From NCBI RefSeq assembly GCF_024521635.1, contig NW_026250418.1:310001-374000 (forward strand): a stretch of DNA of 64,000 nt, read 5' to 3'. The stretch comes from Tricharina praecox. Its lineage: Eukaryota. The position numbers were made by a program, and so were the translations under genes. Position 1 is the stretch's first letter. Every line of letters begins with the position of its first letter. The notes beneath the pieces were generated by a model. It saw nothing but the letters and a program-made list of their open reading frames with translations, made no database searches and was not told the origin of the DNA. Below, in pieces: positions 1 to 64,000 of the stretch.

Positions 1-649
1 TGGTTTACCCCTCCCTCCCAACACCCATTTCCACACAGGAATCCCCACACAGCAATCCCCCTTCCCTCCTCCCCCCTCCCCCCTCGGCGCTCGCTCTCTC
101 GCTGTTGCAACTTCATCGGTCTCTTCGGAGGAGCGAGGGAGCGGGGGATCCACATCTTGGCGAATCCGTCTCCGGCGTCTCTCATTCGACGGGTTGCCAT
201 ATGCATGCACGCGACCCAGGGTTGTGCCATCTCCGAGACAAAACGAGTTACGAGACTGGGTGGATGGGTGACTGGGTGACACATGTGTGCATGGGATGGG
301 AGGGGGGCAGTGGGACTGTGGGAGGCGGTCAGGTGAAGTCAAGCGAACAGGACAAGAGGTTCGGCAGATATCCGCGGCGGAGGGGGAGGCGGTATTGGAC
401 TTCGCTCTGGAGGGTATCTGGGTGTCTATCTCGCACGGTGGGGATTGGAGGGGGGGATTGGGGGAGGGAGGCTGGCAGTGGTAACAAAGTAGAGTGGAGT
501 ACTCTATGTAATCGGATGCACCTCCCCCCCGGCACGCAACAACGCTTGGCATTTCGCTAAAAGGCTTGTGTTGTTGGTATGTAGCGTTCCCAGGCTCCCA
601 GCTAGGAGGTGCTATATGTTAGAGTAACTACATGCGCACATAGAGTGCT

Positions 650-692
650 CTACATGACTACATGGCTACATGGCTACATGGCTACATGGCTA
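650..692. repeat. 8-bp tandem repeat (CTACATGG) x~5
   Basis: Directly visible: ctacatga ctacatgg ctacatgg ctacatgg ctacatgg cta. Confidence 0.9.
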
Positions 693-1037
693 TCGCGTTG
701 CCGCGATCGGCAACAAGGTGCGTCGGTGCGTACCGTATCGAACATCGATGTGTCAAGGGCGGCTTGCGTGCGGCTTGCCGAGCGGTCCGGTCCGGGTCCG
801 AGTGACGATGTTTCCACCAACAATCTTTGTTCCGTTGGCGGTGGTGGATGTGAGAGTTGGTGCTGGTACATTCGTATGCAGGCGAGAAGATGTGGTTGCA
901 GTTGTCTTGAAGGCTCTGCAGCCCGCGGCCCCGCGGGCGAGGGTTGTATGTATCGTACATAACTTGTGCATCATCACGTAAGTATGGTACAAGTTATGCA
1001 CGCTCGCTCGAGAGTGCGGCGGTTAGAGAGGATAGGG

Positions 1038-1106
1038 ATGTACCGTACTCTATGTACCGTACTCTATGTACCGCACTCTATGTACCGTACTCTATGTACC
1101 GTACTC
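1038..1106. repeat. 14-bp minisatellite (ATGTACCGTACTCT) x~5
   Basis: Five consecutive units, one with a single T>C substitution. Confidence 0.95.
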
Positions 1107-3829
1107 GTCGCATGTATGCGACTGCTTCGCCGTGCGCTCGGCCCGGCGGTGTGATGGCCAGTACTGCATACTACCTACCGGTACTAGTTACCCATCATAC
1201 ATATCATATGCGGTCCAGAGTCACCACCGGTGTGAGGCCCGAGGGGCTGAGAACCTGAGAAGCAGGCAGCGGACGGACAGTCACACCCAAGTGGTCGACA
1301 CGCGGACGATCGTTGAATGCCTAGAGCTTCTTCTTTCCCTCTTCCGGATCCAGCTTGCTTTTCTTTGCTTTTCTTTCCCGGGCGCGTATCGGGAGTCCGT
1401 ATGCACTCGCAGCCGGAAGACGACGACGACGACGACGCGAAAAGCAAAGAAAGGAAAGGGATATCTTCGATCCAGATGACGCTGTTCGTTTGTTGCCGTA
1501 ACATGTGGGTCGTTGGGTGGGTACTCGTATGTAGATGGGCGGTGGAAAACCTCCGTCGCGAAAGGGCGAGACAGATACCGTAGGTAAAGCATGTTGGATA
1601 TGTATCAAATATCGACCAACGGGAACGTTGACTGGTCCGCAGATTTCCGGTATCATCCTCCGCCCCCGGTTCGTTAGGTTAGCAAGTACGAATGACGAGC
1701 CCGTGGAGTCGGCCGCGCCCACACCGCCGCCGCCGGATCGAGCCTGGATACGATACAGCCAGCCAACTAACCAACCGGCCGTGGGATCCCCCCCTCCCCC
1801 TCCCCCCCCCAAAGGGCTCTGGAGTCTGGGAATCGGGACCCGTGCAAAGCACATCTGTGCGGAATTGTGTATGTACGGGAACGATCGTTTTGGATTCGAG
1901 ATTTGGGGTTCGAGATTTTGGGATTCGGACGTCGGTCTGCTTTTGGCTTCCGTGGTACAGTACCGTACGTGCGTGCACCGGGAACCGGGACATCGACTGG
2001 GTCACTGGGCTCGGCCTGGATAGGGCCAACCACAGCAGACACAATACCGGTCCTTGGTGCACGAGTCGTGAAATATAGATGCCAGGGCTCGCAGTTCTGT
2101 GCGTCCAGTCTACCTGCCGACCTACCCAACCGCTTCGACAGCCGATCATCTCGAGATTCGAACTTCGGACATCGCTTTTCCGTGCTCTAGCACATAGTTA
2201 CCTCCGACTATCTCATCTATCCCCCGTCTACAGTGCCGGTGCATTTCCCATCGACAACCGCCAAATTTCCAGTCTCCATTGCGGCCAGCAGCCACCTCTT
2301 GAGTCTCCACTGCACTTGCAGTACTATCTTACTAGGTACGCCGAACCTCAAACAACACTTTTGCGCCCCGGCCTTACACCTTACACCGCGCGCATGCTAC
2401 TCTACTCTACCGACTCCAGCCAGTCCCGCCTTATCCGCGATTGCCAGCGAGAATGCACTTTGCCCCCTCAGGACCTGGCAAAATACAATGGTCCATGGGG
2501 CATCAGCATCAGAATCAAGTCGGATAGGGATCTGTCGGCGATTATCGCCTACTGCGCGCGCGTACTGTAGACTACAGTTCTATCTACCTATCTGGTGATA
2601 AAGAGGGGAGGGGGCGGGAAGTGCAAAAATTTACAGTGAGTGCGTTCTGCCCCGTCGTCAACTACGCGCGCAGTCGGGCTTGCATCCAGACCTTTTCGCG
2701 GCAGTCGATTGCTCTCGTCCTGACTCTGAGTGGCAACTGGAGTCTGGAGGCCAGGTGAGCCAGCGGATCAATACTACCTACACGCCACATCACCGCCTAC
2801 GCGGCCGGTTTCGCTGGTGGTCGATGGAATAGGTATGTACATAGCATGCACCAGCTTACCAGAGGGAAGTGTCTACCTAGCCCTCTCCAGGTGCCCTTGT
2901 GGATGGATGGTCGAGTGGTCGAGATGTGTCGACGATCGATTAGGATCTGACTGAAAGTGCAAGTGTAAGTGCTGCAATAGGAAGCGCTGCGGACACGATC
3001 TAGGTACCTACACCAAACTACTTCGAAGTTGGAAGGCGTGACGCTGGCCGGCCGAAAACTCCGATATACCTACATAAGGTAGGTATCATGCCTACTCCGC
3101 ACATGCTACTCCAGTATTTGATAGGATTCTGCAGCGTCCATTGCTACGCCCTACAGTCGTCCGTGGAGATTGGAGATTGGCGTAAGCATCAATGAGTATG
3201 GTAAGCATCAATGAGGACGGTTAAGAGCGGCGGACAAAGAAGAAGTATCGTGTTACTACTACTATGCTGATTAGCCGGTGGGCACCTGATGAAGCGGTCG
3301 GGATCCTTTATCGGCGGGAATCGACAGCAGCAACGATTGTAGCGGCGGCGGCGGCGGCGATGGGAATGTCATTCAAGTACAGTACATACACCATTTGACT
3401 CGCTGTTGGATCATGGTCAAGTTGGGCGAGGAGGAGCCAGACACAGCAGACTAACCGTTTTTTTGGCAACGAGTGACTGGTCGCGCAGCTGGATGTCGGT
3501 TCAACGCCAGAGAGGGATTCTAAGAAGAAGAAGAAGAAGAAGAAGAAGACCCTACTATGCCCGTCAACGTTCAAGATTCCCACTGGTCATCTCGGCCTGT
3601 ATTTCCTTCGAGCCATCGACAGTGTCTGCTCCAACATATGCAGCACAGCTTGCGAAGTCATACATACGGTTCTCTTCCGACTTCGCAAGCTGCCTTCCTT
3701 ATATGTAGCCAGCTTTTATACTACCACGTACGACAAGCCTCTCTCAAAGTTCACCTCATGTTTCTCTACCACCAACCACAAAAGAATACATACGCCCACC
3801 CCCCGAAGCAGCAAGAAGATTGGCAAAAA

Positions 3830-3916
3830 TGATCACTACAGGGGTCGAACCTGTGACCTTGGCGTTGCATACTGGATGTATTAGCACCACGCTCTAACCA
3901 ACTGAGCTAAGCGACC
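3830..3916 (-). tRNA. tRNA-Ile(AAT) with 13-nt intron (3866-3878)
   Basis: Minus strand reads GGTCGCTTAGCTCAGTTGGTTAGAGCGTGGTGCT-AAT-A[CATCCAGTATGCA]ACGCCAAGGTCACAGGTTCGACCCCTGTAGTGATCA. A and B boxes are intact, the anticodon stem is TGGTG/CGCCA, and the intron lies one base after the anticodon. A TTTTT Pol III terminator follows at 3829-3825. Confidence 0.96.
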
Positions 3917-4050
3917 TGTTGATAACTTCTGTGGCTCCATGGCAGCTCTGTTATACTGTTTTGTGTCGAGCTTGGGGCGGTTGCATTATTTTGAATGGCA
4001 GTCAGCGGTCGTGGGCCTGGATACTGGCTTGGCGGCGGCTGGCAATTGTG

Positions 4051-4260
4051 GTTCCTTTGTTTAGCTTGATAGCTCTCTAATAGAAATAATTGCGGATGTT
4101 AATGGTAGATGTGAATGAGATTTGCCAGCTGCATTTGTTACTGGGAGTGGTGTTGGTTTCCTTGTTTGGCTTGATTGCTCTCTGATAGAAGGGATTGCGA
4201 ATGTGAAAAGCGGATATGAATGGCATGTGCCAGCTGCATTTGTTAGTGAGACTCGTTCTC
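4051..4260. repeat. Diverged 105-bp direct duplication (2 copies)
   Basis: gttcctttgtttagcttgatagctctctaatagaa...gccagctgcatttgttactggga at 4051 vs gtttccttgtttggcttgattgctctctgatagaa...gccagctgcatttgttagtgaga at 4156. Confidence 0.85.
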
Positions 4261-4790
4261 GCTTTTGCAGGAGTGGGAGTAGCGTTGCGGTGTTGCGGTG
4301 TTGCAGGACCCAGCAGCCGGAGTGACTTCTCATGAACCCGTATGTGGTGGGCGAGATTAGCGGAGCCGCTGTAGAAACCTTTAATTTGCCGCCACAAATC
4401 CAGTAGCTCTTTGGTGTAGCTGTCTTCCCGTTTGGGGGGGCCGTTAGCATCGGAACCTTGTATGGAGGTGATGAGCTGCTGCTGCTGCTGCAGGGCATCT
4501 CTTCAGTATTGACTAACTGCCAAAAGTCGAAGCTGAGAGCACCATTCGCAATTGCACTGCACTGCGCCGCAAAACATCGCCCTCCAAGCCATTGTTAGAG
4601 TGCTTGTCGATTCCGACTCGCTCTACCAGGCTGCTGCAGCACCACACAGATGAGGGAAACGCAATTGGGTAACGACATACGCCGATTGTATGTATCGCTC
4701 GTGATTCTAGCTTGATACGGTAGAAGTGACATGCTACGCCCACCAACATAAAGAAAAACCGCAACACAGAACGTTCTGCCATTCCCCATT

Positions 4791-5729
4791 CTACACCTTC
4801 GCAGGCGCTTTCAAAACTGCCTCCTCCGCCGTCTTCTTTCCTGCCTTCGTCCTCCCCTCCGCAGCATCGCGCACATACTCCGGCACTCTGTCCACCGTCC
4901 CAGTAGGCACGGGCTCTCCATACGCGGTCCAAGTGGGCACGACCCCAGTCCAGACCCTCTTGGTGACGTCACCGTCTTCCAAATCTGCCTTCGCATCATT
5001 CGGCGGTCCGGTGCGCACCTTCGCACTCGCCGAGGTGATCTTCACTTTTAAGATACCGGTGGAGTCGAGCTCGGCCTTCAGCGGCGGCACGCGGGACCCC
5101 GCCCACCGCCCCGGCAGCACGTGCTCCGTCACCAGCTTCATGGCGTACAGCTTCTCCTCGCTGTCGGTCACTGGCGTGGCGGTCCCGTGGAGAACCGCGG
5201 ACCGGTAGTTGTAGCTGTGGCTGTAGGGGGTGCTATGTGCCGGTACCGAGATCAGCTGCTGCTGCACGCACACTCCCAGTTGCCCACCGTGGCGCGGAGA
5301 CTCACAGTGCGAGTACGAGCCCATCCACGATAGTGGCGGCAACGCACACGGGAAACCCCGCCGCCTCCCGCCCGCGGAACAGCCGCGCGCTGACGTAGCC
5401 GTGAATGTAGAGGTCCAGGGCCTCGTCGAGGCCGGCGGAGGGGTTCTCGAACGACCCGAGAGCGCCGATCATGGGGAGGATTGTGGGGAGCGGCGGGTCC
5501 CCCGGTGCTACGGAGGAGACGTGCACCACTGGGACACTGGCAACGATGCTGTGAATCGTTGTGGTTTCGTAGGCAGCTAAGGATGTGGTTGTTAGAGATG
5601 GTGGACGGGAAGGGACGGGACTGGGTGAGTCGAAATGATGGGAATGGGACGGACGGACGCACCATTGCTGGCGTAACGGATCACTTTGTTGGCAGCGGTC
5701 TTGGGATAGGTCAGCGTCGGGCGAGGCAT
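4791..5729 (-). CDS. FMN-binding split-barrel protein (pyridoxamine 5'-phosphate oxidase-like / NimA family), ~259 aa, 3 exons
   Basis: Exons 5729-5663, 5576-5306 and 5232-4791 splice in frame: MPRPTLTYPKTAANKVIRY...LYIHGYVSARL...[32 protein letters not shown]...SAKVRTGPP...VWTGVVP. GT..CTAAC/CTGAT..AG introns. Confidence 0.9.
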
Positions 5730-6366
5730 CTTGATCTTGATCTTGGGCAGCTATGGAATCACATCTAGGAGAAGGGGAAACTGCCGTATGATATACAAAT
5801 CTAGGACTGAAATGATGAATCTGTCCGGCGTGATTAACTGCCGAGTGATAGATCTTCGACCATATTTGGGCCGTGGAACCGTGTGACTCATCCGACGGGC
5901 ACTTCTGCTTTTAGGCACAAATTCGAGAGCCATGCACAATGCACATTGCAAGTTGCCTTGGACCCTTGATACACAAAAAAGGGCTGCATGGAATGCGGAG
6001 TTGTATGCGAGTGGGTCACAGAAATGCTGGCCGTTGCTGACACGTGATCGCTGCACCGTCGTGGTCATATGATATCACTCGTGACAGCTGTCAATGGGTC
6101 GTAAATTCCTTAATAGACAGGTTCCAAACTGGAGTGGCCTGCCGTATGTACGAGCTCAGCAGCACCTTCGGCGGTCTGGGGACAGGATTGGGTGCACTTA
6201 AAATCGTCAAAATCGAACACGGCCGGCTGAATACAGATCATGAACAAGGAGAGTTACAAGGCACCAAGTAACAAACGGCGATGACTGGATGAGTAGACGA
6301 ACTGACCAACAACTTCTTACTACTTAAGTCCGCATTACCAAATATTTATATGTACATTTAGCACTA

Positions 6367-8239
6367 CTATACTTCCTCCATTGCTGTAGGGGCAGGTGTC
6401 TCTTCCTTTGCCTCTTCTTTCCTGAGATGTCCTAGCAAGCCCTTCTTCCCCACAATTTTTGCGCGCTCGATCACCGCCTCCTCATCGCGCAGTAATTGCT
6501 TCGCCATAGCTTCGTCCGCGGCATTCCTGCGCTTCTCCTGACGAACAGCCCACTCGCGCTCGCGCAGCGCCTTCCCACGGCGCTCGCGTTCTTCGTTGGC
6601 CTTACGCTCTTCTTCGGTGAGCACTACCTCTGGCAAAGACGCGAGAAACTCGGTGATGATGCTATCACGTGATGACTCCGGTGCTGTGACGTATCGCGCA
6701 TCCGCAAGAACGCTGTCGGGGAGCATGTGGAGTGCCGTGTTTCGGGTGAGCGAAGGCGTAGATTTAAGCAGTTTCTTGAGGTCGACTTCGCGGATAGACT
6801 CAGAGGTTTTGTTGCCTGCAAAATGTTAGTCTTTATTGCATCATGAAGGGGAGGGGGCCGTACGAGCAACAAAGTCTCGGTACATCTTCTCGCGCTCCTT
6901 ATCTGAGAGCTTCGTATCTTTCATGACAGGTTCCTTCCTCCACTTGCGCTTGAACTCAGCCCAAAACAATTTTGACGTCGTGTGCTCCTTGAGGAATGCC
7001 CAGAACGGGATCTTCGGGTTGATCTTGCCAGCCCTTTCCTTCTCCTCACGCAATTGTGCGGCTCGTTCTTTGCACCAATCCGTAAAGACCTCCTTGCGCG
7101 CTTTGGTCGTGGAGAGGACGGTGTAGCGATTGTCGTCCACTAGCTTCGGAAGCGCATCGTCCCAAGTGCTGTACGGCGATATACCTTGGTCGTCCAGCAG
7201 CTGGCGGAAAAGCGCGATGGTATCTTCCGGTGCAAGTTCCTCACCTTCCTCAAAGTCTTCTTCACCAAGCCCATATTCTTCGGCCATTGCTTCGAGCTGC
7301 CACGCGATATCCTCTTCCGTAAACTCTTGCGCCTGATTGGGTGGCGGCTGCTGGTGCTCTTCGTCGCTCTCCTCCTCCTCCTCCTCCTCCCCCTCCTTTT
7401 CTTCTTCCGCTTCCGCCTCGTCGTGTTCTTCCTCCGCCTGTGCCTCCTTCATAACCTCATCCGCCGGCCCAGCTGCCTCATCGGTCCGAACCTTCTTGGC
7501 ACTCGGCTCGCCTTCTTCCACCTTCGCGGGCATCAAAGCTCTAAGCCTCTCCTTTTCCACCCGCTCCTTCTCCACCTTCTCCGCCGCCTTTCTCGCCCTC
7601 CTCTCTCTCCTTTCCCGACGCTCCTGTTCTTGATCCACGGGCGGCATAACATCAATCTTCTCCTGCACCTCCTTCGGCGCGGTCCACAGCGAAGCACGCG
7701 TCTCAATGTTATGCACAAAAGTCCTTCCCATCTTTGTCGTTACCAGGACCCACGGCTCTGCACCCGGGATAGCGCGCTTCTTCTTCGGGCCATCCTGGGG
7801 CTTCAGCTTCGGCTTCGGCGGGAGTCCATGTCCTCTCGGAGGGAACCCTTGTCCTCTCGGACCGCCACGAGGCGCGCCTCGCACGTCTTGGAAGTACGGC
7901 CGGTGTGGCAGTTGGTGTCCGCCGGGCGGCGGGAACGGTTGTGCGTAGGGGACGTAAGGGCGAGGGTATGGGCCTGCTTGTAGGGGCGGTGGCGGGCCGA
8001 TTGATAGCCGTGGGGCCGGATAACGCGGTGCGACTGGCGGCGCGACGGGACGCGAGTAGGTTGAGGTTTTGGTGGACGCATTGTAGTAGTATGAATGGCC
8101 TGTGGTCGGGTTAGCTATGGACGAGTAAGGACACCTCCGTGAGCTTCGACACACCTGTTGGTGCTTTGTGTTCGGTCCATCCCGGGGCCAGAGGCAGGGA
8201 GTTGGCAGGTGGAGGAGGTTTCGGTGGTAGTGAAGCCAT
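6367..8239 (-). CDS. WW + FF domain pre-mRNA splicing factor (Dre4/Urn1/TCERG1-like), 3 exons
   Basis: ATG at 8239 (MASLPPKPPP). WW domain LAPGWTEHKAPTG|HSYYYNASTKTSTYSRP spans intron 8154-8100. A second WW-like segment PWVLVTTKMGRTFVHN and an FF domain LFRQLLDDQGISPYSTWD follow. Intron 6863-6816; stop at 6367. Confidence 0.88.
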
Positions 8240-8527
8240 TGGGGAATCTGGACGATCGTGCCTGCTACAGCCGGGAGGTCAATTATTGGTGTTTGTAACG
8301 ATTTGCAGCTGCGCGTCAACGGCGTGTCGTCCTTGGCGTCGACTTAGTTAGGAGAGTGAGGCTCTGCTTTCTTGTGCTACTCGACCAGCAGTTAACTCAC
8401 CTCCAACACCTCAACGAGCAACAACCACCACCCCACCACCATCCCCCACCACCAGCAAATCATCTCCATCTCCATCGACTTCCATCCTCGACCTACAGCT
8501 GTCACACCCCTGATAACTGTCTCTACA

Positions 8528-9580
8528 ATGTCCCGCCGCTACGATTCCAGGGTGCGTATCTGGAATCCCCGCCCCGCCAAAGCAAGCAAGCAACTGATCG
8601 CTCCGAATAGACTACCATCTTTTCGCCCGAGGGCCGTCTCTACCAGGTCGAATACGCGCTCGAGGCTATCTCACACGCTGGTACAGCTCTGGGAGTCTTG
8701 GCCAAGGATGGAATCGTGCTTGCGGCGGAACGGAAGGTTACCAGCAAGCTGTTGGAGCAGGACACGAGCGCCGAGAAGCTGTACATTCTCAATGAGTACG
8801 CCGCCATACCCATACCCCGTCATCTCTTCTGATCTCACCCCACCTCGTCGTTTCCGGCGATGGAGAGAGCTAGCTAGCGGATCCACAAGCTAACCGTGAT
8901 CTCCGGATGCGAATAGCAACATGATCTGCGCCGTCGCCGGAATGACCGCCGATGCGAACATCTTGATCAACTATGCTCGGCAGGCAGCTCAGAACTACCT
9001 GATGACCTACAACGAGGATATCCCTTGCGAGCAGCTGGTGCGAAGACTGTGTGATCTGAAGCAGGGCTACACGCAACACGGAGGTCGATTATCTTTTCCT
9101 CTTGGTTGGAGCTAGTTGTAGCTGACTCGGGGTGTGGTAATCGATGGCAGGTCTCCGCCCTTTCGGTGTCTCGTTTATCTATGCCGGTTACGACTCGTCA
9201 CGCCAGTTCCAGCTTTACCAGTCGAACCCTTCAGGAAACTACGGAGGATGGAAGGCTACCTCTGTCGGAGCCAACAACGCTTCCGCTCAGAGCTTACTAA
9301 AGCAGGACTACAAGGAGGACTGTACTCTGACAGAGGCCTGTGCAATCGCCGTGAAGGTGCTGAGCAAGACCATGGATAGCACTACGCTCAGTAGCGAGAA
9401 GAGTAGGCGTTTCTAGTGCATGCGGCTCTGGCACCAGCTAACGAGTGATCTGCAGTTGAATTCGCTACCGTAGGACAAGATGCGGACGGCAAGGTGTATC
9501 ACCACCTGTGGACCGCGGAAGAGATTCAGTCATTGTTGAAGGAGCATGGACTGGCGAAGGAGGTCGAGGAGGAGTCGTAG
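8528..9580 (+). CDS. PRE9: 20S proteasome subunit alpha type-3, 5 exons
   Basis: [32 protein letters not shown]...[24 protein letters not shown]...[18 protein letters not shown]...[12 protein letters not shown]. Four introns with branch sites; TAG at 9578-9580. Divergent from the WW/FF gene with 288 bp between ATGs. Confidence 0.97.
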
Positions 9581-9860
9581 AGCAGTTTAGGAGCTCCCTA
9601 CGCCTTTAATGAAAATCTACGATCATAGAGCATCTGGATGAGTGTTCGATAATTGGTTGAAAGCGAGCAAGCGCACAAGATGCTTCATTTCAAGAAAGAA
9701 AAGCAATGACAACCACCATCCTCCCAAGAATGATTTTCCCCGTGAAAGAATGACACCGCACTTTGAAGGCACAAATACCGACCTTACCGCAAGCACATCA
9801 CCGAGCAAAAAGTGCCCGGTAAATCAAGAACCACATCAGTCTTCATCGTCACTCATATGC

Positions 9861-10643
9861 TCAAGCACTCCGCACCCCCTTCGACAGCATTTCATAGAAC
9901 CTCCTGAGGCCCAGCACCCTGGCCCTGGGCGGATCCCACTTAACGCACCTACCACTCCCCCACCTCATATCACTCTTCCTCACACCCTCCCACCGTCTCG
10001 CCAACTCTCTAACCTTCGGCCTCTCCTCCACATCCGTAGGTCTAACCCCATCCCACCCCTCCCTCTCAGCCACATCTTCCAGACTCCCCCTCCGCTGTCC
10101 CACACAGCCCCTCAGGACATCTTTAACCCTCTCCTTTTCCAGCTCATGGGCCTTCCCGACCAGGGCCGGCGCCACCCCACTGCCTATCTTTGCCGGCATA
10201 ACCCCGCGCTCAACCAGCGAGTGGACATCCGGCCGCACCGCCAGCTTCCGCTTCAGCGAGATCTTGGTGAGTTTCCGCGAAAGCAGCCGCTGCGTCGCCT
10301 GCTGCTGCGTGAGGAAGAGCGGAGGTGGAGGGGGCGCCGCCGGCCGGCTCGGGAGCGTGTGCGCTAGACGCTGTTTGGCGGATTGCAGACGCTGCCGGTG
10401 CAGCAGTGGGTCGGTGGCGGTTTGCCGGAGCTGCGCGCTTGTCTGCAACCATCAGCGGGGCGACGACGGCGAGAGGTGCGGGAGGTAAGGGAGGTAAGGG
10501 ACCTTGGTCAGGGCGTAGAGATCGGGAATGTCGAGGTGGTGCAGGATGTTGAGTACTATCTCGGAGGGCATCGAGAGGAGGGGCGCCTGCGCATGTGAGT
10601 GGGTAGACGCCGGCGCCGGTAGTAGGGGTTGTTGCGCCGACAT
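9861..10643 (-). CDS. F-box-like protein with RPEL-type repeat, 2 exons
   Basis: F-box-like LLSMPSEIVLNILHHLDIPDLYALTK|TSAQLR (intron 10502-10443) and RPEL-like LKRKLAVRPDVHSLVERGVMP. Confidence 0.82.
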
Positions 10644-13600
10644 TTGCTGTTGCTCTTCTCCGGAGATGTTGTCGAGTGGCAGCTGGAGGAGTAGGTAGCT
10701 AGTGAAGTGGAAGTGGAAGTGGTAGCAAGGCCAGCTTGAAACAGGGTGAAAGGAACTTGTGCGTTGCGCGGCCCCACACGTGTGGTAGGTAACGGTGATG
10801 ACGACGGTGAGTGCGAAGGTGGCTGGGCGGTGGGTTGAAGGCAAGCTCAAGTAACACACGGAACTGCAGGATGATAAGATACCAGGGATCCGGGTGACGA
10901 TGATGACAACAACAAAGCTCCGTGGTGGTTGTTGTTCATATTCGTGGCCGAAGACGTTTCACGGTTAAATTCCAAGCTCCGTATTCGCTGGCAGTCGTAA
11001 AGGATGGGTAGAACGCAAAGAAAAGTTTTTCGAAGAGGTCTTTGAGAAACAGAAGTTCTTAATTGCCGTTTATCAAAGATCATTTTAAGGTTACACACGG
11101 TTCAATGGCCACTGCAAGGCTTTATTTTTAATTGCTTAATCATACTCGTATTTAAACCTAGAGAGATTATAACTAGCGGCGTGCCCTTTTCCTCCTATCC
11201 TGTTCACAGTCAGGTCACTGCATTGCGTAAACAGGGTGCTGCTATTCTTAGCTGAGCTGTCGATTGACAGCCAGTGATCCCGACACGCGCCAGCACTCGG
11301 CTGATATACGTGTTGTGCGACATTTCCCCTGAGCGCGCTGGCAACCATAGACGCGACCTGGTCCAATCCCCCAACATGAGAGACACTATTGGCTCGCTTG
11401 TGCCGCGTGGGTGTCGACATGGGACGAACTGTTGGCAGTTGTTGACGACGAAGTCGATTGACGCCCTATGAACCAGGATGTTCGTGAAACATTCGGCGTG
11501 GGCCTGTTGGCCACAAACTTGTCGCCCCCTGATAGGCAGTATACATTTTCTGTACATGTTGTCGGAGCTGAAAGGAAGATTTGGTGGCGGGAGAAGGGAT
11601 TTTAAACCGAGGTGCTGTAAATGAGAATAAGGCTATGATGTGTGTTGGTCCTGGTAGTGGCATTGGTAGGGCAGGGAAACACGGAGGAGGATACCGGCGG
11701 TAAAAATAGACGAATAGACTAAGTCTTGTCAGCAGTTGGATACATAGCATCTAGAACTCTTGAACGTGTACGGATGAACAACACATTGCTTCGTTTAGAC
11801 AGATCTTGACAACACTCTGGTCGGTGAGGATGGGCTCCGGAGCCATCCGCGCTTTGCTGGCATGTCCAATCCGTGGATAAAGTCGAAGTCGTTTCCTGTC
11901 TAGCATTCGATCCTCTTTGGATATAGAGGTGATGGATAACATTGACGACGATAGTACTAGCTGACAGTCAGAACGAAGATTCTCAACCTCCGCTTCCGAA
12001 TACCGAGATCACAGCGCCGACGCAAACCGAATTAGCTGTCCTCGGCCCAGATTCCAATCGCTCGCGAGCATGAGTACGAGTACTCAACCGACAATCCCTC
12101 AGCATCACTTCCGGCCGGAGACTACCAACGATATCCTCGACGGCCGAGTATTTTTGACGCAGATATTCGATTTCGGTAGCACTGGATAAAACTGGACCCG
12201 GGAGACTGCGGTTGGAGCCGAATAGATCAAACAATATCCCTAGGTCTTCCGTATCTTGCATTCGAGGTCCTGGTTTTGCAGACGACTCCTTTGCCAACGC
12301 CTTTACAAGTCAGCAATGGAGTCGAGAGAAGAACACACACAGAAGAAAGCGGAGGTAGAGGTTGATCGTCTATTCTGGAGATGGTGGCGAGAGAGCGAGC
12401 ACAAGCTCTCTTGCTCTTACTAACAGACATGCCCACCTGCTAACCTTTCTTATAGTTCCCGCCTACAACGTTCTCCCTAGCCACTCCGCCACTCTGCCAC
12501 ACCGAAAACTAAGCCCACCCGGACGCTGCAGCCCATGGAGTTGCTGGTGTCGAACGACGTTGCTGCGGTTACCGCTCTTCTCCGAGACTATGACCCGATG
12601 TACGGCCAAGAGGGTTGAGCGTGGTCTCGGTTCATACTTGGGCGTCCGAGTCTTCCCAGGGCGCTGATAGTGAGGTGTACCCCACGACGACAACAACACT
12701 CATGCCGATCAGCCAACCACACACAAATACCAGCCCTTTCACCTCATCACTGCAGTATTTACCCCCTCGATCTCTCGGCCGTCTTTTAAGTGCATTTCTG
12801 TCGTCACCGGCGGATAACCACAGGACCGACCCGCAAACTAGGCATTGGGCATAATCGAATTTGTGGTGGGTGTTGCCGAGGCCTGGACACCCAACGAAGG
12901 AGATACAACCATGCGTGTCCGTCTTCAGTCACAGCCCATAAGCCAGTCGGTATGAGATGACCCTGCATGACTGCAATTGATGTCCATGACTAAAATCCGG
13001 TGGACGGTTCGGTGAATCGGAGCCTGGTCGCCCTCTTTTCGCCATCTGGCTTCTCCCAACCGTTTCCCTAGCGCTTCTCGATTGCCTGCCTGCAGGAGAT
13101 ATTACAATGGATAAAGCCGGACCTGGCTACCGTCCCCCATCGATACACGGTCGTCTGAGACACTCGCCATGCTGAAAGATTTCTTTCTGTGGTCTGTATG
13201 CTGACAACGGTGATACCATGACAGGTACCATGGGGTGATCACAGATGAACTACTCCAACAACGTAGCGGGAAATCAGCAGTTCAGCTTCCTCGAGACTGG
13301 GGCCAATTCGGATGAATGTTTATCCTGGCTGCTACCTTATTCCGCCCAAACGACTACAGAGACACGACAGGATGTGAGACACGGCATTACCGCTAGCTGA
13401 ATATTCTGCAACCGTCACTAACGGTATGCGCAGGTTGGATTGTTGCTTCGAGATCGACGTCTTCGGCCGCGGCCTCCGAGTGATGATGGTGTTTCTCGCT
13501 CATTCGACCTGGTTGGGTTATTTTCAAAAGCCTAGCCGCAGAGTAACTATTGAGCAGATTGCGATCACCTCTCAGCTGAATCCGATACTCTGCGATGATG

Positions 13601-16600
13601 GACTCTGGTGATGCCTGACCATCCATCACAGACCATCACTCGAAGTCCCCCCCTCGGACTAATCTCTCCACTTCCGAGTTCCGGAAACTTAAGCATGCCC
13701 CTCCCAATATGCCGCTCGCAGAGGATTTCATTACTTTTTGGCGGATTCAGCGGGATTTTCCTAATATTTTGAGAATTATCAGTACGAATTTTGATTAAGG
13801 TACGTCAGTAGCGTGCGTAATGTACTAGCTTTTCTTCTCCTTCTTCCGCTTCCGCTTGCTGCGTATGAAAGAATACATCTAACAGCTAACAGCTTTCGAA
13901 GAAAATTAAGGTGCTGTTACTATCAGGCTGCATACGCCTTTCAACTTTCGAGATGAGATCTCTGGGAATATCATCAGACGATCTTAATCTTGTGATCATC
14001 ATCTCCTGGCATATATTATACCTTCTCATAACGCCAAAAGGTCTCTCCTTTGCTCTCCAATTCACCTGCAGAAATTGATGGTCATGTAAGTATCGTCCTT
14101 CCGTCTCACAAAATAAATCGGACCATCTGAACGATACGGATGAATGTTTAATTTTCGGCCACGCGAGACTGCTCTCTCTCTCCCGTCTATGACCATCGAA
14201 TATTGTTGAATGTAGTGCCGAGCACAGCATTGTCAGATTTTCTTCAACCCCCGTGCTCGAGCAAGAGCACCCAAGACATAACTGCATCTCCGGGCTATCG
14301 GATTATTCACGCTATTCTTCGACTACGGACCCACCACGCCAGTCCTCAGCGTTGCAGTATGGAAGTGGCAGGTAAGCATTACGTTCACTGCTACTGCACT
14401 GCTGCTGGTATTTAGCCAAAGAACAATTCGAAAAGACAAACACCGGCACAGCTGTCACCGCCATTTCGAGTCTGCTGCAGCCAACCATAGGCTTCTAGAA
14501 GCGAGTCGAGTCGTCAGCTCCCAAACCGTGTTTCCCAAAGGGGGCATATCTAGAGACCATCCAACACCGGCTGAAAATTTTGGGACCGATGATGTTGTAT
14601 GGTCCATGTATGTATGCACCTGTAGGTGATATGACTATCTTTGCTCCTCTTTGCTCCAAGCGTTACTAACTGATCGGTGGTATCGATAGGCTGAGAGGGA
14701 GCGAAGCGAAGGAAGGATGCATTTGTTTTCGCATGGACAGGCCATGGTGCTTCGAACGCATCGTCATCACAACACCCGTGCTACCTAATTGGATCCTCGT
14801 CAGTGCGTGGACGGCGATGATAGACTGTACGCGAATGGTTTGGTCGATACCTAATTCCTGACGGATGGACAGCCCATCAAGAGGGCCATTCAATAACCGA
14901 ACAATGATGGATTTTCCTGATGGATGCAGCCAGCGAGTGGTGAGCATCACGGGCCGCACACCAGAGGGAATACATACTGCACAGACCACGTCCAGACTGT
15001 GCATTTGAAATTCAAGTGCATACTGTACGTACTATCCACCGTGACCTAAGCTAACGTCGACGAAACAGTCACTCGACCCCGCCCCCTACCCACTTTACCT
15101 CACAACCCCTCACTCTCGCTTACCACCCACCAAAAAATCACATTACTACTATCCGTCAGGTTGCCGCATGCATATCGTTTCCCGTGACCGAGATGTATGT
15201 ATGTGGTACCGGAGGTGGGCGCTGGCTTGCATATCTGTGCTATCTGATGGGACGCAAGCGGGGAAGGGGTGATTCATTTGGAAGAAACTACCGCTCGGGC
15301 GGTATCAAAGCGACGGCCTGGCTGGGGAATTCCTTCATCGCAATCATCAGGTTGATCAAGATCCACTTCGCACATATTGAGGGGCTTGGATTGATGGACT
15401 GATGGATGGGTGGGATTGACCGACGGTGGATGGATGGATGGAGGGACGTGCCTGGAGTTGGGTTCCGAATCCGCCTACCTATGGGTTCTACGAACTGGAT
15501 AATGGCCATGGATCGGTATGGATGGGATAGGAAAGGACAGCCTTGAGCCCGCGATTGGACTGGATGAAAGCTTTCCGAGGGGAAAGGGCGGAGTGGGGGA
15601 GGGGGAGGATTGCCGTGCTGTCTCGTTTCACTTGTCACTGGTATCGCCACTGTCGGCTCGTTTTCGTCACCCGCAGCTCGCAACCCCCTCCTCTCAGCTC
15701 ATTGGGTGATGCTGGAAGGTTATACATGCTCCAGGCAGACACGCATACATACAGACACACCCACACAGAAATCGTCAGGCCCGTTACTTGCACGCAGTCA
15801 TTCGTGCGTTTCCGGCTTCCGGCCTCGGTTTCTGGGGACTTGGAAAAGGAGGAGGAGGAAGAGGGGCTTTGAAATTCTGGGGCGAGCGAGGAAGAGGAGC
15901 AGCAGAATTTGGCCAGGAATGGTGGGCGAAAGACGAGGAAGCAATGGCCCCAGGTGCTATCCTAAACCTGCAGGAGGAGAACAACACCAGCCAGAAGAAC
16001 AGCTCATCAATATCGGGCGTCGAAATCGTTGGTCGATGCCCCCCTTCCCCCCTCTTCCCTCCAGCACCTTCCACTCACCGTCACGCTCGGCCGTGGATCG
16101 ACGGACGAGAGGAAGGTGGTAAAGCAGCACTAAGGAGGCAGACTTCTCTCCTGCTTTTCCTTCGTATGGCTTCTGCAGGAACAAACGGCCTTTCCTTTGC
16201 GTCGGGACTACTATACTGTACGATGATTTTACCCTTCTGCCAGCTCGCACGAGCTCAGTGGGGATGGAAAGCGACAGAGGGGGAGGAGGGGGGGAAGGAA
16301 AAGCGAAAACTTTGATCATACCGAGAATCCTCTGACACACAGGTAGGCTACCTTCGCCACCGTACTTTCGACTTTTTCTCGCTACAGCACAGATGGCAAG
16401 TCAGTAAGTAGATTGAACAACGCAGCTCCCGGCCTAGAATACAGCCCCACCCCTCCACTCGCCCCGTTTTCCGGACGAACCAGAGATGGAAAGAGGCCAC
16501 TGCTGAGGGACGGGATGGAGGCAGGCCTTCCTTCCTGTGTGCCCCGAACCAATTGTACCGTATGTGCTTGACCAGCTGCCTCCCTTCCCTGGTTCCTCAC

Positions 16601-18149
16601 GCATACGAACAATTGCAATCGAAGGCACCCGCCGTACCACCGCACCACCGCGAATGTACACCGCAGCTCGCAAGCCGCTAGGGATATTTCCAAGTGCCGC
16701 ATGGAGGACATGGATAAGGGCAGTGCCAGCAAGCAAGCAAGCACACACGAACGACCCGGCCTGGTTCCCACGGACGGTCTCACATGAGACTGCGAGGTTG
16801 AGCCAGGGAGGTGACGGAGTGGAAACAGCACTGCTGCAGTGTACGCAACCCTGGAGGGGAGGGGAAGGGGAATCCGATCACCACCTTGCTCGATCCTGCA
16901 GATACCCACCACCGCATCTCACCAGCAATCACGACGTCGAACAACTACCCCCCTGACGGCACTGGATGGATGGATTGCGTGTAGCTTTACCTCCACAACA
17001 CCGCCCCAAAGGTGACATTCACTCATTCATGCACGCACTCACACACACACACAAACTCTCTCTCACACACACACATTCACACACGCACTGGCACACACCC
17101 AAAGCACATTTTTTCTTCTCCTTCTATTCTTCGCCGTCGTATTCACTCCGTTTTCTCTCTTCGCTGCCAGAGTCGTGCTAGCCCTGAGGTGTCTCTGATT
17201 CGAGTGGAAACCCCGCCCGCTCCTCCGCCACGGACAACACATCACGACACATCACATCACATCACATCCGGTCCAGTGACTGACTGGATCAGTCCATTCG
17301 ACATCGTCACTTCTGTTCACTCCCCCATCCAAAAATAAGGCCAACCGCCACTGCACTGGACGGCGCTCACCCCCCTCCCCCCCTCTCCCCCGGTGGCCAC
17401 AGCAGCAGCAGCAACACGGATAATGGAAATCCTCTACTGCCACCTCGAGCCAGCAGAAATTTTGATTCGAGGCCTTCATGCGTTCAGTTCTCTCCAGCCG
17501 ATTCCGTGGCGGCAGCAGCGGGCGGGGTTAGGATGTGTCCAGCCAGGCCAGGGCTACATAGGTAGCAATCTAAGCTGCACGTACGCTGCACGCACACCTA
17601 TATGCCAGCCCTAGGAACCAAGAAAGTAACCTGGCCAGGTAAGCAGGCAGGCCGGAGAATCGAAGAAGAAAAGTAGGTACGAGCTACGGTACGCACGGGC
17701 ATATCGATTGATCCAAGCAAGGGAAACTGAGAGACAATGAACGGGGGGAAAAGAAAGAAAAAACAATAGCAACAGCACAGCACAGCACAGAGCAGCACTC
17801 AGCATGGGCTTCTAGAAGGATGGGATGAGAGTAAGAGTAAGCGGGTAGAGGTGAGCTAGAAGACGAGGCGGGTACATACCTACGTATCAAGAAGGAGGAG
17901 GGACACAAATCGCTTTGCTTTGCTTTCACGAAAGGAATGGGAGGGCAGGAGCACTGTACCGCTGCCAAAACGGAAGACGGAACATCATATTACGCCCAGG
18001 TGGAACACACATAGGAGTGTTGCCTGGCCTAGCTGGCTAGCTGGCTGGTGTCGTTAACCGGTCCGTAGATAGATTGCGCAACTGTACTAACGTCGTGCGC
18101 ACTTTTTGTTTCGACTATCTATCTCTCTCTCGTATACTTACCCAAGTCG

Positions 18150-18260
18150 ACCTACCTACCTACCTACATACATACCTACCTACCTACCTACCTGCCATCG
18201 CATCCATCCGTCCATCCACCCATCCACCCCATCCATCCATCCATCCATCCATCCATCCCA
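18150..18260. repeat. Compound microsatellite (CCTA)n-(CCAT)n, one of many SSRs in 15-22 kb
   Basis: Directly visible tetranucleotide arrays; similar (GGAT)n, (CAGA)n, (CTTA)n and poly-C/G tracts occur throughout 15000-22700. Confidence 0.9.
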
Positions 18261-21200
18261 TCACGGTAATCGGTGTATAGACTATAGTAAATCTACATAC
18301 TCCGCCCCGGACCTGCCCCGCCCCCCTGTGCGTCTGGGGGGGGGGGGGTGGCTTGATGTATGGAATGGACGTTTCTAGCGTCTGAATCACAGGACCGAAG
18401 GGAAGGAAGCAGAGCCAGACGATCTGATCCAGCACGTATGAGGTCGGGGGAAGGGCACGAATATGGAGGGGGACGGGGGTGGAGGGGCGAGGGCAAAGAT
18501 GGTGGGGGGGAGGGGGGAGGGAAGGGGAAACCAGGACGCAGGACGAGCTTGCTATGCGTAAGTGAGTGTGAGTGAGTGATGTGTCCCTCCCTCCCTCCCT
18601 CCCTCCCTCCCTTCTCCCTTCTCCCACCTCGGACCGGACGGACTTACCCACTATCTCTCTTGGGGGGATCCGACGAGTGCTTCCTGCTTCGGCGATTGAG
18701 CCAGGGTTTGAGCGAGGGAGGAATGAATGAGTGAGTGTCGCCCGGTCGGTTGTTCGTTCGTGGCAAAGCAGAAGCAGAAGCAGAAGCATGTACTCCTGAT
18801 CACGAGGAAGCTTGGGCCAGAGCAGGCCTCCCTGGAATGCATGTATGTGTGTAGTTACCGGCGGCTTTATGGGCTGGATGGATGGATGGATTGCTGGCGG
18901 GATTGGTGCGAGGGTGGAGGGTGGTGGTTGAAGGGTGTTGGTGGTGGACCGTGGTGGTCGATTGATTTGTTTGCTGTACAATACTTACTTACTTACTTAC
19001 TTACTTACATGGAGACATGGGGGATGTGGAGGGGTGGAGTGGAGGGGTACGGGGGGAGGTCAAGGGGACGGGGGAGATGTGCGGCCGGGGGTTGCTACTA
19101 CTACTGCTAACTAACTGCTAGCTAGGCATATCACTACTACCAGGCATATCAGACCGATCCTCACGACTCACGACGACTTGGAGGTACTGAGCATGAACGA
19201 GTGAGTGAGCCATGCCATGGCAGCTTCTTCCTTCTTTTTTTTTTCTTCGCTTCCTTCAGGCTTCGGGGGGTTCCTGGTACCTACAGGATGATGGATGGAT
19301 TGAAGCATGGCGATTGTCCATGGGAGGGAAGGATTGATGGATGGATGGATGGATGGATGGATGGATGGGCGAAACAGGCAACAAGCAAGGTATACATCGC
19401 ATTGGCGGAGTGGAGCGGGAAAAACAAAAACAAAAAACAAAAACAAAAAAACCAAGGGCAAGAAAGAAGAGGGGGAAATAGAGAGAAGGGACAAGAGAAC
19501 CTTCGTCTTGTCTTGTTCCGAAGAAGGAAAGAACGGACGAAGTGACAACACAGACAGACAGACAGACCGAAAATCCAACAGCCTTGCGCATCCAGGACTC
19601 CGGCCAGCCAAGGACCAGTATGTATGTAGTACACTTCGGCTTCCCTTCTTCTTCCTCCCATAATTGTTACCCATCTTTGCTGGAGCCAATCCAGGCAGGC
19701 AGGCACGAGTTAAAAAAAATAGTAACCGAAGGAAGGGGGAAAAAGAAAAGGGAGGCCATCCATCATCTTTGCGCATGAATCTCAGCCAGAATCCAGAAGC
19801 GAGCGAGCTGGGTGGGAAGGGGAAGGGGAATCCGCCCGTTCCGTCCGTCAACGTTCCTTCGTTCGTTTGTACCCTTTGGCGGGAACTATACTTGCGGTTG
19901 ACTTGGACTCGAACCTGACTTGACAGAGCAACAGGGCAGGGAAGGCCGCGGTGGTGTTTTTGTTTTTTTTATTACCAGATCTGTCATATTTGTTAGCATA
20001 TAGTAGTTGTACTAGTACTGCTTGTTATTTGTTACCAGCTGCAGGTTGTACGCACATATGTAGGTTGGTAGGTCGGTACCTTGTAGTCAATTAGTTAGTT
20101 AGTTACTCACTAGTAGTTAGTCCTGGCCAGCCACGCCGCCCAACGACGACGAGCCTCGATACCTGCCTCGATACCTGGCAGGGGAGTCTATGATTTACAG
20201 CCCAGAGAACGAAGTAAAACCCCCGCCCTGTCGGTTGACGGGGCGCACATGGACGATTTACGGGCGGGCAAAAAGCAATGGGGCGGCCGACTGACTGGCG
20301 TCGGACTGACCGACTGACCGACTGCTAGACGGACTGGCAGACGGACGGAGGCGAAAGCAGTGGCGGGTACTACGCATACATACGCAAGTACGCAAATACT
20401 CTACGTACTTCTGAAACACCGCCGCTGGCGGCCGTGCGTGCGTTCGTGCGTGCTGTGCAAAGAGCTATAGTTACCGGATTGCCGTAATAAAGCAGTGCAT
20501 TCACGAGAGATCTAGAGAGTGACGGGCCATAGTAAAAACAAACAAACAAACCCGGGTGTCACTGTCGTCAATGATCAATCCTGTGTGTGATGGGATGGGG
20601 CAGAGATGGCGGATGGGATAGGATATGAAGCGCCAATGTCAAAAACATGTGCAGTCGACTTTCGTGGTTATGACATGGGAATTAAACAACTACACTCAAT
20701 CAAAGTTCAATGACATTCATATATCTCGGTGAAACCAATCTCTCCTCGGCCTAATGCCCATAGTACTCTTAATATATTGTATCTGGCTGTCTGTCTGTGT
20801 GTACGTCTATGTATGTACGAGCTGGATGGTTGTCAAACTCGATGGCAAAAAGGCTACCATCACCACCATCACCATCGCCGCTAGCCATCGTCATCAATCC
20901 ATCCATCCAACGTCAACCAGAGTCCGAGGCTGTGGCTGTGGCAGCCCACGCTCAACCCACACTCCCGTCTCGTATTCTACGAGCCTGTAACCGTCCAGCC
21001 ATCTCCCACAATGCAGCTCAGGTCCCCCCATCACCACCACCATCACCGAGCTTGTCACGTCCAAAATAAAGTCTACCTTGCTTCTGCTGCTGTTGCCGCT
21101 GCTGCTGCTGCCTATTAGTATTTCCATCCGTTTGTCGATACCCACGGACCAAGCTCCACAAGCTCCACAAGCCCACAAGCCCACAAGCTCCACAAGCTCC

Positions 21201-23743
21201 ATTCCTTCCAGCAGCAGCAGCACTCTATCCAGTATCTGCCGTGGAACAACCCACTGTCTGTCTGCCTGCCTGCTTGCGTATCTCTCTCTCTCCCGTGAGC
21301 AAAAACTGCGTGCATGTGCAACTGCTTCCACTCGCCCCCGGTCAATTGGACACGAACGGCAATTCGTCATGTGCTTTTGGCGAGAGCCAGTTCGAACCGC
21401 ATAATGCCGTTGACGTTGGGGAACCCCAACCCGTGTTGTCTTGTCTTGTCATCAGGAACGCCAATAACAGTATGGTCAGCCATGCTGAACACATTGGATA
21501 GACCGCAGAGCGCATTGTGCCCCCCCCCCCCCCCCCCCCCCCCCGAATTTCGCCCTCAAGCCGGAACAAGAAGCAAAAGGAGCATTCTCTTCGCCACCCG
21601 TGTAGGGGGGGAAGGGAAGGGAGACAAGAACGCATTGATGGTCACCACCACCAAAGGCATTGGTACACCACTTCAACCGGCGGTCAATCTCTCCTGCAGG
21701 AAGCAGTAGTCCCTGGATCAACGCCTAAAGCTCGCCGGCCAGCAAGCCTGATCGCTGACATGACCATGAACTGATGTGCCCCATCCTTCGATCTTGATGT
21801 TGAACAGAGACCCTACCTTCATATCAGCAACAGTAAAAGTAAACCCCCCTCCCCGTTCAACAAAGCAAAGAAACAAAACCCGATGGCTGGCCACTCCCGG
21901 GCCCACAACCAATTTCTGAAACAGATTGAGTATGATCCTTCCTTTTCCATGACGTGGCAAACGTGGTGTGGAGGAGGATAAACTTTCCCCTAGCGCTCGC
22001 TCGTTTACACAAGCGGAGGAAGAGGTGGTGATGCCTGCGGATGCCAGGATGGATGGCTCAAGATGATGAGCAGACGTGCCTGCACAGCAGATATCAAATT
22101 CATGCGTAGAAAGCCCTTATCTGCAATGGGTAGAGACAGGCAGCCGAAGAGGCAAAGTCTCCGAAGCTTGGGACTGGTAGGAAGACTACGCCCCTCCCCC
22201 GTCCCTCCCCTCGTAAACATGGAGGGATGCATGCCGATGACAATCAGCTGAACGCGTTGACACCCGAAACAAAAGGTGCGCCTTTTGTGGAAGCCAATCC
22301 GCGCTCTCTAACGTCCCGTTCCCAAGGTTTATCGCCGAGGCACCAATAGTCTTGTGACTGAATCTGCATAATGTATAACATCGTTCCAAGAATGTGGAGT
22401 GGATGAACACTGGGCAAGCCGAATAAACATGAAACGAAAACATCATGTGCAAACGCTCAATTCCACTGGCTCACTCTTCCGATCCCTCCAACGTGCAAGA
22501 TAGGACTTCCTCGGAAGCATGTTTGAGGAGGGACTGTGGGCTGAACTCCAAGAGGTGGGTGGGGGGGGGAGCGGAGGGACGGAGGGACCATCCAGGAGGC
22601 AAACGGGGCAAAAGTAGCCGGCCCCTGGGGGAGGGGAGGGGGGGTGTATGAGTAGGGGGTGTGCTGGTGAACGATGAGGGATTTCGACTGCGTTTTCCTT
22701 GATTTGTTTTGTTGGGTGTGCTGATTGGGAACATCGAGTATCCGATCGTCCTGGAGAGCAGACCATCCGGGGGTAAGAAGCCACGATTCATGCGGCTTGT
22801 GAAGACATCCCCTGGCCCTGACGGCGGGCCCCCCCATAATCCTTGAAACGATATCTCGTGCCATGGAGCAGACGGTAACCAGTGTTGAGCCCGAAATATC
22901 CACCACTGAGCAGGGCGCCCTCTCAATTCTCCACACAGGCCATGCAGCCCCGTCCCGTCCATCACACACACGTGATAATAAAACTAGCACTCAATATATC
23001 AGCTCCTGCAAGTAAATTTGTGCCTGCAGGGGGGTAAATCGGGTCAGGAAACTCACAACACCACCCCATATCAAGGAGTGTCCGTGCGAGTGAGACAGTG
23101 TGAAAACCGTAACTGCCGCACCATGGTGGGGGTAAATGGCCTGAGATAGGGCGTAATGAACGCCATTATCGAATAGAAACGCCCTTCGATGTTTCCAAAG
23201 TTGAGCAATGGGAAACGCCGGTGGGACCACTGGGTCCGGAGGAGGTGGAGGGGGGTGGGGAGGGAGGGAGGGGGTGTGTGAAGCGGACAGGGATGGAAGG
23301 CCAGCATAGACGAAGATCGTTGTCGGATTGTGCCTCGACTCTGCTTCATCGAGGTGTGTTGTCCGTGGCGGGAAAGGGGGGAGGGGTGGGTGGACTCGAT
23401 GAGGGCGTTCGCGGTCAGGCTAACTTCCTCGGAACTGGTCAACTCAATTCCCGCAATGTGTATCAAACTTCAGCCGAACAGAGGCAACATACCCATTGAA
23501 CACTCACGGTCAGAAAACATAAATACCCCCTCCGGTTTCCTGCTCAATTGCTCCCCACCAAGCGCCTCTCCCGAGCACCCGGACAAGAGTCAATTCAATC
23601 CCTCTGAAAGCATTACCTCATACACTTCTTGCTTCTCCTACCGCTGTTAGCATCCCCGCTCATAGCCCGCCACCTCCATCCTCTTCCCTCCATATCCTTC
23701 ACAGAAGATCAATCGACCAACCCCTCGAAACATCAATCCAAAC

Positions 23744-24073
23744 ATGTGTTTCTACGATCAGCAAATCTTCACGTGCGGCGACCACAAGTGGGGGCGCTTC
23801 CGTGCCCACTGCAACAAGGAGTACCGAACCGGCGAGACCTGCGGTATGAAGCTCATCTTCGAAGCTTCCCGAGTCGGAACCAAATGTCAGATGTGCAAGA
23901 AGCACGAGGTCATCTGGCGCAAGATCGCGCAAGCCCACGAGCGCGTGAAACGTTGGGAATCCGAGGGGATCAACCCCGTCTCGACCGACAAGGAGTGGGA
24001 CAACATTGCCCAATGGCAGCGGGAGCTGCAGGACATCAACATGATGCGGCACACCAAGATGCGATCTATCTGA
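23744..24073 (+). CDS. Small conserved Cys-rich fungal protein of unknown function (109 aa, intronless)
   Basis: MCFYDQQIFTCGDHKWGRFRAHCNKEYRTGETCGMKL...KCQMCKK followed by a helical/coiled-coil tail. Strong C/G-ending codon bias, AAACATG start context, TATA-like CATAAATA at ~23518 and a CT-rich leader. Motif recalled from Pezizomycotina hypothetical proteins. Confidence 0.88.
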   Translation: MCFYDQQIFTCGDHKWGRFRAHCNKEYRTGETCGMKLIFEASRVGTKCQMCKKHEVIWRKIAQAHERVKRWESEGINPVSTDKEWDNIAQWQRELQDINMMRHTKMRSI

Positions 24074-27000
24074 TCGGATGTTTCGGCGTTTTTGTTTCAA
24101 GGAGTTCTTTTGTTTTTTTAAAAGCGTTAATTGGTGACGCTTTGTTTCCTGTCTTTCGTTTGAGCCAGCATATTTTGTCTTTCCTTTCGGTTGTGCGGGG
24201 TTGCGGGCGATGGTTATCGGTAGCCGGGCGGTTCGGTAGTGGGGGTTAACGTTCGAGGTCGGGTTCGGGATACGCCGAGTGAGCGCGTGTTGAGGCCAGT
24301 CCGGGAAGTTATGTTCATCTTTTTTTTTCTATAAATTCTTTTCGTTTCAGAGTTGGATAGGACATGGGAGGATGTGGAGGAATCATGAAGGAAACGGGCT
24401 GCTAATTGACGAATATCGTTTCGAAACGGCGTGGCGGCATATGTGTTTGGTGATATTTCGTGGCGCGTGCGTGGCTGGAGAGGTTCTAAAAATAGTAACC
24501 GAGCGACTCGCAAAACCGTTTTCTGCCTGAAGATACGGGCGCGATAATCTATGAGGAAAGATCAGTAGGAAAGACAAATTATTTGAGAAGGGAAACTTAA
24601 ACACCTCTGTTTTAAGAAACAATGGAAAAGATATAAGACGACCGATTTCTCAGTAGTGAAGCGGCATCGTCGTGATGATTGCCCACAGTCATGATTGGTC
24701 TCGGGGATTTTTGGAAGGAATGGAAAGTGCACATATTTGAAGCTGCCGACAAGCGGATGGGCAGTGGTAGAAGATCTCGCTGGTGAAGCGGACAGGAACG
24801 AGCAGACAGCACGGAGGAGAAGTAAGTGAGGAAGATGGAAAAGGGGACAGAGATGTTTTTTTCACGGCATGCCGTAGTTATGAGGAGGCAAAATCGACAA
24901 GAGCTTGGTCTCCCCTTGACCTTGCTGCTGCCCAGTTTATGCCTTCCTCCCTTCGCCGTGAAGTTGCATTGCTGTTGGTTGTGAATAGGCGCTTGAGGCT
25001 GATTGGGAAGTGTAGGGTAATCTCGGCGCCAACCATGGCCCAGTGCGCCGAAGCGAAAGACAGCCCCACGACGACGACAGCAAGAGACGATAGGGATTGA
25101 ACGAGAATCGTCGAGCGCGGACATGGAGCGGCAGTCGAATGCGAAGTGGCGGTCGGGTCGGTAGTCGTAGGGCGGGAGGGTGGTGGAGTCGAGGGTGGAG
25201 GCCGGAATGATGTAGGAAGCGGAGGTGGAGGTGGTCGGGCGGGGTCGAGGGACGCATGGCGCTGGAAACTGCAGCTGCACGGATCAACACCCGAAATCTT
25301 GCCAAAGAAAACCAACATCAATCAGAGAAAAGCGAAGTTTCGCCGGCAGCATCAACTCACTTATATAAACCTGCGCGCTGACAGACGCTGTGACTGTTGA
25401 CAACTCGGTGGTGCCTTGCTGTAGAGACAAACGTGTTCGCTCCAAGCATAGAGTACGCATGAACAACGTACAGATTCTTCGAGCGCTGAAGTCCAATCCT
25501 TTGGATTTTGTGGAAATCCACGTGGGAACCTCTTGCCGAATTCTGAACAAGTACGACGATCAAGCTGTACGGATAATTGAATTTTCGCAGGCCTTCCTAT
25601 CTCGCGGTATTTGCAAATGCACGAGTTATTTCGGCGGGCCTGAGAAAAAGCGTTGTTGGACGCTGATTGGTTGGCAGACGGCGGTACCACTCCTGCAGAC
25701 AAGTGGTCAGTTGACGGAAAATAAAATACAATTTTGATACGAGTGCTTTGCGTAGGCAAGTAAGTGGTTTAGTATTTGGCTGCAACGGGAGAAAGGAATA
25801 CAAAACACCGCGGAACAAAAGTCCATTGCAGCTGCGTGTGGTGCGAAGTCTCTCACTGCGAGGTTTCTCTTCGTGAATCAACTGCCAGTGGATACGGGAC
25901 AAGTCATCGAAGCATGTGCATGATGCCGACGGCGTTGAACAGACGCACTTAACCATCACGAAGACACCCTGCTCGGTGAGAGCTTGTTCCTCTGCACTGT
26001 CTTGCTTTGGGAGAATGGAGCGCTGCAATTGGGGCAGTCATCATCTGTGAGAACTCCCGCCTTTTGATCAGTCACTCAGCATTATCTTCCGCATGCTCTG
26101 GATGCTTACTGCGGTATGTGTTCATGATGATATAGAGTGCATCCAAGGACACGCATGCTCGAGCGATGTGGCATCTGCAGCGGCCGCCAACGAGCAAGCA
26201 GTAGCTCCACACATTCACAGACTGATGTTCCCGGTTCGTCCCTCTCCCTAATCCCTATGAGCATTCATTCGAAGACCGATCGGATGCGTGAGCCACATAT
26301 TCGCCAGGACACAGTCTCCCTTTGCTTTGTTTTCCCGATGCCAACTCAAGGACGACCGTTTTATTTTATCAAAAAAAAAAACGCTTCTTTAAGATGCTGC
26401 TGTTGGTATTCGCCAAGGGCCGTCGCCGGCAACCCGAGACAAGTGGTAGCCCAATCGACCGATGGAGGCTCGAGGTATCACCGTACGGTGTGGAAGCGAT
26501 TCAAATGGTGCGCATTGAGAGGAAAACATGGCCCAAATAAAGATCAACCATCGAGTAAGAACACCGGACTTGATGTGGCGTGAAATGATGCAGTGCGCGA
26601 AATCTGATAAACTCGAGCGTCCCTCCATAATCGCATGCGTCGGTTCTCAATAACTGATTCATCGCTTTCCGCGCAGAGCCAGCGGGTGGTAGATAGAGTA
26701 AGGTGTTCGACACGGGCCTCTCTGCTAGGGCTTATTACCATTCGCCCCTCGTTCTTCTTCTTCCCCTTCTTCGACTTCTTCTTCTCTTCTTCTTCTCTCC
26801 GTTTCCATCAGCCTGTGATATCGGGCCCCTGCAGTTCCGAGAGCCGAGCTCCAAGTTCCAGTACGTTCGGTGCAGGAAATTGTGGGCGGCCAGTGCTGAT
26901 GTTCTAGCGTTGAAGCCAAACCAACAAAAGTAGTGAAGAGGCGAAAATGGTGTTGACGATGTCACGACCGCCATGGAGTCCAGTGCGGGAACTAGTGATC

Positions 27001-28144
27001 GTGCCTGAGTGCCAAGTCGGATTGCGACCGCCTACCGTGGTAGAACAACGATCCACTAGAGGAGTTTCGCAGGTCGTGAGGAATGGTTTGCGGGATCGTT
27101 TTAGGCTTAGATAGATAGATCTCATTTTGCGCCACTCTACATGTTACTAATTGCTTCATATGGATCTTTTGATCTGTCTGATTGAAGGTGCCGGCAAAAA
27201 GCTACGGTGCTATGTAGTAGACTTATGCGACAACGCTGTTCCGAGATTGTTCCCGTCGAAAAGGTCCGACGGCTCAGAGCACGGTCCTTGGACTCGGGTT
27301 AAGCTAGAGCCGAGCACGCAGGTCGGGAGGTCTGGAGTAACCATCTCAGAGTCCGGCTAGCCAGATTCAGGACCTTCCCGGCCGCTTGGAGTTGTCTTCC
27401 CCAGCAAGCTCCACCCACTCTGCTCTACGGTACGCTACAGACTTTCGGCTGCATGGGATCCGCTGCACGGTGTCGGCTGCGCTTGGCGCTTAACCCCTAT
27501 GTACGCGCCAAACTGACGGCCAATCCGAACACTGAAGGGCAGGACAACTCCCTACCTCTGTGTCTTTCGGAATGCACCGGCTAGCCGATGCTGGCGGTCA
27601 TATGAACAGAGAGTAAGGCATCGTGATGAAGCTACCCCTTACAATTCAACTTCATTATGTAGGACCTCAGACTTCCGACTCCGCGACTAATAAGCTTAAA
27701 TTGCGAGAAAAAACAAATTAAACCAACGCGGTTCAGGCCACTCGCCGTGCACTAGCGCCGTCTAGCGAGCTTCGCCCATGATCCCCCTTCACCCAATCGA
27801 GGGATTTTCCGTGGATGTAGGGCACTCTAATCGCCGTAGCTCCGTCATAGTGTCCCGGCCTGTTAACTTGGCGTTTCACTTCCGGCGAAAGCTCCAAGGA
27901 CTGGTTCCTGGGTCCGAGGTCGGCTCGGCTTAGCTGCTTTTCAGAAAGACTTCAAAAATCCCATGATTCCCCCTCTCCCTCCCATCGGTTTCCCCTCTGT
28001 CCTTAACATTCGTTCGCACCGACTTCAGACGCTCTTTCTTGACGATCGACCCCCATACACTGTACTGGCTACATATAACGCATCAGTCTAATCATTAATA
28101 ACCGACCAACTCGATATACGATCCATCCGCACACATCCAGCATC

Positions 28145-29081
28145 ATGCGTACCTCGACCATCTCCCTCGTCGCAGCCGCGCTCATGGCCCACAGTGCCTT
28201 CGCCAAGGTCTCCTTCAACAGCACTGCGTCCGACTACAAGTTCGACGGCGTGATCCCGAGCGGAGTCCTGAGCAAGGAGTGCGGAGCCGTCTACGCCAAG
28301 GAGCTCTCCTGCCCCGAGCTCCTCTTCGAGCTCCGGGACCAGAGCACCGGCCCCACCCTCTTCAAGAAGACCGTTCTCGAAGAGTTCTGCACCAGCGACT
28401 GCATCGACTCCCTGAACTCCTGGGACAAGGAGCTCAACAAGACCTGCACAGACAAGGACAAGGCCGCCGTGGCCAAGCTCTCCTCCGGCGGCGAGTACCT
28501 CGCCCTCGCCCTCAACAACGCCCACCAGATCCAGGAGAACCTGTACTGGACCTTCTGTCTTGCCGACTCGTAAGGCGCCCTCCTCCCCAAAAACATTTAC
28601 GTCCCACTAACCACCCATCCACAGCGCCAAGGAGACCGACTTCTGCCTGGTGAAGAGCGACCTGCCGGCCTTCCCGAAGGGCGAGGACAGCAGCAGCGTC
28701 GTGCCCTTCTGCTCATCGAGCTGCCGCGTGCAGCAGTCGTTCCTGATCAACCACGCAGCAGAGATCGCCGGCGCGGACATCAGCATTTTCGAGTCGACGG
28801 TGTGTCCCAACGTCGACGTCTCGTCGTTCAAGATGAACGTGCTCATGCTCGAGGCCTTCGGCTCCTCTGAGGAGGCGTACGATGCGGAGGATACCGACTC
28901 AAAGATCCTGCCTGGTACTACCTACGAATACACGGCCCTCTTCGGCGACAGCGGAAACTCCACCGCAGGAAACTCTACCAGTGGTAACTCCACCGTCATC
29001 GAGAGCGAAGGCGCTGGTGCTAGGGCCGTTGTCTCGTGGGGTGCCCTGGCCGTCGCCGGTGTCGTTGCTCTCATAATCTAA
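28145..29081 (+). CDS. Secreted, probably GPI-anchored Cys-rich protein (~293 aa, 2 exons)
   Basis: Signal peptide MRTSTISLVAAALMAHSAFA. Intron 28570-28624 (GTAAGG..ACTAAC..CAG) joins FCLADS|AKETDFC. S/T/G-rich linker with three GNST N-glycosylation sites, then hydrophobic C-terminus GARAVVSWGALAVAGVVALII. TATA (CATATAA) at ~28072. Confidence 0.9.
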
Positions 29082-32000
29082 GGCTAAGGGAGGAGGGAAA
29101 AGTACTATTATCTTGTAATCTTTTTTTGTATATAGAGTCCTAGCAAGCTCGGGGCAGGAGTTTGGAGTGAGAGTAGATATGGGATGCAAATAGATTTTTT
29201 CGGTGCCCACCGACTGATGAAAGGTGTTTTGTGATTCTTCGGCTTCGATTTCTCTTCGGGGCTTGGAATGCTTCGCGGCATCGTTTTGGTCCCAGTACTC
29301 TAGTGAGATGTCATTCGCTAAAGGCTGCGGCCTCTCGTTGTCCAACCCACTCACCCAGCACAATTGGAATCTGCAATGTCCCATTCACTCTCTCTCGTTC
29401 ACTCACCTAGCCCTATCGTCTGCAACGTCCCATTCACTCTCTCGTTCACTAGAGTACCTATGCCAACCCATACCGCCCAGAATTCCCAAATTCTCAACGG
29501 CTCCCATTCAGTCGCCTCGTGTTGAATTTTCTCACCTTGAGTCTTCGCCCGAATTGCAGGAGCTTCCACGCAAGTTGGCAACCAGCAGCCACACACGCCC
29601 CGTTCATGAACGAGAGGTACCGTATATGTACGGCTGAAGAAGAAATGTCAGCTCATACGACGACAGTACTGGTACTAATCGAACCGGTGACTTTCTACGC
29701 AGTACCTCACCTAGGTATGTAAACACGAACCAGATGAGTTTCTCCAAGACCTATTGAACTCCACACGACGGTTAACGATCACGATCTTCCAGCCACTCAA
29801 TGATTTGTTCCGACCAGCCACACGAATCACAGATCACAAATCACGGATCACATATCGGCACCAGTCAATGCCCATTGCCACCACCCATATCGTCCGGAAA
29901 CATTTCCTCTTTGGGAGCTCTTCCCTTCTCTTCCCATGACGGTGTCCAATGCGAGGTATAGTAGGGGCCATTCTAGCGAAAGTGAAGGGGAAGGGAACGT
30001 GGGGTTCCGGAAGTCTCCCCGAGCTGAGCTTCTGGATCGTGGATGGGCTGTTATGGCGGGGGGTCAGCCACACCACACCTGCAACAAACGCCTCAACGAA
30101 ACGATTTCGGCTGCGGGTGAACGCTAGGTACCAGGCACAAAGCATAATAGAGACATCGCAGCCGAATGACGACGATAAACACCCCATATGGCGAGCAATT
30201 GCCCGACTAGGGGCTGGCGTGCGCGCAAACCCCTTCTTCTCACTGCTCAGGGCGGCTTTATTTTCTGCCGAAGAGCAACCCTGTAGCTGCAGCTGCAGAT
30301 GGGGATGGAGATGGAGAGTTCCCGTGGTAGCTAACTGATGCTGCCGATAGTTCTGGACCAGGGCAGATATGTAGGTACATACGACGACGTGGCCAACAAA
30401 TCATCGTCGAAATCAGCCGGCGTGGAGGCGAACTCGAATCCCAGCACATTTATGTAGGTACACTTCACTTCTTTCTCGGAAGGATCCGTAAACGTGAACG
30501 TGTTTGCGGTCAAATATCGAACATCATGCGAACGAAAAAAATTACGTCCCACTCGACAAGTCACAGAATCGTCAAAGAACACGGCATGTCAAGCATGTAC
30601 TACCTACTCTGCAAGGATCCGCGAGATATGGAGAAGGGATCACCTATCAGTCAGCGTCATGCGTAGTTATCGTCATGCGTATCATAATTCCTACATAAAT
30701 CATACATACCCGCGTCCGATCATTTTTTGTGGATCGATTCGCGAAGCGCTTGGACCATCCCGGGTGAGACGGGCCGGGGGGGGTTGGGGTGTCGGGGTGT
30801 GTCTCACCCTTTTTGCGGGGTCGGTCGGCTCGGTGAAACGACGACGGCTTCATCTTCAAGCTCTTGCACTTTTGCCTGGCGATTGAGTCGTAGTGCAATA
30901 AAAGGACTACGGCTCGGTAGTTTTTTCTGAGGGAGGGAGGGGAGCGAGGGAGAGCGAAGGCAAGCGAGCATTGACGCGCAGAGATCTGCAGAACGGCATT
31001 AGTTAATTCCTCGGAAACGTCAGGGACAGAAACCCTGGCGGGGTTTACTGCGCAAGCCACCCCCGCGGACTCCTGCAATAGCCTGCAATGGCAGTGTATA
31101 GCGAGTCATGCGCCGTTGCCTACGTCCCCGCACGTGGGAATAACTCGTGTGGCTGGTATGTAGCTCGCGGGGGGCTAGTTAACTAACCCTGAGTCACGAC
31201 GGGTTCTATCGTTTCGGATGGATTGTTTCTAACGTCCTTGATGCACCGTGTACGGGTCATGTCAGCTCAACGAGACGTCTAGTGTGGCTGATCACGCTCC
31301 CCCCTTCCCCTCCCCCCTCCCCAGCCACCACGATATCGCGGAGTGGTGCTACATACATCCTACCGGTATGGAGAACTTCCGGCGACGCGACGGAGGGGTA
31401 GCAGTTGAGTGCTGTCTGCAGCTTGCAGCCTGGAGGGCGAGGTGGTTCGCGTTCCCCTTATTGATTGATTGATCCGCAGCTGCTATGTGCCTAACGGCTC
31501 TTCCAGGACTTTTGCCCCGTCCTGTAAGCTGTAAGCTCTCTCATCCGATACGCAGCAGAGATACTTTTGCCACACCCTCCCCTTCTCCGCTCCCGTCCCA
31601 GCCACCCTCTCTCCCTGAGCCCTCACGGAATACCTATCCAGGTAGGTGCCGTCGTCATCGAAACATCAATGCTTCGCCAGCCACATTTTCTGGGAGAATC
31701 GCGCGCATTGCGATTACGACGGAGGAGAACGGAGGGCGGAACTTCCGTCTGCAGCTGCAGGTACGTACGGTGTGGCTCCGCTCATGCACCAGCCCCAAAT
31801 CCCTGATGAATTTGCTTTGCTTTCCTTGTAGGTAGGCGGAATCTCGCCCCCGTCGATAGAGTAGGTAGAGTAGGTGGAAGTGAATGAGGTATCCAGGTAC
31901 CCGAGAGACGTAAGTGTGCCACGACTGGCCGTGGACGGCCGAGTCAGTTCATCATGCTCATGCCTCGCGTCCGGGTCCGGCTGTTCGTGCCGCGGAGGGA

Positions 32001-33600
32001 TGTGAAATCATCCCTGTGAATAAATCGAATCAATGCTGTGTATATCTGATGCTAGTTAGTATGTAAAATCCTGCAATTGATATTGCATTGTATTATAATT
32101 GTATTGCACGTATGTGCAAGGCGGAAGAACAAACAAAATCCCTGTGCTGGCGCTCGGAACGAGAACATACCGGGAATTAATAGAGACGGAAGGTATCAGT
32201 GTCCCATTCGTTCACTGTCACGATGCCCGAAAACCGGGGAAACACACACCGAACAGTTGTAAACTTCTTTCAATGCCGAGTGATATTCCAAGCTACGTCT
32301 TCATTTGTGCATCACTCGGTGCTTGCTCGCTCGCAGTTGAAAAATGCTCGTAAATATTTCCGCTGATTGATTCGCAAACTCAGCGGACGAGCAGGTAGCC
32401 ATACTAGAAAGACATGCTAGAAAGCTAGAAAGAAGGAGAAGCAAGTAAGTATGAAAATTAAATCTTGGACGAGTGACAATGTGGCTTTTGAACGAGACGA
32501 GAATCACAACACGTTGCAGACACGAGATCTGTAACTAAAGTAGGGCATTCCGACTTACGAGATTTCGCCGTAGTCTGTCTCGATAGGTTGGCCAAAAGGT
32601 TAAAGCGAATGATGAATCGTCGGACATGCTATGACACAGCAGTAGTAGGTAGCAGCAGCAGCAGCAGCAGGAATATACCGTAACATATTCTCCCCTCCCC
32701 GAGCCTACATACCTACCATAATTGCTAAGCTTTTAAGCATACAGTCTACAAGTCCCCGGCTTATCCGTCGCTATTCGCCAGCCCCGACATGTCTGCGGTA
32801 CCCTAGTGCCGCAGCCCCCCGTGCCCCAGTGTCATCGACGATGCGCCGCAAAGTCTTGCATCATGAGCCAGCACTCTTCCTGAGCGAGTGATATCCCAGG
32901 TACCCACGCATCGCACTATCGACTCCTCCATAGTGTATCACTCGCTCGATAAACCACCGTGGCTGCGTAAGTGGTCATTCAGCTTGGATGGTCATTCACG
33001 TATCTAGCTGCCTATGTAGTTGCCAGTAGGTATACCAGGGAAGTTACTTTGAATGGGTAGTGCGGGGGGTTGAATATTGGCGAGCGCCACTTCCAAGAGC
33101 TGCGCACGCTTGGCTCCTCAGTCCTGCAAATACTCTAGTCTTGACCTTCGTCCGAAGCAACTCGCAGTCTCGCACAGGACTGTTCACACCTCCGTATATG
33201 CTCACCGTTCTACCACCTCACTATTCCTTGGAACATCACTTTACTTCCCCATCTCAATTCATTCACCTCACCGCACCTCAACTCCCCTCATCCCACCCCC
33301 TTCCTACAGGATACAACATTCGGAATCAAAACATTCGAACTCAAAAGAAGAAAAAAGAATTAACACATCGATTACGCACAACTATAGCCAGCCCACTGGT
33401 GAGTCGTGACTCTCCGCCTCCACCTCCACCTTCTTTACATAGTAACCGACCGACCTCCGTGCGGGAAGCAAGAAAAAAGAAAAAGAAAAAATATCATCCA
33501 TCATCAAAGCACTGCACTAGCCGCAAAAGAAATCCATAACCACAATCCATTCATACCCCCCAGGATCTACTTCGCACACCTAGGTACACCCTATCCCATC

Positions 33601-35926
33601 CTAACTCTGCGCGCGACTCCCATTCGGCAAGAACAGTTCATTCTGCCTATAATAGTCCTGCGGGGGCGGAGATCCAGCTGGCGGCTCCGAAGGCGGCTGT
33701 TGTGGCTGTTGTGGCTGGCTCTGGGGGCCCGTGTAGTAGTCCTGCGGCTGCGGGGGGCGCTGGGAGGTGTACGCCTGGTAGCTCTGCGGGGGAGCCGCGG
33801 CTTGGGTTTGGGCTTGGTAGCTCTGCGCAGGCTGTGGAGATCCTTGGAGCGGCGGGTAGGGGTGCTGCGGGGTGACGGGGGAGGGGCCGTCGGCGCCCGG
33901 GTAGCTGGGTTGGTGGACATTGAGGGGGCGCTGGTAGCCGTAGGGAGGATAGGAGGTGGAAGCGGAGGGGGTGATGGGGCGGCCGCCGGTGAAGCTGGAT
34001 TCGTGCGCGGGCTCGATGGGCGTGTCGTAGACGGAGGTGGCGAGCTCTTGCGGCGCCGGGTGGCCGTCGGGGGCTTTGTAGGCGTTGCTGGGAGGTGCCG
34101 AGGGCGCGGTTTGCGGTGGCGGGTAGTGGTGGCCGGCTTGGGCGGGGGAGACGGAGCTTGTGCGGCCTCCGTGGGGAAGGTGACCACCTGGAGCCATTTG
34201 GCCAACTACGTAGAAGGGGGCGGATGCACCTTGGGGTGGCTGGTGTTGTTGTTGCTGCTGCTGCTGCTGTTGGTCTTCGCGGTGCTGCGGTGGCTGCTGC
34301 TGCTCCTCGTGTGGCTGTTGGTAGTACTGACGCCCACCCGGCGGGCCACCAGGACCACCATGTGCCGGCTTGGGTTGCTGGTGTTGTGGGGGGCCGTATG
34401 GGCTAGCGCTCTGCGGTGATGCCGAGGGAGCGTGGTGTGGCGGCGCGTTCGAATAATATTGTCCCGGGTTGCCATACGCATCAGCAGGTGGGTATGTGTA
34501 AGGGTTAGCAGCAGCTGGCGGCCGTCCATAATGTGCCGCGGCTGTCTGCGACATGGATGACTCGAGCAGCAACTCGTAATCCCTCCGGGCTTTGATGAAC
34601 TTTTCATTCAGCGCCACAAAATCATCTGCAGTATATCAGCACGCGTTAATTCCACATCATCACCATCATAGGCCAGACATACCCTTCTTCTGCGAATACT
34701 TCCCAATGAGCTCAATAAGCTTCGGTCTGATCTGGAGGGTAGAGTGATAGAGCGTCGTGATCTCATCATTATCCTGAGCGGCGGAGTTTCCCTCGCTAGT
34801 ACTCAGCAGGGCCAGGAGCTTCTCGACATTCTTAATCTGGCCAAACACCTCCGCCTCCATCTGCGCATCCTTCTGCAGCTCTTCGGCCGTGGGATCCGCC
34901 AGCTTCTCGACATAGTTCAGCGGGAAGATACCCGTCTGGCCGCGCAACGACCCCTTCCACCAGTCTTTGTACACGCTCTCCAGCACCGCAATGATGTCGC
35001 CCTTGCGGAACGCCAGCTCCGTCGTCTCCGACGGAACAAAGTCGTAGAGCGCGCGCACCCTCGACACCGTCGCCGCAGTAGTGTGTGTAACCGGCGCCGG
35101 CTGCGGGGTTGCAGCTGCAGCTGCAGCAGCCGCTGCCGCTGCCACAGCAGGTTGGGAATTACTCGGACCGGGCTGGCCCGTTGCCGGGGCCGGGGCCTTG
35201 CTTGCCGTCTGCGCCGCCTGCGCATTCGCCTTCTCTTTCAGCGAGATCTCGAGCGCCAGCTGCAGCTCCTCCTCCTCCTTCTGCCGGTCCACCGACGTGA
35301 TCTCGCGCTTCGTGGGTTTCGACGGGGGGTGAATATTCGGATCTGTGCGTCGTGTCTCATCAGTCCCCTACTCCCAACCCCACTCCCACCCCACTCCCAC
35401 CCCACTCCCACCCCACACCCTCGAGAAAGGGCACCTACTCGCAGACTTCAACCGATTAAACGCCTGTTCCATGACTCCCAGCCCGGGATCATTCCTAAAC
35501 ATTTCGCTCCAATCCGCCATCTTCTGCAGAATTCCCGACTTAACCGCCTGATGCGTATTCCTATCTCCCGCGAGCCTGAGCAGCGCATCGGTGAACGCGC
35601 GCGAGGCTAACTCTCTGTGCATAGCGGCACCACAGTTCTGCGTGAACCCGTGTGCCAGCTCCAGCGTGTATAGCTGCACGTTGGCGTTGCGGTGCGCAAG
35701 TCGCTTTATTAATGCGGCCACGGCGTCTTTCGGCCCGTCTTCCCCCGCTGCATTCACCTTTTCCCATGCGTCCATCATGTACTCCCAGTTCTCCGAGGTG
35801 AGCGTCTCGTCGGTCGCCTTGGCTGGAACACGGATCGGGATGTTAGCGGGATGCAGTGAGGGGGAAGCAAAGGGAGGACGACTTGCCGACGACGTCGTCA
35901 AACGCATTGGTTTGCGTTCGGAACAT
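33601..35926 (-). CDS. HSE1: ESCRT-0 subunit Hse1 (VHS-UIM-SH3-GAT, Pro/Gln-rich tail), 4 exons
   Basis: VHS: MFRTQTNAFDDVV|AKATDETLTSENWEY...KRLAHRNANVQLYTLEL. UIM: EEEELQLALEISL. SH3: VRALYDF...LAFRKGDII...WWKGSLRGQTGIFPLNYV. GAT: RPKLIELIGKYSQKK|DDFVALNEKFIKARRDYE. Confidence 0.96.
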
Positions 35927-36378
35927 GGTAGGGAAATTCTGGCTGGCTACTGGTATCTGTATCTATCTAGCTGCTGCTGCTGTCTGCCTAATTGCTGTCT
36001 GTTTGCCCGTCTGTTGTCTGTCTGTGTAACGACGACGAGTGGTGTAAAACTAGCCGATACGATCTGTCGGCGGTGGGTGGAGATAGTCGTTGTTGTGGTA
36101 GAGAGGCAGAGCAGTTAACTACAGCGCTGGTAGGTAGAGTACGGTAGGTAGCAGACGAGGTTGAAGTTAAGTTGACAGGATCGATGAGGTTTGAGCGATG
36201 GGATGGGGGGGATGAAAGAGGGTGGGGCTGCGTAATGGCGTTGACGTACCCTAGCTGCAGCCCAGCTTTACTCGTACCCATATAGCTCGGCCAGTTGACT
36301 GCGCCACGGTGGTGGGGAGGCTTGAGCGTTGAAAAGCAGGCTTTTGGCGCGGCGGCGGCGCCGCGCCGCGTGGGAGGC

Positions 36379-36433
36379 GCAGTCGGCGTAGAAATGTGGC
36401 GAGTGCAGTCAGCGTAGAAATGTGGCGGGTGCA
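36379..36433. repeat. 26-bp tandem duplication
   Basis: gcagtcggcgtagaaatgtggcgagt / gcagtcagcgtagaaatgtggcgggt / gca. Confidence 0.85.
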
Positions 36434-36471
36434 GGATCAGCATCACTCGGTTGAACATTGAAATTTGTCAC

Positions 36472-36840
36472 GGTGGAAAGTTGTAAGCTCAGCAGAAATC
36501 CGGACAGAGACCTGACCAAAATCCAGAGATGGCCCCCAAGCGCCTGGCCTCGAGATTCTACCAACTCAAGACAGGTCACTGCCTCACCGGCCAGCACCTC
36601 CAGTGGACGAAAAGCCGACCGGATGCCCGTTGTGGCTGGTGCCGCTACAAGACACAGACTCGGGAGCACCTCTTCAAAAATTGCCCTGAATGGAAAAGTC
36701 AGCAAAAGACACTATGGGAAGAAGTCCGGAAGCAGACAAGGAGGGGCAAAGACCGCTTCAAAATTCGGGACCTCTTTGCAGATGAGCGATGCAGCAAGGC
36801 CATCCTAGAGTTCCTCTCCTCCACTGATGTGGGCAGACCT
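36472..36840 (+). mobile_element. Non-LTR retrotransposon (LINE, Tad1-like) 3' ORF2 fragment: C-terminal CCHC zinc-finger region
   Basis: ORF 36529-36873 reads KRLASRFYQLKTGHCLTGQHL...CGWCRYKTQTREHLFKNCPEW...AILEFLSSTDVGR, matching the QL+TGH..CxxC..xEHxxxxC..FLxxTxxG pattern at the end of fungal LINE pol proteins. No RT domain present. Confidence 0.88.
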
Positions 36841-37844
36841 TCCAACAGTTCAACCAACCAACTGTTGGGGTAGTGAACTGAACCAACTGGCAAACTTAAC
36901 CAACTGCTAGGTTTTGAACTGGGAAAACTGCTTGTCCCATCAGTTCAGCTCGGCTTAAAAGTTTGGGCTAAACCCGTCGCCACCACAAACCCACCGGCCA
37001 ACCGCCTATATACAACCCACTACCCAGTCGCTACTATCAATCCAGCGCCCAGTACGTAGAACGCCGCCGGTTGACGAGCTTGGAAGCCTTGTTGATTGCT
37101 TGTCGAGAGGAGTGTTCAAAACAGTCCTACCGCGATCCAATGGTGGCTAGGTAGAACCACGGCAACGTCGACGTTTTCCTAACCTCAGCCGAATGGCCAT
37201 TGACTTTCTGTCTAGGTATACTAGCCATGTCGGCTGAGGTGGGTTGAACGGCTGTTCTCCGAGTGCGAGATGATTCTGACTGGTCATCGGCACATACTGG
37301 GTACCGAGAGTGTTGAAGCCCTGGAGAGTACCTATCCAAGCCAACGGTATCGATCTCCGTGGTTGACCGAGTGCCATCTCGAGTCAATAATCGTGAATGA
37401 CTCTGATTGACTCCGGGACACGTTTTTCGTCAATAAACGTAATTGACCGGAGCGGGTCCCAAGTCAATAATCCTGATTGACATAGATTGACTCGGGTGCA
37501 TGTGCATGTTTTGTCATTTACCGTAATTGACTCTGCGCCATCAAGCGGTTCAATCGCCGTGCTCCCATGGGTAGCACCGTAGCATCAGAGTAGTACTTCA
37601 AATCTAGTACTGTACATCTTCTATCGCTCTTTCCGTGAGCATGGGAACCTATCTCGCCCAGTTTAGCTGCCCGGGTTGAACTGGCAGTTCTGCCAGTTTT
37701 TCCCGGGAACAACTGCCAGACATACATACCTAAACCAACTGGGAGCTGACAGCCTCTGCTCCCAACTGAACCGGGAACAAAATCAACCAGAACTGAACTG
37801 TACGGCATCAGCTTTGACCGCGGCAAAAGAGAGGCGATCCTTTC

Positions 37845-38920
37845 CAAGATGTCCCTAGGAACGAGAAGGCGAACGAATATTCCAAACCAGCAGGCGACAA
37901 CTCCATCGACAACCCCACCGCCCGCCGGCGGAGTGGGGGGCACCCGCTACACGAATAAGTACCTACGGCACCAGCCAGTTACCCCCTCCGTCACTCCCAT
38001 ACCCGAGCACCCGAGCACCTTCGACGAGGCATCACAGACAGAAAGCAAGTAGGTAGAAGGAAGCCAAGGCATGGGCCGTCATAACAGCAAAGTCACTCAC
38101 TAGAAGTACTCTACCTACCGGTACAACCAGAAATCCGACCGAAAACCTGGCCAGAGACCTGACCCAATTCCAGCGCTGGCCCCCAAGGCTCAAGCGCCTG
38201 GCCTCGAGGTTCTACCAGTAAGCAACTGAAGACAGCGCACTGCCTTACCCAGCATTATCGGCCAGTGCCTCCAAATGCTAATGGACGAAGAAAGAACCGC
38301 CGCAATGCCCGCTACAAAACCCAGACCCAACCCCGATTACACCATTCCAAACCCACCGCGACCAGAAAACCCAACCAACCAGCCAACCAGCCAACCAGCC
38401 AGCCAGCAATCCAGCCAGCCAACCAGCCAGCAAGCAGAAACCACCACAATACACCAGCAAACACTGTGAGCCCAGGTTCAGGTCCAGGTCCAGATCCCTC
38501 AGGTCCCTCTTTGTCTGCTTCCGGGGGGGGGGGGGGGGGGGGGCAAAGACCGATTAAAGACAGCTTCAAGATCCGGGACCTCTAAGCTCTTCGCAGACGA
38601 GCGGTGCAGCCAGGCAGCCAGGCCAGGCCAGGCCATCCTCCACTTCCTTTCCTTTCCGCCACTGCGATGGACCGGTGGGCAGGTGGGCTGGCGGATCTCA
38701 GAGGCTGAGGCTGGTGAGGAAGATGAGGAAGATGAATGAGGAAGATGAGGAATGCAGTAAGCAAGTGAGGTGTCCGAGTGGAGTGGGAGCTGAGGAAGTG
38801 GGAAGAGATGGAGCTGGGTGCGGCGGCGGCTCCAGGAGGCGGCGGCTTGGGATAGAAACGCGAGGAGGGAGCAGAGTTTGTCTTTTCATAGTGTTATTTC
38901 TTTGGTGCGCTCTCAGGTCG
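37845..38920 (+). mobile_element. Second, heavily degenerate 5'-truncated copy of the same LINE family
   Basis: 37848-37892 translates DVPRNEKANEYSKPA, resembling the RNase H GNExADxxAK motif. 38151-38670 aligns by eye with 36503-36838 (cagagacctgacc, aagcgcctggcctcgag.ttctacca, gggcaaagaccg, ttcaa.at.cgggacctct, gcaga.gagcg.tgcagc, aggccatcct) but is broken by many short insertions and SSRs. Confidence 0.8.
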
Positions 38921-39371
38921 CATGCAATCAATGATTACACAAAAACAAAAGGTGGAAAGTTGTATCATAAGCTCAGCAGAACTCCGGCTCCATTGCTTCC
39001 TATCATTATGCTCCCATTTCGATTCCCCACAAGCAAAAAATCGAATCAAATCCAAATCAAACGGCTTAGGCATGGCTCCTCCCTCCATAGGCACCCTCAA
39101 CCTCAACATCAACCAACTCAACCAACTGAACCACAGAACAGAACCACATCGTCATCATAGCACACAATTCGCTGCTATACAACCCAACAAAAAGACCCCA
39201 AACCAAACAGACGCGCACGAGAGAAGTATCTATATCAATCATCAAATCCCATTTCCAAACCCTGCCCGTAGGTAAGTAGCAAAAATAAATAAATCAAAGT
39301 TTACGCCAGACGGATTACACAAATTTCAACGGAAAAGAGGCCGAAACACAGATTGCAGGTGACTCAGGTGA

Positions 39372-42236
<2,865 letters not shown>

Positions 42237-43786
42237 AGCTTCGGCACCAATATGTAACTTTGCTTTGCTTGGGTGCTTGGTTGCTTGCTTGAGCTTTGAG
42301 TTTTGGTTTGACCAAGTGACTGGGGGCGGGGAGGGAGGGGGGGAGTCAGGCCAAAGAAAGTGGCTTGTTTTTTTTTCCTTCTTTCTTTTTTTTTCTTCTT
42401 CTCCTTCTTCTTTCTTTTCCTTCCCTCTCAATCAGAGCAAGTCGCGCCTCGGTTCTCCGCGATTAATTCTGGAAGTAGGTAGGAGGGTGTGGAGGATGTG
42501 TTGCAAACAAGTTCTGGCAGACAGACAGGCGAGGCGGGCAGCAAGCAAGCAAGCTTCGTTCTTCCTTACTTACTTCGCGACTGGCAGCAGCTGGCGCGGG
42601 GGCTGGGCTGGGTCGGGGTGAGGGTTGGGTTTCGGGGAGGGTGGTGGGAGGGGGGGTGGGAGGATGGGTGTGGTGGTGGTGGTAGTGTTGGTTTGGGTGT
42701 GGTTGGTTGGACGAGAATGGATGGATGGGCTTTTCGGGGACACTTTTTGGAGGGTGGGAGGTAGATTGCGGCAATTTGGCAGGGCGATGAAGACGAATCT
42801 CAAGGAGTATGGATGGATGAATGGGAGTATGGGAGGATTGCAGAGTTGTGCGTGTAAGCCGGGGTGGAGTTGTGAGACCGGGGGGGAGGTCGAGAGGTGG
42901 AGTTCACACGGTTGGGTAGGTAGGAGGTATGCAGTGTTTCGTTCGGTCGTCTGTGGCGGGCGGCGGCGGCTGCGAGGCGGAGGAGGAGGAGGAGGTGGTG
43001 GTGGTGGAGGCGAGGTGTCGCTGGTGGTGGTAGTATCGATGGTGGTGGTGGTGGTGGTGGGCAGCGGTGGTGGTGGTGGGTGGGACGTGATGGTAGGACT
43101 GGACGCGGTGGATGTACGGGGCGGGTAGATGGTATGGGGATGTGAGGTCGATGTTTCTCCCTCGCAGCGAATCAAGAGCTGACTCGCGAACTGGCGCGGA
43201 ACCATCGAATGCGCCGCTACTTCGAACGGGGATGGCATGGCATGGAATGGCAGTGAGTGATGGACACGGTCGCGCTGAGCTGCATGGGGACTACAATAGT
43301 TAGCAATAATAATAAGACCTAACGGACACACAGCAACGCTGTGGCACAGCTTATCACGGTGAAGTGCCAATCCGACCCACGACTATCGCCAGAACAGGAG
43401 GTATTAGCTTGTATAGCATTTCGACGCAGTGGACTCCACATAACGGTCTGCACAGTGTAACCACGAGATGTTCTGTAGGGCTTGCCTGCAGATCGGCTGC
43501 CTGTCCCGAATCTTTGCAACTTGCAAGCCATGTCCAGGCCTTGGAAGTATTGTGAGTACCAGGAGCTGCCAGTAAGTGGTGCCGCACCACCATCACTCAT
43601 TGATAGCACTAGTCTATATTAGAAGCGCACTAAGCTAAATACAATCAATGAGTGAGGGGTTGTGACTAAGTTGTGTGGGGAAAAAAAAAATGCTAAGTTG
43701 TATGGGGGAAAACCTGGTGAGGCAGCACTTACCCTTTCACCCGAGTACATAGAACCCACTCAATTCCGCCTCTTACATACCCAAAG

Positions 43787-44502
43787 ATGCCCAAAATAAA
43801 GTCATCGTTAACGGTTAAGGCGCTTCCAAGTTCCATCTCGATGCCCGCCGGGTCTGCCGGTACATACGAATACGCATGACAGCTCGGCTTGGTACGCTAA
43901 CTGAATCAGGAGCTCGATGGTGTCGTCGCTTTGCTTGCCATTCACTCTGGCCCACCCCCATCTTCACTCCTTCTCGGCATCACAGACCACAATCAATCGA
44001 TACACGGTCTCTCTCTCGTGAGACCAATCGGAAGAAGAAATACCACGCTGTGAGCAGAAGACAAAATCACTTACGAATGATATGACAAAGAGATGCACAT
44101 GTCATCCTGCAGAACCTATATAAATCGAACCGCCAGACAAGATGAGTTAATCGGTAAGCCTCGATTATTCCTCTTGAATGTACTAACAATCGTTCCAGCG
44201 GGCCGGGCCGACAAGATTGCCGCAACTACTATAATTACCCATTCTCTCTCACTCTGAATGAGTTCTTACGACTTCCCAACTTCACAACTTGCCGAATCCC
44301 CCCAACTCCGACAAATTTTCCTGTGGCTGCAGCAAAAGGACGTGGAGCAGTCCTTGGGATATGCCACCTCGACCTCGATTCCGAGTCTGTGTTCGTTGGG
44401 ACTTGAACGGATTGGTTCACACTCTTGGGTCTTGGCTCGAGTAGGTACCTATGGGTTGAAGAGAAGATCGAATCCGAGAGCGAAAAAGCGAGTGCAGTGT
44501 AA
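43787..44502 (+). pseudogene. Possible intron-containing pseudogene or spliced non-coding transcript
   Basis: Two well-formed intron signatures (43860-43909 GTACAT..GCTAAC..CAG; 44154-44198 GTAAGC..TACTAAC..CAG), but I could not splice an intact ORF. Confidence 0.35.
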
Positions 44503-45618
44503 GCTCCGTGCTTTGTATTCTCGCAGCCACATTCATCGAGGTGGAGCTGCAATACAGTGGTATGTATGGGCGGTGGCCGTTGCCATTACCTCGGTTTGTG
44601 TGAGGTGTGGCGCTGGCTCCGGGTCTCTCGAAGACTCCATTCTGGGCGGGATTGCATGTCCCATCACTCGCTTTTAGTAGTTATCCGCTCCTGGGCCTAT
44701 CCATGACCATGACCACCATCGTCCTCCCATCTCCGATCTCTCATCTCGACATGCAATGCAATCAATGATAATGATTAAACACCAACAAAAAAATCCCCAC
44801 CGACCATCTCCGCCCAGGTCCCCTCCCCCTTCACAACCCAAGGGAAGACCGCGTATCCAAGTCTGTTCCAAGAACCCCCAAACCAAATCAAAAAACCAAG
44901 TTATACAGAGCACCATAGGTCCACAGCGCTGAGCGGGGTTCCTGCATTTATAATCGCCCTTAAGTTTTAACACCCTTAACAAAGTTTTAACATCCATAGG
45001 TGGCAGTTAGCACTCTAGTCCATTCTATAATAGATTACGGGGATGCCTGCTCGCATGGGCATCTCTGCTCAATTATTGGTAAGTATGTAGAGTACGGTAC
45101 TGTACTCTACATATCCATGTTTTTTTTTCCCTTTCAAGTTTCTGCTCTCGCCGCCGCGGAAGTCCTCTAATTTCTTCTCACATACGAACGAGAAGCGCTC
45201 TAAGAAGCGCTCCGAGAAATCCCACATGGTAACTACCCAGGTGATGGGAAATCGGGATTACGTAGAGGGGAGAGCGCGTGTAGAAGTAGGATCCGTAGGT
45301 TTATAGAAATATCTATCCAATAAGTTTTTAAGTAGGTATGATTGAATGGGTACGGAAAGGTACTACCTATGATATAAGGACGGCCGCACCCAGGTAGATA
45401 TTAGGTATTCACGGAACCACCAGGGACGGAGACGGGGGGCGGGATGGGGGGTCTGGCGTCCACGCTACCTATGATTTACTATGATTTACCGTCCGGCGCC
45501 GACGCCTCCGTCAACGTGGACAACGTGCTCCTCTCGACGTATAGTACGCGTGGCTATGTACCAAACCCGGCGTCGGCATCACTCTATACCTACATACGGG
45601 GCTCGTGGAGACTACGAC

Positions 45619-45655
45619 GGACTCGTGGAAGGACTCGTGGAAGGACTCGTGGAAG
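45619..45655. repeat. 12-bp tandem repeat (GGACTCGTGGAA) x3
   Basis: Directly visible. Confidence 0.9.
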
Positions 45656-46322
45656 TCTAGAAGCCTGGAAGCCTGGAAGGAAGGAAGGAAATATGTCCTA
45701 GAAGTCGGAGGATGTCTCAGCTGTAAGGAAGCAATCGATCGCAACTGCAAGCCTACTTACCTACCTTCCTAGGTAAGTACCTTGGTAGATGGAGGGATAC
45801 CCAGAGAACCTATGTCTGCAACGTGCTTCCGCGGCGCACTCGTCCTGCACTCTCCACCTTCACCACCACCATGACCGTGAAGCGGCACGGATCACTGCAA
45901 CCCCAGGGACTGCAAAGTCTGCAAGTCTGCAGGGCCTACACTCTGCATTCATTTTTTCCGCACTGTGCGTGGCGAAAGGGGTGGCTTGTCCACGGCAGAA
46001 ACCAAAACCAACACCACGGGAGCACGCATAAACCGGTAGGTACTAGTATCTACCAGTTCCCCTCCGTCGCTCATGGCAATGCCCGGTTTGAGTCAACAGT
46101 TACTAGGTTGGGTAACTTAGTTACCGGCTTGTGCCGTGTATATACGGTATCCCACCGTCCCACGTAAAAGCTCCGAGGCATTGTTCCCGTACATTATTCC
46201 CGTACATACTTTACCATACCCCGGCAGTAGTTATTCCATCCCAGCACGGCGAGATCATGATTCATCACTATAGTATAGCAGGATTGAGCGCCATGTAGAT
46301 AGCTAAATATATGGTAGGTAAG

Positions 46323-48984
46323 TTACAACTCCTCCTCCCGCTGATACCTCCAGTTCCGCCGGGTACTCTCCAGCTCCACCGCCCACCAGGACTTCCCGCC
46401 GATGCCGACAGCTGCCGCGAATGCTTCTTCCACGCGCGCGGACTCGAGCTGGCTTTCGGGCAGTTCTTGGTCGTCGTCTGTGGCCAGCATTGAAGGGTTG
46501 TTGAGGTAGAATATCTCCTCATCGACGACCTGCGGCTTCGGTTTCCGCCATTTACTGCTGGCCGGAGTGCGGAGGTCTTCGGCGATCAACTGCGCATCCG
46601 CCTCCGAGTCGGGTTGACACTTGGGAGGAGCCATGATCCTGGAAGGAGTGCGCGGAATAGTCGGCGCTGTCGGACGCTCGGACTTCGCAGTCTTCGCGGG
46701 CGGCGACGGCGTAACAAAAACCGGCGTCCTCCGCTTCCTCTCCAGCCACTCGCGATGCTCGGCTTCATCCCTCGCCGCCTCCGCCTTCACCAGTGCATCC
46801 AGCGCCATCAGCTGCTGCGTTGCCTCCCCCGCCTCCCCCGCCGCCGCCAGCATCTTCACTTGACTCTCCGCCTCCATATCGCGGAGCCGCTGCTGCCACG
46901 CCGTTTGCTCAGCGGTTCTCTCGCGGTAGATTCGCATCATCTCCCGATCATGGCGGAATTCGGATCCCGAGCACAGCTTGCCGAATAGGTGCTGTACGGA
47001 GTCGCGGGGCGTCCAGGTAGCCTCGTCGATGACGCACTGGTGCACATCCTTCGGCCGAAACGCGGCCACGAAGCTCCGCAGCTCTGTTAGGGACGAGTGC
47101 CGCGCATACGGAAACTGCACCCACGCCGGCAGCATCTCGCCGTTATCTGCAGCGATATACTCCGTGCCGGGCCAGTTCCGCGGTTGCGGCTGCCACTGCG
47201 AGTTGTTGTTGTGGTTGTGTTGTGACTGTTGCTCCACGGCTGCGGCGGAGAGCATGCATAGTAGCCCGTCTTTGGTGAACGCCGCTTCGCCGTGCGAGTC
47301 GTCGAACCGCAGCGGGACAGCTTCCTTCCGGCTTCTGCTGGCGGACAGGAGCATGCTCCTGATCTCTGGTGATGCCGAATCGCCGAGCATGTCCAGCAGT
47401 AGCTGGAATTGTCCAAGGATGGAGAAATCTGCGTCGTTGCTCAAGTCCCCCCATTCCACGCCCTCCTCCTGGTACACCACGCCGTCGTTCATGGCGACGG
47501 CGGGCGTGATGTACACGACCATCTTGTCCTTGAGTCCTGGGCACTCCAGGCCGCGCTCGCACGAGTGGATCCGCACAGCGGGATTCGTGGTGAGGATTCC
47601 GGCCTGCTCGGAGTTTCCCAGCGTGAACCCGGCAAGATACGAACCGTGCGCCCACTGGACGGACTTGAAGAGCTTGTAGTGGTATGGGCTCAAGTGGATC
47701 TGTGATTTGAAGTAGGAGGCGAGGGTTACCCACACTTCTTCGTAGCCGAAGGTCCACGTGTTTAGATGGAAGATGGTGTCCGTGGGATATCGGTCTAGTT
47801 GGCGTAGGAGATCCGCGACTCCCTCGCGCTGGACTGGGCGTCAGATCTGTTCTTACGACAAGTTCTTCGGGATGTATATGCGTACCTTCGAGCTGAATTT
47901 GTCAAGCCCCTTGGCCGCACAGCTCGTGTCCAGATAGATCATATCCAGCCTCTTGACGCCCGTGGAGTACGGCAACAAGACGGGATGCCGGGCGATGTAC
48001 TCAACCCACCAGGCCTCAGCTGTCACTGATTAAACCATCGACCCATCCACAAACCGGCTGGTGAGAACATACCTCTGATATCCCCGGTATAAAGTATCGC
48101 CTTCCCATCCCCTTCAAACAGGAATATGACGGCGCCAACACAATGATTCGCCTTCCTTCATCAGCCTCGCTGCCAGCCCGCCACCGCCCCGGTTAAAGCA
48201 GTCAACTCACATCGATCAACGTGACCCTGACCGTCCTCCCCGGCCCAACCTCGACTTCCGTCGGTGTATCTAGCGGAATCGTTTTCTACACCGTCTATAT
48301 CAACCACCACTACCACCACTATCACCCCTCTCTCCGCCCTCCCCTCCCCTCCCCACTCACCAGCAACCGCGTCTTCTCCCTGTAGTGGCAATGGCTCGTC
48401 TCGATGACCCCGCGCTGGAGGTTAAGCCGGTGAGTTTTTCTCTGGAGGCGGATCAAGAGCTAGGTAGGTACCCCCATCACATCAACCTCTCATTCCCATT
48501 CCGCGCAAGCTAGGCTAGGAAAGGATTGTGCACCTCTTTCGTCGCAACAGAGCAGTAAATGAACGGCGCGTTATAAGCGCCCTCAAGGCCCTGGACATGA
48601 TCACTTCGCCGCCCACACCTTGGATCAGTCCCCGCGCCCCCCCCCCCCTCTCAAAAGTACAGGAGGAGTGGTGACGAACGAGTGTATATGGCTCAGAAAG
48701 CAAGCCAGCGGCGGTTTATCAGCCGGGCTGGAGCTGGGGCGGAAATAATCAACTGCCCTCCCCCCCGCCGCAAGAATCCATCAGCATCAGCTCCGTATCT
48801 TCCGCTCTGCGGCGCAGATTTTGGACCGCAGTGGTCACTGAACACTGGAGAGAGTATGTACATACCGCGGATATCGGGAAACTCTATACGTCACTCGCAT
48901 GGAACGTTAGCTTCTGCGATGCCCTGGAACTTGGAACTTGGTGCGACGGTACACACCAGCGAGTACGCCCTTGAATGTCGACAT
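46323..48984 (-). CDS. Artemis/SNM1(PSO2)-family beta-CASP metallo-beta-lactamase DNA-repair nuclease, 9 exons
   Basis: Manual splicing gives MSTFKGVLA|EFPDIR|VDYFRP...LACFLSHIH|SDHVQGLEG..FIYCSVATKE|LLIRL...|KTIPLDTPTEVEV...VTLID|ANHCVGAVIFLFEGDGKAILYTGDIR|AEAWW...IYLDTS..K|REG...TFGYEEVW...FPYARHSSLTEL. HxHxDH, ANHC, TGDIR and HSS motifs are all present. Confidence 0.92.
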
Positions 48985-49197
48985 GGCTGGATATGCCCAG
49001 CGGGATCTGGTGAACGAGGGACGCGATGTTGGAGTTTATGAGTTTATGATGGACGAGGAACCGGGGGGAGAGAGCGGGTTAAATCGCAAGTATCAAGGCC
49101 GAAGTGGCTGGGCGTATCTCGATCAGCCCTCGAATCAATGAAGAACAGCCGTTTCGGTTTTGGACGTGTGGAAGTATGTACCGCGAGTGTATATTCT

Positions 49198-49307
49198 ACG
49201 CGTTAGTGGGGTTCTATATAGCATAGGTAGCTGAAGCTTCCCGTGCGCGGTCAAGACCGATCACGGATTCTACATACAAAATTACAGAGTACTCTACACA
49301 AACGCGT
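49198..49307. promoter_or_regulatory. Two MCB-type ACGCGT elements upstream of the Artemis-like gene
   Basis: ACGCGT at 49198-49203 and 49302-49307, 214 and 318 bp upstream of the ATG at 48984. Confidence 0.5.
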
Positions 49308-50104
49308 GCCTGCATATCCCAGGCCCGCACGGCGCAAGGAAGGATCGCATACATAGTGGACGGCAAACAAGCTGCAGCTGCAGCGATAGTTCTGTCGCTA
49401 AGGAATTTCGTTTGGATGCGGCTGCAGGACTGAGGATGGTCGTCGATCGGGTGCCGGTGACTAAGCGATGCTGTGCTACTCTACATACATGGTGGAGGTG
49501 AGGCCGGCGGCGAACTACGACCTACATACCGTAGTGGAGTGGTTACTCCCGTGGTGCACGGAATCTGCAGAACCTCTTTAACGTCATGGGCAGACCGAGT
49601 AGGAGAGATAGATTTGGAAGTCTCAAGGTTCATCGCTTCGAAGATCATCACGGAGGGACTGAACTCTGGTAGTATTGCGGACGGTGGTAAGGAGCTAGGT
49701 ACTGGTGGAGGTTGTGGAAAACCTAGAGCGCAGTGGTAGCAGGGAGAATAGGATCTTAGCAAAGCCCATTCAGAAGCTCTTGTAATGTTGCGAGATGATT
49801 CGTTACCTACCGAGTGAATCGTAGAGCTCCATCTACATGCTCGTTGTTCTTGTTCCTGAAACCCACTCGTCATGCATCAGCCACTTCAAGGTCCCCCACG
49901 CCCTCACGTGGACGCCAACCAACAACCGAGCTCCCAGCGACAAGCTGTCGCCACCCACGGGCCACCCATCCATCCCAGTTCCCGTTCCCACCGGCCATCT
50001 CCCACCTTCCCCAACACCCCCCGCCTGCCTGCCTGCCTGCCAACCTCCACATCCACACATCTACACAACGAAAGGACAGGAAAGGACAGGAAAATAAAGA
50101 AGCC

Positions 50105-50550
50105 ATGTCCGAAGCCTACGAACGAGAACGGTTCCTCCCCCTTCCCCTCCCTTTGGCCCCTTTTACCGTCCGCAGCAGCTGACACGCAAGACAGACAAAA
50201 CAACGCGCTCCTCGACGATCTCGCCTCGAAGGTGACCGCACTGCGCGGGGGTAACGGTAGACATCTACGACCAAGCACGGGACCACACCGTTCTCGACCA
50301 CAGTGTTCGTCCACCCCCACCACCGCTCCATCCCTTTCGCGCCGCTCCGCTCCGTTGCTGACCATAGTTGGTTCGTTGGGGGGAACAGAATGAGGTGTTT
50401 TCGTCCTTCAACACGTCGCTGAAGAACTCGGTGGGGCGCGTGCGGTTGATGGCGCAGAGCGGCGGGAAGATGTCGACCATCCGCATGGCCGCGATGATGG
50501 TCGGTGCCGTGGTGGTGCTGTACTTGGTTTGGGGGTGGTTGTTTGGCTAG
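50105..50550 (+). CDS. Bet1/Sft1-like Golgi Qc-SNARE (3 exons) with an apparent +1 frameshift in a G5 run at 50247-50251
   Basis: MSEAYERER|QNNALLDDLASKVTALRG{shift}VTVDIYDQARDHTVLDHS|NEVFSSFNTSLKNSVGRVRLMAQSGG...MMVGAVVVLYLVWGWLFG. Introns 50131-50194 and 50305-50388; C-terminal transmembrane anchor. Confidence 0.85.
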
Positions 50551-50870
50551 GCTAGGCTACTATAGGCGGAGTGTACTCAACGAGCGAGCGAGGGCGTTAC
50601 GGGGTCTGATTCTGGTTTGGTGCTTGATGTGTGGCTATTTATGTTCGGGTTGTACTTGCGATGGCGATGGCTTTTTAGAGCTGTGTTTTGTTTTACTTGC
50701 GTTTAGCCCCACGCGGTCTGCAATTTTGCAGGCGGAGGAAGGATTGTATCAACACATGCGCGCGAATACAAGAATAAGAATAAGAATATAGGGATATCCA
50801 TTATTAGGCATAGCGAACCCTCCGCCTTTCTCCCCTACCACCATCTCGTCCTGCGCCTCCACTTACCGTT

Positions 50871-52001
50871 CTACGATTGTTCATGCGTAGGAAACAGGCC
50901 GACCTGCTGTCCAAGCCTGTAGCTCCCAATCTTGTCCCAATCGATCTTCTGCCTGGTAATGGGGAGTTGCCTCCTCAGACTCTTGAACGCACCCTCACTA
51001 AGGAGTCCAAACGCATCATTCAGCTTCTCCTGGTACTCCTTTTCCTTTTTCGCGATGGCCTTCACCACGTCTGTGGCGCTGCCGCCGGGAACCTCGACGT
51101 CGACCGCATGAGTGGTAAGCAATCGCACATTGCCGTCTTCGTAGTAGTGGACGTCTACTTTCAGCTCGCCAGTGAGAGTGTTCGTGGACGGGTCGAAGTT
51201 GTAGATGCTCCGCCAGCGGCCGTTCCAGTAGTTCGCGGGGCTGTATTTGTTGCCGGTTATTACGAGTGCGACGGTCGTGTCATCGTTGGAGGGGTATGCG
51301 CCGTAGGCGGGGAGGGAAGGGTAGTGCTCGGAAACGTGAGGCGCCAGGGATTTGAGGAGTGACTTGCTGTGAAAAGTCAGCCTTCTACCCGCTCCTCCTC
51401 CTCCACAGTGATTAACGCACATCAAGTCGGCATTCTTCGACTCAAGCACATAGCTCTGCACACTCGACGCTTTCTGTTTCCCACACAATTAGCCTGCCTC
51501 GCCCATCACCACCCCATCTCCCACCCCCTTCCCTCAGAGGTACCTACCTGCGTAATATGGTCAAAAGCCCAAGAGCTATTGGCCTCGGTATCATAGAACC
51601 TTCCATCCCCGAGATCATTATACTCTGACACAATGACCTACGCGGATTCATCATCAGCATCACCCACTTCATCCATCCCCTCCCCCAGTGGACAAACCAA
51701 TTTCCCCCCGGCCCCCGGTAGCTTCGTGCTGATGAGCTGCTCCTTATTGTACGTTTCCACGGCGGGCGCAAGGTTGGCGGTGATGCTCGCGTCGCCGCCG
51801 ATGAGTGATTTGACGTCGCTGATTACGTCTTGGAGCTATCTGCACATCAACACAAGTTCCATCTCCTCGTCCTCCTCCTCCCTCCTCCCCCACCACTTCC
51901 TCCCTCTCCCCTCCTCTCATCCGAACATTGGAGGAAATTACCTCGCCAGGTGGAGCATCGAGTATGAAGCTGGACACAGTCTTGATTGCGTCGGTAGACA
52001 T
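50871..52001 (-). CDS. CAP1: F-actin capping protein subunit alpha, 5 exons
   Basis: SSFILDAPPGE|LQDVISDVKSLI...YNKEQL...NKYSPANYWNGRWRSIY...VDVHYYEDGNVRL...FKSLRRQLPITRQKIDWDKI; four GT-AG introns. Confidence 0.95.
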
Positions 52002-52844
52002 TATGCAGGTGTCTGGTTGAACGGAGGATGGATATGTTGATGTTCGGGGGTCCGGCGTGGATGTTGGGGAGGTGCGAGGAGGGGCTAATATGAGAGTTCA
52101 CGGTGGCAGGTGGGCGGCGTGGCTAGCTAGCTCTGGCTGCGAGAGATTATCTGATAAGATCAAAACATGCAAGTCGAGCTCGAGTGATGTGTTGAGTAAT
52201 GCCACTTGTGCTCGGATAGGGTCATCGATATCGGAACGGCTAGGGTTATCTAAGGCTGTGGGAATGGGTTGTGGCAAAGTCGATAGGAACGCCTTTGGGT
52301 ATGTTTTGCCGTGAGGAGTTGCAATTGAAGCTGATCCAAGACCGGATCTAGGCCTAAAACTTTCCGAATTTCGACTACCCTATGCGAATACTCTGAGTCC
52401 CAAGTCTTCATTTTCTGCAGAGGATGTTGAGGGGATCACCCTGCTTGGTATTACTGAAGGAGATATCCAATGGCCTCATACCGTATCTACTCGTTCATAA
52501 GATAAAACCACTAGGCGTTCTGAATGAGCTTGCCGAGTGGAAACGGGTGGCACGAGCGCGGTCACAGAGGGCTGTATGGTGCTTTGTACAAGAGATCGTG
52601 CTCAAATGGCGACGAAAGTTAATGGACTTCCGTTGCCACTCGGCAAGCTCATTCAGAATGTTGAGCGGTTGTGTCTTATGAACGAGTAGATACGGTAGAT
52701 GATAGCAGTACAGTATTCTCTATTTCAAGCCTAAAATTGGCCATGATTTACTCTAAAGACTTGCATCATTATGTATCCCAAAAGCATTCCATCTCTAGAC
52801 CCCAGCGTTTTTCTACCGAATCTACAACGATAAACAAAGTCCGT

Positions 52845-55800
52845 TCACACCGCTGTCGCTGCCGCAGTAGGCGGAGCATTTCTCCTCCCACCTCTCCTAC
52901 CCTGAACAGGGCGCGGACCTGGACCTGGCCCCGGACCAGGCCCAGAATTTCTACGCTGTGCCGGTGCCGGCGCAGGTATAGGCCCACTTCCACCCTCCGC
53001 ACCACCACTGGTATCGCCGCCTCCACTTCCTCCCGTTTTGCCGCCTCTCGCCTTCCCCTTCCCCCTCCCCCCACCGCCGCCGCCACTCCCTCTTCCACCT
53101 CTTCCGCCCCTCTTGCCTCCACGAGCCTTTCTCTCCTCCTCCCTCTTCTGTGCCTCCTCTTCCTCCTTGACACGCCTACTCTCTGCCTCCCACCACTGGA
53201 GAAACTCTTGCTCTTCCTGAATCTCCTGCAAATTTCGCTTCATTTGGTATTCCTTCAGTAACACCTTCTGGGCCTCTTCCTGATCGATGATGTCTTGTAT
53301 ACTGAGGGGAAGGAATTCTGAGGGTCGGGGGCGGTGTACTGGCGGGGAGACGGCTAGAGACGAGGCGGAAGGAACATTCCGCACAGCTGGAGATTTGGGT
53401 GTTAGGGAGGCCATTGCTGCTCGCTGCTGTATCGGAGCAACAGAGGGAGGTGTAGCTAAAGTCGACGAGGAGGAAGCAAGGACTTCCTTCAGTGAAACAC
53501 GAGGTGTCGACGCAGCAGGATTGATATTCCAAGGCGCCTTCTTATCCGGTGTCGAAGGTGGGGTAGACATCACCAACGAGCTTGTCATTTGCTGTTGCTG
53601 CTGTTGGCGCTTCCGTTCCTTCTGACTCAACTTCTGCGGTGTTTCAGACTTGGGAGAAGCAGTGGAAGAAGAAGAGGTAGCCATGAGTTGCGCTGTGAGT
53701 GCTGATCGCCCGGATGCTGTAGCGGCGGCTTGTGACATGATTTCCTTCAGGTCGAGTTTGTCGGATTTGACTGCTGAAGGTGCTTGCCATGGGTCAATGG
53801 ATGACCGACGCGGCGGCGGTGCCGGAAGCTCAAATGCGACCTCTTGAGGAAAGCTGCAGGGCGACTGTTGAGGTATCCCACCCCATGCAGGCGCCTTTCC
53901 TTTGGCGTTTCTCACAGTGGGGGCGTTTGTTTCAATGCCCGTAGATATCCTGATAGGCGAAGAAGCGCGAGGTATCTCGTCGTCATCCATCGAGAAGATA
54001 TCGTCATGGCCCTGCTGCGCCGGCTTAACCAACGGAGAACCACGGGCAACTGTAGCCTTCGGAGCCTTCCGCTTAGGCTGCTGGGGGGACGATGATGACG
54101 GTGAGGAGAACTTCAATGAGCTCGAAAGTGGCTGTTCCTCCGACATGGCAGTGTAGTGGGCAATTAACGCAGCTCGTTCCTTTTCGGAATCATCTTTCAT
54201 TGTTGGATACTTCTCAAGAAGCTGTTGTTCCTGCCTACCAGTTCGAGAACGAGGGGACAGACGCTTCTGATTCGCACGAACGGCTTCGTCAAGTTCGGCC
54301 ATGAGATCATCGTCTACCCCATCCAGTAGACTGTGCTTCGTTAGCAGTATTCACGGAAGTTAGCGACTTGAGTAACTTACTGGTTTTCAAGCATAGTCTC
54401 AAGGTTAGAGCAGATGTACTGCAAACACTGCTGCTTAAAGCCCTTCTCCGAGCACGGTGCACAGGCCGAGAGCAGTCCCGCCGCGTTGCGAGTATTGACA
54501 TACCGGCCAATCACCTTTTGACAAATCTGAGACAGCCTCTCGAGCATGAGCTCGTTGGCAGTAGCAAGTACGTCCAGCACGAAGTCGAGATACTGGTCAA
54601 TATCGGTGTCCTTCACGCCAACTCGAATACCGTCGAAGCCCTCGACATCCCAATCGTAGTAGAGCCACGAGACTACCATATCTATGATTTCCCTTGGAAC
54701 GTGCTTCATATCGACATGTATTGCTCCCTTTTCCATTTGGCGACCCAGAAGCCACCGTCCGCCGGCCCCTCCTCCATACAGGGCATCGAAGAAGGGACAC
54801 CGAACACGCATTAGAGTAGAATGTACCGAGATAGCTTCGCCGTCCGCAGCGTCGATTATCATATCCGCCGTCTCGAAGAACGCAGGATCTCCGTAAGCCA
54901 GCTTGAGATCATTATCCAGACAACGAGATGGGTAGTGCATTCTCCCCACCGCATCATGGAGTGCTGCCAACCCGAGAGCAACAGCGACTTCTGACAGCTC
55001 GGTCCTCAAAGACTTGAAAAACTCCCGTTCCGGCTTGGTTGTCCCGCGGCGATGCCAAAGATCAATGACCGTATCGACATAGAGATAATAGACTAGATTT
55101 AGAACGGTTAAAAGCTCGACATCGTGGAATACGAGCTTTAATTTCTCTGCGGACGGCACTATCTCGCACACACCGGGCACACTGCCAGAGCGTTCAGAAA
55201 CCAGCTTGCGCAGAACGGGAGACCTCGACAAAATAAAGCTGTGGACTGGAATACAGACGGCTTCGCTCTTGCTGTTAGAAACAGTCATGTCCCACTGATC
55301 CAAGCCTTCGTGAAGTTCGAGGTCGGCAAGATGTGACTGAAGTTCTTCCTCCACTGTTTGCTTCGTGAACCAAGCAACGGCTTTTGAATATCCTTCAGGT
55401 CTCGGTTTGGGACCGTATCCCCACTCTTCGTCACCTTCGTCGTTCAGTCGTATATCTTCGGCGTCCTCGTCCAGTGCGAACAAACCGCCAAAGGATAGCA
55501 TCTGGCTGACCTCATCCCAGAGTCCGGATGGCTCCACTGAGAGCCGAGTCCGCATCAAATCGGAATCCTTCCGGATAGCGGCGAATGAACCAGTCGTATT
55601 GCTCCTTACCGACGTGATGCGAGTCAATCCCGGAACACGATCAAACTTGTATCGTCCAGCCTCTCCACCGCTCTCCTTGATTTTGGCCCGTTTAACTCGA
55701 CTCCAGACGCTACCAGATTGAGTGCAAATTATTATGTTGCCATCAGCTCCAATGTCGACATCCCGCACGGCCATGCGCTTCTTCCTCAAGCTCCAAGCCC

Positions 55801-57460
55801 TCTGTGGCATCCAAGAAACTTTGCCGGATCCCCGGGTAGCCTTTTCTTTCAACGTGGCGTCCACATCAAGCGCGAAGACATCGCCCATCTGCGACAGAGT
55901 GCAAATAGTGTCTCCTCCTCCCGTGATTTTCATGATCGAGTTAGAGCCAGTGTCGTACCGAGTGACGTTCATTACACCGGCTGGTAAACCAAAGAAACGT
56001 TCCATGGGGAATGTGAGCCTGGAATAGCCATATCCTGCCAAGATCCAGACTTCGCTATTCTCGAGCAAGATAACAGTGGCCTTGTCGATAGCGACGACGT
56101 CCTTGATCTTGGTTCCATTCAAGAACATGGCGGAGACTTTGCGTGGTGTGGACTGGACTTCCACGGTCTGCGCGTCCGAAGAATCCAAGATGCCTAACTG
56201 GCCATCGTTCTTCCCGAAAGTAAACAGGGAGTCTTCCGTGAAGACAGCAGTATGGACTCGACTAGCTGCACATCCGATGACAATCTCACGTTTGATGAGG
56301 CCGAAGACCTGACGGGGTGTCGGCTGCAGTGGCTCCTCCTTGGGCGATTTCTGTGGCTGAGCATAACCCAGCTGGCCACACTGATTCCTCCCCCAAGAGT
56401 ACACATCTCCACCCTCAAGGACAACAACAGTGTGGTCCTGTCCTAGCGCTACCTTTACCACCCTCTTCTTCGGAAGTAGCGGCGGCGACAGCGGACGGAA
56501 CGTGAACTGGACAGTCTGCTCTTCGCCGAAACCGAGTCGACCACCGCGGCCGAAACCACATACGAAGAGATTGGAATGGGGATCATCTGTAAGGATGGCA
56601 GTGTGAAATTTTGAAAGAAAGACTTCTTGAATTCGGATGGGATTAAACAGTACGGTTGCATCTAAAAGTTCCTCGGCTGTCTTGCCTTGGTTTCCTAGCC
56701 CGTCGTGATACCGTCGCTTCGCCTGCTCCAACAGTAGATGTCTTGGTCGGTGCAGCGGAATCCGCTCCGGAAAAGAGCGATCGTCTCCATCGATGAAACC
56801 CAGAGTCATGTTTTTGTTGGAGCCCCAAAAAAACACCTCGTCTCCCATCGCCACCAGTTGGCTTCCGCCAGCTACAGTTGCTTCATCCGTATCCGAATCT
56901 CCATCCAATCCATCGTCCACATCCTCGCGAGCGCGTCCTTCGGGAGTAATCTCAACCTCTTCGATAGTCGCCTCGAAAACATCGAACGGTGCATCTCCCG
57001 CATTGTCCTTGGACTTGACGAGACTCCAGTTGCTGGGACTCGCCAGGATGATCTCCCGTGCCGCAGAAATGTTCGCATGGTACAACGCACGATGCAGACA
57101 CGTCCACCCCGACTCCAGATCCACCAACGTCGGGTCCGTGAGGGGATGTGCCAGCAACGCCGTAACGAATGGCAACCGATCTTGCTCCGTACACGCCAGA
57201 TGCAAGACGTTCCTCCCCATAGCGTCGAGCTCCGCCAGCATCTTCTTCGTAATCACGACATTCGCTGGTGGCGATCCCGGACGATTCTTCGCCGAGATGG
57301 TACCGCCCAGTGATGATTTATAGGAGCCCGTGGGAGTCGTCAACCCCGCCCTGTGTGCGCGGTGTCCCGTGGTATAGGAGTAGGGCTGCGAGCCTTGGAG
57401 CAGGCGCTGGAAGCGCTCCGCATCATTTTCGAGGTAGTACCGCCAAAGGTAGCTGCTCAT
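52845..57460 (-). CDS. btb1: Ankyrin-RCC1-BTB/POZ protein (Btb1/IBTK-like Cul3 adaptor), ~1521 aa, 2 exons
   Basis: Ankyrin: GRNVLHLAC, DLESGWTCLHRALYHANI. RCC1 repeats: WGSNKNMTLG, CGFGRGGRLG, VALGQDHTV..WGRNQCGQLG. Two BTB-like segments: IPVHSFILSRSPVLRKL and VHSTLMRVRCPFFDAL. Intron 54380-54331. C-terminal KLSQKERKR and LQEIQEEQEFLQWWEAES motifs and an RGG-rich tail. Confidence 0.93.
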
Positions 57461-58383
57461 AACACGAAGGAAGATCCTTGATCGCTCTCGGTCACCCTGT
57501 GAACTGGGTGATGGAGCGATGAAGAATCGAATGGATCGAAACTAGAGGTTTCAATCCGGTTGGCGACGGGCGAAGAGTAGGTTGCGAAACCGTGGGAAGG
57601 CTGGACTGAAGTTTACTGACTGGCGGACGGGTGAAAGCCGGGTGGGAAACTTCGTGAACGCGGCCGTGGATTTGGATACGTGTGGAGCGCCGAGAGTCCG
57701 ATAGATCGATCAAAAGGTGGTGCACACGGACAGAAGTTCGAGGTTGAAGAGTGTGTATCTCCGGGGGTGCCGTGGCGGTGGCGGGGGCGGTGGGGCGCGG
57801 TGGACTACAGCAACACCGAGTCCTACGGAGGCGCGGGAAGCAGTTGGGCTGGCAATAGCTTGGATATCGGCAACGCTTGGAGAGAATTGAGGGTATCAAT
57901 CACTGGCTGAGGACGGCGGGGTTCGACGAAGGACGTTCAAAGGACGTTGGAGATGAGCAAGATTTGTTTCACGTTCACGGCTGATTAGTGGGCTTTTGAC
58001 TCTAGCGGCATCAACGATGATTGGTCCGGAGAAGGAGAAACACGGATTATCCCGTCACTCACCAGGCGTCATCCACTCTGAAAGATCTAATCTGATCGTC
58101 ACGCAGTCGATATTGATTCTGAGCTCTGAATCTTCAAAGCATGAGCGTCATGGACTCTGTGGTGTTAGAAGCCTCCAAATCCCTGTATACTCTGCCCGCC
58201 AGACTACCTTTCTATGGTTAGATAACGTAAGCGCAGGAAGCGAATCAGAACCTGGAAGTGAAACAGTCTTCGAGGTGTGGTTTAAGGCTAGCCTTGTGGG
58301 GTGCACCCCTATGTTAAAGCTACATGCTCCACACTTCCAGCAGCTACATATCCACTACTCTCCCAATATTCATCTATTGTCAA

Positions 58384-60045
58384 ATGTCTGTTACAAGCAA
58401 AAGTGGACCCGCCAGCAGTGGTCAAGGGGTGTTTGTACCTGTGAATAGCCGTCTTCAAACGGCCGTTACGTTTTACCACGCCAATCGACAAACTCCGGTT
58501 CCCCGTCTCTATCGAAGCAAGGATAACAAGGGGAAAAAGGTCACCAACTACGGCTATTCGATTCGGCGAGTAGCAACGATGCATGGGGTTGCTTACTCAC
58601 TTCTGCAAAGAGCGATTACTTCCGGTGGGAAGATCAAGACCCGGTCACAAGCACACGAAAAGGAGATGGTCCTGACGGTCGAGGAAGAGAAAGTTCTTGA
58701 AGAATGGTGTCTACAAAACATGCATGGTTGGGGCTATCAGATACGGCTTGACTTGCTACGAAATATGGCTTGTGCAATTGTCGAAGAGCGAGAACGGCGG
58801 AATTCCGAATCTGCCAGCGATTTCCGCCTTCGAATGCTCGACCATTTGAACGATGATGTCGGTCCAAATTTGGATCTCATTGGTAAGAACTGGTATAAAC
58901 GGTTCTTATCACGACATCCAGCAATATCGGCAATGCACAGTGGCATCGACCCTTTCAATCCCAACGCCGCTGTTCCTAAAAATCCTCCTGACCTGCGTCG
59001 GAATCAAAATCGTATCGACACACACGCTTCCGATGAATCGAGCTCTACGGCGAATCCGACTGACTTAACGATGGCCGCGACTCCTCCTCCGACAACACCT
59101 CCAAGACGAACGCCTCGATCAGACATATCGCGTCCCACAACCCCACGTAACGCTATCGAAGTGCAGCAGCATGTTGAAGCTCTCTTAGAATGGTTGGACT
59201 CTTCAGAACGTCAATGGATAGAGCTCGCAGAGTCTGGTATCCGGGAACGAGTACAACAACTAGCAAAGTCGGCATGCATGTCAATGTCCCGACTCGAAGC
59301 ACTCAAAATCGAAACCAACCGACAATTACGACTTTTCCAGCGTGACGGAGGAAACCCTAGTGACGAAGAAACTGGTCCCGACTATCAAGCAGAGTTGACT
59401 GATTGCCGAGTCCTTACGATTGGAGAAGCCAAATTACTAAGAAGACGAGCGGAGGAAAAATGGGAAGCGAAGCAACAGCGTTTGGATGAGAAGCGACAGG
59501 CAAACGCCTTGGAAAGAGCGATGATTGAATTGGATGGTCCCGACTATAAAACAGTGTTGACCGATAAACCAGTCCTTACGTTTGGAGAAGTCAATTGTCT
59601 AAGAAGACGAGCGGAGGAACTATGGGAAGCTGATATTTAGAAGCAATGGCGTTTGGATGAGAAGCGACAGGAGAACGCCTTGGAGCAAGCGATGATTGAA
59701 TCTCCTATGGGTGGTATCCACGAAGCACAAGCAGCTGCAGAACCCGGAGAGTCTGTTGTGTTTCAAACAATGAACCCGTTCAACGGATTGAATGAGGCTG
59801 GTGGAGTTTTTGGTGCATCGGTGGTGGAGGCTCTCAAGCCAGAGTTTTTCGTCGTCGCAACCGGAGAGAGATCCGAACATTATCAGCATCTAATTCCCCG
59901 GCTGAAGAAGGACAAGGTGAAGAGGGGCTATGCGCATCATGGGAAGGCGGAGAATTTTGGTGTTTGGACAACTGTCATGGCCAGAACCAAGGACGAGTGG
60001 ACATTCGTTCATGTTTCCTTTCCTTTGGATAGTTCTTCAGATTGA
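58384..60045 (+). mobile_element. pogo/Fot1-type transposase-derived ORF lacking the DDE core; one in-frame TAG at 59638-59640
   Basis: psq-like HTH YSIRRVATMHGVAYSLLQR, then TRSQAHEKEMVLTVEEEKVLEEWC..GWG and IGKNWYKRFLSRHP (CENP-B-type HTH). This runs directly into SGIDPFNPNA (post-DDE motif) and the typical PTTP../RVLT coiled-coil tail. ORF 59653-60045 is in the same frame. Confidence 0.85.
59374..59701 (+). repeat. 162-bp (54-aa) internal tandem duplication; copy 2 has a 9-nt insertion (59631-59639)
   Basis: GPDYQAELTDCRVLTIGEAKLLRRRAEEKWEAKQQRLDEKRQANALERAMIE vs GPDYKTVLTDKPVLTFGEVNCLRRRAEELWEADI*KQWRLDEKRQENALEQAMIE. Confidence 0.95.
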
Positions 60046-61085
60046 AACTTGTATGTAGTATGACCCCCCGGCGTCGGATGAATACTTTCTCTTCTCCATA
60101 ATCTTTTTGTACTGAATAGTCTCGGACTGGATTGACATTGTTGTACTGGATTCTCCTGCTTTCTGTTTTCTGTCATCTGAACTTGATTGATTCTATTGTA
60201 ACAAATACACGTGCCAGTTCCGTCAAGTTCATTCAATTGTACTTCAGACTTTTCTTCATGAGGAGTGACTCATTCGTGTCGTTTCAGCGGGCGATAGTTA
60301 CTCTAGAACATAGCAATCGGTGCCCCTTGTTAGAAGGACTCGTGGAGGCGATTCGCTGGAACGATCGAGATGGTGTCAAGTGGTATGTTCGGTCTAGGAG
60401 CTATTGGTACAAGAGAGAGAGAAAGAAAACCAAACTTGGACCTACCGCACCGAATGTTCCAAGCACCCACCACCGGTCCTCTGAATGGCTAGTGAACTAT
60501 TCACAGAAACACACTCGTCCCCACACTCCCCTCTGTCCGTTCCGCTGGACTCCCCGTTAGCAGCGACTGTGCCCGACCAGTCTATGCAAGTACGGGTCCA
60601 TGATTTGGACCAACCTGAACTGGTTATCTTAATGGTCCGAACTGGTATGTAGAAGCTGATAAAGTACCAGTAGAGGAACTATCGGGAACACATGTACGCC
60701 GTTGACTGCAGATTTAGCCACGGCTGCCTTGACAAACCAGCTTTCCAAATGGAAGGCCTTCCCCTAACTAACCGAAACTGCCCCGTTTCTCTGAGATGCC
60801 TCACAGTGCTTAATCCAGTTCGCTGGACGATGATGGTGAAGATAGCCCATCTGGATCTGGACCCTTACTGCACTCATTGTGACTCCCATAGGTATTTATC
60901 CTTGCCCTTTGCCACTCATCGGCTCCGATACGATGTCGTAATCACTTAGCGAGACTCGCGCACCCCTACAAGAACCCGCTATACGCGTCTCCCCGTCTCG
61001 AGTGCCATTTCACCACACTCCACGGTCCTCTTCTTCAACGGATCTTCACGTTCCGACGCCCCCGCTCGGTCTCAACACCGACAAC

Positions 61086-62834
61086 ATGCCCCCCAAACCA
61101 AAAACCCCCGCTACCACGAAAAAGGAACCTCCAAAGACCCAAACTCTCATCGCCAGCGCCAACACCGGCCTCACTTTTACCCGGCGACCTGTCGTCGCCT
61201 CACCGGCGACAGCGACGGCGACTCCACGACAGGGAAAGCTCTCCGCGTTCGGCTTCGCAAAGAAGAAGAAAGATGTGGTGGAGAAGAAGGGTGTGGAGAA
61301 AGAGGAGGTGATTGTGCAGGAAACGCAGTTCGCCGGGTTGACGCAGAGTCCCGGGTTCGAACCTTCCGACGGCGAGGATGAGGATGAAATGGGCACGGGA
61401 CTGAAGCCGAGGTTCGAAGGCGTCGCTAGGAGGCGGGGAAGTCGGAAGGAAGTGATGAGGATGGCTACGCCGCCGTTGACGGAAGACGCTACGCCGCCGT
61501 TGCCGATGGACGTCGTCAGAGAAGCACAGCTTGGGGTCGGCAGACGAGGGGAGCGTCAGGCCGTCGAAACCCCGCCGACGCTGCGGAAACGGAAGATCGA
61601 GACCGAGACACAAGACCCGACGCCGTCACCGACGGTGAGACGGAAGAGGAACATCACCCCCACCCCGTCCCCGCCTCCGCCTCCGCCTCCGCCAATACCG
61701 CACGATGATAGAGTCCTCATGCCGCCGCCTCCCGTAACACCAAAGCGTCCCGCGAACAAAAAGTTTCCGGACGAGATACCGTGCTCGCAGAGCCCCGTGC
61801 CTAGCCCGCTTAAGACGCAGGTAACGCCGGGGAAGTTCGAGATGCCGGTTTCGCCGTTGAAGGCCAGGAGCGTAGCCTCAAGGACTGTAGTGAGGAGTAG
61901 TCAGTGGTACGAAAATGAGGATACTCAGGGCGTTTTTGACTCGGTGGAGGCTGGGGATGCATCACCGCTCTCGCCGCTGCCAAAGACAACGCCTGAGCCG
62001 CTGGGATTCGATATGCCGAAGCATAAACAGAAGCATAAGCCCCCGTTCCCCCCTCCTATGGATCCAGTCTCCACCGGTTTCTCCTCACAAATCCAAACTC
62101 CCGCCACTCCCCCACACCCATCTCCCCGCACCCCTCCAGCCGCACGAACACCACCGGGCATCGTGCCGGAAACACCACCGCACCCGGCTTCCCAGCGTTA
62201 TCAAGGAATAAACCAAGCAACCGCCTCCTCCGCCAGCGCTCTCTCGCCCAAAGCGTTCTTTTCGCAGACGCAGTCACAAACCCAGGGCTCACATCGGCAT
62301 CCATCGCGCTCACCGAGCAGAACAGCCACGACAGCCACGACGCTGTTCTTCTCCACCGCGCGCGAGATGCCATCCCCAAGCAAGCCCAGCCCGGCAAAAC
62401 ACCATACCCCTCCCAGGCCAGATATAGAAGACGGAGAGGAAGACGACGACTTCGACCTGGACTTGGACCTGGACCTGGACCTGGACCTGGACTCGCAGCC
62501 AATACGCTACCCCATCACCGTCTCGCCCACTGTCTCGCTGCACTCCACTCTCACGCCCACCCACTCCTCCTCCGACGATACGGAAGAAGAAGAAGAAGAC
62601 CCACCGCAATCGTTCCACCCCGTGCGCACCCAGCAGTTCTCAGAGAGTATGTATGTGCGCAAGTTCGACGACGACGACGAGGAGGAGGAGGAGGAGGAGG
62701 AGGCGCGGCGGCGGGGAGGGAGGAAGGATAGGGAAGGGTGGAGGGATGCCGAAGACATTACTACCAGTCAGTTGCTCCCCGACACCTTGATGGAGACGTT
62801 TCCGCTGCCGGATAGTTGGGAGGAGACGCAGTAG
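61086..62834 (+). CDS. Uncharacterised intrinsically disordered Pro/Ser/Thr-rich protein (~582 aa, intronless)
   Basis: Long open frame from ACAACATG at 61086. Many S/T-P and S/T-Q sites, basic NLS-like stretches (KKKKD, RKRK, RRKR), acidic tracts, and C-terminal TSQLLPDTLMETFPLP. Confidence 0.8.
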   Translation: MPPKPKTPATTKKEPPKTQTLIASANTGLTFTRRPVVASPATATATPRQGKLSAFGFAKKKKDVVEKKGVEKEEVIVQETQFAGLTQSPGFEPSDGEDEDEMGTGLKPRFEGVARRRGSRKEVMRMATPPLTEDATPPLPMDVVREAQLGVGRRGERQAVETPPTLRKRKIETETQDPTPSPTVRRKRNITPTPSPPPPPPPPIPHDDRVLMPPPPVTPKRPANKKFPDEIPCSQSPVPSPLKTQVTPGKFEMPVSPLKARSVASRTVVRSSQWYENEDTQGVFDSVEAGDASPLSPLPKTTPEPLGFDMPKHKQKHKPPFPPPMDPVSTGFSSQIQTPATPPHPSPRTPPAARTPPGIVPETPPHPASQRYQGINQATASSASALSPKAFFSQTQSQTQGSHRHPSRSPSRTATTATTLFFSTAREMPSPSKPSPAKHHTPPRPDIEDGEEDDDFDLDLDLDLDLDLDSQPIRYPITVSPTVSLHSTLTPTHSSSDDTEEEEEDPPQSFHPVRTQQFSESMYVRKFDDDDEEEEEEEEARRRGGRKDREGWRDAEDITTSQLLPDTLMETFPLPDSWEETQ

Positions 62835-63080
62835 GTAATGGTGAGCCCGGGCGTTGGTTGAGATCACGATGAATGGGATGGGATGGGCCGGGAAGGGGGT
62901 TACATCGTGGCTTTTCTTTGGCGGTCATCAAGTATATGTGTGTATCATATGAGCGTCGCTGTCCGGTACAGCTTCTTTTAAGTTTTCGGGCACGTATCGG
63001 AATGGATCGGGAGCATTCGGCCTTGCGGTTTCTCTCTCTCTCTCTTGAGAGAACGGATGGAATGATTGGGCCACATAGGT

Positions 63081-63726
63081 AAAGTACTAGGTTAAAAGTT
63101 ATCGCCAGAGGGCCGTTTTACACCAAAAATGGCCACTTTCACACGACTAAACTCATCCTTCCTCTGACAGAAAAATATTGTGTCTTTCACAAACGCCGTA
63201 AAATCATAAACCCTCTCATATATGAAAAAAAAGTTGACCGCTTTTAGTCAAAATTGGTGGCTTTCGATGGGGGTTTGTGCATGACTTGAACGGCAATTCC
63301 GCATTTTGTATGGGGCTCCCAAACAAAAAGTTGCACGACAACCAGCGAAAACCATAAATTTTTCTCCTGAGCCGCATTGCTCAACCACAACTGCTTACAT
63401 TTGCGAGCCAGTTTCTTATAAGATCACCTAGGCTGTTAACAAGGACTTCCAATTGCCCAATATTTTTTACAGTGTGTTTGGGACGCAGAATCTGTGGTTG
63501 AAAATGGATAGCCTGGAGACAATGGGACTTGGGTTAGCCGCATAACTTCGCATAAAATATTGATTTCTTTTAGCTAGAAATTTGTCGAAGCTGGACATGT
63601 ATCTAATCATCCTGTACGCAAATTGATATTACTTTCTATTGTGTGGTTGTGGTGTTCGAGAGGTCTAGATGTGTGGTGTGGTGGTCTCGTAGGGGCGAGT
63701 GGCGATAACTTTTGACTTGGTACTTT
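63081..63726. mobile_element. Non-autonomous DNA transposon (MITE), ~645 bp, 27-bp TIRs
   Basis: Left end AAAGTACTAGGTTAAAAGTTATCGCCA (63081-63107); reverse complement of right end (63700-63726) AAAGTACCAAGTCAAAAGTTATCGCCA, 24/27 identical. AT-rich non-coding interior. Flanks can be read as a TA or an AGGT target duplication. Confidence 0.88.
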
Positions 63727-64000
63727 AGGTTCCTTCGTTCGAGCAGACATCTTGATTAGAGTACATAGAAGAGTAGACATAATACAGAATACCGAAATCA
63801 TCATAGGAAATAGAGCATGGTGGGAGGATGTTGACCGGATACAATCATAATCTTCACAATACAGTGCCATGAGCGTCACGCATCCCTAACCGTGGAACGA
63901 TGCAAGACGTTGATCACCCGTATATGGTTATTTACACAAGATATTTAGAGAAAGTAAACGTGAAAACAGAAGCAGTGCCAGTGAAGAGCGTCGCAGCGGT

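Follow-up and report, generated by a model that had tools for sequence, protein, structure and literature searches.

Truncated transposases that act as repressors are known, the KP type of the P element being one such case. The Fot family is described, in those parts of PMC7386202 on which we draw, as a fungal and very widespread family within the pogo superfamily of IS630-Tc1-mariner DNA transposons, with DD35D catalytic spacing and with HTH_psq and/or HTH_Tnp_Tc5 domains. The same parts give the terminal inverted repeats (TIRs) of Fot elements as mostly 40-60 bp or about 100 bp long, with TA duplications in clades FotC and FotD only (PMC7386202). Domesticated pogo genes appear in a table of that paper (CENP-B, TIGD and POGK/POGZ) as genes that have kept DDE_1, have Ka/Ks values of 0.06-0.21 and are conserved in many species. 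Co-option of DNA-binding modules in Drosophila is treated in PMC13548663; the sections of it used here name as criteria of domestication a single copy, absence of TIR and TSD, conserved microsynteny, placement in a clade apart from transposons, purifying selection and model-fitting expression, and class candidates that fail these criteria as truncated copies or decaying pseudogenes.

We examined a locus at 58384-60045 of a 64-kb stretch of DNA (the window, meaning the whole stretch that was analysed), which a sequence-only reading had proposed to be a pogo/Fot derivative without its DDE domain, fused to a foreign C-terminal domain and co-opted by the host. Our analysis makes it quite likely that the locus is an immobilised, non-autonomous, internally deleted Fot/pogo-type (DDE_1, DD35D) relic. 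This reading is carried by the anatomy of the locus, its homology, its position in a tree and the relaxed constraint on it; the locus is in addition probably transcribed and would lack a function. Relatives were taken from protein databases (P numbers) and from a metagenome scan in which 333 stretches matched the search pattern and 25 were confirmed as loci L001-L025. Contigs came from a metagenome run, X1, and a second run of the same study, X4, both of DNA, and from two small runs of two other studies, X2 and X3, whose status as RNA is a guess. The features of the locus are as follows.

58223-58291, plus strand: TA flank (58223-58224) and left TIR, matching the termini of family elements, with GGAAGYGAAWCAG at 58236 and 58254.
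58327-60159, strand not given by the contigs: probable unspliced transcript, from X2 and X3 contigs of guessed RNA status.
58384-59640, plus strand: 418-codon open reading frame (ORF) with its in-frame TAG, from ORF reading.
58384-58941, plus strand: N-terminal DNA-binding region (aa 1-186), with HTH_Tnp_Tc5 at aa 100-135, sharing 61-73% identity with the corresponding part of relatives that have DDE_1.
58941-58942, plus strand: internal deletion junction at which the DDE_1 core is gone, this being 738 nt in L001 and L003.
58942-59372, plus strand: family-native post-DDE tail (GIDPFNP ... ETNRQLR), aligning to P0006 and to the tails of L001, L003, L008 and others.
59373-59701, plus strand: lineage-specific tandem duplication with the TAG in unit 2; relatives have a single unit.
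59590-59643, plus strand: 54-nt intron implied by a 555-aa NCBI model, with ends GTCAAT...GAAG, kept in the X2 and X3 contigs.
59641-60045, plus strand: family-native C-terminal module (134 codons and TGA) behind the stop, with 37 database relatives and collinear in six loci.
60046-60400, no strand: 3' flank in which inverted-repeat, alignment and motif scans did not detect the expected right TIR; the right boundary of the element is undefined.

The 418-codon ORF (protein P0002) begins with the ATG at 58384 and is open to 59637, as the sequence-only reading had it, and it is ended by an in-frame TAG at 59638-59640. Beyond this TAG the frame has another 134 open codons (59641-60042; P0001) before a TGA at 60043-60045. 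The earlier statement that the frame continues past the duplication into the C-terminal stretch therefore falls, because the TAG separates the two. Across its 553 codons the locus has a single stop and zero frameshifts. The direct duplication of about 54 codons, which had also been noted from the sequence, was recovered by a repeat search (59373-59530 versus 59535-59701, 84-89% identity); Tandem Repeats Finder reported nothing at 59373-59701. Start-to-start spacing of the units goes from 162 to 171 nt, and the TAG lies within the nine extra bases of unit 2. G+C content is 56-65% in the flanks (57550-57850 and 61000-62800) and 41-53% over the element and its 3' flank (57850-60400), a step that fits inserted DNA. 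On the minus strand the neighbouring gene (54380-57972) encodes an ankyrin-RCC1-BTB protein according to Pfam.

Pfam found HTH_Tnp_Tc5 alone in P0002 (residues 100-135, 22.5-22.8 bits against a cut-off of 22.2). HTH_psq had no match in this protein at E<=1, nor was there any match to a first HTH, and DDE_1 was absent. The earlier claim that both HTH modules are retained is thus borne out in part only, by HTH_Tnp_Tc5 (22.8 bits), the first HTH being without a Pfam match. A word-indexed protein search that covered 5.8 billion clusters and scored 8000 candidates returned six proteins at E<=0.001, namely the query and five others of 46-61% identity, two of them with precomputed DDE_1 assignments. 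Pfam scored DDE_1 at 71.6 bits for P0003 and at 76.9 bits for the L008 ORF, and in P0003, as read from its sequence, ...LLIFDGH is followed by 35 residues and QPLD, which is DD35D spacing. Residues 21-190 of P0002 are 61% identical to P0003, after which the window protein jumps to the post-DDE motif; from SGIDP onwards it is matched by P0006 (46% identity, E 1e-36). At the junction (...RHPAISAMH to SGIDPFNP) the frame is intact. In DNA alignments with L001 and L003 the left block of homology ends at 58941 and the right block begins at 58942, with a gap of exactly 738 nt (246 codons), which bears out the jump into SGIDPFNP without loss of frame and with the DDE region missing. No microhomology was seen at the junction. 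Judged by sequence, the locus encodes a derivative of a Fot/pogo-type transposase that lacks the DDE domain.

Within the protein search the deleted architecture turned up nowhere but in its own 90% cluster of three members, one of them from a named species, and longer relatives (733-2090 aa) were absent at E<=0.001, a result that is weak evidence. Structural comparison gave little: the AF2 model of the N-terminus had a pLDDT of 58.7, Foldseek against the PDB gave no match at E<=0.001 (best E 1.2) and a sequence profile search of the PDB gave zero matches. The weak Foldseek rows include the HTH proteins 6pax and 1u78, none of them significant.

The stretch behind the stop had been described as foreign and unlike a transposase, a description that comparison with the family contradicts. 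P0001, used as the query of an exhaustive HMMER search, matched 37 proteins at E<=0.001, with 16 at E<=1e-10 and five at E<=1e-30; matches were 39-84% identical and mostly short gene calls, and 13 of the 37 were inspected in sequence. In P0013 and P0039 the tail (ETNRQLR ... RVLT ... AEEK ... QKQ) runs into the module without a stop. P0014, in which the C-terminal half of DDE_1 and GIYPYNP are joined straight to the module, is another deletion derivative. By tblastn, the N-terminal region, DDE_1, the tail and a module like P0001 follow one another collinearly in six of the 25 metagenome loci (L003, L005, L008, L011, L012 and L013), and in five of the six every piece is in one frame. Because DDE_1-bearing copies carry the module in the same place and collinearly, the C-terminal stretch is the transposon family's own C-terminus and not a foreign domain. 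Of the earlier proposal, then, the DDE-less pogo/Fot derivative stands but the fusion does not.

An alignment of 21 sequences revealed the conserved block of this module as, roughly, VVEVLKxEFF...YQHPxPRLKKDKVKRGYAHxGKAENLGVW...WTFVHISFP. The module (about 75 conserved aa) belongs to no Pfam family, P0001 included; its best score in the ESM Atlas was 0.85, with no family, and at a pLDDT of 42.7 its AF2 model could not be used. The coordinates of the module are 59641-60042 in the window, 6769-7152 in L003 and 7888-8241 in L008. At the position of the window TAG all eight relatives that cover it have a sense codon, which encodes Gln in P0013, P0039, L008 and L013 and Leu in P0012, P0018, L003 and L005.

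None of the family copies inspected has a fully open frame. In L003 a stop follows ...FTNCLC, just past the DDE region, and in L008 and L013 the break comes close to where that region ends. N-terminal stops, one to three each, occur in L006, L011, L012 and L016, with two or three in L006, L012 and L016. Several independent derivatives of the family with internal deletions or frameshifts exist, among them P0005, P0006 and P0014 and loci L009, L010, L015, L019, L020 and L022. The tail of L010 has about 1.1 kb of DNA in addition to that of L009, and L002, L003 and L005 are alike at 98-99%.

In L008 the element spans 2687 bp (5742-8428), with TIRs of 63 nt and a TA on either side. The TIRs of L010 are about 70 nt long and lie at 5748-5801 and 8917-8987. 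The sequence-only reading had seen no TIRs around the locus. On the left this was mistaken, as 58223-58291 consists of TA and 67 nt that match the left termini of L003 (85% over 46 columns), L001 (score 94) and L010. On the right it was correct to the extent that an inverted-repeat scan, local alignments tested against shuffles and a motif scan all found no right TIR. The reverse-complemented left end scored at best 26 downstream of the ORF (shuffles 22.6 ± 3.6), and right ends of relatives scored 25-35 against the window, inside the shuffle ranges. The copy is preceded by TA at its left TIR and, since no right TIR is detectable, is one-ended with an undefined right boundary. GGAAGYGAAWCAG, which occurs twice in the left TIR, has no other exact occurrence in the 64-kb window. 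A single one-mismatch match lies at 31876 on the plus strand (expected count 0.34), and the minus strand of the whole window has no match, also with one mismatch. Among the family loci this motif is located in element termini, and at the right-hand terminus of L008, L009, L010, L011 and L013 it is on the minus strand. No further copies of the element were found within the window.

A right TIR candidate at 60260-60346 was dropped (score 33; shuffles 33-36 ± 5.5), and a dispersed repeat at 60414-60525 was ruled out as the element's TIR. This repeat has a summed contig depth of about 123 in X1 (7.6 beside it) and of 170-330 in the probable RNA runs, with many contigs ending loosely on both of its sides. 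The X2 contig of the downstream gene begins inside it, at 60479, and an X3 contig of 1136 nt and depth 355 starts with 60 nt related to it. Neither the repeat nor any other part of 57000-61500 contains tRNA genes or Rfam families.

A tree of 14 N-terminal rows placed the window copy inside a clade of seven rows (support 100/100) that also contains DDE-bearing elements. The median end branch is 0.037, whereas that of the window copy measures 0.29, similar to those of the decayed copies L006, L016 and L012 (0.27, 0.23 and 0.20). The window copy has private changes at six near-invariant columns (I99V, A104V, P119Q, D135E, F148R and P154H), and it has an 11-aa gap inside its DNA-binding region. 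The 27 invariant family columns of the N-terminus are intact. We estimated omega by the three-taxon Nei-Gojobori method, with dS partly saturated and the figures accordingly rough, as 0.50 on the window branch for the N-terminus (bootstrap 0.23-2.5), 0.33 for the tail and 0.86 for the C-module (bootstrap median 0.35), against 0.07-0.17 in relatives. The probability that omega is higher in the window copy than in a relative was 0.82-1.0 and the probability of omega>=1 was 0.10-0.16, with wide intervals. As the check on co-option that had been suggested from the sequence, dN/dS thus gave a mixed answer: the window branch, at 0.33-0.86, lies above its relatives, and values of 1 or more have low probability.

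Variation among strains was also considered. The X4 strain is about 1% diverged and has seven differing sites in 58384-60045, two of them synonymous and five nonsynonymous (L74V, P244L, W278G, H446Y and K513E); no X4 contig among those listed covers 59610-59650. This corresponds to a pN/pS of 0.75 (1127 N sites and 340 S sites), in a small sample of seven changes. The chance of at least five nonsynonymous changes in seven is 0.013 at an omega of 0.1 and 0.22 at an omega of 0.3. A single X4 contig of depth 5.6 has a 1-nt deletion at 58861 (codon 160), and X3 has one change, H185Y. Constraint on the window copy appears, on these comparisons of sequence, to be relaxed. The combination of one stop, no frameshift and an in-frame deletion fits a mostly active branch followed by a short relic phase, and it fits weak selection on the ORF as well.

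Coverage of the locus by X2 and X3 suggests transcription. One X2 contig spans 58359-60159 (depth 28.5, zero differences) and one X3 contig spans 58327-59997 (depth 13.8). Neither run has cover at 58005-58246 or 60183-60303, whereas the DNA runs X1 and X4 continue through both. Contigs of the neighbouring gene stop at 57972 in both X2 and X3, with adapter-like letters coming next in X3; a stop at this point would leave the Ank-RCC1-BTB gene with a 5' leader some 510 nt long, its end lying about 250 nt away from the left TIR. In the comparison over 57400-61000 no splice joint was reported for the X2 and X3 contigs, and their depth is about one-third to one-sixth of that of the neighbours, in two studies. 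The locus is therefore probably transcribed as an unspliced RNA of about 1.8 kb, although the pattern is a weak hint in contigs to which strand and rare isoforms are invisible. Transcription counts as inferred because the RNA status of both runs is a guess. The expression check that accompanied the earlier proposal accordingly has two sides, in that the locus is covered in probable RNA but the annotated intron is retained.

This intron belongs to the one named NCBI protein in the 90% cluster of P0002, a 'hypothetical protein BZA05DRAFT_474791 [Tricharina praecox]' of 555 aa. The model uses an upstream ATG at 58324, follows the ORF to 59589 and resumes at 59644-60042; joining 59589 to 59644 implies a 54-nt intron at 59590-59643 which removes the TAG in frame. 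The supposed intron is homologous to coding sequence of duplication unit 1 and of relatives. CTGAT occurs 5 nt before the TAG and fits the fungal branch-site pattern. Neither the donor GTCAAT nor the acceptor AAG agrees well with the splice consensus of fungi. The intron is probably an annotation device or artefact, and we regard appreciable use of it as quite unlikely.

On the relic reading, a Fot/pogo element is inserted in the interval that separates the Ank-RCC1-BTB gene from the gene that follows. It has lost its catalytic core through an in-frame internal deletion of 246 codons, has gained a tandem duplication of about 54 codons in the tail, and has a TAG in place of a sense codon ahead of the C-terminal module native to the family. 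With its right terminal repeat gone, the copy can be neither excised nor mobilised. An unspliced transcript is probably still made from the 5' region of the element itself and would give at most a 418-aa protein made up of the transposase DNA-binding N-terminus and part of the tail.

Some of the evidence sits awkwardly with a relic. For so long an end branch the 553 codons contain few lesions, namely one stop and no frameshift; the deletion preserves the frame; X1 contains only one contig at least 90% alike on the ORF; transcription is probable in two studies; and omega on the window branch is below 1 in most bootstraps. A young, lineage-specific HTH protein of 418 aa, co-opted or of the repressor type and binding either GGAAGYGAAWCAG-bearing ends or host sites, would be in keeping with the in-frame deletion, the scarcity of stops for the branch length and the probable transcription in two studies. 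It would also agree with an N-terminal region that is open and has its 27 invariant columns intact, with the absence from X1 of a second contig at least 90% alike on the ORF, and with a right TIR whose loss immobilises the copy. We nevertheless consider such a protein unlikely. The window copy is nested in a transposon clade and retains its left TIR, its omega is 3-7 fold above that of relatives, and its DNA-binding region combines six private near-invariant changes with an 11-aa gap. Moreover, the X4 strain has a frameshift allele and a 5:2 ratio of nonsynonymous to synonymous changes, the architecture was not found outside its own 90% cluster, and target elements were not seen in the 64-kb window.

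It is also conceivable, and in our judgement very unlikely, that the reference model is right and that splicing of a 54-nt (or 51-nt) intron at 59590-59643 yields a protein of 535-555 aa with the HTH, tail and C-module. The named NCBI model uses exactly this intron, whose length is divisible by three and which has CTGAT 5 nt before the TAG, a fit to the fungal branch-site pattern; the frame of the C-module is open for 134 codons with a bootstrap median omega of 0.35. However, the X2 and X3 contigs cross 59590-59643 without a joint, the GTCAAT donor and AAG acceptor are poor by the fungal consensus, and homology of the 'intron' to the coding sequence of unit 1 and relatives fits a model built to bridge a stop. 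We retain the relic reading, under which the public 555-aa 'hypothetical protein' and the 'fusion protein' of the sequence-only reading are both best read as a transposon relic whose stop is bridged by a doubtful intron. The lesson for other loci is that, where an odd domain sits on a truncated transposase, full-length copies of the same family should be checked first.

The proposal of a host-co-opted, domesticated protein is at odds with the retained left TIR, the nesting of the copy in a transposon clade, its relaxed constraint and an architecture found in no protein but that of the same locus in one named species. Set against the criteria in the sections of PMC13548663 used here, the locus is weakly single-copy, is probably expressed, keeps its left TIR and does not form a separate clade. 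Domestication is thus unsupported, and we would be rather surprised if it had occurred. There is a small chance that we are seeing a very young, species-restricted step towards it, in the form of an HTH-only trans-repressor or nascent regulator acting on GGAAGYGAAWCAG repeats or new host sites, together with an undescribed transposase domain in the C-module of about 75 aa. Should this less favoured reading hold, the locus would offer a rare view of how co-option of a DNA-binding module starts in a filamentous fungus.

Comparison with the described systems places the locus as follows. Domesticated pogo genes, to the extent that the sources consulted here describe them, resemble it in that its N-terminus derives from pogo-type HTH domains and in that the locus is apparently single copy and probably expressed; the locus differs from them in keeping a TIR, nesting among transposons, being under relaxed constraint and being known from one species only. 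With repressors of the KP type it shares an internal deletion that keeps the DNA-binding N-terminus and drops catalysis, and probably also transcription from its own 5' end. The window copy differs from these in having one TIR and in not being mobilisable, and a repressor role for it would be a candidate function. From the Fot family, as outlined in the parts of PMC7386202 cited above, the copy differs by its lack of the DDE core and of the right TIR, by its premature stop and by an HTH_psq that Pfam did not detect, and its own family has a post-DDE tail of about 330 aa ending in the module of about 75 aa without a Pfam family. Against these differences the family fits the features given for Fot: relatives of the window copy have DDE_1 with DD35D spacing, the N-terminus matches HTH_Tnp_Tc5, the TIRs are 63-70 nt long with TA flanks, and the host is a fungus, the named cluster member coming from a Pezizomycete.
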